A DNA stretch of 64,000 nt, taken from Paecilomyces variotii (taxonomy: Eukaryota). Positions 1-64,000 of this stretch are shown one piece after another. Every line of letters begins with the position of its first letter. Position 1 is the stretch's first letter. The notes beneath the pieces were generated by a model. It had not been told where the DNA came from. It did no database searches and was given only the letters and a program-made list of their open reading frames with translations. The stretch lies in assembly GCA_004022145.1 (NCBI GenBank), contig RCNU01000006.1; one strand, given 5' to 3'. The translations under genes were made by a program, and so were the position numbers.

Positions 1-202
1 ACTACAAAATTCCTAGAGAGAAATTATGAGACCATTGGAATATCAGCTTTTTCGATCTTTTCACATCATGGCATTTCGTGTGCTTAAGATATCCAAATGC
101 TGTCTAATATATAGGGGTTCCAGTTTCCGTGAGAAGAGGCATCGATATGAAGCATACACTCGAATTTGAGCCCGATAACGCCACCAAGAGGTTCCATCTC
201 TA

Positions 203-1379
203 TCATGTTTTCGTGCCGTCCAACAGCGCCACTATACACGTGCTATTGTCGCTGCCATAACGAGCCGCCGTTACGTTGACAATTTCTTGCGCAATATCCC
301 TCGCTCGCTCGCCGGTTGAAGATGATCTCATAACATGCTCTAGCAGTGCCTTCTCATCTGTCGAGTCGGATACTCCATCACTGCTGCACACCAACGCGTA
401 GCGTTTCTCGGGGGAGAGATTGACCCTCGAAAGATGTGCCTTGTTGGATAGAAAGTCGCCACGGTTCCCTGGTGGTACGACGGCAGCAGTTCTTGATTTG
501 GCACTCATCTCGTCGTCCATGGTGTTCACAGGATTCTTATACTGGAGGTCGCCCAGGGCTCGCGACATATTTAAGGAACCTACGACGATCAGCCAAGAAC
601 CTCCCTGCGATCGAGTTTGCTGGCAACTTACCCACGCGCGTAGTTCCTGTGCTATTGTTTACGCTCCCTCCGGCTTCTCTGATTCGCGCTTTTTCATCGG
701 CGTGGCCCGGTTTATGGGCCTTGGTGAGACGTTGCTAGCACCAGAACCGTTAATAAAGCTCATCTCTCAAGCAGATGAATATGGTCCACCTACCACATTG
801 ATCGGCTTGCCTCCCGAAAGATCTCGTTCCGCTAGCACTATATGCGAGTCCCCTAGGTTTCCTACTACCAATATCCCCTTTGTTAAATTGGCAAAGCACA
901 GAGCTACCGTAGATCCTGAGACGGCAGGCTCTGTACTATGCGACATAAACTTGTTTAGCAGAGCTTCATCCTCGTCAACAAATGCCTCGGCGATAGCGGT
1001 ATCGTAATCACCAGCTTCGAATTCTGGACGCTTCACCAGCAGCTGAGGAAGGTTCTTCCTGGCATGTTCTGCCACCGATGCGGAGCCACTGCGATAAAAC
1101 GTCAGATACTGGTCCAAGAACAAACAGCTTCTTGAAAATGGTCCTTACTGTCCGTCAAATATAGCAAAAAGGGCCAATTTATCTACTGTATCAGCAGGGA
1201 ACTGGTCTGGCAGAATAAACACGTAACGATCCTCTTGGTCCGGCCGGCTTCCTTGTGCCTATTGAGCTCCCGATAACTATAAGTTAGCCTCCTCAATCAT
1301 GCGGTACATAGCCAAGGAGAATGGTATTCACCATGCCTGCGCCGGTGTCAATGAGAAAGACCGTCTCTGATGAAGACAT
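203..1379 (-). CDS. Protein phosphatase 2C (PP2C/PPM) family protein, 5 exons
   Basis: Exons ~1379-1332, 1258-1149, 1088-794, 734-632, 579-203, all with GT-AG introns. PP2C motifs: QGSRPDQED, AIFDGHG, SGST, NLGDS, HKP, SRALGD, SDG and GSDNST. Confidence 0.9.
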
Positions 1380-2043
1380 GATGGTTGTACGAAGCATTTG
1401 GCGGCGCGGAGCTGATTGCGCGCAACACCTGACTCGGTCTAATATAGATTGATTGATCGAATCCAAGTCACTTGGATCTCACGATCTGTATATGTTTGTT
1501 TAGAATGACTAGTGATGATGGGCTGACATCACATCACTTATAATAATTGCCCCAAGCGCCACGCTCGAAACCTTCAGAAAATAAAGGTTCGAACGGCTTA
1601 AACGGCCCGGACGGAGGCCATTTTCTTACAGTCGTCACTGGGTTGTGCCTTACGGAGATTCATCCAAGGAGTAGTAGTTATGGCCGCCGATGTCGTTTAC
1701 ATCACGTACTGGGATCTTGGTATCCCTGCGCGAGATGCAGCGAAGAATTGCATTCGCCTTGAAAAGAGGAAAGGTTAGGACCGTTCCTGGCCTTGCTTGA
1801 ATGTGGGACGGATCAGCCCTGCTTAGTGACGCACCTGGTGAACCGTGAATATCTTGTCCTTCCAACAATGACGATCCATCTTCGAGAAGCAGCTAAACAG
1901 CCTTGTTGCGCACGGTCCAGTTTCCCCGGACCAGCGCGAACACTTCGCTTTCGATCTGTCAGCATGATTCGGGTTTCCCCATAACGCTTCGTAACTCCTA
2001 CCTTATTTCTCTCCACAGAATCATTCGGATTTTTAAGCCTGGC

Positions 2044-3075
2044 ATGGGCTGGGTAGGAGTGGGTGCGATTATCGTCACGGCATGCTTTCTGCTTTATCGA
2101 TGTCCACCTTCTACCTGGGCATCCGGGCCTGGGACGAGCCTGCCGGAGTCGAAACCCGCCGGCCATAATCTTCCTCCTGTTCTCGAGAATGATAACGAGA
2201 AAACGCCTTCTGAGTCTGGAGAGAAGGTAGTGGAAGAAGACAAAGATGGTGGAGCGGCTCAAGAAACACCTAAAGCCAGCGCGACAGTCGCGCCGGCTAT
2301 GGATATCCCGAGTCTGAGTCTCGACAGCGAACACGCGACTGCAAAGCCAGGAGGATCTAAACCGCCTGAATATAACAAGCCGGCAGAGCATCTGATGCCC
2401 CCGCCATCTACGAAGCCTCCAGCATTCGCAGCTGCTACCCCTACGTTGAGCGCAAGCAGTTCCTCCTTGATGGCCCCTCCCCCACCTCGACTCCGAACGG
2501 CTCCCCAACAGCCTCAGCAAAACACACGACCGAAGACTGATGGGCTCCTTTCGGTGCCACGTGTGAAGTCAAGTACTCCTTTGCGCCCTCCCCCCTCTGC
2601 GGCGTCTTCTCTGCGCGCTCCGCCATCCAGCCGCCTCTCAAGCAGCACCCTCGCTCCAAAGCCGTCCCCTGCGAACGCGCGACACTCCAGGAAAGTGATT
2701 CTGGAACCGGGCCACTCGCCACTGGATTGGGCTGCGTTGACATCCAATCCGAATAGCAACCTACGGGGCGCCGGTCTCCCTCCTACGCTTATCAGGGTCA
2801 CGCCGTCGATGCTGAAGGTAATGAACGGACGGAAAGGGACAGATGCGTGGACTTCCTACCAAGGAAAGGTGTACAACATTACTCCGTACCTCCCTTTTCA
2901 TCCTGGAGGCAAAGGGGAACTGCTGCGAGGCGCAGGCAAGGATTCAGGGAAGCTTTTTGCAGAAGTCCATCCCTGGGTGAACTGGGACGGGTTGCTGGGG
3001 GAGTGCCTTGTAGGAATACTGGTTTCGGAGCATGACGCCCAGGCGCAGGAGAATTCTTTGGATGCTATGGACTGA
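2044..3075 (+). CDS. Cytochrome b5-like heme/steroid-binding domain protein (Irc21-like)
   Basis: ATG at 2044 (MGWVGVGAIIVTACFLL, a membrane anchor), a Pro/Ser-rich middle, then KVILEPGHSPLDWA and a cyt-b5 domain with VYNITPYLPFHPGG and HPWVN. Confidence 0.85.
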   Translation: MGWVGVGAIIVTACFLLYRCPPSTWASGPGTSLPESKPAGHNLPPVLENDNEKTPSESGEKVVEEDKDGGAAQETPKASATVAPAMDIPSLSLDSEHATAKPGGSKPPEYNKPAEHLMPPPSTKPPAFAAATPTLSASSSSLMAPPPPRLRTAPQQPQQNTRPKTDGLLSVPRVKSSTPLRPPPSAASSLRAPPSSRLSSSTLAPKPSPANARHSRKVILEPGHSPLDWAALTSNPNSNLRGAGLPPTLIRVTPSMLKVMNGRKGTDAWTSYQGKVYNITPYLPFHPGGKGELLRGAGKDSGKLFAEVHPWVNWDGLLGECLVGILVSEHDAQAQENSLDAMD

Positions 3076-3286
3076 GAGGGCAGCGATACCGGCATTTTGG
3101 GATGAGTTGATTTCACCCCAAGTCATTGCGATAGATTTTGGATACCCTATAGACAACATGTATATTACATATCCTGGACATAATAGACCATTGTTTTTGT
3201 TCGTTTTCTATGACCGTCCGCGGTGTCAGCGGCGCCAGAATCCCCCGATATTAAAGTCCTCTTCATGCGTTGGAAACAGCCGTCTT

Positions 3287-3874
3287 TCACAGCTCATCCT
3301 TGTTGACACCGTCAATGCCCACGAGCTCCGTCTCGAAGATAAGCGTCGAGCCACCGGGGATCGGGCCAATGCCGCGATCACCATAGCCATACTCCGGAGG
3401 AATGGTGAGGGTCCGCTTCTCGCCAATACACATGTCGAGCAGACCTTGGTCCCATCTAAATCAATGTAATACCTGTCAGCAAGTCTGCACATAACCGCAG
3501 AAAGCAATCAATAAACAGCGACAGAGCCGGACAACTGCAGAGATCCCGCCCAATGAGACATTATACACATCTACACCAAGCCGCTGCACCCACAACCCCA
3601 TACAATATACCCCCTAATGATATCTAGCACTGTCCACTCACCCTTTAATAACCCTCCCTGTTCCAAGCTTGAATGTCAGCGGCGTGCCGCGATCATAGCT
3701 AGCATCAAACTGCGATCCATCCGACGCGAGCGTTCCACGATAATGCATGTGGACCGTATCTCCCTGGACAGTCTTGCGTTTGCACTCGACTTCCTTGGTC
3801 GTCTTGATGCCGAGCTCAGCGGCAAACACGGCTGTTACGGAGAGAAAAGCGGAAGTTAGGATGGAGAGACGCAT
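3287..3874 (-). CDS. fpr2: ER-luminal FKBP-type peptidyl-prolyl isomerase (FKBP13/Fpr2-like)
   Basis: Exons 3874-3642 and 3455-3287. Signal peptide, [34 protein letters not shown], and a C-terminal KDEL. Confidence 0.93.
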
Positions 3875-4906
3875 TGTTGCAGTGTAGTTAGACTAAGTGG
3901 TGCTTGGTTTTTTTCAATTGGTTTTGGAAAATGGATGAGGCGAGGAGAGTCTCGGTTTGAATGCTGCAATGGGTTTAAGATTAGGAGTATGGTAGGGTCG
4001 CTTGTTAAGTGGTGAAGCTGTTGCGGACAATCTGGGGGACAGATTGTTCCTTTTCCCTTTCTGGAATAGTGGGACTTGATGATAAGATAAGCTTAGATGA
4101 GAATAAGTAGATGCATCTTAGAGTTGAGGGGAATATAGGTAAGTACCATAGTCTGTACTGGATCTAGGCAAGTTCTGGGATCTTCAAGTTTACGGAAAAC
4201 AGTCACTGATTGAGTAGATATTTGATTTTCTCCTACATTTGTTTCCAGGCTTCCAGTTGCGGCCCACCATGGAGCAGAATCAGCAATGTTCCATTTCGAC
4301 CGACCGGATATTGTGAATCAATTTGGTCTAGACCTCATAGTACAGACTTACTTAGTCTTCGGATACATTTCCTGTTTGCGTCTATTTGAGATGCACCATC
4401 CCGTCCCCCTGAGAAAGGATGCAGGCAACCTGTCAACACCTAGTCGCTATGCTAGAAGCCGAGCTGCATCTTAACTCAGCTACAGGTATGCGGTTTTACA
4501 CACAGCGATCCATTTGAATCAGACATTCATCAAAGAAGACATTCTGCATGGAAGATACAGTCTCGGATAGTCGTGGGAGTTGTATCTGGACCCTCCGTAG
4601 GTCCTGGGGCATAAGTACCTAGGTAGGTGATGGATTTTCTTGAATTTAGTTCTTCGAGCGATCTATAAAGAATTCTCCATCCTAGACCTATATTCTGCTT
4701 CAGTCGTTGCTTCAGGTGTTCCAGGATCTGACGCTTTCTCAGAATATCTATATCTATATATATATATATATGCCGCGGAGAATCTCGCTTCTCACCTTAT
4801 ATATGGTAGTAGAGACATCTAGTGGGCGAGAGACAGATACCACAAATGGCTCGTGTCTTCTATAGAGAAGAAATGAAAACGTTATAACTTGCCGAGGATA
4901 GAATGC

Positions 4907-4970
4907 AAAGAAGAGAGGAAAGAAGAGAGGAAAGAAGAGAGGAAAGAAGAGAGGAAAGAGAGGGAAGAGG
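4907..4970 (+). repeat. 12-bp purine tandem repeat (AAAGAAGAGAGG)x4 plus a degenerate tail
   Basis: Directly visible tandem units. Confidence 0.85.
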
Positions 4971-6254
4971 AAAAAGGTACTTACCGGCATGGCCCCTCAA
5001 GAGTTGTTCTTAAATAGCTTATCTCTTGACTTGGCATACCTCCTTTTCTTTTCTTTCCTTTTCTCTTCGATTCAACTAACATCCTATTAGACGCGGCCAC
5101 CTCGACAAGCCTCTGATTCACTGCCCCGAAATGAGAAACAGGGATATCTCAGGCTCATGGCTCCCCAAAGAAGCAATGACTAGGAAAATGACTCCGAACA
5201 CATTCCACTCGCGCTAACTGTTGCCATAGCCCTCGACTATATTCCCTTCGTCTATACATACACCTGGGCAGTTGCATCTATTCGGATTAACTCATGCGCG
5301 CCAACCTTCTATTAATGCCCATTGATGCCGTGAGGGGACGGATCGTGCTACCTGACGACATATTTCGTGTGGAATTAGCAGCGTCATGCGACATGGAACA
5401 AAGACCACGGAGTGGTGGAGAATAATACTTGGGTCCCTTCTATAAGGAATTTCTCGGGAACTCCCTACCTAGGGAGTCCCTGGCGGAGTTCTCCCACATC
5501 TTCTCAGCGAGCTCCACCCAGGGGGATAAATAGCCTGAGCCTGCTAGAGAATCCAAGCATCAGGCGGCTTCAACCTGCGAAGAATACTGGAGAAAGGCTG
5601 GCTGTTGCGGTCAGCAATCTCAGACCAACTGATGTGTTTTAGAGAAGCGCAGGTCTTCCTCCATGTTGATGACTTCTGATTGGAAGCAGAAGAGGACGGG
5701 TTTGGGATGTGGACAGGGTGACTCATGTTGAGAGCTCGTTTTCTGTATATAGCACAGCACAAGGACGAACTGTAATAGCATAAACTCATTGCATCGCTAT
5801 ATGCATGACGTACAAGGATAGTAACTAGCATTTGTCCACAAAGGATGACAATACCTACGAAACTTGAGGAGTTCATTTCAAGAGTACCTGTTATTCCTCA
5901 ACTCCGTTTACTGATCATGGCACACTAACATAAGAAGGCACTGATTCTATCAGAGATTCCTCAATATAACTGCTCTAATATGTGACGCTTTCAGTGCTAA
6001 AGAGAAAGGATAACATATACCAGTCGTCTGGTTTCGAGTAGAAGCAGTCTTGTTTTCTTTATCTTTAGTGTTCCAGTCTGGCCGGGACAGAAGCAGCATG
6101 ACTAAGCAATGCACGGACCACATTTAGCTGGTTGTCGACATCGCGCGAAAACTCGCACAGCAATTCATTCTTCTTGACAAGGCGACAATCCTTCCACTAC
6201 TTCCATTCTTGCCTGGCTTGGAGCTCTACCAGGACAATAATAGTGTAACTTAAG

Positions 6255-6439
6255 GTATGTGACACTATTCCAGCTATAACCCTTCCTCGAGTACCATGAT
6301 GAGCACTTTTATTGGAGCTGTCCTACCTTTTCCATGAGGACAAACTCATAAATACGCAACTTTAACTACCTGACTTTCCTCTTCTCTCTACACTCAGCCA
6401 TCCGCAGTTCCTCTAGTGAATACTGCTAACATTATCCAG
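6255..6439 (+). other. 5'-UTR intron of ssu72 (probable snoRNA host)
   Basis: GTATGT donor at 6255, GCTAAC branch site at ~6425, CCAG acceptor ending 6439, upstream of the ATG at 6561. Confidence 0.75.
6292..6378 (+). ncRNA. Probable intronic box C/D snoRNA
   Basis: C box ATGATGA 6296-6302, C' ATGAGGA 6334-6340, D box CTGA 6370-6373. The 11-nt element TATTGGAGCTG (6310-6320) is antisense to the conserved 18S rRNA sequence CAGCTCCAATA. Located about 50 nt upstream of the branch point. Confidence 0.72.
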
Positions 6440-6560
6440 GGCCTTCCAGAAGCTAGTTTAAATATCCTCCCTGTCACCAACACTACCTCATTCTTTTCTT
6501 AGAGCACTCTGGATTCCTTCTCGTAATATAGTCATAAAACACTCTAATAGCAAAATAAAT

Positions 6561-7439
6561 ATGGCTTCTGATCCTAGACTGGCAAGAAATGAGTCGGCCA
6601 CTCCCACCTCAGTTCCTCCTCCACCTCCGCCCCCTCCGCCAGAGTCTGCCTCGTCCAATCTTCCCTCTACCATGGACGGCCAGGCAGACGTTGGAGCCGC
6701 GGTGACACCGTCAGAATCTGGTTCATACAAACTGAAGTTCTGCACAGTCTGTGCCTCAAATCAGAACAGATCGATGGAGGCTCATATGCGTCTCTCGACT
6801 GCACCGACTCCTTATCCGGTAATATCTTTCGGTACCGGTTCGTTGGTACGACTACCTGGCCCGTCTATTACTCAGCCCAATGTCTACAACTTCAACACCG
6901 TTTCTTACGCCCAAATATACGATGAGTTGTATCAGAAGGACCCAAGGCTATATCGAAACAATGGGCTCCTGAATATGCTCGAGCGGAACAAGAACGTGAA
7001 GTGGGGTCCCGAAAGATTTCAAGATTGGGTACCAGGTCTGCCACGGTTAGATCATGTATCCAAGGGCGATAAAGGCGCCTTGGGAACAGAAGGTGGTATT
7101 GTCGACGTGATTATCACCTGCGAAGAGCGATGCTGGGACGCTGTTGTCGACGATCTTATGAACAAAGGATCACCCCTCAATCGCCCAGTGCACGTCTTCA
7201 ATGTTGACATCAAAGATAATCATGAAGAGGCCCTCGTGGGAGGTAAAGCCATACTCGACCTTGCCGACAGATTGAACGAGGCTGCCAACCAAGAGCGCCA
7301 GGCGAACGGTACTATCGGCTGGGGAAACGGTACTGGCGAGGCAAGACGAAATTTCGACGAACGAGTCCCAGAAATATTGGCTGAGTGGCAGGAAAAATGG
7401 CCCAACTTTCCGTCGTTATGGACGTTGGCTTGGCTTTGA
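6561..7439 (+). CDS. ssu72: RNA polymerase II CTD phosphatase Ssu72
   Basis: Catalytic motif [13 protein letters not shown], plus [19 protein letters not shown] and [11 protein letters not shown]. Confidence 0.96.
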
Positions 7440-8123
7440 ATCGACAACACGAGGCATTTGCATGATGGGTGTATTAATAGCATGGCGTTTGAGGATATCA
7501 TGGATGGATTTATGGGCCCCCATCTTCATTTCTGGGTTCGACATGGCATAGTGAAAACCATATCTGCGAGCGGAGCTGATCACTGCAAACGAATAGTCAT
7601 AATAAACGCAAGAAACATCATGTTGATTTCTTTCTATCTCCGAAATAACCGGTATGCATATCGGTTCCTCCAAGCTTACCAGGCAAAAGATCGTTCGAGT
7701 GGTTTATGAGCCTCTTTAGATCTTTGTCATTCGAGACATGCCCCGCATAGCTCTTGGTTGGAATCGGGATAACTCCAACAGTTGTGGGATCAGATAGGCC
7801 CGTCCCGCGCGTTTCCGCGTCTTCCCTAAGCGGGAAATAATAACAGGACAAACATACAGAAGGTCCCATGCAATGGCTAACCATGACAATCCGGCAGTAG
7901 CTGTCCAGCTGTGTTTCCAGTGAATAACCCCCATGCCAGGTTTAGTCTAGGGGGTTGCTGCATTTGGAAGCATGCGCTGTTGCCCTCCTGACATTAACTG
8001 CACCCATTTTCACGTGGAACCTTGCAGACTACTTTCAACTTCCTGAATAATCATACCTCTTGAGACTCACAAACAAATATTATCTAAATTTATGCTCACT
8101 TATTGAAACCATCATTATTCAAG

Positions 8124-9713
8124 ATGGCTGATGATAACGAAGACCATTACTTTGGGTTGACACCCATCGACCAGATCATGCCGCGTGGATATACACGTAT
8201 GGCTTTCTGTTTTCCGTTCGTTTCTGATAACCCTGTTCCAGCAATCGAGGCTCTTCAACAGGCGTACAAAGCTACAATCGCTCGTTTCCCTTTCATGGCT
8301 GGTACTGTCGCTCTCGAGAGAGATGGAGGGGAGCACACCGGTAGACTCGAGGTGCGCTACAATAACCACGATGTCGAAGAAGCGCACGTTTTCATCAAGA
8401 GACTCGAACCCCCCGAGTTTCCTCACACCTACGAAGAGCTGAAGAGCATGGGAATGCCTCCTAGCAAGCTTCCAGGTCCACTCATCTCACCACTCTCTGA
8501 TTTTCCAGATGCTACCAGGCCTTGTCCGGTCATGGCACTGCAGGCCAACTTCTTACCAGGCGGACTCATTCTGGCCGTCTACACCCACCGCAATGTCACC
8601 GATGCTACTGGCACTGCTGTCTTTCTCTATGCACTACGACAGAGCCTGGAGACCCATGGAGATACCCCGATAAACTTACCTGAGTTTGCTGATGACAAGC
8701 TGCGACTTCTTCTCACCCCAGGTTTACCACATACTAGTCCGCTGCATGAGCATCCAGAATACACGCTGGATACGGACCTAGTTGCAGTCTCTTCCCCTGG
8801 AGCAAGCCCTGGGAAAGGTTCTGACCGCAGAGAGGACGACCCTAGAGTCGAAGAGACGCAGCATTTAAACCAGGGGAAGATATTTGTCCTCTCTGAAGAA
8901 AAAGTTGAAGATCTCAAGAGATACTTGGTAAGTCGCGCCTCAGAGGAACAGAGCATGGATCAGGCAGGGAGTAGGACCCAAAGGCCCGTGGTCATGACAA
9001 AAGACGACACTCTGTGTGCTCTTATTTGGGTTTTTGTTACTCGTGCTCGTGCTCGTGCTCTGTGGCACACTACCCCTCAGAGCGAATCTCCAGACGACGA
9101 GTTATCAAGCTCGCTTAACATGTCTATCAGCATTCGGGGTCATATAGAACCACCAATACCCGCCTTCTATGTTGGCACAAGTGTGGTTTACTCCCAAGCA
9201 ACGCTTCCAGTGAAGACACTTCTTGGCGCAGACGGTGCAGGCCTCTTCATAGATGCCCAGTCATATTCAGTTCCTCCTAGTGCAGCATCTGCTCTTGCCC
9301 AGTCTGCCATCCAAATCCGTCATGCCGTTGACAGAGTGACTCCCTCACATGTCAGATCCCTCATATCCCTCTGCCATTCCACTGCAGATATCCGGCATCT
9401 ACAAGCGAACGTGCGTTGTGCGGGTGGCCCAGATGTTCTCATAACCAGCTGGAGTGATTTGAATCTCTCAGAGGGCGTGTGGGTTATTCCTGGATTAGGG
9501 AATAATGGCAACGTCGAGTTCATTCGCAAGCCATGGAGTCGCCAGGATGGAGCAATGATCTTGATGCCGAGAATTGACTTTGCGAACTACCACGGTAGTG
9601 ATGATGACGATGCAGATGGCCTGGAGGTCCTTATCCAACTGCGTAAAGAGGCTATGCGTTGTCTGGAGCAAGATACAGGCTTTATGTCCTACGTTACGAG
9701 AGTCATTGAGTAA
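8124..9713 (+). CDS. CoA-dependent acyltransferase (BAHD/trichothecene 3-O-acetyltransferase-like transferase family)
   Basis: Intronless. LTPIDQIMPR, FPFMAG, QANFLPGGLIL, HRNVTDATG at the HXXXD position, ITSW, and EFIRKP. Confidence 0.85.
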   Translation: MADDNEDHYFGLTPIDQIMPRGYTRMAFCFPFVSDNPVPAIEALQQAYKATIARFPFMAGTVALERDGGEHTGRLEVRYNNHDVEEAHVFIKRLEPPEFPHTYEELKSMGMPPSKLPGPLISPLSDFPDATRPCPVMALQANFLPGGLILAVYTHRNVTDATGTAVFLYALRQSLETHGDTPINLPEFADDKLRLLLTPGLPHTSPLHEHPEYTLDTDLVAVSSPGASPGKGSDRREDDPRVEETQHLNQGKIFVLSEEKVEDLKRYLVSRASEEQSMDQAGSRTQRPVVMTKDDTLCALIWVFVTRARARALWHTTPQSESPDDELSSSLNMSISIRGHIEPPIPAFYVGTSVVYSQATLPVKTLLGADGAGLFIDAQSYSVPPSAASALAQSAIQIRHAVDRVTPSHVRSLISLCHSTADIRHLQANVRCAGGPDVLITSWSDLNLSEGVWVIPGLGNNGNVEFIRKPWSRQDGAMILMPRIDFANYHGSDDDDADGLEVLIQLRKEAMRCLEQDTGFMSYVTRVIE

Positions 9714-10113
9714 TAGTACCGTTTCCGAGAGAAAAGTCGACTATACAACCAATGTCCTGCTGGAAGGAACCAGGAATCAAAAAGAAAAGAAAGGAAAAAA
9801 AAGAACGATGGGCAATGAGGTCACTTGAAGTGTTAAAGTGGTAGTTGCATGGCGAACCTGGTCTTGATGTTTGCAACTATGTATGAGATACCACACTGCC
9901 TAGAGCGGTAGAAGCGTGTTTATTAAACAAAGAAACGCGTTCATTGCTTTTATGTTTATTTCCATGAATGAAACGCTTGATAGCTATATCAATTCCTCAG
10001 TGCACATATAGTGGGGTATCTAAGAACTCCAGTAAAAACTATATAGGCCCACATGCCAAAAACTCCGAACCCAATTACTATATCTTCGAATGCCTTCTGT
10101 CTCCAAAGGGTGA

Positions 10114-13100
10114 TTACGCCTCTTCAGAACCGCCATCTTTCATGAGTATTTCTCTTCTCTCCCTATACCACTTCTCAAGACACGCCCGTCTCTGCGACTG
10201 CGTCATACCCTCCACAACAAGTGCAAACTCAGTAGCGTTCTTGAATCCGTATTGTTTCGCCATACTGCAGAACTGCCGTTTCATCACATCCTTGGGTGGA
10301 TGATATTTGAATTTCACAGGTTCGCCATCCTTACGGACGACTAGATCGTCTTGCGAGTCGCGAAACACTTGCACTTCACCGAGCGTCTCCCCGGCAAGTT
10401 CAGCGCGTCGACTGAGACGTTCTTCGGTCTTGGACGGACCAATGACTTCGTTATTGAGATGGGTGTATTCGACGCCTGCGCCGGCGAGGATCGCTTGTAC
10501 GGGGTCGTGCTTTTTGGGGGTCACGCTGGACTTGTTCTTGTTGTTGTTGGGGATCCCGTCTGTGTCGCCGGCGATGAGAGCGGCGAGTTGGCTCATGGCT
10601 CCATCTTCATCTTCGTCGTTTGTAGAAGAAGTGAAAGGGAAGTTTTCGTTAGCGGTTTCCTCTTGGTCGATGTCGATACCAATAACTTGTACGCCGGCTT
10701 TGCTTTCCGCGATGTTCGTCTTGTTGACGATTTCACGCAGGACAATGTTGTCGTTTTGGTATTCGAAGAGGTTGGATAATCCGAAAATCTCGCCCTTTTG
10801 GTCTTTCTTCTCTTGTACGCCTTTGAAGTATCTGCGTTCAGAGCTTGCGTTGTAGCCGATATTAGCCTGTTGCTGTTTGTAGATCTGTCGAGCGTAGACG
10901 ATTTCCTCGATTGTTCCGGCTGAGATGAGTCGAAAGACCTCCACGTCACGATGTTGACCGATACGGTACGCTCGATCTTGAGCTTGCAGGTCGTGTGATG
11001 GGTTCCAGTTTGGATCAACCACAACTACTTTATTGGCGGAGGTGATGTTTAAGCCGACGCCTCCGGCTCGTGTGGAGATAAGAAATACGAACTGCTGGGG
11101 ATCGGAGTTGAAATCGTCGACGATCTTTGCTCTGTCCTCATAACTCATTGCGCCGTCCAGGTAACTGACATTGTAGCTGGTATGGTTGAAGAGCATCTGC
11201 AGCATTTTCAGCAACCGGACGCTATGAGAAAAGATGAGCACCTTGTCTCCGTTTGAGTGCCACCATTTCAACAGCTTTCTTAAAACTTTCCACTTGCCGC
11301 AGAATTCGGGGTTGGAGAAGTTCATGATCGATCCTCTGGAACGATAGAGCTCTCGCCATTGATCTGGCACGGCAATCTGCAGCATCTCTAAATCCTTCCC
11401 TTGCTTCTCCTGCGGATCTGTGGGCTGGGGGATGAGGATTGCAAGATGATTGCTGAGCTTTTGAAGATTCGCTATTGCGGGAAACACATAGCTTTGCCAT
11501 TTCTCGCCCGACGGGAGGCGCGTACGGCAGCACCAGCCAGACTTTTTGCGCGATCCACAAGCACACGGCTCAGCCGAGGTTTTGATATATTCAACGATGT
11601 CATGGCTGAGGAAATTCTCATAGGCCTCAGCCTGGGTGTCGGTAAGAGGACAAAAGACAACTCGGTCGCTTTTCTTCGGAAGTTGATCCGCTATGAGAGT
11701 CTTCATACGGCGAAGGAAGAAGGCAGGCAGCAGGTTTTCGACCAGCTTCTTGGCTGTCTTTCGAGCTTTACTCAGCTGGTATAGTGTTGCATCATGAGAT
11801 TGCCCGATCTTGAGCGGATCTGATATACTGGTCTTCCAGGTGGTGACCGGCCCCAGCTTCCCGGGGTTCGCCCAATTTAATAGAGTCCACAGTTCTTCGT
11901 ACTTGTTTTGGATCGCAGTGCCAGTCAAGCCAATCCTGCAGAGAGCATTAACTTCGTTCATGGCATTTGTAGTTTCCGACTTGCGTTCTTTGATGATGTG
12001 GCACTCATCTGCAACTACGCAGTCCCATTCAACCATGTTGACGGAGTCCTTGTTCAAGCGGTAGGTTGAGTATGTTGTAATAAGTATCTCCAGACGGCCG
12101 GACTTGGCAGCTTGGAGAGCTTCCTCCTTCCTATCACCGTGGAAGACTTCCACATGCCACCATCCCCATCTGTTGAATTCGGACTTCCAGTTTTCAATCA
12201 ACGTTCCGGGACACACGATCAGTGTCCTGGGATACCATTTGTTTACTGTGCTTCTTCTCATCTTCCGCATCCTCTTCGCATCTCGCTCGTCGCCAGTTTT
12301 GCCATAAGCAGCAGCCAAAAAGGCGATGACCTGCACGGTCTTCCCAAGGCCCATGTCATCTCCGAGTATGCCACCTTTCTGGTAGACGAAGAGCTCATGC
12401 AAGAAGGCGGCACCTTCGACTTGATACTCTCGTAGCCACTGGGCAATAGGTGCTGGGATCAGACCAAGGGAATATGGCAGTGTTATATCTTTGTATTTGC
12501 CACAAGGTCGAATGCTTTTGAACTCCGGTTTCTCCTTCAACGATTCCAGCCGCTCATCGTCAGAGAATGCGACGTCGTCGAAGTCAGGTGGCAACTTCAA
12601 TCCTGACTGTTTGAGATGCTCCAATCTTTCATCAAACTGCGCACGCCGTTTCTGCAAATAACCCGGCAGGGTGTATTCCATCAACTCATCATCTGATGAG
12701 ACCTCTTTATACTCTCTTGCCAGCTGCTGCCGTTTGCGAGACGGTCCAGCGTCATTGCTTCTGGGGCGCAAGCCGACGAGAGAATTCTTTCCTGTAGTTC
12801 GAGCTTTTCGCGACCCTGCTGCGGCACGTTTACGTTTTAAGCTCTTGCGATTCTTAAATTGCTCGTATGCGGCCGCTCCCTCGTTGAAATCGGAGTCGTC
12901 GCTACCACTGTCTGACAAGATCACAGTGGTCTTCTCTGGTGGTGGTTTTATGCGCACTCGTTCTGGGGTGATCCTTTCTTCATCGCCAGTCTCAGAATGG
13001 GTATATCGTCTTTCACGCCCTTTGTTTTCACCCAGTTAGTACTGATCTCTCCTAAGGTAACAACACATCGTGAAGGCATACGGGTAGAGACGGTATCGCG

Positions 13101-13190
13101 GCTCTCCGACAAGTTGCTACGCTCGAGGTCATCATCATCAGTGCTCACTGTGAGGGGATCATAATCTTGCAACCCCCGATCTGATCCCAT
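10114..13190 (-). CDS. SNF2-family DNA repair helicase (Rad26-like/ERCC6L2-like)
   Basis: Exon 1 13190-13082, intron 13081-13020, exon 2 13019-10114. Motifs GGILGDDMGLGKT, DECH, LTGTAIQN, STRAGGVGLN and QAQDRAYRIGQ. Confidence 0.93.
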
Positions 13191-13577
13191 ACTTGTCTGT
13201 GTAACACCATGTGCGGGATGTCGCGCCTGAACGTCGCGGGGCAAAGTCGCCGTCGCGTCTCCGAGCTCTTAAATTTCCGAACTGGGAAAAGAGCTTCTGG
13301 TTTGATTTTTTGACCGCCCGCACCGGCGAACCAAGATATCCCCGCCGGATTTGCGCCCTCGCTCCCATTGCCCGTTACAACCACAACGTGCGATTATATC
13401 TGCTCTAGTGCGCTCTTACGCAGCTAGCTGATTCACTGGACTCCGTTGTTACGGACCATTTGCGATATCTTCGCGGTCAGCGCAACTTTTTCATCCTCCT
13501 AGTGCGGTGCCGCCAAAGCCTACGACCCCAAGATTAGACTACTATATCTGCGTTGGTAGACCAGATAGTCTCGCAAG

Positions 13578-14486
13578 ATGCCATTGGATACGTCGACGAC
13601 ATATCCTCTTACGAAGCTCCGCCTCGATGGCCGTCGCTGGAATGAGCTTCGACTGCTCCAGGCTCAGATATCGACCAACCCAGCCAGCTCCGGGTCCTCA
13701 TATCTGGCCATGGGAAACACTTCGATCATATGCACTGTCCATGGTCCTGCTGAAAAGCTCCGAGGAGAAGCTGGAGGAGCTGGTGGAGGCAACGCTGCTG
13801 GAGCGACAGTCGAGGTGGACGTGAATGTTGCCGGATTCGCAAGCATAGATCGGAGACGAAGGGCTGGAGGAAACGATAGGTAAATCCATCGATTGATCCC
13901 CTTTATTCTGACCTAGTCTTTCTATACAGGGTCTAACGTGTTCTATAGACAGTCTCTACAGCTCTCCAGTGTCCTTCGTTCCGCCTTCCAATCCCACATT
14001 CACACATATCTTTACCCACACAGTACCATAAGCATCCACATCTCTGTCCTATCGGCAGATGGGTCGCTTCTCGCCGCAGCGATTAACGCCGCCAGCCTTG
14101 CGCTCGTGGATGCCGGTATCCCAATGCCTGGACTCCTTTGCGGTTGCACTGCCGGTATGAGTGGCAGTGCTTCTACCGCCCGTGATCTGAAAAACGATAC
14201 CCTTGACCCTCTTCTAGATTTGTCCCTACCAGAGGAGCAAGAGTTGCCATTCATGACGGTCGGGACTACTACGCCAATCCCAGGCGGAGCGGATGCCATG
14301 GAGGACGATGACGAGGAGATGAAGGTCTCGGTTATTCAGATGGATTCGAAAGCCCATCTCTCGTACATGGAGACCATGCTCGCCGTGGGGATCGATGGTT
14401 GCAAGCAGATCAGAGAGATCTTGCAGGGCGTTATCAAGCGATCAAAGGTGGTCGGTGTCCCAGAGCACGGCAGAGACGACGTATGA
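13578..14486 (+). CDS. ski6: Exosome RNase PH-like subunit Rrp41/Ski6
   Basis: RLDGRRWNELR N-terminal motif, GSSYLAMGN, and NAASLALVDAGIPM. Intron 13880-13948. Divergent from the helicase across ~390 bp. Confidence 0.9.
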
Positions 14487-15072
14487 TTTTGGGATTACGC
14501 CAGTGACACCAACGTGAAAAGCGTCTGCTGCATCAAAACCATAATGAAAACCGACCTGGTGGGCGAGCCGTCCGATTGAAAAGCGACGGACGAGGGAGAA
14601 TGTCGGGGAAAGCCAAAATTCGTCGCGTATGCTTTATCTCACTGTCCTCGAAAGAGCTGCCAGAGCGCTTGAAGCATCGACGACTTTCGAGATCGTCCGA
14701 CGGTGCCCGCTCTACATGCTCCTCTTGGCAACAAGAAGAGGCCTGCAGATATCCCTCATTTTGCGAGATAGCAATGTGAAGGATCCTCATGCTAAGGCAC
14801 AAATAATGGCAGGGCGTATACTCCCGCCCACTGTCATGACCGGGGCTCAGTCCGAACCCGATTCTAACAGGGATCATCGGGGCCATTTTATGTATTCATA
14901 CCGCAATTTGTCGTTCACTATTTCTGCCGTGATGACTACGTGATACGAAAATGAAGAGAGCACTTTGCAATATATAGGAGAAACCGATTGAGCCGGATTG
15001 TACTACTACGGACTTTCCGTATAAAACAGAGTGGAGCTAGAAAAGAGAAACAGATCTCTCGCTTACATAACC

Positions 15073-15874
15073 TGCTCATTACGTTGTAGTCAAGTTAGCT
15101 GAACCAGATATAGATAGAGTACGGACTATATCATCGAGGAAAGAACTGCTCGTCGTGAGATAAATAATAGAGTAGTAGTATCATATTATTACTCGCAGTC
15201 TTTGGTGTCGTTCGCACGCTATAGCAACTCAACCCAGATGATCCAATCACAGAGCACGGAACCAATTAATCTGCTCAATTGCCCGCAACACTTGTTGTTG
15301 GTGTCTTTCTTTGGTCATCAAATCACGAGAATAATCATAACTAATATGCTCAATAATTGCTCACCTCCAGCTTCGTCACTGTGGGTCATACAGACGATGA
15401 AGGCCACGAGGTTCTCCGCATACGTTCTACAGACGGAGGATTCCTCTCAGCAGAGCTTGAATTGCCTGTCTCTTTCTCTGTCAGGTTGGTATTGTATGGA
15501 ATTGAAGGAGGTTAGTTGGTTATAGTACAGTAGTTTCTTCAATTCTGTCAGAACATAGGGAGATAGGAATTGAAGCGTTGCTTGCGTTCGATTTCAATAT
15601 CCTACCTAGTTCCGCTCTGCATCCCCCCATACCAGGGAAAACAGCAACCACAACCACAACCATAAGCATAATAATAAGATCATAATAATGTTTCAAAACT
15701 ACTCTAAACACTCACCCATCCATGAAAACCCCCAACGTATGCACGGACTGGCCTACCACTCCCACGCGGCATCGGCCCGGGTGTGAGCAAGTAAGTAAGT
15801 TGAAAAGTGGAACTAAAACCACTCACGCGGCCTGATCAAATACTAATTACACTCAATCACACGCTTAGAGCACA
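15073..15874. promoter_or_regulatory. Cluster of TGCTCA-core motifs resembling Mac1/CuRE copper-response elements upstream of the Ctr gene
   Basis: TGCTCA at 15073, 15272, 15347 and 15358; reverse TGAGCAA at 15784; AGAGCACA at 15867. Confidence 0.5.
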
Positions 15875-16527
15875 TCTCGGACCACCCAGCTTATCTTAGT
15901 TAAGAAAAGAAAAAAAAAGAAAAGGAAAGGAAAGGAAAGGAAAGGAAAAGTCTGCTGTGTCTTGGCCCTCGTATATATGTACCCACCAGTGCCACTGCGT
16001 CTAGGTTAGGTTATTACATATAAGGTCGTACCTGTGCTGTACTACTTACTGCTGCTGCTGCGTATACTCACACGGGCTTATTCTCTGTCCCTCTTTGGTG
16101 GGGTTTTGCTTGGAGGTGAGAAGATTGAGGGTTTCGTCGTCTTTAGCCTTTTCGTGTCCAGAGGTAGGACGAGTGACGACTTCGTGTCACGGTCCAAGTG
16201 GTTGTCTGTGTACTTGGTTGGAATCATCTTTGCCATTTCGACATTGTTCTGGATACTGCCATTCGGCTATCCTATCAGTGCTAGAGTGGAAGGAATTCAC
16301 ACAAATCGCAATCGAATCGAATGCGCAAGTGAAACGACTATCGAGTGAATAATCGAGATATTCACGATCTAGTCTTTCGAAAAAGAGGAGACGAAACTGG
16401 AGCCATTCACCTTTGCTATACTGCTATCCAAGACCCGATATCTCTGGAGAAAAAGAAGACGACTATCGATATAAATAATCGACTATCGAGCTTGAAAACC
16501 AGACGATTCCATCAATAATCGACCATT

Positions 16528-17581
16528 ATGGATAACATGACTGGTATGACCATGAGCAGCACGTCAACGGGGATGGCGATGGGATCGATGACTTCAACTG
16601 CATCTGCTGCTATGAGCAGCAGTACCGGCATGAATATGGGTAGTATGAGCATGGATATGGGCGGTGATTGCAAGGTTTCGGTGAGTTGTGGTTTCCAGAT
16701 CCCATAAAATAGTTCACTTCCACGATATGACAAGACTGACATGAATCAGATGCTTTGGAACTGGGATACTATCGATGCATGTAAGTTCCGTCACAGTTAT
16801 CTCTCCTATTGAATTCTTTCTCTCTATCTTCTTCTATCCAGAGAACTTCATATCCCCTATACTTACTAAAGAAATCCGCACCATTAACCACCCTACGCAC
16901 CCCAGGCTTCCTCTCCAAATCATGGCACATCACATCCCACGGCATGTTCGGCGGCTCCTGCATCGGTGTAATCTGCCTCGTTCTCGTTCTTGAACTCCTC
17001 CGGCGCATAGGCCGCGAATACGACGCCTACATCGTCCGCCGAACCACTATCCAACGATACCATCTCGCTACCACCACCACCACCACAACTCCATCATCTC
17101 ATAACGCCAGCTGCTGTGGTCCCGAATCCTCATCAGACGAAACCAACGCACTCACAAAACATTCAACCCCCAACGCAAACGCAAACATCATACCTCCCAT
17201 GGCCCCGATAGGGAAAACAGGCCCGATTCGCCCGACGTTCTTTGAACAATTAGTTCGTGCTACATTGCACATGCTCCAGTTCGCAGTGGCGTATTTCATT
17301 ATGTTGCTCGCGATGTATTTTAATGGATATATCATTATTTGTATTTTCATCGGGGCGTTTTTGGGTGCGTTTTTCTTCTCCTGGGAGCCGTTGGGGGGTG
17401 CGCGTGGGGAGTAAGTATATTCCTTCTTTTCTCTTCGTTTGTTTGTTTGTTTTGTTCTTTTCCCCATCATCAATGATGGAGTGTCTGATAATAATAATGA
17501 TGATGATGATGATCGCTGGCTAACTGATTCATTAATCGATCTAGGAACGACGCAACTAGCGTAACTGCATGTTGTGGATGA
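16528..17581 (+). CDS. ctrC: High-affinity Ctr copper transporter (CtrC-like), 4 exons
   Basis: Exons 16528-16680, 16750-16780, 16906-17410, 17545-17581. Met-rich N-terminus, CKVSMLWNW, MLLAMYFNGY (MxxxM), GxxxG, and a C-terminal CCG. Confidence 0.92.
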
Positions 17582-18597
17582 AATGAAAAAGAAAAGAACT
17601 TATACCCAGAACACATCCGGGATATTTCCTTTTCTTCATTTCCTTTCTCCCCCTTCTCTGTATACATCTCTCTCTCTCTAATTACCTTCCTTCCTTCTAT
17701 TCCCCTCCCCTTCTCGGATTACAATCAATACAATACAACCATTTCCTAATAGAAGATAACATGCCTAAATAACCGATCTGATGAAAGATAAAGATCTCAA
17801 CTTATGAATTTCCAGTTTCAAGACTAGAGCGGAACTGTGCTGTGCTGTACTGTACCTTGCATGGATGATTTAAGAATAGTTTTTTTATTATTAGTATTAT
17901 TTGATCATTTCAATTATGTGATTGAAGAGAAAGGGATTCGGATCAGGACAATATTGAAGTTCAGTCTAGATCCGTAGTCTTTTCTATTGTAATGAAGGGA
18001 ATGTGATCTTTACGGGTTTCTGCCTTTCTTGAATCTTCATTCTTGTCTGGAACCTGTGCCATGCTGGATAAGTTTGTGTAGGCGATAGAATACATTAGGT
18101 ATCTAGATGTATTATAGTGGTGTCTGATAGTAATGAGTTCCACCTGTGTGGATAATGTAATAGACAATCGGAATCATATCTGTTAAGAGGAGTGATAACC
18201 GTGTAGAATTTCAATTATAGGGCTGCAGCTGTTACACAGCTGCTGGAAATATGCCATTAATAAGCATATGGTCGGCTACTTATACCAAGCATCAATAACG
18301 ATTATAGCTGTCGCGTTGAACCATTTCGGCATAAATATCCGAATAGCCTTGGATGCTATACCCCACGCCTTAGCATGCGTCAGGATTACGCATACGAGAA
18401 TTAATGGAATAGATGATGCCAGATATGCAACTTGTTGCTAAGCTAAGGTAGATGGTATAATCTGCAACTATCGAGTCTCCAAGAGACCCGCCGAAGACTT
18501 AGCTTCACAAGAAAGCGTCCGGTGATTTTAACCCATTATTCAGCATTGGCAAAGGCCGACGCCTGCTACCTCAGAGAGCGGACCGTCGTCTGGTCAT

Positions 18598-19653
18598 TTA
18601 CAGCTCACCAGAGTCAACGATGGTGGGCTTGACAGCAGAGCGGACAGCGCCGGAGGAGCTGCCAAGAGCCTCGATCTCCTTGACAACCTTGAAGGACTCG
18701 TCGTCAGCGACCTTGCCGAAGACGACGTGCTTGCCGTCGAGCCACGAGGTGGGGACAGTGGTGATGAAGAACTGGGAGCCGTTGCTGCAGAGAAGAAGTC
18801 AGCCATCAAAATGTCACCAGTGTGGTGTATGTATCTGAGCAAGGCCAACTTACGTGTTGGGACCAGCGTTGGCCATGGAGAGAAGACCGGGACGGTCGTG
18901 CTTGTAGATGAAGTTCTCATCGGCGAACTTCTCGCCGTAGATGGACTTGCCACCAGTGCCCTGTATTCAAAGAAGAAGAGTTAGTCAGAGCACAGCGCTC
19001 AATACAAGATCCGATGGCCAGGGTGGGCTGGACGCCAGCAAACGGCGACGAGACAAGGAACAGACAGCTATGACGAGGAGGAACTCACGTTGCCACGGGT
19101 GAAGTCACCACCCTGGAGCATGAACTGGGGGATGATACGGTGGAAGGAAGAGCCCTTGTAACCCTCGGGCTTCTCGCGCTTGCAGAGCTCACGGAAGTTG
19201 CGAGCGGTCTTGGGGACGTCCTTCTCGTAGAGCTCGAAGACGATGCGGCCCGTCTTGGCTGTAGAATCGAAGAAACAGCAGCAGTTAGCTTACGATGGCC
19301 AATTGAATGATGGCAGACGATGATCCCGAAGCACAAGGCCGATGGGGGATGCCACCACGGTGAGAGAAGCACCAGATGGCGGGGTAATCTCATCGGTTTT
19401 TTTTTTTCCTTCATCCGCGGGACGAGGGGAATAGAGCAACAGAGGGGGGGGTTGACTTACGCTCAGAAGAGCCGACGGGGGCGTACTGGATGTCGAAGAA
19501 AGCCTTGGTGTTGGACATGATGGGCGAGGATTGATGGAAAGCACGGAAAGGCTGGAGATGGCTCTTGTTGCAATTGAGGATGGAGGAGAGGGGACGAAAG
19601 GAGGAGGAAGAGCAAGGTGGGGTTATTGTTGACCTGAGGCTTCGGGAGAACAT
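18598..19653 (-). CDS. cypA: Cyclophilin A-type peptidyl-prolyl isomerase with a mitochondrial presequence and a second, cytosolic start
   Basis: Exons 19653-19461, 19258-19089, 18960-18854, 18784-18598. [32 protein letters not shown] and [10 protein letters not shown]. Second in-frame ATG at 19518. Confidence 0.95.
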
Positions 19654-21113
19654 TGTTGCTTTTGCGCGTTCGGGAGGGGCACGGAGGCTGTGGACGAGAC
19701 GGCGCGAAGGCTAGAGAAGCGTGCGAGAGTCCGTCAGCCTGTACGGGCCAGACACGAAGCTTGGCTGCTGTCCTGATGCTGCCGCCATCATGATTCTTCC
19801 AGCTTCATCGTCTGAGATCTTCCCAACACGTCCGGCTGGTTGGCCCTCAGCTGCTGCAGCACACTGGAGAATGCATTACACGGCTCATTGCCTCGCAGTG
19901 GCGGTGGCAGGGACATTGCTCAGCTGCAATAGCCGGACGGAGCTGGACGAAGGGCAAGGGCCCCAATTGATGGCAACGACTGGCAGGGGGGAACTCACTC
20001 ACCGGATGATTATTCCAGAAGAATTGGATTGAATTGAATTGAATTACACAAGATTCCACACAGCCGGTGAGAGGAACGGCGGAGACAGGCAGACAGCAAA
20101 GAAAAATAATAATACAGAAAGCTTTCTACTTGGACTGCTGGTAGAGCTGGCAGCGAGCAGGAAAAACACGTCCATCTAGACTGCCGGAGCTAACCCAATC
20201 CTGCACGGGCCTCGGTACGGTCCTGTCACGTGATCTACACCGCCTGCGATCGCTCGGGTGATCTCCCCGGAGACGGACTGATCTCATACATCTCATCAGC
20301 CCTTGCCAAGTATCTAGCTGTTGTTGATCGGTCAGATTACACCTCTGGAAGCGACTAGGTATGATCAATCATCACTGAGACCGGAAATACGGTACTAGGG
20401 ATCGACAGCATATGGCGTGCTCGCCGTCTGCTTAGCCTTTCAATCGTATTGGCTCTACTTTCTCCCAAGGCCACGTAACTTAAATACTTGCTGCGACTCC
20501 AAAAACGACAAGATATCGACGGGGAAATGCGCGAGATGGAATATCTTTCTGGTTACCAATCATCCCGCAAATAGTCTGGGGGACACGACACGAATATACC
20601 GGAGAAAGGATCAAACAGTCAGCCGCTTGCTGCCGGATCAAAATGACAAGAAATACCTAGGAACAAACACCTAGAACAGGTCTGTATGCCGGCCAGTCAA
20701 AAAATAAGAAGAAAAAGAAAAAAGGATCACGCTGAATAGAACACGACATAGGCCATGGGCCCGGTGATGCGAAGAGCCATGTGCGGAAAGCCAAGATTAT
20801 AAGTCCAGCCCTCCAAAAAGTAGTGGTAGAATAAAACAGTAATAAAATCAGAAGTAGAGATGGAACGGGAATGGATAAAAGGGGATATACAATAATACCT
20901 GGATCGCCAGGGACACAGAAGCAAGAATAAGAGATTATATACTCCATATACGCAATTGGATTCGTGCACGTCATTTGCATTCTCGTCCATTCTCGTTGGG
21001 TATATGTGGAGAGAAAAAAGTAAAGGCGGGCGAAGGAAAATCGGAGAAGGGGGTATGATTAACCCAGGGTAGATCCCGTGAGTGGTTGGCCAGCGCAAAA
21101 GAAGCTGACGCGC

Positions 21114-23899
21114 TCATCGAAAGTCGTCCTCATCGCTAGCACTGAGGTCGATTTGGTCGACCCGTTGCACAAGCTCCTTGGTCTCCCGCGCGATCTCGAA
21201 TGCAATGGGCGGCAGCTTGCTAGTGATTTCGCGCAGTTGGTCGGCGTTGGTGACATCCTCGCCTTCAGCGCCAGTACGAGAAAGGCGGTTGCGGCACTCG
21301 GCAAGAGTCTGGACGATTGGACCGGCGCGCTCTTGAAGGACTGGGTTGGCGCCGGGCTTGCGAGCGGCATCATCCGTCGAGGTAACCACGTTGTTGACGA
21401 CGTTGGAAATGGCTGAGATGTGACTGCGGATGGTACCAATGCTGTCTTCACCACGAATACTGGCCACTAGAGCCTGAATGGACTGCACGAGGCCTTCGGT
21501 CTGATCCTCGAGATGCAGTTTAAGCTCCTCTAGATCAGTATCTTGAGCTCTCATGCCATACGAAAGCTTCGCTGGGAAACCTTGTCCGTTCAGGATGCCA
21601 TTGCGTGACCCGGGCCGGCGAGAAGCAGCGTTTCTGACGGACCGCACAGAAGGCGAGCTGATGGCGCTGTAGACGGAATCATTGTTGCTGAGCCGGTTCT
21701 GGCTGGGCGCGACACTGAAATAGCCTGGAGATTGCATCGGAGCGATATTGTCATCGTCAGCTTCCTCCAGCTCGTCCGCAGGTGTCGGTCGAATCTTGGC
21801 AGCTCGAACAAGCTCTACGACTGCAGCACAGAGATGAGATGCCGCTGCGTCGAGCAAGGAGACCGGCGAAAGGCCATTAGCATGAGCATAGTTCTTCGAG
21901 GCGGTAATCAGGTTGTTTGCCGTCGCAGAGACCTTCGTCTTGAGCCTTCCACGCAGCTGACTCGGTTCATTACCTTGGCCGGCTGCCATGTCCTGCGTGA
22001 TATGACGGACAGCAACAACAACACTCTTCATCTGATCAAGAACCAGTGCAGGCTCCCCAGACCGAGCGATACGGAGGAGCTCGTCAATGGACATCTGAAA
22101 CCTCGTCACATGGATGTCCTTGACCAGGCCATCTTCCTGGATAAGCTCATTCTGCTTGGTCAGGACCCCAGCATCCGGACGCATGCCTGAGATCACAACC
22201 GACGAAGCTCGTAGCTGCCGTAATTGGGTCTTGGCCTTCGCATAGCGGTTCTTCCACTCCTTGACTTCCTCCTCAAGCCGGTGCACATCCCGCGACAGTT
22301 GTTCCTCTTTCTCCCAGTTCATATTGCTGCGCTCTGACATCGCCTTCATCTCCTTCAAGAAGTTGGATGCCTCCTGTCTGACCTCCTCCGTAACTTGCTG
22401 CTGCTCCTGCATATCAGCTTGGAGAGCCTGATGTTTTCTTTGGAGTTCCTCGAACTGCGCACGCAGCTCACTGTCCCCTGAGCCTCCACGGGAGGCCTCA
22501 TCCAGTTGCAGCTGGAAGTCTCGCTCTCTGCTCTCGTGTTCCATGCGCATCCTATCAAGCTCCGATTGCAGAGATGTATTAAGCGACTCTGCCTGTGAGA
22601 CTTTGCTCTCCAGATTCGCTCTGACATCCTCCCACTCCTGCTTTGCAGTGTCGTTTATCTACGGGATACCGTTAGCTAACCACATGCCGTGCCTAATGCC
22701 ATGTTATTCCGACTTACCTGAGACCTGTCCTGGTCGTCCCGTAACTTGGCAATTTCCTCGTCCTTTTCTTTGACCAACGCTTCCAGCTCATCGACTTTTT
22801 CCTGCAGCGACGACACTTGAGACTGGCTGTCCGCCAAAAGCTTCTTGTCTTTCTCTGCAAATGTTGTGCCAGTGCCTGGCCTGCTGCTCTGGAGAACGCC
22901 ATCCAATCCGAATGCTTCACTGCGTGCGTCATAATCATCTTCTAAGCCACCAATATCGTCGTCACTTTCGACCAACGTGCTCTTGTTAGGAACAATGGTG
23001 TTACTCTGGAAGGACTTGGCAAGCGGCCCGTCAGGACTGTCGCCGTTCACGCTAGCAGGACCCAGAGAACCTTGGCGAGGGGGGAAACGACCAGGGGGAG
23101 GACCTCCTGATGGATAACCCCTTCCAGGACCTGGACCACGAGACGGTGCTCGCGGTCCGCCTGGGTAGCCGTTGGGAGGATAACCGTTAGAACCAGGCCG
23201 GGAGGGAGGATAACCGCGTCCCGCGCCCCGGACACTCGGGGCTGGACTGCCCATACGAGGCATGTCGGCTCCCGCGAACTGAGGAAATCTCCGCTCTAGT
23301 TCACAGAAAACGTCCGTGGCCAGGTCCTTGAACCGCTGCTGTTGAAGTGAAGCCAGTTTCTGACGCGCTTGGTTTCGCTTTTCGTGGAATTCCTGCCTGG
23401 GTAGTAGATAGGGAGGGATGTCCGGCCTGGGTGACCGTCCAGGCGGAGGCATGGCCTGCTGTCGTCGAACCAGCTCATCGTAGACATCTGTACTGAGTTC
23501 GTGGAATTGAGTGGGGGAGAGTCGCAACAACTTGTCTCGAGCCTTGTTGGGCTTCAGGCTCCTGTCGTCTCGATAGGGCGCCTGAAGAAACCGCCTCAGA
23601 GTGTTGTAGTGCTGCGCCAGGGACTCCTCCATCTTTCTGTATCGTCTGCTCTGCTGATCTGCCAACGTTCCATCGCTCGATCGTGCAGCCACTGAACTCG
23701 GCGGAGATGGATTCCCTCGTGGAGGTCCATTGAGGCTTGGGGGTCCCGGAAGACCACCAGATACTGGAGGTGTCGACAGATTTCCGCGACTCGATAAAGT
23801 TGGAGAGAAAGGCGGGTCTATCTTATTGTACTGCCCGATCCCAGACCATTCGCTGCCATCCACTGAAACAGGTGACATGGCTCCGGCGCGGATGCTCAT
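21114..23899 (-). CDS. spa2: Polarisome scaffold Spa2/SpaA
   Basis: Exons 23899-22718 and 22658-21114. Two SHD1 repeats (ARDKLLRLSPTQFHELSTDVYDEL; ARQKLASLQQQRFKDLATDVFCELERR), a coiled coil, and a C-terminal SHD-V (LPPIAFEIARETKELV). Confidence 0.94.
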
Positions 23900-25391
23900 G
23901 ACGCACCGTCCAATTCCAATCCTTTCCTTCCGTTATGCGATCCCGCAACAGGTGTTGTTATATCCAATCCAATCCAAGATTGTCGCAAAGAAGAAACGTA
24001 TCAAAACCTCCCAGGCTCCATTCAAACAATGACGTGCTGTCAAGGAGACTCCAGAGTCGGTCCTTGAACGGTACGAACGGTATCGCAAGATATGAGTACA
24101 CTGCGGTCGTGAGCACGTCGACGTAAATCAGGTCTGATCCGAATTGGCCGAACTACTAAATCAAGGGACCGAGAAGCGCTCCGCGATAAAAGGGAAGGGA
24201 ACGTGTTTCTTTATGCTTTTGGTTTTTCGCAATGTAGCCACTGCCGTACGAACAAAACGACCGGAGACAAGCTGTTGGCGTCGAAAGTCCAAAAGAGTGG
24301 AGGACTAGCAGACAATGAAGGACAAGGTCAAAAAAAAAAAAACAAAACAGCGGCCGCGCTGCAAAGGACATGCGACAAAGAAACAACCAGCATGAACCAC
24401 AAGCCTGTCGAGGATCGAGAACTGCCAGATACTCCGTAGAAGAGAGAACCCCGTAGGCCTTCAAGCGGTGGTGACAAGTCGGAGACGGGGGAAGGTCAAT
24501 CATTCCCCTTTTCTGAGAGGGTCTGGGGCTGTTTCGCGTGGTGTAGCGCTGCCACCGTCGAACTTGACTCCCGAAGCGTAGCGCCGCAAGGGATTCGCCC
24601 GATCCCTCGTCAGCTCCAACCCCCTAACTAAACCTTGCCAGTTCTTAACCGTCTTTTGCTGTTGAGCAAAGCGAAAAGAGATGCTCGCGAGACGCTCAGT
24701 GTCTCTCGCCTCGCGCAGGGGTTCAAGAAGAACAACAATAATAATCCCTTTAGACTACCCGTCAGTTCAGTCCTTTCCGTTCGAGCATCTGATCTAACTT
24801 AACCTAACCTCTCCCCTTCTTCAGGGATCGGGACAGTTAGTTAACCTAGATACCTCAGCTCTGCTCAGATTAAGATGTTCCTTTTTTTTTTTCTTTCCTC
24901 TCCCTGATCGCTACTCTGCCGGCTTTGACCCGCAGCGGAAAGTTGCCCACGGCCGTTTGCTGAAGTGCACAAACCCCAGCACACTTGCGTACTCTGGAAA
25001 AGTCCAGACCGTTCCTCGAAGTCACTAAGTAGGTACTAGGGGCGGACGCTGGTCCGCCCCGTCAGGGCCAGTCTGACTTTGTCGTCTAGAGTATCGCCCA
25101 AAGAGAAGAAATAGAACGATCAAGCCCAAGGTGATAGATAGTATCTTAACCCGAGACGAGTTTCCTGGGGAACTTGAATTCAATGCAATACTTTATCTAA
25201 TCTAGGCAATTAATTCTAATCGTATGGTTGTTGTTTTTTCTCCTCTGAAATAGCAAGGAACTTGTTCAGGTACAGTACAATACGCCAAGAAACGGATTCT
25301 TAACGGATTTGATTCTTTCGAAACTCTCATCCTATATAATATGTAATAATAATTATCCATCTAGGTTTAGCATCTATGCATAAACGTTGTG

Positions 25392-25412
25392 CTCTCTCTC
25401 TCTCTCTCTCTC
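25392..25412 (+). repeat. (CT)n microsatellite
   Basis: Directly visible. Confidence 0.85.
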
Positions 25413-26327
25413 CTCCTCTGCATATTATTTTTCTATCCGTGACCGTACTACGTACGACAGGCAAAAAGAGTTATATTAATCAATACCACGTGTATATTCC
25501 CCTGAAATGAAACGAAATCGTTATTTATTTTCCTCTTTCAAACAAATAGATTCAAAACACTCCTAGGAAGAAGACAACATTCTTACCTACCTAGCTAGCT
25601 GCAGAGGGCGCGCGCGTGCGGGTAAGGCGTAAAGCGTCGGGGCAGTGGACAGTCACGTAACACGTTCAAGTCAAGGGATACTAGATAGTACTGTAGTTCT
25701 CTTTGTTTTTGGCAATTGCAGTCAGTTAGGTACTTAGGATAGTAACTAGGGGTAAAGGGGACGGAAGGATGGAGGGAAATATTCAATTATTGTTAAATAT
25801 CAGTTCTCCTCTCCTTACTGTGAAATCCAGGTAATGTATATCTGTACGCTAAATATTACTACCATACTGGATTACTGTACACATTAGGTACGCCTTTTAT
25901 TTGTGTTCCATATGCCCATACATGGTCGACTGATCCTGGGTATCTTTTTTTTTCTTCTCATTTCTCTGCTTTCTCTGCTTTCTTCAGCGGGTTCTTCATT
26001 AACTTCTAGCTCTATGCGGAAAACGCAAACAAAAAACAAAGGCACTGGCATTGTACATACATATGGCGCGGCATATGGATGAGGATGGCATATCAAGTCG
26101 ATCCAGACAGTTCAAGTAAAAAGGAAGACATGATATAAAATAAAAGACGATAAAATCTCTTGCTGGTCATGCAGATTGGGGACAGGCCCGGAGAAGTGGC
26201 GGAATAACAAGTAACCGCGACAGATCTTTAAGGGGGAGGAGGGCATCGACGCGTTGATGATACCAGCCCATTTTATATGTACAAGTGAGCGCGCATCAAG
26301 ACGCAACCCTTTTTTTGTTCTTTTTCA

Positions 26328-29300
26328 TTACTTCGACGAGGTCATCGTCAGGGTCTGTGCGCTCTTCGCAGCACCGACGGCCGCGGACACGGGAGTTGAC
26401 ACTCGCGTGGGAGCTTGGCTGCGGTTGTGCGCCATATGCGCCTTGACCAGGTGGCCGGCAGCCAGGGCTGAGCAGAGACTCAGCTCTCCGGCAAGAACAG
26501 CAGCGGCGACAATACGAGCAAGCTGGCGCGCGTTGTCACCAGGAGTCGTAGGGTGAGAGCCGCGGACACCCAAAAGCTCAAGCATAGCAGACTGTCCCTC
26601 AAGGATGGTACCGCCGCCGATAGTTCCAACCTCGACCGATGGCATCGAAACGGAAATCTGGAGATTACCGCCCACACTACAACTATTGTTAGCATCTATT
26701 GGCTGCCAGTGAGATCTAAATCCATGAGTGACTTACTTCTTCATGATGGTAATGCAGTTGCTACTCTCGACGTTCTGCGCTGGATCCTGACCAGTAGCGA
26801 GGAAAAGCGCCGTGACGATGTTGGATGCGTGCGCATTGAAACCACCAATGCTTCCTGCGACGGCACTACCAATAAAGTTCTTGCTGGTATTGAGTTCGAC
26901 CAGAGATTCCACGTCAGTCTTCAAGACGCTCTTGACAACGTCACCCGGGATGATAGCCTCTGCCACGACAGACTTGCCACGGCCGTCGATCCAGTTCACA
27001 GCAGCGGGCTTCTTGTCTGCACAGAAATTACCAGATACGGAGATCGTGATCATATCGTCGAAGCCGCATTCGGTAGCCATGACATGGAGCGCCTTTTCGA
27101 CACCCTTCGAGATCATGTTCATACCCATGGCATCACCAGTGGTAGTCTTGAATCGAATGTAAAGGTAAGTGCCTGCCAGGACGGTCTTCATAGTCTGGAG
27201 ACGAGCAAATCGACTGGTGCTGTTGAAAGCGGCAGTCATGACGCTTCTTCCCTCCTCAGAGTCGAGCCAGATCTTTGCAGCACCGGCTCGTGAAAGTGTG
27301 GGGAAGGAAACACAAGGGCCACGAGTCATACCATCGCCGGTGATCACAGTAACAGCACCACCGCCTGCATTGATGGCCTTACAACCTCGACTTGTACTGG
27401 CGACCAGAACTCCCTCAGTCGTAGCCATTGGAATAAAGTAACTCTGACCGTCAATGACCATAGGGCCAGCAACTCCCAGAGGCAGGGGCAGATATCCGAT
27501 AACATTCTCACAGCATGCACCGTGCACAAGACCGTAATTGTAATCCTTGTATGGAAGCTTGGATGATTCCAGAGAGCTGGTAATAGCAGCAGTAGCTGGA
27601 GTCCTGGACACAACAGCGCGACGAATTTTGACGGCCCTCGTAAAAGCATCAACGCGGCTCATGATGTTCTGATCTTCCATGGTCTTCTCCAGGGCGTAGC
27701 CAGGGATTTTGCCGCGCAGAGAGAGGTCGATCAGCTCCTCGTCCGTCAACAGTGACGCACGCTTTTCCTTCAGCATGGCCTCACACTCTTCCCGAGTTCT
27801 CGTCGAGCCGTCTTGTTTGATCTCAACCTTTTGGAACTCGACCTTGCGTTCCACACGAGGCTCTTGTGGGGTGACTCGGGAAGTCTCCGGTTCCTTGATA
27901 CTCCATCTGGCAGCGTTGAAGAGGTATCCGTTCAGTACAATACTCAAGGTCAGAGCGGCAATTATCCATTTGCTGATAACGGGATCTTCGAGGCTCTTAA
28001 GCATACTTCCGATCACCTTTCCACTCACAGCATCCAGGAACTGATCGGTGTACTCGATATCAAACGCGCGACTCTCACCAGCTTGGCCATAGTGAACCGA
28101 GGGAGCCTCCAATTTGTATTTGATCGGAGGTAGCACAGTCACTAGAGTCTCCAATTTCTTACTCTTCGCAGAGACGTAGATCGAATCCAAACCGTTCTCA
28201 GCGACCTTGAAGGGGTCAATCGGAGTAGGGGCCAGAACGTTGGAGATTCGCGAGAGAACAGGGAGACTCGCGCCCTGGTCAGGGTTCCGGAAGGGGATGG
28301 TAGAGAGGTTCACAATGTTGACCAGGATAAAACCGCTAACCATCAGGATCTTGAATTTCGGCACACTGCTCGCCCTGATCTTCTTCCCAAAGACACCAGC
28401 CTCCTTCGCCTTGTTGTCGTCGGAACCCACTTGAGTCCAGTCACTGTTTGAAGCGACATTCTCAGCAACACGTTGACTGACACCATCTTCCTCCAGGGCC
28501 TTCCGGAGAGCAACATGACGCTTGATTCTCGTGATCTCAAGCTTGATACAGAGGATAGTAGCATAGAAGGTGAACAGCAGGACGCAGTCGAAGAACAGGA
28601 TCCAAGCCGCCAGGAAGCAGAACTGTCGCAAGCCTCCCTGCACGCCAGACGCGGCTCCAGCTGTAAGGAGCGCGATCTCGATGCAGTAGTCTCGGACAAT
28701 GGCGAATCCTTCTTCTTTGACAGCCAGTTGGATCGACTCTTGAATAGATTTCGGCGAGTTGGGGCGTCCAGCAGCACCGGGTGCTTGGCGTCTGGTATCA
28801 GTCGAAGCAGAAAGGACAGCTCTCGTGAGGATAATAGACTTCTCGAATCCGACAGTCACGACGAGGAAGGGAAGTCCCTCAGAGAGTAGGAGCACGTTGA
28901 TGGGAACACCCAGCTTGGTCGTCACAAGCAGACCGAACAAAAAAGCGAATGCGCCATTGAAGAGAACCGCTGTGGCGAGCCAAAACTTTGATCCTAGGCG
29001 TCTCATTGACAGGAAAAGAGAAACGAAGGTCAGATGCATCGCCAGGTATCCCAACGTCATGATCACGATGTCAATCGTCTCAGCATGCTTGATCAAGTCG
29101 ACGAAGGAACCCCACGCGTCAGAAAACCAAGCCTTCAGCGGTTTCCGGAATCCAAGTCGCGAGTCACGAGCGGCTTTCATAACCCACTTCTTTCCTTGCA
29201 CCTCATCTTCACCAGTGGCGGAATCCGGGATCTCTTGAACCGCCTTCAGGAAATCAGAGATGTGATCGAAGGGAACCGTAAACGCAAGTGAGGAATCGTG

Positions 29301-29845
29301 AGAGAAAGGAGCAAACAGGTTGGGAGTATGCGGGACCGGCTGAGCAGATGCATTGGCCGGCAGAGGGATCTCCTCAGCCAAAGGTGCCGTCGATTCGGTT
29401 TTAGAGCTGGTGTCCGGAAAAATAAACGTAGCCAGGGCAAGATGCTGAGAGATCTAGAATAATGCTGCATTAGAATCCAGTCGATCCCTGCGACACTGTC
29501 TCCGGCACATACCTCATTGCCTTCCAACGTCTTGCCGTCCTCGACCTGCCATCTCCATGCAGTGCGCTCTCCCAAGCGAAGATTTCTACCACCCGCAAGT
29601 AACGAGTCCACATCCAATTGACCGTTGTTGCGCGAAGTTGCCTCGAATAGACTTCCTTCGAGGAGACCAACGTAGGTAGTACTGGCCAGCAGGGCGACCA
29701 CCACGATCGTGTGGATGGGGTGTCTACAAGCGTGGCCAGATACAGCTTGCAGAATGGGGGTCACTCGATGCTTCAGCCAACTAGGTTCCTGGGCATCTTC
29801 CGTACTGCTTGCTCGAAGCTTCCTTGGCAGGAAATTTGTCGCCAT
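26328..29845 (-). CDS. hmg1: HMG-CoA reductase, 3 exons
   Basis: Exons 29845-29513, 29453-26737, 26676-26328. HPIHTIV motif, sterol-sensing domain (LLSEGLPFL), and catalytic motifs [26 protein letters not shown] and GTIGGGT. Confidence 0.97.
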
Positions 29846-30034
29846 GTTGACGGGTTGAGGAGAATCGCGGCAGTGTGCGCCGCGTCCCTCAGGTTAAGCG
29901 GACGATAGCGAAAAGCCGTGAATCGCGCCCCGTCGAGACTTATTCAGGGACTCGACGTGATGATCTGTAGGAGAGAAGGGACTTTCTTCACTCGTGGGAA
30001 ACAAGCATGGGCGCTCGGAGGAAGAAGTCACGGC

Positions 30035-30120
30035 CTAGAAGAGAGAGCACGCCGTCAGCACATCATCATCATCATCCCATGAGGCGAATTTCAAAGGTGT
30101 TCCCTACACGGGAAACATAC
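30035..30120 (-). other. Probable 5'-UTR intron of hmg1
   Basis: GTATGT donor at 30120, GCTGAC branch site, pyrimidine tract and TTCTAG acceptor ending 30035. Confidence 0.6.
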
Positions 30121-32759
30121 CGGATACAGCGTAGGCAGAGTGGTATAGGGACCACGATATGACACGAAGGTCAATTCCACTCCCTCGTGCGGCGCGTCTC
30201 CCCTGAGAGTCGAAGAGAGAAGCTCCGGGATTGTGGGCGGTGGAGGATTTCGGGGGCCAACAGCAGCAGACCGCCGGAGAGCCAGCTTGCAGAAACTACA
30301 AAACCCCGAGTGGAGACGGGGCGAAAAAGGGACTCCTTAGCGATACGATATTAACTAGGCGATGATACTAATGGCAATAATAGTGAGAATAGCATCAACG
30401 AAGACGCTGGTAATAATCGATAACTACTACTGGAACGCTGGGAACTCGTGGGCGTGGGCGAGAGTGTGCCTGGAAAAAAAGCCGGAGAGAGCCGTCAACC
30501 TGGATACCGAACTGGGGATTATTCCCCTTCAGCCGTACTCTTACTCTCAGCTCAGCTCAGGCAATCCATCTTACTACGTTCTGTCTTCCCAAGGTTCCCG
30601 GTTTCTTGGCTAGCCTAGGTACGCGCACTTGCTTTTTATTAGGCAGACAAGATAATAATATCAACCAACTATGGTATGCGCGCAATCTCGCCCGTATTGT
30701 GCAACGCAAGTTGATATGCTCATAGGCTGTGTCCTCGTGCAATTTCTGGCGCTATCTGGTATGCAAAATGGCCCCCATATGAGTACATATCGATGTTGCT
30801 CGATCTCTCTGTCAGCACTCGGCAGGGTTATTCGTCCCATGCTCCACTTCCAGCCTGTGTAACCTTGTCCGATACATCACATCTGCCAGGGAAGATAGTC
30901 TACCATACTCGCTCACCGAGCCTACCCCGGATCAAGAGATCTTGTATCTTCCCAGTTGCCAGATGACTCCCACATCTCTTGAGGTTCTGCTCTACAGAAT
31001 AATTCTTCCCCAACTGTCGTAACAGCCGCCACCACGTGTGTGGCGTCTCTGCCACCTCCTTTCACGCGGTCAGGAGTCGGGATGCTTTTTCTTCTGCCTG
31101 GGAAATTAGTTAACCCATTTTTTGACCGCCGGTTCTCTAAGCCTGATTAGGTATGGATGGAGATCTTATCCCCTTGGCAGCCCGTCAGCCACGTTCGTAC
31201 TTGTAAGTCGAGGTTCCCCTCCAATCGAGTATGGTGCAAAATCCTGTCGGGTCTCGTAAATTTGAGATATTGCGATTCAGATGGTGCTGCGTGGTCGTGT
31301 GTTACGCACAGAAGACGCAGGTACGGGTTACAGAACAGATACGATCTGCGTTGATGTGGTTGCCGATAAATCACTAGCAGAGAACTTCAGAAAGCCCCAC
31401 AGAACATCCCAGTGTTGCTTCTCGAATAACACTCTGTTAGGTAATTATCCCCGTGGGAGTCGAGGGTCGTGGACTGTGATTCCTTTTGCTCAGTCAAATA
31501 TTAATAAAGATGAATCCTTAAATTGGCATTATTAGACAGTGATTTGTCAAAAGTGGGATGTCGCACGAGACTATCCGCGGTGTGTAAGAATATATAGATG
31601 TATAATGGTGAATAGCGGTATATAGATGGAGTGTTCCCAAGTATCCATTTCAATAACTTACAAGGATAGAGCAGCTAAAATTATAGCTACACCGCAGAAG
31701 AACAATCCTTACCATAACAGATCATCTAGAAGCAAGAGCATTAAAGTAACCGGGAGGATCGAATGGTCCGGAATTGCTTTCTTACAAACTCGGATATCGA
31801 CCAATCCATAATCCCCAGTGTAGGTAAAGGACCACGTGCTCCGATCATCATGGCGCTATTATTGACCTACTTAATCAAGGCAGCTAGTAACGTATAGTTA
31901 TCCTCCAGACACAAGACGACATAGATCAATAAGATCTCCAGATCCGATCTTTCGAGTATGCGAAGGAGCTTTATGGTAAACATTTCCCGCGTAGAGTTGA
32001 CACTGACAACATATCCCATTTCCCCAACTAGGTTATAGGTCAAAAGAGCCCGAGCACGCAATATCTAAGCGTGATTTGACAGGACGAGTGGAGCCACAGG
32101 GAGTGAACTTTATAATGCATTAGAAGGCTTGGAATCTGTAACTTTGACCTGGTAACCTAAGTATAACGACAGACTTTATGAAAAGCTTAATTCATTGGGA
32201 TAAAGGGAGGCACTACTAGACTCCAGAGAGCAGATTGAGTCTACGATATGAGAATGTGCATAAAGTGGCGATTGATAGATCACATGCAGGACAGCGTTAC
32301 GCATTGACGCATTGATAACGGGGCTGCATGGTTGAAGCAAAACGTCGATGCAGCCAAAACCTTCGAGAGGAAATGGCCTCGTGTGCATGCGCAGGGGGCA
32401 CACGCGCCGCAGAAATAAGCCTTTCTCTCGACCATAGTCGAATTACCTCGCAACATGGTTACGCTTAATTTGTACAGTACTATCCGCTTGTCATGGTCTA
32501 GACGGCAGTGTTACGATGTAGGGTCCTTGGTTACTAGAAGAAAAGCGACAGTCTTATCGAAGAAAACAGAAGATACATCGATCGAATCACGGTAAGTTCC
32601 GCGATATCATTGATCTATTCATCAATTGGCTTGACTTGGGCGTTTGTCGCACGCCAAATATTCCTTAAATACACTCAAGGTATCACACATCAGACTTGGA
32701 AGTCCGAGCACAACATAATCAATAGCCATTATCATCATCAATCATCCTACAGCCAACGC

Positions 32760-33200
32760 TTAGTTGGCGTAGTCCTCAGTGTATCCCTGCTCAATGTTCT
32801 CGCGAGCATGGCGCTTGGCCCTCTCACGGTCAACGTAGTCAAGGCCTCTGGTCTCGACCTCACGGTCAATGAAGGCACCAGCGAGACCGGCAAGGATCTC
32901 CTTGGCCTTCTCGTGGCTAGGGGGCTGGCCTATACGCGGATTATTAGCAATCGTGATGGAAAAAGTATACGGGCGAAGCACAATGCGTACCGTTCTCAGC
33001 GACGTGCTTCTCGTAGGCCTTAGCAGCCTCGTAGGAGGCAGCACCGGCAATCAGCTCGTGGGAGAGCTCGGCCTTGTGCTCAGAGCCGGTAAACTCGGCA
33101 TGGTTGTCGGAGAACTGGTCTTGGGGTTGGTTAGCAATGCTGCTCATCATGTAACATGGGGAAATAAAAGAGAAAGGGGAGGCCTACCGAAGAAACCCAT
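32760..33200 (-). CDS. cipC: CipC-like (DUF3759) small protein, 3 exons
   Basis: Exons 33200-33188, 33119-32991, 32929-32760. MGFFD, HKAELSHELIAGAASYEAAKAYE, SHEKAKEILAG and ETRGLDYVDRERAK. Confidence 0.9.
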
Positions 33201-36200
33201 TGTGATAGATGTGGTGAAGAGTGAAAAAGTGTGTAGATTTGTTTGTAGTGTGCTGATGATGGTAAAGAGAGATACTCTTGGAGGGGCAGAGGAGGGGTAT
33301 TTATGCCCTCCCACCGACACTCAGCACCATGTATGCCACGTACCATGACAGCAACACCTTTCCCGATTCCGTGATCGTTCTGCCTCATCCGACGTTTCAA
33401 ATCTAAGACGCCCTAGGAACCCCTGTGGTAGAAGCCATAATGACCCTCGTGCTTGGAGTCCCTCATCATCCACATAGGCTGGGTGCGCATCTATCTTCGC
33501 CCTATCGAAGCGCGGATCACAGGCACGGTCCCCACTTCTCACCCGCGAAGCTTTTTAGCTGTCTCGAGTGATCGGCTCGGCGTATTATCGAGATGGATGA
33601 GGCGCGGGGCTCAGATATCTAGCTTCCGATTGATCGTGACGGGAAGGACGTGGAGTCTGAACTCCATGAACAGATCTTCGGGATTGCCACGGGGAACACC
33701 GTCATTGAGCTTCAGCGGTGGAGAGTATTTGCCAACTGTGGATGAGTGCGGGCTGGATATCACTAGAGATAGTCCCCGAATCCAGCTTGGCGAATATGCC
33801 TATCAGAGCTCGCAACAGTGAGGAGAGCACGCTTACGCAGTCGAGTAATCTGCCCTACCTACCTAGGTAGGTAGTACATACATCCATCCATATGTTGCTC
33901 AACCACTGTACTTAGGGTGGGAAAATCAGTGCGTCATTGGGAGAGCTCGCAAAGTCTATGCTAATACTGATATACATTAGCAGTTTCTCAACATATAAGT
34001 CAAGTTAGTTAACTAGTTAGTTAGTTAGCTGTAGATACAGTTGTTATTAATAATTAGTTGCCACTTTTTCTGAGGCTGAGACTGCTGAACCCGCTTCAGT
34101 TACTTATTGGAAGTGGAACAAAGCGAGTGGGCTGTGGCGCGGCTCGCAACCCAGCCTCAATCATGGCTTAGCTCTTCTGAATAGGTAATTACTTCTCATC
34201 ACGAAAGACCGCCACTGCGCTAATCCAGCCCATCGATGGCTTCATTATTATCTTCTACTTGTCCTTTTTGCGTTCAAGACTTCAGTGTCGAGTGTGGAAG
34301 GTGCCATTGACGCAAGCTGTAGCTGATCTCTCGCAATTTCAATGAGGGGAGTGGGATAACGCAAAGCATTCCGTCGAGTTGAGAGACGCATCTAAGAGCT
34401 GCCTTATACTGTTTGTTTCAGACTGCGAGATCGTCGAATATTGTCTCTTCACCAAAACTAGCGGTGAGAGACGAAAGTGGAACTCGTCTGGTAGCATATG
34501 GATCGGAAACGAGCCTGTGATAGGACTTCCTGGCGCCGATTTACATGCAATTCGCAAGCGTCTAATCCAGATGAACCTCCTGCAGGAGCCATTTCTTCCC
34601 ATCCATGGCTTAAGATCAACACTATCAGCCCGCAGTGTATGTCTATGGCGAAGTACTCGTCTAGTGCTGAAAAGTTGAGTTCGGCCAGCGGGCTTAGCTT
34701 TATTTGTGTCTGTCCGAGCTCCACCGTCCTACGTATCGTCGTATTGGGACTTTAGTAAAATCTCTCAACAGCTCTCCACATGTATGTACGTCTAGAGTAG
34801 AGTAGAGTACTGGAGGGGCCAGGAGGGCAGACGAGGAGGGGCTCTCAAGGTACTTTACCCCTCCAGGGAAATCGGTAACGCAGTCCAGAGGGATAATGTT
34901 GATGATTCTCAAACGCTCATTAGGCACGCATCCTCTTGGCACCTCTCTATGGTCATAGGGAGCTTGGTTAGCTCAGAATGAGAGACAATAGGACATAATA
35001 TAAATATTATCAAGGTTGCGCTGGGATGGGAACAATGCGTTTCTTGACCGGGAGAGGAGGTTAAAAGAAGCAGCTCTCTGAGCAAAGAAAATAACGGCTT
35101 TTATATGCGCATATGATTTATCAGATTGACCTTATTTCCTTTGCAGGCCCACGTGGTATATGCTCACTCTCATGCAGCTTTCTTGAGTATTGAGTTTTTC
35201 AACGTTACTGTCCTTATTCCTATTATCCTCATGCTGCTGTTCAGCTTCTGGACACGATGGCATCAGCAGCCCCGCGGGGGCTGCGCAAGGAAAGCTTATC
35301 AAGCACAGCTGCTCTCTGATAGGCTCTCTCTTACCTGAAACGGGCATTTAGCCGGTGTTTCCCCTTCCGTTATCCGACACGATTTGTTGGTCCTCAGGCG
35401 CCGAAATCGCGCTCCGATTCAGCCAATCCACTTCGTCTCTTAGCCACCCATTGAGCAACTTCGCAACAATCAACCCACCACAGCGCCTTTTGAATCTCAT
35501 CACTGCGAAAGCGTGCAATATCTGCCAGACTTTGTAGATTTCTCTAGGATTCCTCAGACAGCTAGTGGAGATGAGGGAATACCAAATTTGTTTGCTTTTC
35601 GCGTCGGTAGTACTTACAGCCCTGTATTTCGTATGGAAGAGCTGGCTTGTACTGCACCGCGAACAATATGCCTTGTCTAACATTGTCCTCCTATTAGGTC
35701 TCGAGATGAGAGTTATCGCGTTCGATTGATTCAGGTACGGTGGAAAGCTGCATATAAATGGGATAGAGCCTTTATGCTTGGGCTCATGGATATTTCGCGC
35801 CCAGTCACCTCATCCTATTGATTCAGATGCGGCGTCAGCTGGTGAGCAGGGTAAACATATGGCCACAGATGCAACCTCTGCATTAGACCCTGAAACGTGC
35901 CTTGGTGTGGTGGACTACACTGTTCCAATAGTAGATCTAAGGCTACGATTAATTGGACGAGAACTATCATGTTGGCGCCCTGCTAGATCTGTCTCCTCCA
36001 GATTCTATGCAACGCTGCAACATCAATCAGCAATCTATAGCCTTGATACCAGGTTCCATCTTGTCGCATTCTTCTGGATCTCCACGTTTGATCCTTATTG
36101 TTGGTGTCGTATAAAACTTGATCTCATCAATTTGCAGGAGCAGACTAGAAAGATTACAAGCACTGTGTCTCACGGGTGAATATGCACTTGTTCTTCCATC

Positions 36201-36535
36201 TACCAACACAAGTGTGACTGAGGTTCAAGAGCTCGATTCACTCCCAATGAATAGAGTATTGTTGGATTAGTCCTGCGTAGGACATGTTTCCCGTGAGTAT
36301 ATCCTTATCCATTCAGCCGTCATTCATTGCTTCTCGTTTGTCTGTCTCAGAATCCATATAATAGTCATTGTTCAACACCCCTTGCAGTGAAGGCTCTCAA
36401 TCGAAATCACTATGTCATTGTCATGCTGACTCAAATAAAGATTTCTATATCCTCCAGGGTCTCATCATTCGCTCTCTAGATACTATATACTTGCCACTCA
36501 TTTTTTTCAGTTCTTCAGCAAAAATATTGCCCAAC

Positions 36536-37702
36536 ATGAGCGCTGTCAGCAAGCTGGTCTTGACGGCAGTCCTCAGCCTTAGCCTCATAGCTACCACGAT
36601 CGATGCTCACAGCTGGGTTGAGCAACTCATGGTTATTGCACCGAATGGCACCTTTATCGGTTCTCCAGGATATGCAAGAGGAAACGTGCTGCGTACTGCT
36701 CCTGGATTCAGTGACCCTACGATGGTATACCTGCTACCTCCAGACGACCGGGCGAATGTGATCTATCCGACCGACCCGATGTGCAAAGACACACAGCGGA
36801 CGAGAAATCAAACAGTCGGCAGCCCCAGACTACGAGCTGCGCCTGGTGCTGCTATTGCGCTTCGTTACCAAGAAAACGGCCATGTCACTCTCCCATGGAA
36901 TCAACCGGGAAAGCCCGAGAATCGAGGCACTCTATACGTGTACGGAACGACACAACCACGGGAAAACGACACTTTCTTGGGAATTCATAAGGTATGGAAC
37001 CAAAACGGAACTGGGGGTGACAGGCGAGGAGTTCTGCTCTCTGTCCAGAATTTCGACGATTCGCGTTGTTACCAAATCAACAACGGCAACATCTCGACCC
37101 ACCGCCAAGCTGTATTTCCTCACCAAGCGAACCAGCTTATGGGGGCGGACCTCTGGTGTCAACAAGACATTGCCTTGCCCAGTGATGCACCCACTGGGAA
37201 GCCATATACTCTCTATTGGGTTTGGGATTGGCCGACCTTGCCCAATATTGACCCCAACCTGCCAAAGGGAAAGCTTGAGATGTATACCACCTGCATGGAT
37301 ATTGACGTTGTGGAGAGTCCCAAGGTCCATAACAAGTTGGTCGCAAATTATGATAAGGACCAGTCCCTCAACGAAGCCGCCATCCCTGGTCAATTTTCAG
37401 AAATCTTTGATGCCCAGCGGTCTGAGAGACCTACAAGTCCTCCCGACTGCAACTCGACTGTACCTTCTGCGACAGTTCCGCCTGCGAAGCAATCACCAGC
37501 GACAACATCGATGTCTACGAATGCAGGAACTCCACACCTGTCGTTCGTCACTGTCACAAAGACAGTTACAGAAAGTCGCTGTGTCCAGACTTCTGAGACC
37601 AACGACAAACGTGACGTTGGGGAGGGGGAGGTTGAGATGACCGTTCCATTCTATAAATCTCCACGTCTACCTCCAAGAGTTGGTGGTAGACCAGTTCTTT
37701 GA
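36536..37702 (+). CDS. Secreted DUF7492-type protein with an LPMO-like N-terminal histidine
   Basis: Signal peptide ending IDA, then mature HSWVEQ. GYARG, YQENGHVT, YTLYWVWDWP, EMYTTCMDI, and a Ser/Thr/Pro-rich tail. Confidence 0.85.
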   Translation: MSAVSKLVLTAVLSLSLIATTIDAHSWVEQLMVIAPNGTFIGSPGYARGNVLRTAPGFSDPTMVYLLPPDDRANVIYPTDPMCKDTQRTRNQTVGSPRLRAAPGAAIALRYQENGHVTLPWNQPGKPENRGTLYVYGTTQPRENDTFLGIHKVWNQNGTGGDRRGVLLSVQNFDDSRCYQINNGNISTHRQAVFPHQANQLMGADLWCQQDIALPSDAPTGKPYTLYWVWDWPTLPNIDPNLPKGKLEMYTTCMDIDVVESPKVHNKLVANYDKDQSLNEAAIPGQFSEIFDAQRSERPTSPPDCNSTVPSATVPPAKQSPATTSMSTNAGTPHLSFVTVTKTVTESRCVQTSETNDKRDVGEGEVEMTVPFYKSPRLPPRVGGRPVL

Positions 37703-38269
37703 AAGCTCATGAATCTAGAATTGGGACTCATGGCGGATACTGTCGATTTACTTAACGCGCATAGAAGCAACTCTCCTTTATGATACGACTTGATATCTCC
37801 ATCTTTGTCATGACGGCGTACCCGGTTTTGCACATACATGTCCATTGTCATTCGTTCAAAGCATTCCTCTCGTTTTATGTTTACGAAGACGGCTACAATT
37901 CGAGGGTTGCAGGACTACCCTATGTGTGTACTTCTTTGTCTTCCTTGAACAAGGATTTTCGAGACAGGCTCTCGAATAAATCCTCTGCCAACACTTTACT
38001 TGGGGCGTTTAGACGTTGTGGTTTGTACTTTGACTCATGTATAGATGATTTTACCTAGGTGATGAATGAATGAAGATACGCTCTGAGCATGTATGAACTG
38101 AACCTTCTTTTTACATCTCATAGAAAGCAGGCGAAGTCCCAGTTCAAAGTGACTCTATACATTACTAATAGACCCGAATGCTACGGCATCACTGACATGT
38201 AGCACTTTGGTGAGATGATAACGTTCTGGCTAGGAGATGCGAAGTACTTCTGGGTCGTTCTGCCATAGC

Positions 38270-38382
38270 GCAGATATTATCTATTCCGATGGATCCTGCA
38301 TAACTGGGCAGATCGGTACGCGATACAGATTATCAAAAATCAAGTAGCGGTGATGAAACCCGGAGCAAAGATCATAGTGTAG
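38270..38382 (+). pseudogene. O-methyltransferase (Methyltransf_2 family) gene relic
   Basis: Translates AD(frameshift)YYLFRWILHNWADRYAIQIIKNQVAVMKPGAKIIV*, the catalytic HxW segment of fungal OMTs. No surrounding ORF. Confidence 0.8.
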
Positions 38383-39941
38383 AAGAAGATGTCTGGGCTA
38401 CAGCAGACACGCGCTGGAGTATGTCCTCGATAGAATAACCGTCTCAACAGAGACATTCTCTCCAGAAGTCTAGATTCAATCCTGCATGATCAGATTCAAT
38501 ACTCTGCTCTGTATATGTATCTCACGTCGTGTCGTCCTGGTTAGGATATGATAGATGCTCTACCGACTGTACCCTAGATACCATAAGTAGTATCTCAAGA
38601 GCATCAGACTTGCGCTAATCCATTCTGGGAAACCCACATGAAACACACTAAAATGAGATCCGTCTCACGTGGAAAGTCACATGAGCACGCCCTGCTGGAC
38701 AGAAAGAGACAAAAAGACTGAACGGAGTTTTGAGTGTGGATCTTTTTTTTTAATCAGAGGGGCTGAGGAGTTCCTGTGGGACTGCAAGTTCATTGATTGT
38801 CATTCGGTATACTTCGAAGCGCTCTGATTCTGGATCTCTCGTTGAAGGCTGATATTAATAGCCAGCGAAGGACCAACCTTTACCCTGGACTGAAGTTACT
38901 GAACCAACCCTGACTCGAACCACTCGCCGAGAACCGAGAACGGTCTCCAGGTAATCTCCGCTGCTCCTGAGATCCCTCTCTCATCCATCCATCGTCTCCC
39001 ATTCGTGACGCTCCTTGCCTCCGTCTTCGACCTACGATCCTTTCCCGGGTCCTTTCTGACTTCGACAGTCCCTTCTCGCGTGCTCCAGTGGTGCGGCGCT
39101 GTTATTCGCTCTCGTCTATGCATCCCAGGACGACCTTGCTATATTTAGAATAGGGCCTTTGACTGTCCCTCGAAACCGCGGGACGAACGAAGGGAACGAC
39201 TGTCCACCCACAAGCCATCTCACAGTCGACCACTGCACAAGGCCGCGCGCATCTGCACTTCAGACAGTTGTCTTCCATCTTCTCCTTCCAGAAAACGCCG
39301 CTTTCGAGACGGTGCCATCCCACAGCGCACGGCGCACACCGCTCCCCCCCTGCCGCTCTCTAGATTATCAGACTGCCCACTCCATTCAGCAAGAGCATTT
39401 CTTTGCTCGTCCACCCTACTGGGTCCTCTGAAGTCGCTATATCGGGCTGGGCTACTTGAAATTGGTTCGCGACAGAAACTCGACCGTCCAGCACGCGTTA
39501 TACTTCTCCCTCAGGTAGAAGCAGACGGAGCGAACAGACCCGTACCCATTGACGGTCGTCATCCTACACTAGACCACTTCGCACGAAGCTTGCGTGGAAG
39601 ACACAAGCATTGCGCCTTTCTACAGTGCTGTCTGTTTATTCTGTTTGAAGGTGATAAGTCCAGTTTAGCACAGTGTTAGAACTGTTTCGATTCTTAACAG
39701 CTGGACTGTCTTACTCTGCTCATAAGGGCTAGGCCTGAGTATCCGCGCGACTTGGGTTCCTCCCCTTTTATCTAGCAGAAACACAATTTGTCGGTGTTGC
39801 GTGGCTACGAAGAAATACCGGAGATCGCGATGCAAATATAGGGTGCAATCTTTGCGGTGCATTTCGAATCGGGTTATTAGGAATTTCAACGCGCGATATT
39901 GAAGCGAAATCCTTTTTTCGTGTTTTAGTGATCTGACTCTC

Positions 39942-41342
39942 ATGGCAGCAACCATGTCATCTCCTCCGACCTCTCAACCGGAGCATGTCGCATCCCCAAA
40001 TCTCGCTCCGCTTTCTGCTCCTCTAGGCGCAGATAAGCCAGTCAAGCGGGGAAGCCTGCAGCGCCCGAACTCATACACCAGAGATCGGTTATCTACATAC
40101 TCAACTGCTTCATTAGCTTCCCAGAATAAATCGCGTCCGGTATCTTATGTCATTCCGGCATTCCATTCGAGCTTGCCTTATACTCTTGTCCGGGACTTTG
40201 CGTACCCGCCAGTGCATCCTCTCCATTACGGCCCGCCTCCTGTGCCCTCTGGGGTCACGACTCCCATGAGTGAGAATCGGCGACTTTCCGATCCACCGCC
40301 ATCAACGTGGGATAGCTCGAGGGGGCAGTGGTCAGCGGGACCTTGGACCACCGAAAATATCTACGGACATCAGCAATTACCTGCTATGTCTTTTGGTGAC
40401 GGTCCCCCATACAGTGAAGATGAGGACCTGCATAGTCCGGTGGTGACGACCTCGCGTCACCGGAAAAACAGGTCTGGAGCAGGCTACGATGGGAGAAGGG
40501 GACGGAGCCCGGGGGACAGTGGTCGAGAATATTCTGGGGATGACCGTGGGCAGTTTATCAGCATGAACGGTGATGGCAGTGAGACATACTATGTGCGCGA
40601 AGAAGGCGCCACTGAGGATGGCCCTGGGGGCGAATTTGTGACCTATCCAGCAAGCGAAGGCAGATATTCACACTTGACTCCTGGGGCTTATGGCAGCACG
40701 GGTGTCGCAGACTATGTCAAAGGAGATCAATATTTCGATCCTGATATGCTCGATTCAGACGATGAAATTTCGGACACAGACGGCTACTCTCGAGACTACG
40801 AATTCTCAATAGCCTCACCAGACGAAGAGATGCACGGGAAGGCTGTGGCGCTTTTTGATTTCACCAGAGAACATGAGAACGAGCTTCCACTGAAGGAAGG
40901 CCAAGTTATTCTTGTCTCGTACAGACATGGACAAGGCTGGTTAGTGGCGGAAGACCCCAAGACAGGCGAAAGCGGTCTTGTTCCAGAGGAGTTTGTTCGA
41001 CTTCTACGACATATCGAGGGTGGCTTGACATCACTCAACGGGGAGATCAACAATGCAGTGGCCGAGAACAATTTGGATATCAACGCTTCAGATGCAGGCG
41101 CAGATGAATTTCAGAGCCAGAACAGTTTGATGCCCGGGAATGGGCAGAGCAACGGTGGCAGTGGAAGCATCAGTGAGAAACATCCCTCTGTGATATCAAG
41201 ATTTTCTACCAGCAGCAAAGATCTGGATCCTTACCCATCTCACCTTCTAGGTGGCAGTCAGGGGAAGACATCTCCCCAGCCAGTCGAAGAGTCTGATGGC
41301 GATCGGACCGAGAATGGCAATCCCGCCAGCGCGACGACCTGA
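39942..41342 (+). CDS. nbp2: SH3-domain HOG-pathway adaptor Nbp2-like protein
   Basis: VRDFAYP..HPLHYG N-terminal motif and an SH3 domain GKAVALFDF..EHENEL.LKEGQ..GQGWLVA..GLVPEEFV. Confidence 0.88.
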   Translation: MAATMSSPPTSQPEHVASPNLAPLSAPLGADKPVKRGSLQRPNSYTRDRLSTYSTASLASQNKSRPVSYVIPAFHSSLPYTLVRDFAYPPVHPLHYGPPPVPSGVTTPMSENRRLSDPPPSTWDSSRGQWSAGPWTTENIYGHQQLPAMSFGDGPPYSEDEDLHSPVVTTSRHRKNRSGAGYDGRRGRSPGDSGREYSGDDRGQFISMNGDGSETYYVREEGATEDGPGGEFVTYPASEGRYSHLTPGAYGSTGVADYVKGDQYFDPDMLDSDDEISDTDGYSRDYEFSIASPDEEMHGKAVALFDFTREHENELPLKEGQVILVSYRHGQGWLVAEDPKTGESGLVPEEFVRLLRHIEGGLTSLNGEINNAVAENNLDINASDAGADEFQSQNSLMPGNGQSNGGSGSISEKHPSVISRFSTSSKDLDPYPSHLLGGSQGKTSPQPVEESDGDRTENGNPASATT

Positions 41343-42337
41343 ATTCGTGTTGCTGCAGATAACGGAAAGCCATGAATATTGGTAGAACTATCACTGTTCA
41401 GTTCCCATTTACTGTCCGCCATCTCCCTCACGTTTGGGGACTCCGGATCCACAAATGCTTGCGTTGTCCGCGCAAGCGCATTGCGGGCCCCTGGAAACAG
41501 CGTGTCGTTGCCCGTCTGGTCCTCTGAGATCGATCACTTCTGCTGGCTGGAAGAAGACATGCAAGTTGGCGGTGCTACGTTCGATTTCGAATACGAGCAC
41601 CCGGGAAGCCATACAAAAACATCTCCCGCCCCTTGATCTCCATTAACCCTATCTATCCCCTCTTCTCTTTGCACAATGCTCATCTGCTGATGAACATAAT
41701 TGAAACTTATGAAGTCACCTGTAGGAACTCCTCCCTGAACCTCCCTTCAGATTGGCTCGATACCCCTCGGTTCGACTAATTTAGAAGACGAAAATTCCAA
41801 ATTTAGCGTTGCGTATCGGTGCCGTGCACTTAGCCCCATGTGTTGGAGAAAGAGAAAACGTCTACATTGGACCCTGTTGTGTTTGTATAGAAATTTGTCA
41901 TGGATCTAATTCTTATCTGAAATCATTCTGCCTGTTGCTTTTTCATATCTTCTTTTGCATGTGATCTCGGGGGAAGTTTCTTGTCTGACATTGAAAAGAA
42001 AGCCATCGCTCATCCCAGGCTATGTTGAAAAAACTATGTATTACCTTGGATGTATGGAGTCTGGAACTGCAACACGTGACCGGTTCACTTCCTTCGCTTC
42101 ACTCGGGGGGTGAATTAATACGTTACTCAACAAATCCCGTATATCTTCTTACTCCGTACTTCGCACAAAAGCTACTATCTGCTATTGCCCATTTGTGGTC
42201 CGAAGCATTGCATGTAATACTGAATCTACTCATAGTGCAGACATTCTCGCTCAACGCTAGATCTCTCTATCGATATCTCACTTCCCCTCATAAAATGACC
42301 CCTCTCTCTGAATAATTCTTAACATTATCAAAAAGTC

Positions 42338-43329
42338 ATGGCTGCTGAAGAGAATCGAGAGTCTGAAATCATGCGTGTTGACATGCCTACATGGGATAGG
42401 TATGATAAGCTCTGGTGCTTACGGGCCCTTTGGGACCCTGCAGAATACCAAAGGTAAGAGCAAGGCGCGATTGTCGTCCAGCAGCAAAAATTAGGAGCTG
42501 ACATCATTTCATTTACTACTACTTAGCTTTCGTGAAAGCCAATTGAAAATTCCGCGTGATATTATGGCGAGATGGCCCAATTGGCCGGAGGCGATACAGG
42601 ATAACCAGGAGAGAATTGACTGGATACTGATGCACACGCCCGACGGCCCTACGTACGTGAATTTTTGGACCTCTTCTCTTTCCTCGTCAGGGGCCTTACA
42701 GAGGCACTCTGGTACAATTGTCCCCCCTTCCCAGTATAACTGGAGAAACAATCACAGCATTAGACGCTCTGACATAGCTATTCCTCTGTCTAGTGTACCG
42801 GAGACAGAACCCACTGGCCTGTCGAGACTGGCATATCATTGCATCGAAACTTTGAAGCACATCTTGGAGCACCATTCCATGCTAGCAGACTCGCAGAAGG
42901 TAAACATTCTTGCAGCCCTAGAAGCCTATCGAAGCGGGAGGTTAGATCCGAAGCCGGGAGATGTAACATATTGGTATGCCGGAGTCCTTAAGGAGGACCC
43001 TGGACCCCAGGGTAGCCAAAGCTATGCAGAAGCCATGGACCGGTGGGGACAAGAGCACGGAGAAACCACTCTTTGGATCGAGCCGGTATATATTATTTCG
43101 ATTTTGATTGATCTCCTTTTTTCTTTCTTTACTCCATCTGTCGCTGTCGTGCCTACATCTTGTCAATCCCGTGTTGGAGAGTTCGAGAGTGATTAATATG
43201 ATGATGGCTTTCTGCCAGTCGACCAAAAAGGAGAACTCCTTGTCGGCCTACCTGGATCTCTAACATGATTAATGCTCACCAAAATAGGTCGAACCAGTGT
43301 GGGGTGGCGGTAGATACATGCCACAATGA
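42338..43329 (+). CDS. Hypothetical (lineage-restricted) protein, 3 exons
   Basis: Exons 42338-42453, 42527-43085, 43288-43329 join in frame through GT-AG introns. No recognisable domain. Confidence 0.6.
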
Positions 43330-43970
43330 CCCAGCGCGTCATGAAGTTACCGCTCCCCATGAGGTAAGTCTGGATTATTTTCCTCGATAATGAAATTGTT
43401 TTCCTAACTAGGGATCGGGACAACAAAGGGACCACCATGCATCATCTGCAAGAGTAGTGGACTGCAACATGCTCGTGACGTACAATAGCTCGGAATCCAA
43501 TACCGGCATATATTCATGTTTTCCATAACTACTAGATACGTCTATTAGTTAGAGTTCCTGGCATTGATATCGCTCATGAGATCAGTATTCCTTGATTATA
43601 CTGGGTCCTCATACCTAGAACTCTTTCAGGATGCCTAGGTTTCCAGCCCAACAGAATACCAAGAAGTGTCTTTGGTTATCGTGACAACCTTATAACGGTA
43701 AATGGTACTCGATAAAGTTCTCATGCAAGTCCAATTTATGACAACTGATCACACCCCTATCGATCCACTTACTACGGTGAAAGGAACTATCACCAATCAA
43801 CGTCCCGGTACCCGTCAAAGATGCTCTGGCCAGGCGCTTAGAAGGCACTTGTTTAACTACAGCAACTTCACCTGCAATAAGCGGCGCTGGGAATCTATAT
43901 GTTAGTACCAACAATACCCATCTCATGAGCAGCCTCCCAACCCGCTAACAGCAGTCAGGACCCCGGGGGT

Positions 43971-44183
43971 GCAGACCTGGTAACAGCCCAGCAGCATCTG
44001 GCGGGCTCCGTGGACTTCCAAGCATACCTACAGAATGTTCACAACAATGGCGGAGTTGCGTTGCAAGGGCAGCAACAAAGTGTCCACCTGGGAGTTTTTG
44101 AACTCCCACGGGAGGCCCAGAGGAATGTCGAAGACTTCAGCCTGTCCCTTGGGCAAGCAGGATCAGCCCCTGCAGTGCTTCCA
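43971..44183 (+). pseudogene. Truncated paralog of the PD-(D/E)XK-like gene at 62251-63267
   Basis: TAQQHLAGSVDFQAYLQNVHNNGGVALQGQQQSVHLGVFELPREAQRNVEDFSLSLGQ aligns with TARQHLQGCPEFQAYLQNVALDAGVAQQGQPQVLQLGIFELPREQQRHVQDLRIYLGQ. No ATG start and no catalytic half. Confidence 0.8.
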
Positions 44184-45541
44184 AAGACGGATGGGATACA
44201 TCGAAAGGCTTGGCCCAGGAAACGAGTGTACAAAGAGCAACGGCCCTATGGATTCTATGATCGTAAGCGCGATCTTTATAGCCAACGGTGTCGCAATCAG
44301 GCTCGACAGCTAAGGGAGCTATCAATGGGAATAGATCAGTAATTTCCTGGTAGGAATATTCTGTTGTTGACTAAGGGCTGTATTCAGAGGAATAACTAAC
44401 TATGATAACCGACAATGAAGTCACGTTCGGTCTTACAGCATACATAACGGGATTATCTCTGGGCTAGTTATCATATTGTCGAATATTGAATGGCGGTCTG
44501 ACTCGAATAACTTGAATTGCTTGCTTGGTTCTAGTTCTAGGGGGGGGGGGGGTTGAACCCATATTTATCTCTATAGATATACAAAGGCTCCAATAATCAA
44601 GCAATTTAGTATGTTCTTATAATTAGGATTCAAAGAACCTGCCGAAAACGGATAATTGATAGATCACCTAGCGTTCCCTTTTGCGCTGACACGCATCACA
44701 GGGCAGGGTGTCTACATGTACATAGTTTTATTACGTTTAAGTTTACTGATAATTCTCATCCGCCAGCTAAGATAGCACCGAGCATTAATCACTATTCTTG
44801 ACCCAAGCTCTAATAATCGCATCCTCTTACTCTCCTTTTTCTGTCTATGAGCAAAAAGATAAGAGAAGAATAAAACAAATAGCTTTTTACACTTTACATA
44901 CCCCTGTTCCTATCAACAGCTTGCAGCCTTGTAGTCAATGAAAGAAACAGCATATTAACCCAATCCCTCTCGAAGAGAGAAGGATGGAGCAGAAAAAAAC
45001 AAGATAGAAAAAAAAAAAAAGAAGAAAAAAAGGTAAACCCTTCTTAGATATATCCTGATGGTGGGAAATAGAGTACCATAATAATGAGATTTCTTTTTCA
45101 TGGCCATGAATAAAAGATGGCACTCGAGAGGGAAAATAGATACAACTAGTTTTTACTTACTTAATGGTGAATCATGGTGGGATAGTTTCAAAAAGAAAAC
45201 GCAAAGAAATAAAAGAAAGAAAAAAAAAAAAAAGAGGAAAGGAAAGCAAATTCGGAACAACCGCTGAGTTTGGGACCAGAATCACGGTACTTAAAGCAGA
45301 AGGAACAGGGAATAAGGCTCTCATCTTTCTCTGTATGTTCTTGCAAAGTCAGGAAGAAGGGCCGTTTGCTGCGCAAGAGATAGGTAAGAATCTATGTATG
45401 TACCTATTCGCGGTTCTCCCTTTTTCTTTTTCTCGCTCGCGATGCACGCAGCCTGCTGGTGACTGGGTAAGATGACTGTGCTAGTATGGTTCGAAGAATG
45501 TTTTATTACGAGGAAAGGGCTCAATCGAAATATATGCTCGT

Positions 45542-47464
45542 CTATCCTAGTAGGTCATCCAGAGCAGAACCACTGGGTTTGTGTCCTTGCTGCGGTTGCT
45601 TGGACTGACCAAAAGCTGGCGTCGACGACGTCGAGGTAGGAGTAGATGCGGACGGAGCGGGGGTTCCCCAGATGCCGGCGCTGGCCTTCTCCTTGGAGAG
45701 GCTGGCCAGGTTGGGGCCCTTGTTCTGCGAGGGAGAATTCTTCTGGATACCTGCACTGGCGCTGGCAGCAGACCAGAGCGAGCCGAAAGCATCACCTCCA
45801 GCCTTGGAAGTCGAGGCTGACGGCTTGTGGGATGATGCAGGGGAGGCGATAGAGGATACACTGGCTCTGGCGCTCGTAGGCTGGCCTGTGGTGGCAGCGG
45901 AAACAGAGGTGAAATAGTTGGGCGCTGGTGCCTGGAAGCCTGTCGGCCTTGGTTGTTGTCTTGATTGCAGAGACGCCAGGGAACCTTGAGGCGACATAGG
46001 AGAAGTCAAACTGCCGCCGGTTGGTGTGGGAGTAATGGAAGAAATGCCAACGAGGTTGGTCAAGTTAGCATTCTGTGTGCCCGACACAGGCTTGGGCGCA
46101 GCGAACTGAGTAGTCGACGCAGTGGAGGATGGAGGAGCAATAGAGAACTGATTAGACGAAGTAGGCTGAGGAGCGGCCGGAGCAGCAGGTGCTGGAGTTG
46201 CGGACTGGAAATCGTCGAATTCGTCATCATCCGCGGTGTCGTCGAGCAAGCCGTTGCCAGCGTTGCTAGCAGGTTGCTTGCCGGCAGCAGTCGAAGACGA
46301 CGTCGTGACAGGCTCGTCTCCAAAATCGAATAGATCCGGCACCTCCTCCTTGGGCTTCTCAGGCTGCTTCGTCGCACGCGGTTGGCTTGCTACACGGCGC
46401 TGGCTGGGGGCCGCATCCGCTTCATCGTATTCATCATATTCCTCAAAGCGATTCCCTCTCCGTCCCGTATCCTCGAATTCGCTCGTGTTGCCTCCATAGC
46501 CACCGCCATCGCCGTAGACGCCTCCACTGTAACCTCCATAGCCAAGGGATTCGCTACCAAAGCCTCCATATCTACTAGTCGATCCAGAAAGACCGCCCCG
46601 GACACCAAGACCACCTTCAATCCCACCGAATTTGTTCCGGTTTGCCCGCGCTTTCTTTCTCTCTGTGCGAATCAGGTCGACGTCGCTCAAAAGCTTCGCC
46701 AGCTCCTGCGCCCTGTTACGGACGTTGATTCCCTGGTCTTTTCCGTTCTGGTCGATGTAGTGGAATTGGCGCAGCATGCGCAGGAGAGATAGATGCGATC
46801 GCGCATCATCGACAACTCGTTCTGAACCGTTCTTGACGAGGAATTCGAGAAGTTGGAGTGCCTATCAACAATCAATCAGTATTCACATGATTGAATTTGG
46901 ACCTGTATCCACGCCAGGAAAGTGGCTCGGGCTCGTACTTTGTATATCTGTCTCCACTCCTCCGCGCTCTTCTCCGTAAATCGCTTGTAAATCATAGGCA
47001 TAATCTCGTTCAACAGCTGGCTATAATCGAACAAGTATAAATGTCAGTTAAACACCTCCTACAATGCCATTACCGAATAAACCGATATCGGAAAGGGGGG
47101 GACCGGTGCGACTAACTAGCTATGTGTTCCATTCGCGATCTCCTGCATCAACGTAGACGAAGCACCCCATGGCTCATTATTAGTAGCCTCTCGGACCTGT
47201 CAAAATGCGCGTAAGTCGTACGTTTCGATTTATCCGGCCGCAGTGTTCGCGTGGCGACCAACCTTCGACTCCATCTCCGTGTAGTTCATGACAGCTAAAG
47301 ACTCCCAAGTTAGTACCTATTATCCAGGGACGATTCCCCTCCCTCCAGCTACTGTTTCCCGCTCCTATCATGCAAAACGTACCATTCTGGACTTTCCGGA
47401 CTCCGGCCTTGATGTCGTACAGGGTCAGGTTGCTGACCTGCTCCTTGAGAGAGGCGAAATCCAT
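45542..47464 (-). CDS. ent3: Golgi/endosomal epsin (ENTH domain) Ent3/EpsinR-like, 5 exons
   Basis: Exons 47464-47383, 47294-47263, 47196-47117, 47020-46939, 46861-45542. VREATNNEPWG, WRQIYKALQLL, GKDQGINVR, and adaptor-binding DLFDF/DEFDDF motifs. Confidence 0.93.
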
Positions 47465-48235
47465 GGCGCCGACCGGGAACAGATCTCCCCTATGATGTGA
47501 TGATGCACTATAGTACAATCGAGGAGAAAAGGCCCTCGCAAAAGCTGTCAACACAGAAAAACGGGGCGCGAAAGAAAGGCAGACGGGGAGAAGGAAAGGG
47601 AGATGCTAGACTAAGCTCGTCCGGAGGATGCGGAGGCTCAGCTGGTTCGGGCATCTCCCGACTCTCGAGAGGCCAACAAAGCCGCGCCGGCAACGTCACG
47701 TGCGGAGCTCCGATTGTTCTCCGCCGTCTCTATATTTCTACTAGTTAACTACAGATCAGCACATTGAAGTATGACTACCTAGGCAAGAGGACTCTCCCAA
47801 GAGAAATCGTCGTTCAAATACTATTGGATATCACATGGAATATAATACTACCAGTTCAAGTACGTACATAAAAGGTAAGAGGAAATTCGTGAAACCTAAC
47901 TGTAAAATCCAGCATCGTCTCGGGGCCTGACAGCCTTGCCCGAGCAGGGCAAAGGTTGGCTTCGCCCGTAGTCTTTAAACAAAAAATAACAGAAAACAAA
48001 ATCCCAACATGCAATACAAGCGGTATCTTCAAACAAATCCCGGCCCCGGAGCTTCCGAACCACCTTCCTCTCTAGTCCAGATAACACCGTTCATGAGATC
48101 TAACCGAAACGTCTTTCACTGGGTGGTTGGGGTATCACGGAAGCGTAATATGTTCGTGAAGAGGGAGATACGGACTCCCCCGGGGCATCAAGTTCATCAT
48201 GTTCCACACAAAAAAAAAAGTAACCCATAAGCTGC

Positions 48236-51200
48236 TCATTCGTTATAGAATTTCCTCATGATCAGGTGCAAGAAAAGATTGACGTTAACTCGTAGGTGTC
48301 CCTCGAAGAAGTCGAGGAACTGGGTGTTGTTAAACTGCGCCTGCAACAGATCGTCCAGCGGTACCTGGGCGTTTGCACCAGGAATCATCATATTGCCGCT
48401 GCTTCCGTCGAGTGTGAACACTCCAACTTCGTTACTCGATATTGTCAGGTCGACACGGTCCCATTGGCGTTCGGTATAGCCCTTCCAGTGGACCAAGACA
48501 CCTTTATCAGCAAGATTGCGAGCCGAGTACTTGAAAGAGCCGAATTTAAAGACGCGTCCCGATTTCTGCAGTTCACGTTCATGATCCCATTGTTTGGTAA
48601 ACGGCATCAAGAATCGCTTCTTCCCCTTCTTGTTCTGCAGGGTGACCATTGCCTGCTCAATATAGTCGTTGTAGGTCTTGAGCTGCTGGTCCAGGTAGAT
48701 GGCCTGGTCGTTCAGCCGCGCCAGCGTCATGCGAACACCGTCCAGTTCACGCTGTCGTTGGATTCTCCGCCGATGTTTAGTCCTGATGTCGACTGCAATC
48801 GCGTTCAGCAGGTCTTGGTAGTTGTTATGACGGCTAATCTTGCCTGCGTGTTCAAGTTGCACGATATTCTCAAGTGCCGTTCGCTTCAGCTCAGGGTAGG
48901 TCATGGCTCCAATATCGATCAAGGTATTTGCTTCGGAATAGGCACCCTTGCGTCTATTGTTGGTGGACAACTCATCGCGAACAATGGTCTGCCATCGTTC
49001 TTCGTCCTCTATAGTTGGTGGCTTGATCATGATATCCCAGAGATTGTCACCCGATTGAACTCGGATGATATAGAGGATGCAGCGTTTAGTTTCCATAAGA
49101 AGGGCCTTCACTTCAGCCTCGGGATCTACGCATAGTCAGCTACAGTTCGTGTGGGATTATGGAGGATGTATTACCTTCAACATTGTGAAGTTTAGGCAGT
49201 AGAGTCAAACTGATCTCAGAACTGCTGACACTCATCAACTCGTTTTCGTTTGTCTTGACGTTTCCGAGATCGCGAATGACCTCTTTCAGGATATCATCAG
49301 AATGGGAGCAGATGGCATTGACTTCTGAAGCCACGAGCTGATGGATAGAAAATATGTCAGACATCTTGATATATAGAGTTGGCTTCGTCTTGGCGTAAAG
49401 GTCGTTGAACTCGTCAATATCGAAATATGACTCGGCGTCTTGAACGGAGATCACTGGGATGCAGTCAGATATCTTGCACAAAACAAAACTTGGATCCGGA
49501 TACTTACTGTTGCCCCACAACTGGCCTAAACGTTGAATTGACTCGCCAACATATGAGTTAAGCGGTTGCAGGTAGACATTCTCTCCCCCAAATAGTCTAC
49601 CAGAGGCGATCTGAGAAAGGACTTTCGAAACCTCTCCGAGATTTCTCTTCTGCCCCTGGGTCAAGCCGCGGTCGACAATTCCATGCTTTTCTGGTTCGAG
49701 TATCGCCGGTTGGAAGTAGTTCTTCCAGACCCAGTATCCTGCGACTTGGAGAATGAAGCCAGGATCCTCATCGCTAAACTGTTTCAACAGAGAATCGTAC
49801 ATCTGCTGTGTTATGTATCGAATACCAAAGGGCATTCGGATCAGTAAATCTTCGAATGAACTGAAGAATTGGTCGGCGATGTCCCGGAGGTCCTGCAAAT
49901 GCCTGATAAATGTCGCTCTCGTCTCTGGGTCCCTGATTGCTTCCTCTCTCCGCACGTCAGGACGACGTCGACTTCGCCTACCGGTACGAAGTTCCTCGTC
50001 GCTGATCGCAGAGCGATATATCTGCATCGGATCACTCTCCAAGTCCAGATCCGGATTGTCGATCACAGTCTCCTTCACCAGCTGGCTTAACACATCCCGC
50101 ATGAATTTGCGGTCCCTCGGCGACTTGACGTAGGCTCCAAAGAGCTTGTTCCAGAAGAAATTACAGCGCATATACTCCTGAAGCGAGTCAAATCCCTCAA
50201 TTTCTTCCTTGACGGAGCGGACAATCAGCTTCATCAGGTAGTATTCCTCCCTTCTCTTCTGAGAGTATCCAAACAGACCCATTATCAGGTGCTTAATCCG
50301 CTCAAACTCCTTCTCCGCCGTGTTTTGTTCCCGCAATCTACGGAAAAGTTTGGCCAGGTATTGTGGCTGGGTCTGAAGCAAGAAGAACAGTACCTGGTAC
50401 TGCTCTAACTTCTTTCTGGATGTCTTGTTTAGCGCCTTGAGATCGAAAGGATCCTTCGACGAGATGTCTGTGTTGGACAAGAGACTTCCAACGTGGCCAC
50501 CGAAGTGCTTCTGGTGCTTAACAACCTCATCAAGGGTGATTTTGTTCTTGACGAGAAGCGCGATTTTGATATCCAGCTGAGTGATGTACTGGTCGGCCAT
50601 CTCATTTTGACGAACTTGCTGAACAACAGTCTTTCTCAATCGCTCAAATTCAATTTCTTCGTCGAAGTCAAAGTCGCTATCGTTAAGAAGATGTACGAAC
50701 CCCTTGATCGTTCCAACAGGGGGATTCTTGCCGCTGGTGAGGCTCTTGTACGCTTGGCCCTGAATCTTGCCTCTCACAAAGCTTTGGACTTTGATGACCT
50801 TTTCCATATTCTCACGGTAGAACCGGCGTTTTTCTTCAAACCGTGAGCGGACGAGACTGCCCCTGATCCACGCCTGAAGCTCAAGGACAGCATCTTCTTG
50901 AATATAGAGATCAGTAAGCATCCGCTCCAGCTGAAAGCGGTAAAGCATGGCTCTGGCAGAAGACTGAATCTCAATGATTTCTTCGGTACAGTCTTCCAGC
51001 TGAGATTGTATGTCAAGGATGTTCTGCCTTACGATGGCTGCCCGGGCGCATGCCTGGAGTTCTGTCAAGAGAGACGTCTCCTGCTGTAGTGCGCAGCGAT
51101 CAGCCTCGATACGTCTGCGCAGTAGGAATCCCCGGGCTGAAGACTGAAAGTCCAACACTGAAGCTTCATTTTCAGCCAACGACCTTTTCTGAGATTCGAT

Positions 51201-53474
51201 ATCATATCGAAGTGCCTTTGCTCTTATGGCACTCTGGAGAGATATGACCGAGGGTTCTTCATTGTGCAAGAGATTCCGGAGATGTCGAAGGCTCTCTCTC
51301 ACGGCAGAACCACGGGAGGTAGATTGCAAAGTAAGCCACTTGTCACTAAATCCGACTAATGCATCTCTTTGTTCAGCCAAACTAGCTCGAGTGGCCATTG
51401 CCCGTGCGCTCGCTTGTATAAAAGCAATAAGGGAGCTTTCTGCCTGGAGCGCTGACTTAGAGCCGGAGATCGATTGGCGGGCAAGCATTCCTCGGATTGC
51501 TGCTTGTATAAAAGCAATAAGGGAGCTTTCTGCCTTGAGCGCTGACTTAGAGCCGGAGATCGATTGGCGAGCAAGCATTCCTCGGATTGCCGCTTGTAAA
51601 CTCTGGACTTGGTCTTCGGAGTCTCTTGTCTCCTCGATCTGCTCGTGCGCCTGCTTCCTTTGTAGGGCACCTCTTATAGCTGCCTGGAAAGACTTGATGC
51701 CGGACTCTTGTCGTCGCATTTGTGTTCTGATATAGTTGACTTCAGTTCGAGCTTTGGCTGCCCGCACTAGACTCTGCAGTTTGAGAATGTCAGGTTCCTT
51801 TGTCTTCCACCAATCCTCATTCTTTCGCTGCCTCGATCGCACGATAAACCCTCGGCAGCTTGCTTGAAGGTTGGTTGCAAATCGGCGCATGCTCAGCCTG
51901 TACTCCATGATCTGCCGTGTGAAGTCGCCACGGATCCTAGATTGAAGATCGATGATTAGATGTTCGATATCCCACAGGTCGTTCATGACATCGCCGAGTT
52001 TTACTCGCAACAATGCACCCCTTATCTGAGACTGAAAGTCGATAATAGACAGTTCGTTTTCCCGCAGTTCCCTGTCTATCCTTTCTTCCTCTGACTCCAC
52101 TGGCTCTGGTTCAGGCTCCGGTTCAGGTTCCGCACCAAAGCTAGCACCCATGCCGGAGAAACTAGGCATACTGACGCCTGACTTGTCGAGGCCCTTTTGC
52201 ATCTGCTCCAGCTCATGGTGTTCAAACTCAAGCTGACCAACCAGGTTTCCAATGCGGAAGTCGACGATCCCTTTTTTGTACAGCAGCCAGGACAATGCGT
52301 GAATGCAGTGGATGACTTTGGGGATATTCTTCTTCTCGTAGAGATCGATCAATTCGAACCGGAAGAGGTCAGGCAGTTCTACCTCTTCAAGGAATCGGAA
52401 GAACAGTGCAATATTGTCGGAGTGCCGGTATTGTAGTTTCGGGTGGCGAAAGATTCGGAACGTGCGATTTGGACATAGTGCCTGCACAACTTCGGCCAGC
52501 GTCACTCCATCACGAAGCGCTTCTTCCAGTTGAACGATAGGTGGAACTGGTTTTTGGATCACATCTTCTATCCACTCCTTGGCCTCTCCAATGTGACATA
52601 GATACTCGTAGGCCTGAAGAAATTGCCGCTGTTTATCCATCCAGTTGCCTGCGGCCCACGAAGAAGTATTCTTTCTCCTGGTTCCATTTCCACTGCCGCT
52701 TCCATTTCCAGAATCCGCACGCTTGAGGCGCCGTCTGCCCTGCAGACCTACCACCGAAGGCGAATTATTGATGGAAAATTCTCCGCCCTCCCCTGACTGA
52801 GCAATTTTGGAAAGGGTGCGGAGATGACCGGTCGAAGACTTCTGAAATGTCTCGAGCTCGGGGGCAGTAAGAGCAGTGGTCAATGGAGGCGGGTGTGGAG
52901 TGGATACAGAGTAAGAATGATTCACCCTGGTGCGAGGAGATATGCTATGAGGAGATGCCGGAGGGCTGTACGCAGCGGCGTCCACGCTCCTCAGAGGCTC
53001 ATTTTCTTGTCTGGACGCAGGGCGGGCTTCTGGAGTGATTGGTCTGTAGTCTTTAGGGAAAAGCCTTTCATCCAAGGTTTGGCTTCTGTTATGACCAGGC
53101 GGGCGGTAGGGTATATATTTTGTCGGAGGCGGCACAGCATTAGGAACTTGTGGTAACGGTCTCAGTGAGCGGCGTATATTTCCATATGTCTCCCCAGCGC
53201 TCGGTGGCCTGTCCGCCGCTGGTGTTTGCCCGATTGTCGCAGACACCATATTGGTCAATTCGCTCTTCCCTCTCGGGTGCACGAAGCTACCAAAGACTGA
53301 CCCAACGGACGCATTTGAGGATATCGTGCTGGTGCGGCTGGGTGCAAAAGAATTGGAATAGATAGAGTAGATTGATGAGCTAGTTGAGGCCGTCGACCCA
53401 TGGCGAAAAGGACTGGGCGTCGAGGCCGAAACGTCCGTCTGCGATCTTCTGGCAGATGGCAAGTGGTCGGACAT
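48236..53474 (-). CDS. iqg1: IQGAP (Iqg1/Rng2/SepG-like) cytokinesis scaffold
   Basis: Probable start 53474; introns 49507-49454 and 49174-49126. CH domain (QAYEYLCHIGEAKEWIE, LRDGV), many IQ motifs, RasGAP-related domain and RasGAP_C. Confidence 0.94.
51411..51598. repeat. Near-perfect 90-bp in-frame tandem duplication inside IQGAP
   Basis: 51411-51500 versus 51501-51590 differ at three positions. Confidence 0.95.
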
Positions 53475-54656
53475 CACGCACGCAACTGGCCAGACAGGAA
53501 TGCAAGGATCGATGAAAAGGCGAAGATCCTGTCCTCCAAACGCATACCTGCTTCCTCGCAGGAACAGTGGAAAGCAGGAGGGGATGTTTGGGCGAAGGGT
53601 GCGCGGAGGTGTAAGTGCGCAGGAATGCTGAATCAAGGGCGGCGTCGCCCGGTCCAATGATAGCAGAAACGCAAGGGCAGGGTATTATTCTTTTGAGCCT
53701 CGTTTTTCTAATTGCGGAATCAACAGAACAGTGAGTGCAAGCTCGAGTGTCAAACCGGATGCACAATCCCCAGAGAAAGAACAAAAGGAAAAGGGTATCA
53801 CGAACCAGCCGTCCTGATGGTTCGAATAATAATGTAAGGTCGGCGATTTGATTCTCTCGATCGGGTCGGCCAGCTGTTGATGGCGGGGAAGGAGCCGGGC
53901 GACCTCAGGCGATAAACAAATCTCCCGAAGCGGCATAGCTCAGCCGGCGTCGAGCTTTCCCATGTTTACTTTTATGGCACATCGCGTCAATGCGTTTTGC
54001 CTCTTCCCGGCGACAACCGGCGAGGCTAGGACTGTTGATGGTTATTAATGTTTCCATATGGTAGGTATTCCTCATGATTCCAATAATATTCATGATTCGT
54101 TAGTGGTCTCACTCGGTGCCTCGACAAGTCATCTAAGCCGCCGTCATCTGTGTCCCCTCCGTCGCTAGCTAGTCCAAGGCGGTCTGGAATTCTCATCTGT
54201 GATGTTGGCCTGTGCTTGATCTTCCTACTTGGTGCTAACTACTGCCCGTCAGTATCTAGGTACAGTAGTAGTAATACGTGCCGGGCTCCATATGGAGAAT
54301 GTGGATTGATCGCGACGGGGTCCGAGTCGGTGCGGCGGTGGTTACGGAGTACATAATTAGTACAGCCACAGGATCCGAACTTTGGAGGAATCCACTACTG
54401 TAACCTCACAATGGGAATTATTGTCAATTTGTCATGACTCATGGTAAGGTATCAAAATCAGAAGCGAGAAAGGAACGCAGTGTCGCTGAGATTGCGCTCC
54501 AGCAGCATAGTTACTTAGCTTGTTAGCAAAACAATGGAATGACTCCAACTCCTGGACGTCGAGCAGTATCTGAAACCGATGACATCGTATATACTAGATG
54601 CATCAAGCATTATGCCAGTATCTATTCTTATAAACCCCGTTCTCCTGGTGCAGCTG

Positions 54657-55430
54657 GAGGCTATACCGGGCAGATTTGTTCCGAGCCATGACAAGCTTGC
54701 GATATCTGGTCAACAGAGGGGTGGTCACGCAGAACAGAGTAATGTGGCTAAGGCTGCAAGGACAGAAACAGCTCCATTCGCTTCCAGTTGATTCAACATC
54801 CCCGTAGCGAACACAGTGGAACAGACAAGTGATAAGGCGGCAAACCCACGGGCAGCATACATAGCTAAGATAGCCCTCGGCCAGGTGGCCAGCAAGAACT
54901 GAGTCACATTCATTCAAAGCATATCCAATTAGTACTAAGGGCACGAGTGAGGCAATCCAAATTATTTCTACCATATCTTTTATCATATGTTGATTCTAGA
55001 CATGCCCCGCAAACATGTGCTATGCTCTGATCTTGCTGGCACTAGACGAATAGTATATACGTACAAAAACGCTGGCGAGTCAGTGCTGGAAGGTTCGTTC
55101 ATAGTACAGCAGGGTCCATTGCAGGCAAGGTTATCAAACTGCAGTCCTCTAACAGAAGTTAGAAAATTCATTCTAATGCGACTATAGTTCAACAATGACA
55201 TGTCTAGAGTAACTCTGCTGCTACGTAGCTACATACCTTACCAGACGCAGCAACGTTCTTCGCGGCGCTAAGACCGATCGGCAGTATGTATAGATCTGGC
55301 ATCGAGAACACTGAGGCTTGACTACGAGATGGACTCTCGTTAAAATAGGCATACGATAGCCCACGCCCTACGTCGTCTATTGGCAATTTGACATCCAGGC
55401 GCGATAGTCTTAAAACGGCCCTGGCAACAA
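54657..55430 (-). pseudogene. Degenerate MFS (DHA1-type) transporter relic
   Basis: Frameshifted pieces WIASLVPLVLIGYALNECDSVLAGHLAEGYLSY / YAARGFAALSL...FATGMLNQLEANGAVSVLAALAT / FCVTTPLLTRYRKLVMARNKSARYSL resemble the C-terminal helices of fungal DHA1 transporters. The core is 54657-54970; the upstream extent is uncertain. Confidence 0.65.
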
Positions 55431-56041
55431 TCACCTAAGATGAGCAGCAGATCTTCGGTTCCATTCGATAGCGTCGATAAGCGCGTGGAGTGGAACTTGT
55501 CTACTTATTCTACTCCGTACTAGTGGAATCGAAGCGCTCCATTTTTGTATTGAGCTGGCAGCTTCTAGGCCCTCGTCTTAGGAATCAGACTCTATTTGGC
55601 ATGGAATAATAGAATAGATCCCAATGGCATTATTACTATTACTATTATTATTTATTATCTTTACAGATTTCCGACTGTGGGATAGATGGTTATTATGGAA
55701 CATGAGCCGGATGTGGGCGTCGCTCATTGGTCAATACGGCCATCTACGGAGATCCCCACCCAATCGCGACTTCAAGTTGTCATCATCGGTCACTTTTTTG
55801 ATTTTTGGCGCTGACCTTGCCCCAGCGCCGATCAGATGGGGAACTGACGCAGACCCAGTGAAGGACCAAAAAGAACATTCGCTCGCTTTCCCTAGATCAA
55901 ATCATCCGGAAAAGTCTTTTTTGTTTTTCTTTCTTCAAATAAAGACTACCTACAAAGGAGAACCGCTGGAAGAACAGGTTGAAGAGAGAGATAACGTATA
56001 TCGGGATAGGAAAGGAACGCAGAGAGAAGAGGAACAAAGCT

Positions 56042-56563
56042 ATGGACGTTCTTCCACCGCCACGATATCTCTATAAGATAGTCCCCTCTTCTAGTCGGGT
56101 CCCCGAGCCTCTTCCGGAACGCCTTCCCGTCAGCCTCATGGACCAGCGCTCGGGATTTATCCATCTGTCGACGGCGCACCAGATTCCCAATACGCTCAAG
56201 TATTTTTTCAGGGACGAACCGCTCGTGTATATCCTACGGATCGAATATGACCGTGTAGAGCAGGATATCCGATGGGAGGACCCCGATGGCCAGGTGTGCG
56301 GACCACGAGCTGGAGAGGGCCAGTTTCCAGTAAGTTATAGCTGTCCAACCACTAATTTACTTCACGATATTTGGAACGGTTCTTTATCTCGGAAGGGAGT
56401 GGCTTTCATAACCAGAAGGTTGTTCGTACTAACTTGGTGTATCCAGCATCTATACAACGGGTTGAAGTTGGGTCGGAGTGAAGTCGAAAGTGTCGCCATA
56501 TGGAAGAACCAGGACGGATGGGACGAAGTCATAAAGAAGGCCAAGCCTTGGCTTCTTTACTGA
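56042..56563 (+). CDS. DUF952 domain protein
   Basis: Exons 56042-56329 and 56447-56563. YLYKI, DQRSGFIHLST, IRWE and FPHLYNG. Confidence 0.88.
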   Translation: MDVLPPPRYLYKIVPSSSRVPEPLPERLPVSLMDQRSGFIHLSTAHQIPNTLKYFFRDEPLVYILRIEYDRVEQDIRWEDPDGQVCGPRAGEGQFPVSYSCPTTNLLHDIWNGSLSRKGVAFITRRLFVLTWCIQHLYNGLKLGRSEVESVAIWKNQDGWDEVIKKAKPWLLY

Positions 56564-56804
56564 TAAAATCACCTCTGGCGGACTTATCGTTCTAGTTGGA
56601 CGTCACCCTCGTGATCGAAAGCGTATCTTAGGCTTGCGTTCACATGATTATAGCGGCCTCCCAAGGTCTTCAGACTGCTTGCTCAGGAAGTTACGATGAT
56701 AATGTATTATTATACAATTTCGAGACGATCAATTGGATACGATGTATCTATCATTTTGGCTATCCGTCGTCCTTTCCCTTCAAGCATCTGCTGCTGCTGG
56801 CCCT

Positions 56805-58137
56805 TTAATCGCCAATCGGGTAGGGGTGCAGGATCTGTCCATCTGTTGAGAAATTGGTGGTCAATATACGATCCGGTATAGTGGGGAGCATGAGAGCTTG
56901 ATATTCGATGAGAACTCACAATAAGTCGATGCCTCCTTGCTAGCAAGGAAGACAAAAGAGGTGGCGACTTCGCTTGGCTGGGCTGGCCGTCCCAGGGGGC
57001 TCTTGGAGTGGAAACCCTTCATCTGCTCAGGAGGTCTTGTATCCGCCTGGATAGGAGTGTAGACCGCTCCAGGACTAATATAACAGAGTGTCAGCCCGAT
57101 CTATTCCCATCTGCAACAGAAGTCGTTCGCAGACTTACGCAACAGCATTGACGCGGATACCCTTAGGGACCAGCTGAACAGCCAGCGACCGTGTGAAACC
57201 CACAATTGCACCCTTCGTGGCTGAGTAATCTACCATACTTTTGGAGCCGCGGAAAGTCGTTACTGATGTATTGTTTATGATCCTGCAGGGTCCTTTTAGC
57301 TCGAAGCTCCAAATCAAGGATAGAAGTACAACGTACGAGTCACCCTTGTGTAAGTGAGGAAGGGCAAACTTCGTCACAGCGAACATCTGAAGAATGTTAG
57401 TCCTGAAGATCTTCGCGACTTCGTCTAGATCAATTTGTGCGAAGTCGCTGCACAGGAGCTGTTGTGAGGCGTTGTTCACGAGGACGTTGAGCTTCCCGAA
57501 ACTTATTTGGAGACAGAATCAGTAATAAGAACTATACTATAAGATGTTGTCAATATCTAATTTATGATAACTCACTTCTTGATATGTTCGTCAACCGCCC
57601 TCTTGCACGTCTCATTATCCATCAAATTTCCAGCGAAGAGATGGCATGTCCGCTTCTCTAATTCGACCAACCTCTTGGTCTCTATGGCATCTTCCTGCTC
57701 TTCGGGAAGGTATACGATCGTGATATCAGCACCTTCCCGCGCCATCAATGCGGCTATGGAACGGCCGATTCCGGAACTATATCAGCAGTTAGCATATAAC
57801 CAAACGCACCGGTCATATTAAATCACAGCCTATTGCTCCAACGCAACGGCCACGTTTTCCCTCTGAGACATACTCTCCGCCAGTGATAAGAACCTTCTTA
57901 TCCTTCAGCTTTCCAGATCCAACATATTCTACAAAATCACCACAATCCTCCAGTTTGGTCGGTTCGCTCGGCGGCATCATATTCTTCTCCAACCTAGAAA
58001 TCAGTTAATTAATTAATACAAAAGAAAACATCTCTTCAATGCCTATAACACAGGATCCGGAAACCTTACCCTGGCTTTTGCTGACTCTGAGCAGTCTGCG
58101 GGGCCTTGAAAGCCCCGTGTTCTCCCATTTGCGACAT
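56805..58137 (-). CDS. Short-chain dehydrogenase/reductase (YhxC/YghA-like), multi-exon
   Basis: Spliced product contains GSGKLKDKKVLITGGDSGIG, NNA, YSATK (YxxxK), IRVNAVAPG, PLGRPAQPSEVA and ends GQILHPYPIGD*. Confidence 0.9.
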
Positions 58138-58718
58138 CTTGTATTTGCGATTGGATCCTCTTCCTCTTTTCACAATTTAGGATATTGTGTGCCTGCTCCA
58201 AGCACGATTGGTAAAAGGCGAATTTGTTTAATGGAATAGATGATAATCTGAAGTTAGGTATCTCTGTTCTTAATATTGGAAACACTGGGATATTGTTCTT
58301 CAAGTATAATGTAGACTCTGCGGTCAGCTTGTCGTCATGTTGCTGTAATGTTTCGCAACCCATAGGCTTTTTTGGGTTGTTCTTAACCACGAGATCGAGA
58401 AAAGTCAGAAATTCCAATCTAGATTAAGTTAGTGGCGATCATGGCTTCCTTTCTATTGTTCTGTTAGTATCTGCGAACCGAGGTGGAGGGGGGTAGAGAA
58501 CGCGCTAAGTAGTGTACATACATGTACACATAAGTAGCGCCATTCGTTCGCCTCTCAACAGGGCCGGTATATGTCTACTTTAAATATTGACATCTAAATT
58601 CACGTTTGAGATACATATCGCCAATCGAAATTTATATTTATATTACTGTAAGATATACATCATGTTATCATAAGACATAGATAATACTCCACAGCCGGCC
58701 GAGAAGGCTATACATAGA

Positions 58719-60233
58719 TCACTGTATTCTCCGCCCAAACAGCCGTGAGAGTACCCAATAGATCAGAATGAGGAAACAGTTCCTCCAACTAAGGACCAAG
58801 CTCAAGTATGCACCTCTCCATATCAGCCAAGCAGTTCTACCCGTCAGGCCTTCGGGAACCATTTTGCTTCTCTGAGTCGCCTCCGTATGCGGCATCTGCA
58901 TCAACCCCTTGTCATCGCCAATATACGCCAGGAGACCCATATCCCGGAAACTGAATCTTGGAGCACTGTCGAAATCATTCTTGTTCAATCTCTGAGCTAG
59001 GTATTTCGCCTCTTGGTTTGCGGCAATCGCTGTTGCGGGTGGAGTCCCGTGTTCCAGCATAGCGTTGTCGCCAATTGCGAAGACATCTTTCATAACTGCG
59101 GTAGTCCCATCCTTTGCCTCCAGTTGAAGACGGAAATAACCGTCCACAAGCAAAGCCTTGGGGTTTTTCTTCACTTTCCAGCCTGTTGGCTTGGCGTCTT
59201 GGGTTAGGCCACTGGGGCTCTTCAGGACAGATGCCTCTGGGAACTCATCGAGGTCGGACAGCGCTTGCTTGATGAAGGGGTTTATCGCATTTCCAGTGGC
59301 CCAGACGCACATGCCCACACCTGTCTCTCCGTCTTCCTTGGTCTTCAACGTCAAGCAAGTCTTGGGATCCATATCTATTCTAGGCTTGTATGGCTCACCC
59401 CATCGCAGCTCCTCAATGTGGTGGGAGGTTTTGATGTCGACGCCTTGCAGTTTCATCGTCTCCATAGCATATGTGGAAAGAGACTCATCGAACATGCCCA
59501 ATATCTTTGGAGCGACATCGTACAGAGTGATGCGCACACGATCCTTCACCTGCGGGTAGTATTTCAACAGATCCCTCCGGATATAGTCCGCCATAAGCCC
59601 GACGAACTCGATACCCGTGGGTCCTCCTCCTACGACAGCAAAGTGAAGCAGATGTGTACGCAGTTCCTCAGGCTTGTTTGGCAGCACTGCCAGCTCGAAG
59701 CACTCTCTGATTCGCCTCTGCACTTTACGTGCATCCTCAATGTCTCTATACAGCAGAGCGTTTTCCTGCACTCCGGGCGTGTTGAATGTGTTTGTGATAG
59801 AGCCGGTTGCGATCACGAGTTTATCGTAGTCGAGTTCAAACTTGGTGCCTTGACGCCATCTTTGAACGTCTAGTTCCTTTCCTCTCATCTCTCGAGTGCT
59901 CTCCACCTTCTCCGGTTCCGATCTGACCACAATGTCTGTCGCTTGTCCCTGCACGATACTAGCTTCGCAAGATACCCTCTTGTTCACGAAGTCGACGCTC
60001 CGGGCCACTGCCGGTGCGAAATTGATACGGTGTTTCCGGTCACGAACGGGTTCGACGACGTGGGAGAACTCAAGAGTACCGACTGTCGCCTCCGACAGCA
60101 GAGGAGTGAAAACGAAGTTCTGCCTCGGTGATACAACCGTTATGTCGTACTTCGCCGCCGAGAGATGGCGCGAGAGGACAAATCCTCCCCAGCCGCCTCC
60201 CAGGATTAGAACGCGTTCCTTTTGACGAGCCAT
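58719..60233 (-). CDS. Type II (alternative) NAD(P)H dehydrogenase-like flavoprotein
   Basis: Intronless. LGGGWGG, FTPLL, YDKLVIATG, VGGGPTGIE, VWATG, FAIGD and a C-terminal amphipathic region. Confidence 0.9.
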   Translation of the reverse strand: MARQKERVLILGGGWGGFVLSRHLSAAKYDITVVSPRQNFVFTPLLSEATVGTLEFSHVVEPVRDRKHRINFAPAVARSVDFVNKRVSCEASIVQGQATDIVVRSEPEKVESTREMRGKELDVQRWRQGTKFELDYDKLVIATGSITNTFNTPGVQENALLYRDIEDARKVQRRIRECFELAVLPNKPEELRTHLLHFAVVGGGPTGIEFVGLMADYIRRDLLKYYPQVKDRVRITLYDVAPKILGMFDESLSTYAMETMKLQGVDIKTSHHIEELRWGEPYKPRIDMDPKTCLTLKTKEDGETGVGMCVWATGNAINPFIKQALSDLDEFPEASVLKSPSGLTQDAKPTGWKVKKNPKALLVDGYFRLQLEAKDGTTAVMKDVFAIGDNAMLEHGTPPATAIAANQEAKYLAQRLNKNDFDSAPRFSFRDMGLLAYIGDDKGLMQMPHTEATQRSKMVPEGLTGRTAWLIWRGAYLSLVLSWRNCFLILIYWVLSRLFGRRIQ

Positions 60234-61019
60234 TGATGGATTAAAGAATTAAAAGATCATCGATTTCAGTACAAGATGTAGAGCGCAGACAACGACCGTC
60301 TCGTCTCGTTTAATTAATTCAGGTATATGCGGATAATTGCAATCTGCCGCCAAGACAACATCTGCCCCACAGGAAGAGATCCAATTGTTATATAGGATGC
60401 TCTTCACCTATCTCTAACATTGTTCTGGGGCACCATTCGCCCACAGAATGACGAACGCGTCAATGTAGTTGTAAGTGATGACAGAACTGGCATCAGTCTA
60501 CGGGAACGTTCGGAAAGTTCTATGCGCAACGCAAGCATGAAGTCATTGAATGTTTGGGAAGCCAGACAGCGGTTTCTGGGCCGCGACAGCAGGATATTAA
60601 AAACGATTCGCGTTATGACGACAGTCCATATCAGATCGATCCATATTATACTGATGAGGGGTAGATGAGGGGAGGAGAGATTGTTGGTTCTTTGGTCTTT
60701 CCGCTTCAGGTTACACATGAGGGGAAAGCCCTGCTTATATAAAATTTACCCCTCATGGCTGGCAAGTTGAGAGCGAAATGCAGGAAACAATCAAGATAGA
60801 TACTTATGGTAACATGGATGATTTACTATTATTATTTCTATCACTGGGCTTATCTTGTTCTAGAAAATTCATGGTCTGGAGTTCGTCGTGAATATACATA
60901 CCCCTTGCGCCAAGGCGGGACTTTCAGTACTACAGTACCTATCATACTTCTTGCCGAAGAGCCTTCTCACACGACAATCCACCTCTCTGAAATCTCGAAG
61001 GATTAATGACTAGAACTTT

Positions 61020-61695
61020 CATGCTTCGCCACGGTTTTGCCTTCTTTGACAACATCCTTCCACACGACGAAAACAGGATGCCCAACGAGGGTGTGAGTTG
61101 ATGCGTAACGCATCCTACCCTGCTTGTGGAGCGCGTCGAATTTCTTGATCGGTCATGGCTCAATGATTTTGTCCCCTGGGGCGAAGTAGATAGCTTTATG
61201 ATGTTTATCATAAATTCTCTTGGCGTCGCGTGCGTCGAGCCGAACCGTCAAATCCTGAAGCTCCTATAACCTGCTATGCAGATTGCTGGCGTTGCCTAAG
61301 ATAATGCTATATATATCATAAACTCGTGCGGCGTTTTCGATGTTGTTGCTGAGGGATTTGAGTCGAAGGCGGCTTGCATAGGTGGTAAGACCTTACTTAG
61401 GTCAGTAGGTATCTAACGTTGTTGAGCGCGACTTATGTAGTAGCGCAACGCAATTTTGGCTGTCTGGTTCGTTTGCTTAGATTGACCGTCATTCTGTGGA
61501 TGATAAGCCGTGGAGTACAGCAATTTCGTTCTCTAGACCAAATTTCCGACAAGAATTTAGCATCTCGGTCTGATAAGATTACCGATGGAAGTCCCCAGTC
61601 ACCAAGCTATAGCCGTTCAAGAAGTGCTAGCGCCCAGTCTCCAGCAGTGTAAATATTATGGCCTGCAATAAAGGTGACATGTTTTATGATCGGTG
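61020..61695 (-). mobile_element. Ty3/Gypsy LTR-retrotransposon pol relic (integrase core and C-terminus plus RT N-terminus)
   Basis: Integrase pieces KHVTFIAG..YTAGDWALALL, DWGLPSVILSDRDAKFLSEIW, LYSTAYHPQNDGQSKQTNQTAKIALRYY, KVLPPMQAAF...TTSKTPHE and YDKHHKAIYFAPGDK. RT piece FDALHKQGRM...HPVFVVWK. Contains stops and frameshifts. Confidence 0.88.
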
Positions 61696-62175
61696 GCTCT
61701 AGTTACTGGGAAAAGGAAAACACAGGATCATAGTCAGAAAACCAATAGAGCAGCATAATTCCATATATGCAAAGAAGATCTATCTAAAAGACGAATCCCT
61801 TTGTCGCCACCACCAAGAATCAATTAGCTTCATCACCATAGATGTAGATTACCATAAGATTTAACTCAGTACATAGGACACCAGACGTACAGCGCCAAGA
61901 ATGCCTCGCTTCTCTATACGTACCTAGGTATGTACATACATAGTCAAAAGCACCGCATTACGAAATTATTTTCTCCCTAGCAGCCTCAGCATTTCCATTT
62001 TCGCGTTTCGGCATTTTCTCTGATTGTCTATTACATACGGAGTAAATAAAGATATGAGGATATTAAGAGAAAAACAATGCAGCACAACAAAGTCACCGAA
62101 GAAAAAAAGAGAAAAAAGGAGAAGAAATAAGAAGAAAAGAGAAGAAAAGAACAGAAAAAAAGAAAAAGGAAGCAC

Positions 62176-62199
62176 ACGCACACACACACACACACACAC
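62176..62199 (+). repeat. (CA)n microsatellite next to an A/G-rich tract
   Basis: Directly visible. Confidence 0.8.
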
Positions 62200-62250
62200 G
62201 CCAGACAGCAAGTGAGTGAGCGAAAGGGAGAAAGAGGGAAGGGGAGCTAT

Positions 62251-63267
62251 TCAATTGCCATCTCCGACGTTCAAGGTAAACGCCAAGATAATCTCCGCAA
62301 GCGCTTCCATATCGTGGGCGTTGGTGATAACCCATGGGCCATATCGATGCAATTCTAGGAATTTTGAAGTCCGCCGGTCATGCGCCAGATACCTCCAGTA
62401 CCGTCTGTCAAGGGTACCCAGTGTCAGGTATATCTCAATCCCATTCTGGGAGACAAGGAAGACTCTGAGACAACGGTTGTTATATTAGTATATAACTTCT
62501 ATTTCTTTGCTATGTTCCACGTACCTTCCAGTATCACCACTTGCAGGGCGATGCTCCTGCTTCAGCCATGCGACTATCTGAGAAGCCTCCTGGAGCTGTA
62601 CCGACGGTAGAGCATCACGTCTATTAGGAGCTTTACACTCAATCAGAGCGTGTATGTTTTCGGGCTCCCCCCAGATGGAGAGGCCTCCGTCTGTAATGGC
62701 TGTATAGTTATCTTGGCTGAAATTGGCTCTCATACAGAACCTGGTGGGAACCCAGCGGGAATACACGCCTGGGAACTTTAGGCAGATTGCCTGCAGAAAA
62801 TCTACGAGAGCAAAGTTTACCGTCTCCTCGTCAGCGGTCGGAAGCACATTAAGGGCTGTAGACCCTGGGGTTATCGCTCTTTGGCCCAAGTATATTCTGA
62901 GATCCTGTACGTGTCGTTGTTGTTCTCGCGGAAGCTCGAATATTCCCAGCTGGAGAACCTGGGGCTGGCCTTGCTGCGCAACTCCGGCATCAAGGGCGAC
63001 GTTTTGGAGGTATGCCTGAAACTCGGGGCAGCCTTGTAGATGTTGGCGGGCTGTTGTGCGATGTGCACCAAGCCCCCAGTCTGCTGCATTGAAACGGGAA
63101 GCGCGTTTAGTCTGGTACAGGATCCTCAGCGACAAGAATTGCGCAATTGTTGTTCGAGACGCTGATTGCATAGGCCGCAGGGTTTGGATCGTATTTGTCA
63201 CTCTGTAACGTCGGATTTGGTCTTCCCATTCCTCCATCGTTTCTGGAAATTGGAATATGCGTGGCAT
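62251..63267 (-). CDS. Fungal hypothetical protein with PD-(D/E)XK nuclease-like motifs, 2 exons
   Basis: Exons 63267-62525 and 62464-62251. Motifs DEETVN, TDG, IECK, QEASQIVAW, LVSQ and YGPW. Confidence 0.75.
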
Positions 63268-63503
63268 TTTGAAGAGATGAAGAGTAGCTATATGAGTTTA
63301 GGTTTTGAAGAGTCTAACAGAAGTTCCAGAAGAGTTGTGATACATATAGGTACTTTGGAGTGTTGCGGTATTGGATAGAAGAGACACCGTTTCAGCTAAA
63401 AGAGGAAGATATGGTAGTTGCAATCACAAAGAAACTTCAGTCTAGACAAAAGAAGAATCGTGAAGGTTGAAATTTCAAAGATGTAGACAAAGAAAACATC
63501 CCG

Positions 63504-64000
63504 TCACCTGTAACCAACCGTGGGTCCTGAACACAACATATCACTCCCAATCTGGTGCGGTCTTGGTCTTGGTTTTGACGGTTCTATACCAATAGGCCGA
63601 CCCAAGAACCAGCGGTAGAACAATGGAAAAGGCGCTGTTGAGTTATGCTCAAAACTATATAGACGACTACATGCTACCTTAACCCTGCACTGGTCCTCAA
63701 TGTAGGCTTCCAAGATTCGACCATTCTGAGGAGCAACGAACGATACCATTAATACCTGAGTTACTCCCGATTAGCTTTTGCCGACTAATATATTCTAAGC
63801 AATATGACTAGAGGAGAACTCCAAACTTACCGGCTGCGGTTGTTTCTTAGCAAATAGACCTTCATGCAGACGGGTTCTCATCACATGGAGAATGTAAGCC
63901 AACTCATGGCGCAGTATCAGGTCATCGTTCACGATATCTTTGGTGTTATGTTGAACAACCATGGTAACATGTGGGTATACATAGTCTACCGCCTCGAACA
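63504..64000 (-). CDS. Hypothetical protein, 3' part (start lies beyond the window)
   Basis: Exons >64000-63831 and 63755-63504. PHVTMVV..LILRHEL..MRTRL..P|VLMVSFVAPQNGRILEAY..FYRWFLGRPIG. Confidence 0.7.

What the first reader, a model, noticed from the sequence alone, without database searches (positions are those of the whole stretch)
6255..6439. Unannotated box C/D snoRNA in the ssu72 5'-UTR intron, with an 18S rRNA guide
Seen: a 185-nt UTR intron holds C (ATGATGA), C' (ATGAGGA) and D (CTGA) boxes. It also holds TATTGGAGCTG, the perfect complement of the conserved 18S segment CAGCTCCAATA. A second stretch, CAACTTTAA, just before box D complements TTAAAGTTG a few nt downstream in the same 18S region. 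Known: intronic C/D snoRNAs lie ~50-80 nt from the branch/3' splice site and methylate the base paired 5 nt upstream of D/D'. Inference: if CCTA (6322) is D', the target is the C of CAG-C-UCC, which I do not recall as a yeast site. Ssu72 itself acts in snoRNA transcription termination in yeast, so the host gene is a notable one.
Basis: partly seen in the sequence, partly recalled or inferred. Interest (0 to 1): 0.7.

Follow-up and report, generated by a model that had tools for sequence, protein, structure and literature searches.

The report
Known fungal snoRNA in ssu72 intron
A spliced intron in the untranslated leader of the ssu72 gene holds a real small guide RNA that is predicted to methylate one cytidine of 18S ribosomal RNA; it is the counterpart of an RNA described in Neurospora in 2009, so it is genuine but not a new kind of thing.

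Summary
The finding is real but belongs to a known family. The 185-nt intron 6255-6439 is spliced exactly there in 2 of 4 sequencing runs laid. It holds a box C/D snoRNA whose D' guide pairs 12 nt with 18S 582-593 and predicts Cm585 (yeast C587). This is the orthologue of Neurospora Nc CD30 (18S-Cm584, cloned and Northern-positive; PMC2780460), which Rfam lacks. Of 80 related ssu72 loci, 48 carry it upstream of ssu72, 1 is cut by a contig end, 1 has it in the neighbouring gene, 10 lack it (one clade) and 20 are too short. Eight of 37 distinct copies have canonical CTGA where this one has CCTA, which fixes the register. Not found in print: the ssu72 host (Liu listed CD30 as intergenic). Methylation and the mature RNA were not observed here. 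The scan's earlier notes held no copy of this family.

The parts
6178..6254 (+). non-coding first exon of ssu72 (left end is only the limit of RNA-contig cover, not a mapped start)
   Evidence: RNA contigs join this stretch to 6440 (X3 record from 6178, X4 from 6201); spliced leader has no ATG in 198 nt
6255..6439 (+). 185-nt spliceosomal intron in the ssu72 5' UTR, host of the snoRNA
   Evidence: 185-nt skip with GT..AG ends in runs X3 and X4, not in X1 or X16; splice signals around the RNA in 36 of 37 distinct copies
6291..6376 (+). box C/D snoRNA, orthologue of Nc CD30; core from box C to box D is 6296-6373 (78 nt); mature ends inferred, a few nt outside the boxes
6296..6302 (+). box C (ATGATGA), 41 nt after the 5' splice site
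   Evidence: GAT invariant and flanks at least 90% conserved in alignment A1
6309..6320 (+). D' antisense guide, 12 bp with 18S 582-593 (one G:U); G6317 pairs with the predicted target C585
   Evidence: exact 11-mer in 45 of 48 related loci
6322..6325 (+). box D' (CCTA), one T after the guide
   Evidence: at this position 37 distinct copies read CCTA 15, CTTA 10, CTGA 8, CTGT 2, CGTA 1, CGAA 1
6334..6340 (+). box C' (ATGAGGA), 8 nt after D'
   Evidence: T, G, G, A columns invariant in A1
6352..6357 (+). conserved extra-pairing element ATACGC, complementary to 18S 593-598, directly 3' of the guide duplex
   Evidence: at least 5 nt complementary to 18S 593-600 in 34 of 37 copies, mean run 6.1 against 3.1 for random rRNA windows
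6357..6365 (+). CAACTTTAA, complementary to 18S 600-608; not in methylation register; possibly a variable further pairing element
6370..6373 (+). box D (CTGA); 56 nt to the branch A, 66 nt to the 3' splice site
   Evidence: median D-to-branch distance 58 nt, range 42-71, in 36 copies
6425..6430 (+). branch site GCTAAC (branch A 6429, inferred from consensus)
6561..7439 (+). ssu72 coding sequence, 292 aa, RNA polymerase II CTD phosphatase
   Evidence: Pfam PF04722, E 1.9e-74; ORF

Best explanation
An intron-encoded single-guide box C/D snoRNA of the Nc CD30 family. Shown here: ssu72 pre-mRNA loses intron 6255-6439 by splicing; boxes, guide, register and intron position are conserved across distant fungi. 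Inferred from established snoRNA biology: the core proteins (Snu13, Nop1, Nop56, Nop58) load on the boxes, the excised intron is debranched and trimmed to about 80-86 nt, the D' guide pairs with 18S 582-593, and Nop1 2'-O-methylates C585 (N. crassa C584, yeast C587), paired to the fifth base upstream of D'. The TACGC element in the idle D-side slot pairs with 18S 593-598 next to the guide duplex and is expected to raise methylation efficiency, as extra pairing does in yeast snR75, snR76 and snR70. The ssu72 gene supplies transcription; no special regulatory tie is needed.
For: Splice joint at the exact ends in two studies. Same RNA upstream of ssu72 on the sense strand in 48 of 80 loci whose Ssu72 proteins are 68-87% identical to this one over residues 57-292. 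Splice-site-like motif before and branch plus AG after in 36 of 37 distinct copies; branch test fires at 39 of 315 control places. Canonical CTGA at the D' position in 8 of 37 copies, spacer T and first C invariant. Nc CD30 shares by eye box C, a 16-nt run through the guide into D', an 8-nt run at C' and AUACGC, has the same target (9 nt 3' of the snR77 site in both numberings) and was cloned and seen on Northern blots. Extra-pairing precedent: PMC3116282 Results.
Against: No small RNA and no methylation were observed in this species; the runs were contigs and cannot show a small RNA. In Neurospora the methylation at C584 is a prediction; the primer-extension mapping I found was for CD11 and CD29. 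Ten loci with enough upstream sequence lack the RNA within the fetched flanks, so it is not tied to ssu72 everywhere. Three of 48 loci have one mismatch in the guide. No terminal stem, and no folding signal (z -0.05). I could not check that Nc CD30 itself lies in the Neurospora ssu72 intron; Liu lists it as intergenic.
Confidence: 0.88

Rival explanations
1. A real snoRNP that acts mainly as an rRNA folding chaperone: guide plus extra elements can cover 18S 582-609, the 3' strand of helix 18 and what follows, holding it open during 40S assembly, with methylation absent or incidental.
For: Three nearby complements (582-593, 593-598, 600-609) in this copy; 21 of 37 copies have a run of 6 nt or more against 18S 600-635, mean 5.6 against 3.8 in controls.
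Against: The guide-to-D' spacing is invariant in 37 of 37 copies, which a methylation register requires and a chaperone does not. The third complement varies in position, was defined after seeing the data, and partly follows from the fixed GC of TACGC. One clade does without the RNA at this locus.
Confidence: 0.07
2. A double guide: CAACTTTAA before box D directs a second methylation, at 18S U600.
For: The fifth base upstream of box D (A6365) does pair with U600, within a 10-bp run including one G:U; a 9-nt complement this close to the first target has chance 0.007.
Against: Positions 1-4 upstream of box D are all mismatched, so the target would sit at the very end of the duplex; the 9-mer is in 1 of 37 copies and the spacing from ACGC to box D ranges from 3 to 12 nt; Nc CD30 has no D target in Liu's table.
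Confidence: 0.02
3. In addition to guiding, the snoRNA intron is a feedback switch for ssu72: Ssu72-dependent early termination after box D would yield snoRNA without mRNA.
For: Ssu72 is reported to act in snoRNA termination in yeast (passages and reference titles in PMC6265451); the host link is old (48 loci); an unspliced intron-exon contig 6375-6467 exists in run X3.
Against: The geometry is that of splicing-dependent processing (D to branch median 58 nt); Nrd1-type words after box D 0 against 8.0 expected, Nab3-type 20 against 12.7 in a pyrimidine tract; in L096 the RNA sits in another gene's intron. The unspliced contig may be DNA or pre-mRNA.
Confidence: 0.03
4. Chance collection of short motifs in an intron.
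For: No Rfam match at gathering score, only weak generic C/D hits (E 1.3-5.7); the motif set alone arises 0.37 times per resampled window.
Against: Conserved in place in 48 loci while the flanking intron diverges; expressed orthologue in Neurospora.
Confidence: 0.005

Closest known systems
Neurospora crassa Nc CD30 (GenBank EU780954; Liu et al. 2009, PMC2780460, Table 1 and Additional file 1)
   Same: Same D' guide and predicted target (18S-Cm584, 12/0), similar length (84 nt), same order of boxes, shared run after C' and shared AUACGC (compared by eye).
   Different: Liu lists it as intergenic and counts intergenic C/D genes as independently transcribed; here and in 48 related loci it lies in the ssu72 5' UTR intron. 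D' is CCTA here, CUGU there; the D'-C' spacer is 8 nt here and a longer hairpin there.
Yeast single-guide snoRNAs with extra base-pairing (snR75, snR76, snR70; van Nues et al. 2011, PMC3116282)
   Same: A conserved 4-11 nt complement to rRNA next to the target, placed in the unused second guide region, not in register with box D, sometimes overlapping the guide duplex by 1-2 nt; TACGC fits all of these.
   Different: Different targets; the stimulation was measured in yeast, not for this family.
U54/SNORD54 (Rfam RF00206)
   Same: Its consensus guide contains AUACGC and so pairs with the same 18S segment as the extra element here.
   Different: U54 places that sequence in methylation register for the G of AAUA-G-CGU; here it is 3-12 nt out of a fixed register. 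The model does not hit this locus in the genome nor homologue L065.
Fungal snoRNA families with lineage-specific D-box targets (Canzler et al. 2018, PMC5824354)
   Same: A fixed D' guide with a second slot that gains targets in some lineages; seen here in four groups of homologues.
   Different: The main text never names CD30 and its supplements could not be read, so what it says of this family is unknown to me.

Membership tests
box C/D methylation-guide snoRNA | box C (RUGAUGA) near the 5' end and box D (CUGA) near the 3' end, 60-130 nt apart | tested here: met
   6296-6302 and 6370-6373, core 78 nt
box C/D methylation-guide snoRNA | internal D' and C' boxes | tested here: met
   CCTA aligns with canonical CTGA in 8 of 37 copies; C' columns invariant
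box C/D methylation-guide snoRNA | 10-21 nt complement to rRNA ending next to D or D', covering the fifth position | tested here: met
   12 bp with own 18S 582-593, one spacer base before D'
box C/D methylation-guide snoRNA | evolutionary conservation of boxes and guide against a diverging background | tested here: met
   exact guide in 45 of 48 loci; mean column identity 48%
intron-encoded box C/D snoRNA | lies in a spliced intron on the sense strand at a fitting distance from the branch site | tested here: met
   splice joint in X3 and X4; 56 nt D to branch A, family median 58
box C/D methylation-guide snoRNA | short terminal stem closing the C/D motif (common, not universal) | tested here: not met
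   flanks of C and D are not complementary; fold z-score -0.05. From recall, intronic fungal snoRNAs often lack it
box C/D methylation-guide snoRNA | stable small RNA accumulates | not testable with these tools
   only contigs were served; the Neurospora orthologue was cloned and Northern-positive
box C/D methylation-guide snoRNA | binds Snu13/Nop1/Nop56/Nop58 and the target ribose is methylated | not testable with these tools
   no data; Chaetomium 18S Nm sites are colour-coded in a figure that could not be read
Nc CD30 family | D' guide for 18S C584-equivalent | tested here: met
   target 9 nt 3' of the snR77 site in both species
Nc CD30 family | sequence likeness outside the guide | tested here: met
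   shared run after C' and AUACGC, compared by eye with Additional file 1; no scored alignment was made
Nc CD30 family | same genomic locus as in N. crassa | not testable with these tools
   N. crassa genome not held; homologues with CUGU at D' like Nc CD30 (L065, L093) lie in the ssu72 intron
U54/SNORD54 (RF00206) | guide AUACGCUAUU in D/D'+5 register; model match | tested here: not met
snR61 (RF00476) or Afu_294 (RF01506) | family guide and gathering score | tested here: not met
   17.8 of 45 and 13.3 of 43 bits, matches confined to boxes

The most novel reading that the evidence does not exclude
The long-kept pairing of this snoRNA with ssu72 is regulatory: the CTD phosphatase that yeast needs to terminate snoRNA transcripts controls its own mRNA by deciding whether Pol II stops after box D (snoRNA only) or continues and splices (snoRNA plus mRNA), tying Ssu72 dose to ribosome modification in filamentous fungi. 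My tests gave no support but contigs cannot show RNA ends, so it is not excluded.
Probability: 0.03. Interest if true: 0.6.

Novelty: new member of a known kind. Interest (0 to 1): 0.2.

Why it matters
Modestly. It fills an Rfam gap for a widespread filamentous-fungal snoRNA, suggests that Nc CD30's 'intergenic' label should be rechecked, and warns that deleting ssu72 with its leader also removes a snoRNA. The predicted methyl lies in 18S helix 18, ten bases from the decoding-site G (yeast G577; placement recalled, not from a call) and has no listed counterpart in the two yeasts, Arabidopsis or human, so it is a testable ribosome difference between moulds and yeasts. The family is also a tidy case of a fixed guide with a second slot refilled several times.

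Tried and rejected
Rfam at gathering score over the window: 0 matches; E-value mode on 6230-6460: 4 weak matches, none near cut-off; on homologue L065: 15 weak matches, none near cut-off. Secondary structure: no signal. U54 ancestry: model hits two other places in the genome at E 1.26 and 3.91, not this locus. Second copy in the genome: of 18 exact guide sites only this one has box C in the 30 nt before it; a looser box C plus guide-core pattern gave 6 matches against 2 controls, the other five lacking the first two guide bases; a model search of the genome was not available. D-box methylation guide in this species: none with 8 or more Watson-Crick pairs in register against 18S, ITS/5.8S or LSU; snRNAs, 5S and tRNAs were not tested. 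Yeast-type terminator words after box D: not enriched for Nrd1. The snoRNA body is not covered by RNA contigs in X3 or X4; a gap in contigs proves nothing. Literature: 'ssu72 + snoRNA + intron' gave 58 papers, 25 listed, none on a snoRNA hosted by ssu72 by title or abstract start; 'Cm584 + 18S + snoRNA' gave only Liu 2009; searches gave no site-level map that I could read. 'ssu72' does not occur in the main text of PMC3890542, PMC5824354 or PMC5640933 nor in Liu's readable supplements. Supplements not readable: PMC5824354, PMC2377427; either may already record this family or its host. My first automatic box D call for L045, L070 and L091 picked an internal CTGA and was corrected.

Full report
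Observation. The genome is that of a filamentous ascomycete (judged by eye from gene content and rDNA). Using its own rDNA, the stretch 6309-6320 is the longest complement in the candidate to 18S, ITS/5.8S or LSU: 12 bp with 18S 582-593, one of them G:U. On their own these motifs are weak evidence. The 11-mer occurs 18 times in the genome against 16 for a reversed control; a C...D frame with an 11-nt rRNA complement appears 0.37 times per resampled window (60 resamples); Rfam has no match at gathering score and only box-level weak hits; the RNA has no folding signal.

The intron is spliced. I laid 4 of the 24 listed runs. X3 (RNA on record) and X4 (RNA by guess), from different studies, each have a contig that skips 185 nt with GT..AG ends, equivalent to 6255-6439. 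X1 and X16 are colinear with the genome. The spliced leader has no ATG, the intron has four. X3 also has a contig joining the 3' part of the intron to exon 2, which may be pre-mRNA or DNA. Contigs cannot show the small RNA itself.

Conservation. A scan of metagenome contigs with Ssu72 returned the best 80 of 243 confirmed stretches. Of the 80: 48 carry the guide on the sense strand 151-568 nt before the protein match, exact in 45 and with one mismatch in 3; 1 (L060) begins inside the RNA's 3' part; 1 (L096) has it on the opposite strand; 10 have ample upstream sequence and no trace by pattern or by model R1; 20 are too short to judge. The 10 fall in one clade of the Ssu72 tree with six short loci and no carrier (FastTree support 0.963). 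Carriers are 68-87% identical to this protein over residues 57-292; I did not assign taxa. Collapsing identical cores gives 37 including the window. In 36 of 37 a 5' splice-site-like motif lies 46-83 nt before the guide and a branch motif plus AG follows box D, median 58 nt to the branch A; the miss is a short contig. The branch test fires at 39 of 315 control places; the motif lists were widened after a first look and the 5' test had no control.

Register and target. After the guide comes one invariant T, then CCTA (15), CTTA (10), CTGA (8), CTGT (2), CGTA (1) or CGAA (1). Canonical CTGA in eight copies settles D'. The fifth base upstream, G6317, pairs with C585 of the own 18S, nine bases 3' of the snR77 site U576.

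It is a described RNA. Table 1 of Liu et al. 2009 (PMC2780460; I read parts 1-3 of 6 of the text, find passages and Additional file 1) lists Nc CD30: 84 nt, found by cDNA cloning and Northern blot, target 18S-Cm584 through D', 12/0, no homologue in S. pombe, S. cerevisiae, Arabidopsis or human, location intergenic. Its snR77 site is Um575, so the offset is the same nine bases. By eye its sequence shares box C, a 16-nt run through the guide into D', an 8-nt run at C' and AUACGC with the window. The methylation there is predicted; the mapping I found concerned CD11 and CD29. A full-text search for Cm584 returned only this paper. A 2025 Chaetomium study assigns 33 Nm sites to 18S against 18 in yeast (PMC12723226; passages, section 25, supplement parts 1 and 85-87), which leaves room for such a site, but the positions are colour-coded in a figure I could not read.

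The second element. What is conserved is the overlapping TACGC (30 of 37): 34 of 37 copies have 5 or more bases complementary to 18S 593-600, mean 6.1 against 3.1 for random rRNA windows, and its distance to box D floats from 3 to 12 nt. This is the pattern of extra base-pairing described by van Nues et al. 2011 (PMC3116282; abstract and second half of Results), where such elements in the idle guide slot raise methylation 2-5-fold. TACGC is also the core of the U54 guide; the U54 model matches neither this locus nor L065, so I read this as a shared target segment, not membership.

The D-side slot in relatives. Ten of 36 other copies have an in-register D guide of 12-13 bp to LSU (own numbering): A366 in L031 and L072, C2207 in L066, L067, L073, L074 and L076, U2699 in L045, L070 and L091; L095 has one to U2118, making eleven. 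The U2699 guide matches by eye the D guide of Nc CD49, the yeast 25S-2724 site that Canzler et al. 2018 report as served by three different families (PMC5824354; passages and section 27); this would be a fourth. The window's copy has no such guide.

The host gene. Ssu72 is tied to snoRNA termination in yeast (passages of PMC6265451), but an intronic snoRNA released by splicing does not need that pathway. I found no yeast-type terminator signature after box D, and in L096 the RNA sits in an intron on the other strand while ssu72 keeps a leader intron without it. I did not find the ssu72 host in print, but two relevant supplements were unreadable.

Verdict. A correct call of an ordinary, already described snoRNA family. 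Shown: motifs, splicing, conservation, register. Inferred: mature RNA, snoRNP, methylation of C585, stimulation by TACGC. Small additions: the conserved ssu72 host, the extra-pairing element, repeated refilling of the D slot, one clade without it at this locus. The scan's earlier notes had no look-alike and only other snoRNA families. Interest 0.2.

Noticed in passing
L031:2160-2186, L072:2133-2158, L066:189-214, L067, L073, L074, L076, L045:2268-2293, L070, L091, L095:2357-2382: Homologues carry different in-register D-box guides to LSU (A366, C2207, U2699, U2118 in the window genome's numbering; 12-13 bp), so the second slot was refilled at least four times.
   Followed up: partly
L033:2336-2360 and L034: This copy lacks TACGC and has a distinct D-side sequence with no in-register match to 18S, 5.8S or LSU; snRNA or tRNA targets not tested.
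   Followed up: no
L096:90-159 (minus strand): The snoRNA lies in an intron transcribed away from ssu72, about 620 nt upstream of the protein match, while ssu72 appears to keep a short leader intron without it; relocation or local inversion.
   Followed up: partly
L038, L042, L043, L049, L056, L061, L075, L103, L104, L106: One Ssu72 clade (support 0.963) has no snoRNA in the fetched flanks; whether it is lost or moved is open.
   Followed up: partly
window 6375-6467: Run X3 has a contig joining the 3' part of the intron to exon 2, beginning two bases after box D; contigs cannot show RNA ends, so this is only a lead for unspliced or snoRNA-trimmed transcripts.
   Followed up: no
window 8124-9713 (+): Downstream gene is an acyltransferase (Pfam TRI-like_N PF22664 and Transferase PF02458).
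   Followed up: no
window 1897-3075 (+) and about 3287-3892 (-): A cytochrome b5-like domain protein (PF00173) and, by eye, an intron-containing FKBP-type prolyl isomerase with signal peptide and KDEL end.
   Followed up: no

Follow-up and report, generated by a model that had tools for sequence, protein, structure and literature searches.

The gene at 36536..37702 of the window, that is, of the whole 64,000-nucleotide stretch of Paecilomyces variotii DNA analysed here, encodes a member of the DUF7492 family that, by analogy with lytic polysaccharide monooxygenases (LPMOs), very probably carries a copper His brace. The explanation that we place first, and hold about as strongly as we doubt it, is that the protein is a secreted copper His-brace enzyme of the LPMO superfamily that belongs to a distinct family and whose most likely substrate is chitin or beta-glucan in the fungus's own wall or matrix, where the enzyme would oxidise this polysaccharide as the fungus grows or develops. 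An earlier note on this DNA had called the product an unclassified LPMO or LPMO-like protein. The fold, the residues and the lack of a solved sequence relative bear this out, but the idea had already been put forward in 2017 and 2019, when the family was proposed in silico, and this gene is one of its ordinary members.

The features of the gene are listed below in window coordinates. Mature residue 1 is His25, so that mature numbers are full-length numbers minus 24. The motifs named in the earlier note (IDA followed by His at 36608, the YQENGH His at 36881, YTLYWVWDW, and EMYTTCMDI with Tyr at 37283) were all found in the translation at the positions it had given, as was a Ser/Thr-rich tail with a KR site.

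36536..37702, plus strand: coding sequence of the DUF7492 gene ('LPMO16' group), 388 aa, a single coding exon whose reading frame translates without stops
36536..36607, plus strand: predicted signal peptide, aa 1-24, ending in I-D-A, with a putative cleavage site supported by homologue counts of -1/-3 residues and hydrophobicity
36608..37315, plus strand: LPMO-fold beta-sandwich domain, aa 25-260 (mature 1-236), predicted from the Pfam match, the AlphaFold model and structural searches
36608..36610, plus strand: His25 (mature His1), codon CAC, after TTIDA, candidate first brace His
36872..36883, plus strand: E-N-G-H ending at His116 (mature His92), codon CAT at 36881 in YQENGH, candidate second brace His
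36902..36904, plus strand: Gln123 (mature 99), in a loop insert after His92, covarying with Glu224
37055..37060, plus strand: Asp174-Asp175 (mature 150-151), near-invariant
37205..37231, plus strand: YTLYWVWDW (W-x-W), aa 224-232, penultimate strand, aligning with AA11 YALAWTWF
37277..37294, plus strand: E248-M-Y250-T-T-C253, putative second-sphere Glu (codon GAG at 37277), axial Tyr (codon TAT at 37283) and Cys
Codon at 36782, plus strand: Cys83 (mature Cys59), putative partner of Cys253 (mature Cys229), from joint loss and coupling
37406..37699, plus strand: tail rich in Ser, Thr and Pro that holds a TVT stretch, KR at aa 358-359 (37607-37612) and a basic end, without a GPI-type hydrophobic end and without a carbohydrate-binding module (CBM)
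36293..36440, plus strand: 5' leader intron of 148 nt (GTGAGT...CTGAC...AAG), removed in contigs from two runs, each belonging to a different study
35607..35697, plus strand: second GT..AG intron, 91 nt long and lying upstream of the former, supported by a single short contig from a single run

A contig of run X1, which we take by guess to be RNA, spans 35697-38130 with the canonical 36293-36440 intron removed and none removed within the ORF, and the same splice was found in run X5, an RNA library of a separate study. These spliced contigs across the locus indicate that the DUF7492 gene is transcribed with one coding exon. Runs X2 and X3 were unspliced over the locus and were therefore excluded as evidence of transcription; their contigs have two extra bases at the stop codon (37701) together with many substitutions, and apparently come from another strain. 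The intron at 35607..35697 may belong to the same leader as the DUF7492 gene. The leader (35300-36535, plus strand) is seemingly long, with two introns and 13 upstream ATGs from 35300, the longest upstream ORF being one of 106 codons (35859-36179) without a Pfam match, and such a leader could serve translational control. Overlapping ORFs in other frames (36882-37640 on the plus strand and 36932-37330 on the minus strand) were treated as shadows, and Rfam gave no match within 29500-40000.

The DUF7492 label given to the protein in the earlier note was correct, since the Pfam domain (PF24320) was matched at aa 23-283 with an E value of 9.6e-120 and 399 bits against a gathering cut-off of 27. The nearest named relatives were hypothetical proteins of P. 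variotii (98% identity), and A. niger An07g08250 was 67% identical to the query over 310 aa. One DUF7492 copy was found by the genome search, whose counts are lower bounds. Homologue searches at E <= 0.001, three word-based and one full HMMER, gave 1200, 1082, 1111 and 592 matches, and the homologues were taken from the best 120, 120, 120 and 150 of these, respectively. Among the matches listed, identity across classes was 45-70%, and named homologues came from Aspergillus, Penicillium, Uncinocarpus, Exophiala, Blumeria, Podosphaera and Pseudogymnoascus, and further from Sticta, Trapelia, Gomphillus, Sphaceloma, Diaporthe, Colletotrichum, Sporothrix and Phyllachora. We take these genera to represent five ascomycete classes, with obligate biotrophs among them. 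Two homologue rows tagged as prokaryote MAGs are likely mislabelled fungal DNA.

The relation to known LPMO families was then sought at several levels. A PDB sequence search with the protein returned no relative at E <= 10, and a search with the family profile returned no true relative, its eight weak matches stemming from the low-complexity tail. None of the Pfam families PF03443 (AA9), PF03067 (AA10) and PF22810 (AA14) exceeded its cut-off in the query or in 150 diverse homologues, with sub-threshold matches at E <= 0.01 to AA9 in 5 and to LPMO_10 in 1 of the 150; BIM1-like (X325) and Egh16-like domains were likewise not found in the same set. By sequence, the protein thus lies outside AA9, AA10, AA11, AA14 and X325. 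In the ESM Atlas, the nearest named clusters other than DUF7492 were AA14 with a score of 0.84, although all such matches scored below 0.9 and are leads only. As for CAZy AA18, one paper cites, in the part available, a bacterial CelOCE study under the range AA13-AA18, and dbCAN assigns one AA18 in a Flavobacterium in the entries accessible to us, both of which suggest that AA18 may be a family different from DUF7492. The available portion of the CelOCE paper itself does not mention AA18, however, and a review, in its accessible text, groups AA18 with chitin, starch and pectin enzymes.

We next examined the candidate copper-site residues in an HMM alignment of 469 unique sequences including the query (471 rows), all of which were retrieved by similarity to the query. 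His1 was His in 437 of the 437 rows covering the position, Glu89-Asn90-Gly91-His92 were kept in 468, 468, 469 and 469 of 469, and Tyr226 in 456 of 457, so the conservation of the two His and the Tyr on which the earlier note had staked its proposal is nearly complete and exceeds what chance would give. Position 224 was Glu or Gln in 455 of 458 rows (Glu in 399, Gln in 56). All four sites were present in 422 of the 424 rows that cover them, one of the two exceptions being an alignment slip. In addition, Glu113 (mature 89), Asp174 and Asp175 were near-invariant acids, with the two Asp kept in 469/469 and 468/469. As a proxy for the leader, 343 of 379 homologues had the His motif with at least 12 residues upstream; a hydrophobic 8-mer directly preceded the motif in 337 of these 343, and Ala, Gly, Ser or Cys stood at -1 in 339. 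From this family-wide pattern, we infer a cleaved signal peptide that would leave His as the first residue.

Couplings between positions were also computed, from a shallow alignment (Meff 227) of related sequences that overlaps the alignment given to AlphaFold. The top 30 include Val4-Leu85, which joins the His1 strand to the strand before His92, as well as Gln99-Glu224 and Cys59-Cys229. Gln99 and Gln224 occurred together in none of the 56 Gln224 rows, and it is possible from these patterns that Gln99 is a second-sphere partner of Glu224. Cys59 and Cys229 were lost jointly in 18 rows that are related to each other. This group, which includes Lomentospora, Cephalotrichum and Coniochaeta (P0203, P0207, P0246, P0471, P0501, P0504 and relatives), keeps the brace residues.

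An AlphaFold2 model of residues 25-290, built with 137 sequences, had a pLDDT of 96.4 and a pTM of 0.93. In Foldseek, all 22 matches listed at E <= 0.001 were AA9 or AA10 LPMOs, with top TM-scores of 0.35-0.46. A VIA search of 48,161 chains, which was unbiased by Foldseek, likewise placed LPMO or LPMO-like proteins in all of the top 22 places (Z 9.6-7.1, rmsd 3.1-4.2, 124-166 aligned residues, 9-21% identity), every one of these alignments beginning at model residue 1, and the LPMO fold anticipated in the earlier note was thus recovered. The Z scores were 9.6 for AA15 (5msz), 9.0 for AA9 (5acf), 8.8 for AA10 (4oy7), 8.5 for AA11 (4mai), 8.1 for AA13 (4opb), 7.7 for X325 (6ibh), 7.1 for AA16 (7ze9) and 6.2 for AA14 (5no7); note that values below 8 can reflect a common arrangement, according to the tool's own warning, and that the first clearly unrelated fold appeared at Z 6.2. 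The predicted model is therefore an LPMO fold without a close solved relative. LPMO family scores were middling, near-tied within about 1 Z unit and favoured no family, indicating that they give no pointer to the substrate. A search of viral folds gave no match at E <= 0.001, the best being baculovirus GP37 at 3e-3.

Of all LPMO structures matched, those of AA11, a chitin-active family (AoAA11 4mah/4mai, AfAA11B 9exj, 7p3u), had the highest identity and also the lowest rmsd (18-22% and 2.9-3.4, respectively, for AoAA11 and AfAA11B). DUF7492 and AA11 have in common an E-M-Y-x-x-C last strand, a W-x-W strand, the Tyr and Glu site, and a low-complexity tail with KR. Model residues 1..236 align to 1..150 of AoAA11 (4mah), which places Tyr226 on Tyr140 of EMYMNC if the last strand is ungapped; on the same proviso, the alignment of model 1..237 to 26..177 of AfAA11B (9exj) places Glu224 on Glu139. 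An hhalign comparison with the three AA11 proteins of this genome gave the same Glu/Tyr/Cys register (probability 65, E 6e-5) with a score of 36, where 30 column shuffles reached no more than 18, although it covers the last two strands only (40 columns), and a global hhalign misplaced His1 and left the second His unpaired. The AA11-like reading of EMY as the last strand is thus in agreement with both the structural end points and hhalign. His92 follows model strand 82-87, which couples to the His1 strand, and the couplings lend support to a putative clustering of His1, His92 and Tyr226 in three dimensions.

The differences from AA11 are nevertheless considerable. DUF7492 had no sequence match to AA11 structures at E <= 10, whereas a true AA11 of this genome matched them with values of up to 6e-88, and its domain is about 236 aa long as against about 150 in AA11. 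The second His stands in ENGH followed by a 14-residue insert in DUF7492 but in A-x-HGGGSCQ in AA11, and DUF7492 has in addition an invariant Cys154/Cys184 pair and the DD motif. Compared with AA9, AA10, AA13 and AA15 (5nlt, 4oy7, 4opb, 5msz), the fold agrees all the way from His1 to the final strand (Z 8.1-9.7), but identity is just 9-17% and Pfam matches stay sub-threshold. AA16 (7ze9) and AA14 (5no7) lie on a common tree branch with the family in the available part of PMC6950343; their structural scores (Z 7.1 and 6.2) were below those of AA9, AA10, AA11 and AA15, and DUF7492 had no AA14 Pfam match.

On the preferred explanation, the protein would work as follows. The gene is transcribed and spliced, as seen in the contigs. 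Cleavage of the signal peptide behind Ala24 would expose His25 with a free amino group, as the family-wide sequence patterns suggest. His25, through its amine and ring, and His116 would then hold one copper with Tyr250 in the axial place, by analogy and from the predicted model. After reduction, Glu248, with or without Gln123, may position H2O2 in the way that Glu/Gln does in AA11 and AA9, and oxidative cleavage of a glycosidic bond would follow. Finally, the Ser/Thr-rich tail might hold the enzyme in the wall or be trimmed at the KR site.

A His brace is no guarantee of lytic activity, as stated in the available passages of PMC13353379 and PMC12186267, and we regard lytic activity of the DUF7492 protein as fairly likely. 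The main rival, which we consider unlikely, is a non-lytic copper His-brace protein that either binds or acquires copper as X325/Bim1 does or supplies H2O2 as an oxidase. LPMO-like proteins without lytic activity exist, and X325 has in common with DUF7492 the fold (6ibh, Z 7.7, rmsd 3.5, 135 aligned residues), the N-terminal His and a wide fungal spread unrelated to biomass decay, which the distribution of DUF7492 does not follow either. X325/Bim1 is GPI-anchored, uses an Asp as a ligand and lacks demonstrated lytic activity according to the parts of PMC10952591 and PMC13353379 available. In DUF7492, a fourth copper ligand could come from the extra acids (Glu113, Asp174 and Asp175), as it comes from the Asp in X325. 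On the other hand, a hydrophobic, GPI-type C-terminus was found in 0 of 469 homologues, although the test does recognise an X325 gene of this genome; no BIM1-like Pfam match was obtained; and the Z of 7.7 for LaX325 is about 2 below that of the best match. An hhalign comparison with this genome's X325 gave a probability of 0.1, which is a weak test with a single-sequence template. Furthermore, the second-sphere Glu/Gln before the Tyr is kept in DUF7492, whereas the two X325 proteins that this genome already has carry Gly or Ser at the place equivalent to Glu224, as read by eye.

As for the oxidase form of this rival, AA16 proteins act mainly as H2O2 sources. The accessible text of PMC12186267 describes a second-sphere Glu/Gln that positions H2O2, with Tyr plus Glu as the AA11 arrangement, and also attributes high oxidase activity to the Tyr and Glu site of AfAA11B, so that the same site can be read in favour of an oxidase. 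AA14 activity, for its part, is described as controversial in the portions of the literature available. If DUF7492 proved non-lytic despite its Glu-x-Tyr site, it would be a test case for telling LPMOs from copper carriers. The His-brace repertoire found in the genome (L002, L004-L010) comprised one AA9 over the cut-off, three AA11-like proteins, two X325 and Egh16-like proteins at three places; AA14 and LPMO_10 gave no match in this search, whose counts are lower bounds.

If the protein is lytic, we think it likely that it acts on the fungus's own wall rather than on a plant wall. The genes around it are as follows.

26733-29845, minus strand: HMG-CoA reductase
32760-33350, minus strand: DUF3759, a small multi-exon gene between HMG-CoA reductase and the DUF7492 gene, CipC-like
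39942-41342, plus strand: SH3-domain protein
42564-43196, plus strand: ORF without a Pfam match
45542-46777, minus strand: ENTH-domain protein

In A. fumigatus, too, the locus numbers place the orthologue AFUA_2G03690 beside hmg1 (Afu2g03700). The DUF7492 locus has the look of a stable housekeeping region, and an own-wall role accords with this better than plant decay does. Blumeria, Podosphaera, Phyllachora, lichen fungi, Uncinocarpus and Exophiala have all retained DUF7492, and plant-wall enzymes are few in powdery mildews. A nutritional LPMO acting on a plant polysaccharide (cellulose, xylan or pectin) appears quite improbable to us. It would agree with best structural scores that include cellulose-active AA9 and AA10, with AA9 as the nearest structural template in the text available from PMC5320794, and with the grouping with AA16, AA14 and AA11 in that from PMC6950343. 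However, the tied Z scores do not point to such a substrate, no CBM was found in 150 diverse homologues, a single copy was found beside the housekeeping neighbours HMG-CoA reductase, SH3 protein and ENTH protein, and members of it occur in obligate biotrophs, lichen fungi and Onygenales.

A factor for host interaction or non-self recognition that reuses the LPMO fold, as do the Egh16-like TrsA and the AA11 protein CWR-1, seems to us very improbable. Such precedents are given in the parts of PMC12377627 and PMC9550227 available, DUF7492 occurs in many plant pathogens, and the effector NIS1 matched part of the fold in the VIA search (Z 6.8). The family is, however, equally present in saprotrophs and food moulds, its conservation across classes is high, and no Egh16-like Pfam match was obtained. 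Taken against all of these rivals, own-wall remodelling is favoured by the lack of a CBM or GPI tail, the kept Glu/Gln and the presence in powdery mildews and lichen fungi.

The family was proposed as a putative LPMO group, with A. niger An07g08250 as its representative, in 2017 (PMC5320794), and was named LPMO16 in 2019 (PMC6950343), where its substrate was called unknown; in the portions of these papers available, the group takes up one sentence and a tree position, without active-site analysis, a link to DUF7492 or experiments. An07g08250 was absent from four supplements of PMC5320794. The LPMO16 set of Voshol et al. contains 4% Metazoa and 6% oomycetes in the part accessible and may be wider than DUF7492. 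The identity to An07g08250 makes DUF7492 and LPMO16 the same family on sequence grounds, and this link is new here, as are the Glu/Gln without a counterpart in X325, the lack of a CBM or GPI tail, and the retention in powdery mildews and lichen fungi. The group is distinct from the similarly named AfLPMO16, an AA16 enzyme. In the open literature (subscription papers and CAZy lay outside the search), we found neither the name DUF7492 nor any biochemistry, structure or mutant of DUF7492/LPMO16; locus tags of Blumeria, Exophiala, Marssonina and A. fischeri had no mention there, and of the other tags tried only An07g08250 did, in two papers from one group.

DUF7492 is highly conserved in filamentous ascomycetes of any lifestyle, yet it still bears the label of a domain of unknown function. 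With each new LPMO family so far, the known range of what copper His-brace proteins act on or do has grown. Should DUF7492 work on the wall of the fungus itself, it would be a missing piece of wall remodelling. A bolder reading, which we offer tentatively and think improbable as a whole, is that of a separate active LPMO family in at least five filamentous ascomycete classes including powdery mildews, which would attack an own-wall polymer without a known LPMO (e.g., beta-1,3- or alpha-1,3-glucan) by means of a distinct second sphere of Tyr-Glu and the loop-insert Gln. Were that true, DUF7492 would represent a core oxidative step in wall remodelling and a new CAZy AA family.

With regard to the tail, KR was enriched in the homologues (134 of 375 tails, as against a mean of 53 and a maximum of 70 after shuffling). 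PIR repeats, which are known from yeast wall proteins and link proteins to wall beta-1,3-glucan, were present in 3 of 469 homologues, compared with a shuffled mean of 0.12 and maximum of 2. Found among the 150 diverse homologues, these repeats speak for an own-wall substrate, and their rarity in the family speaks against it. The three homologues (P0216, P0226 and P0272) carry PIR-type repeats SQxxDGQxQ in the tail, and the cluster of P0272 also contains a protein from Gomphillus americanus, a lichen fungus.
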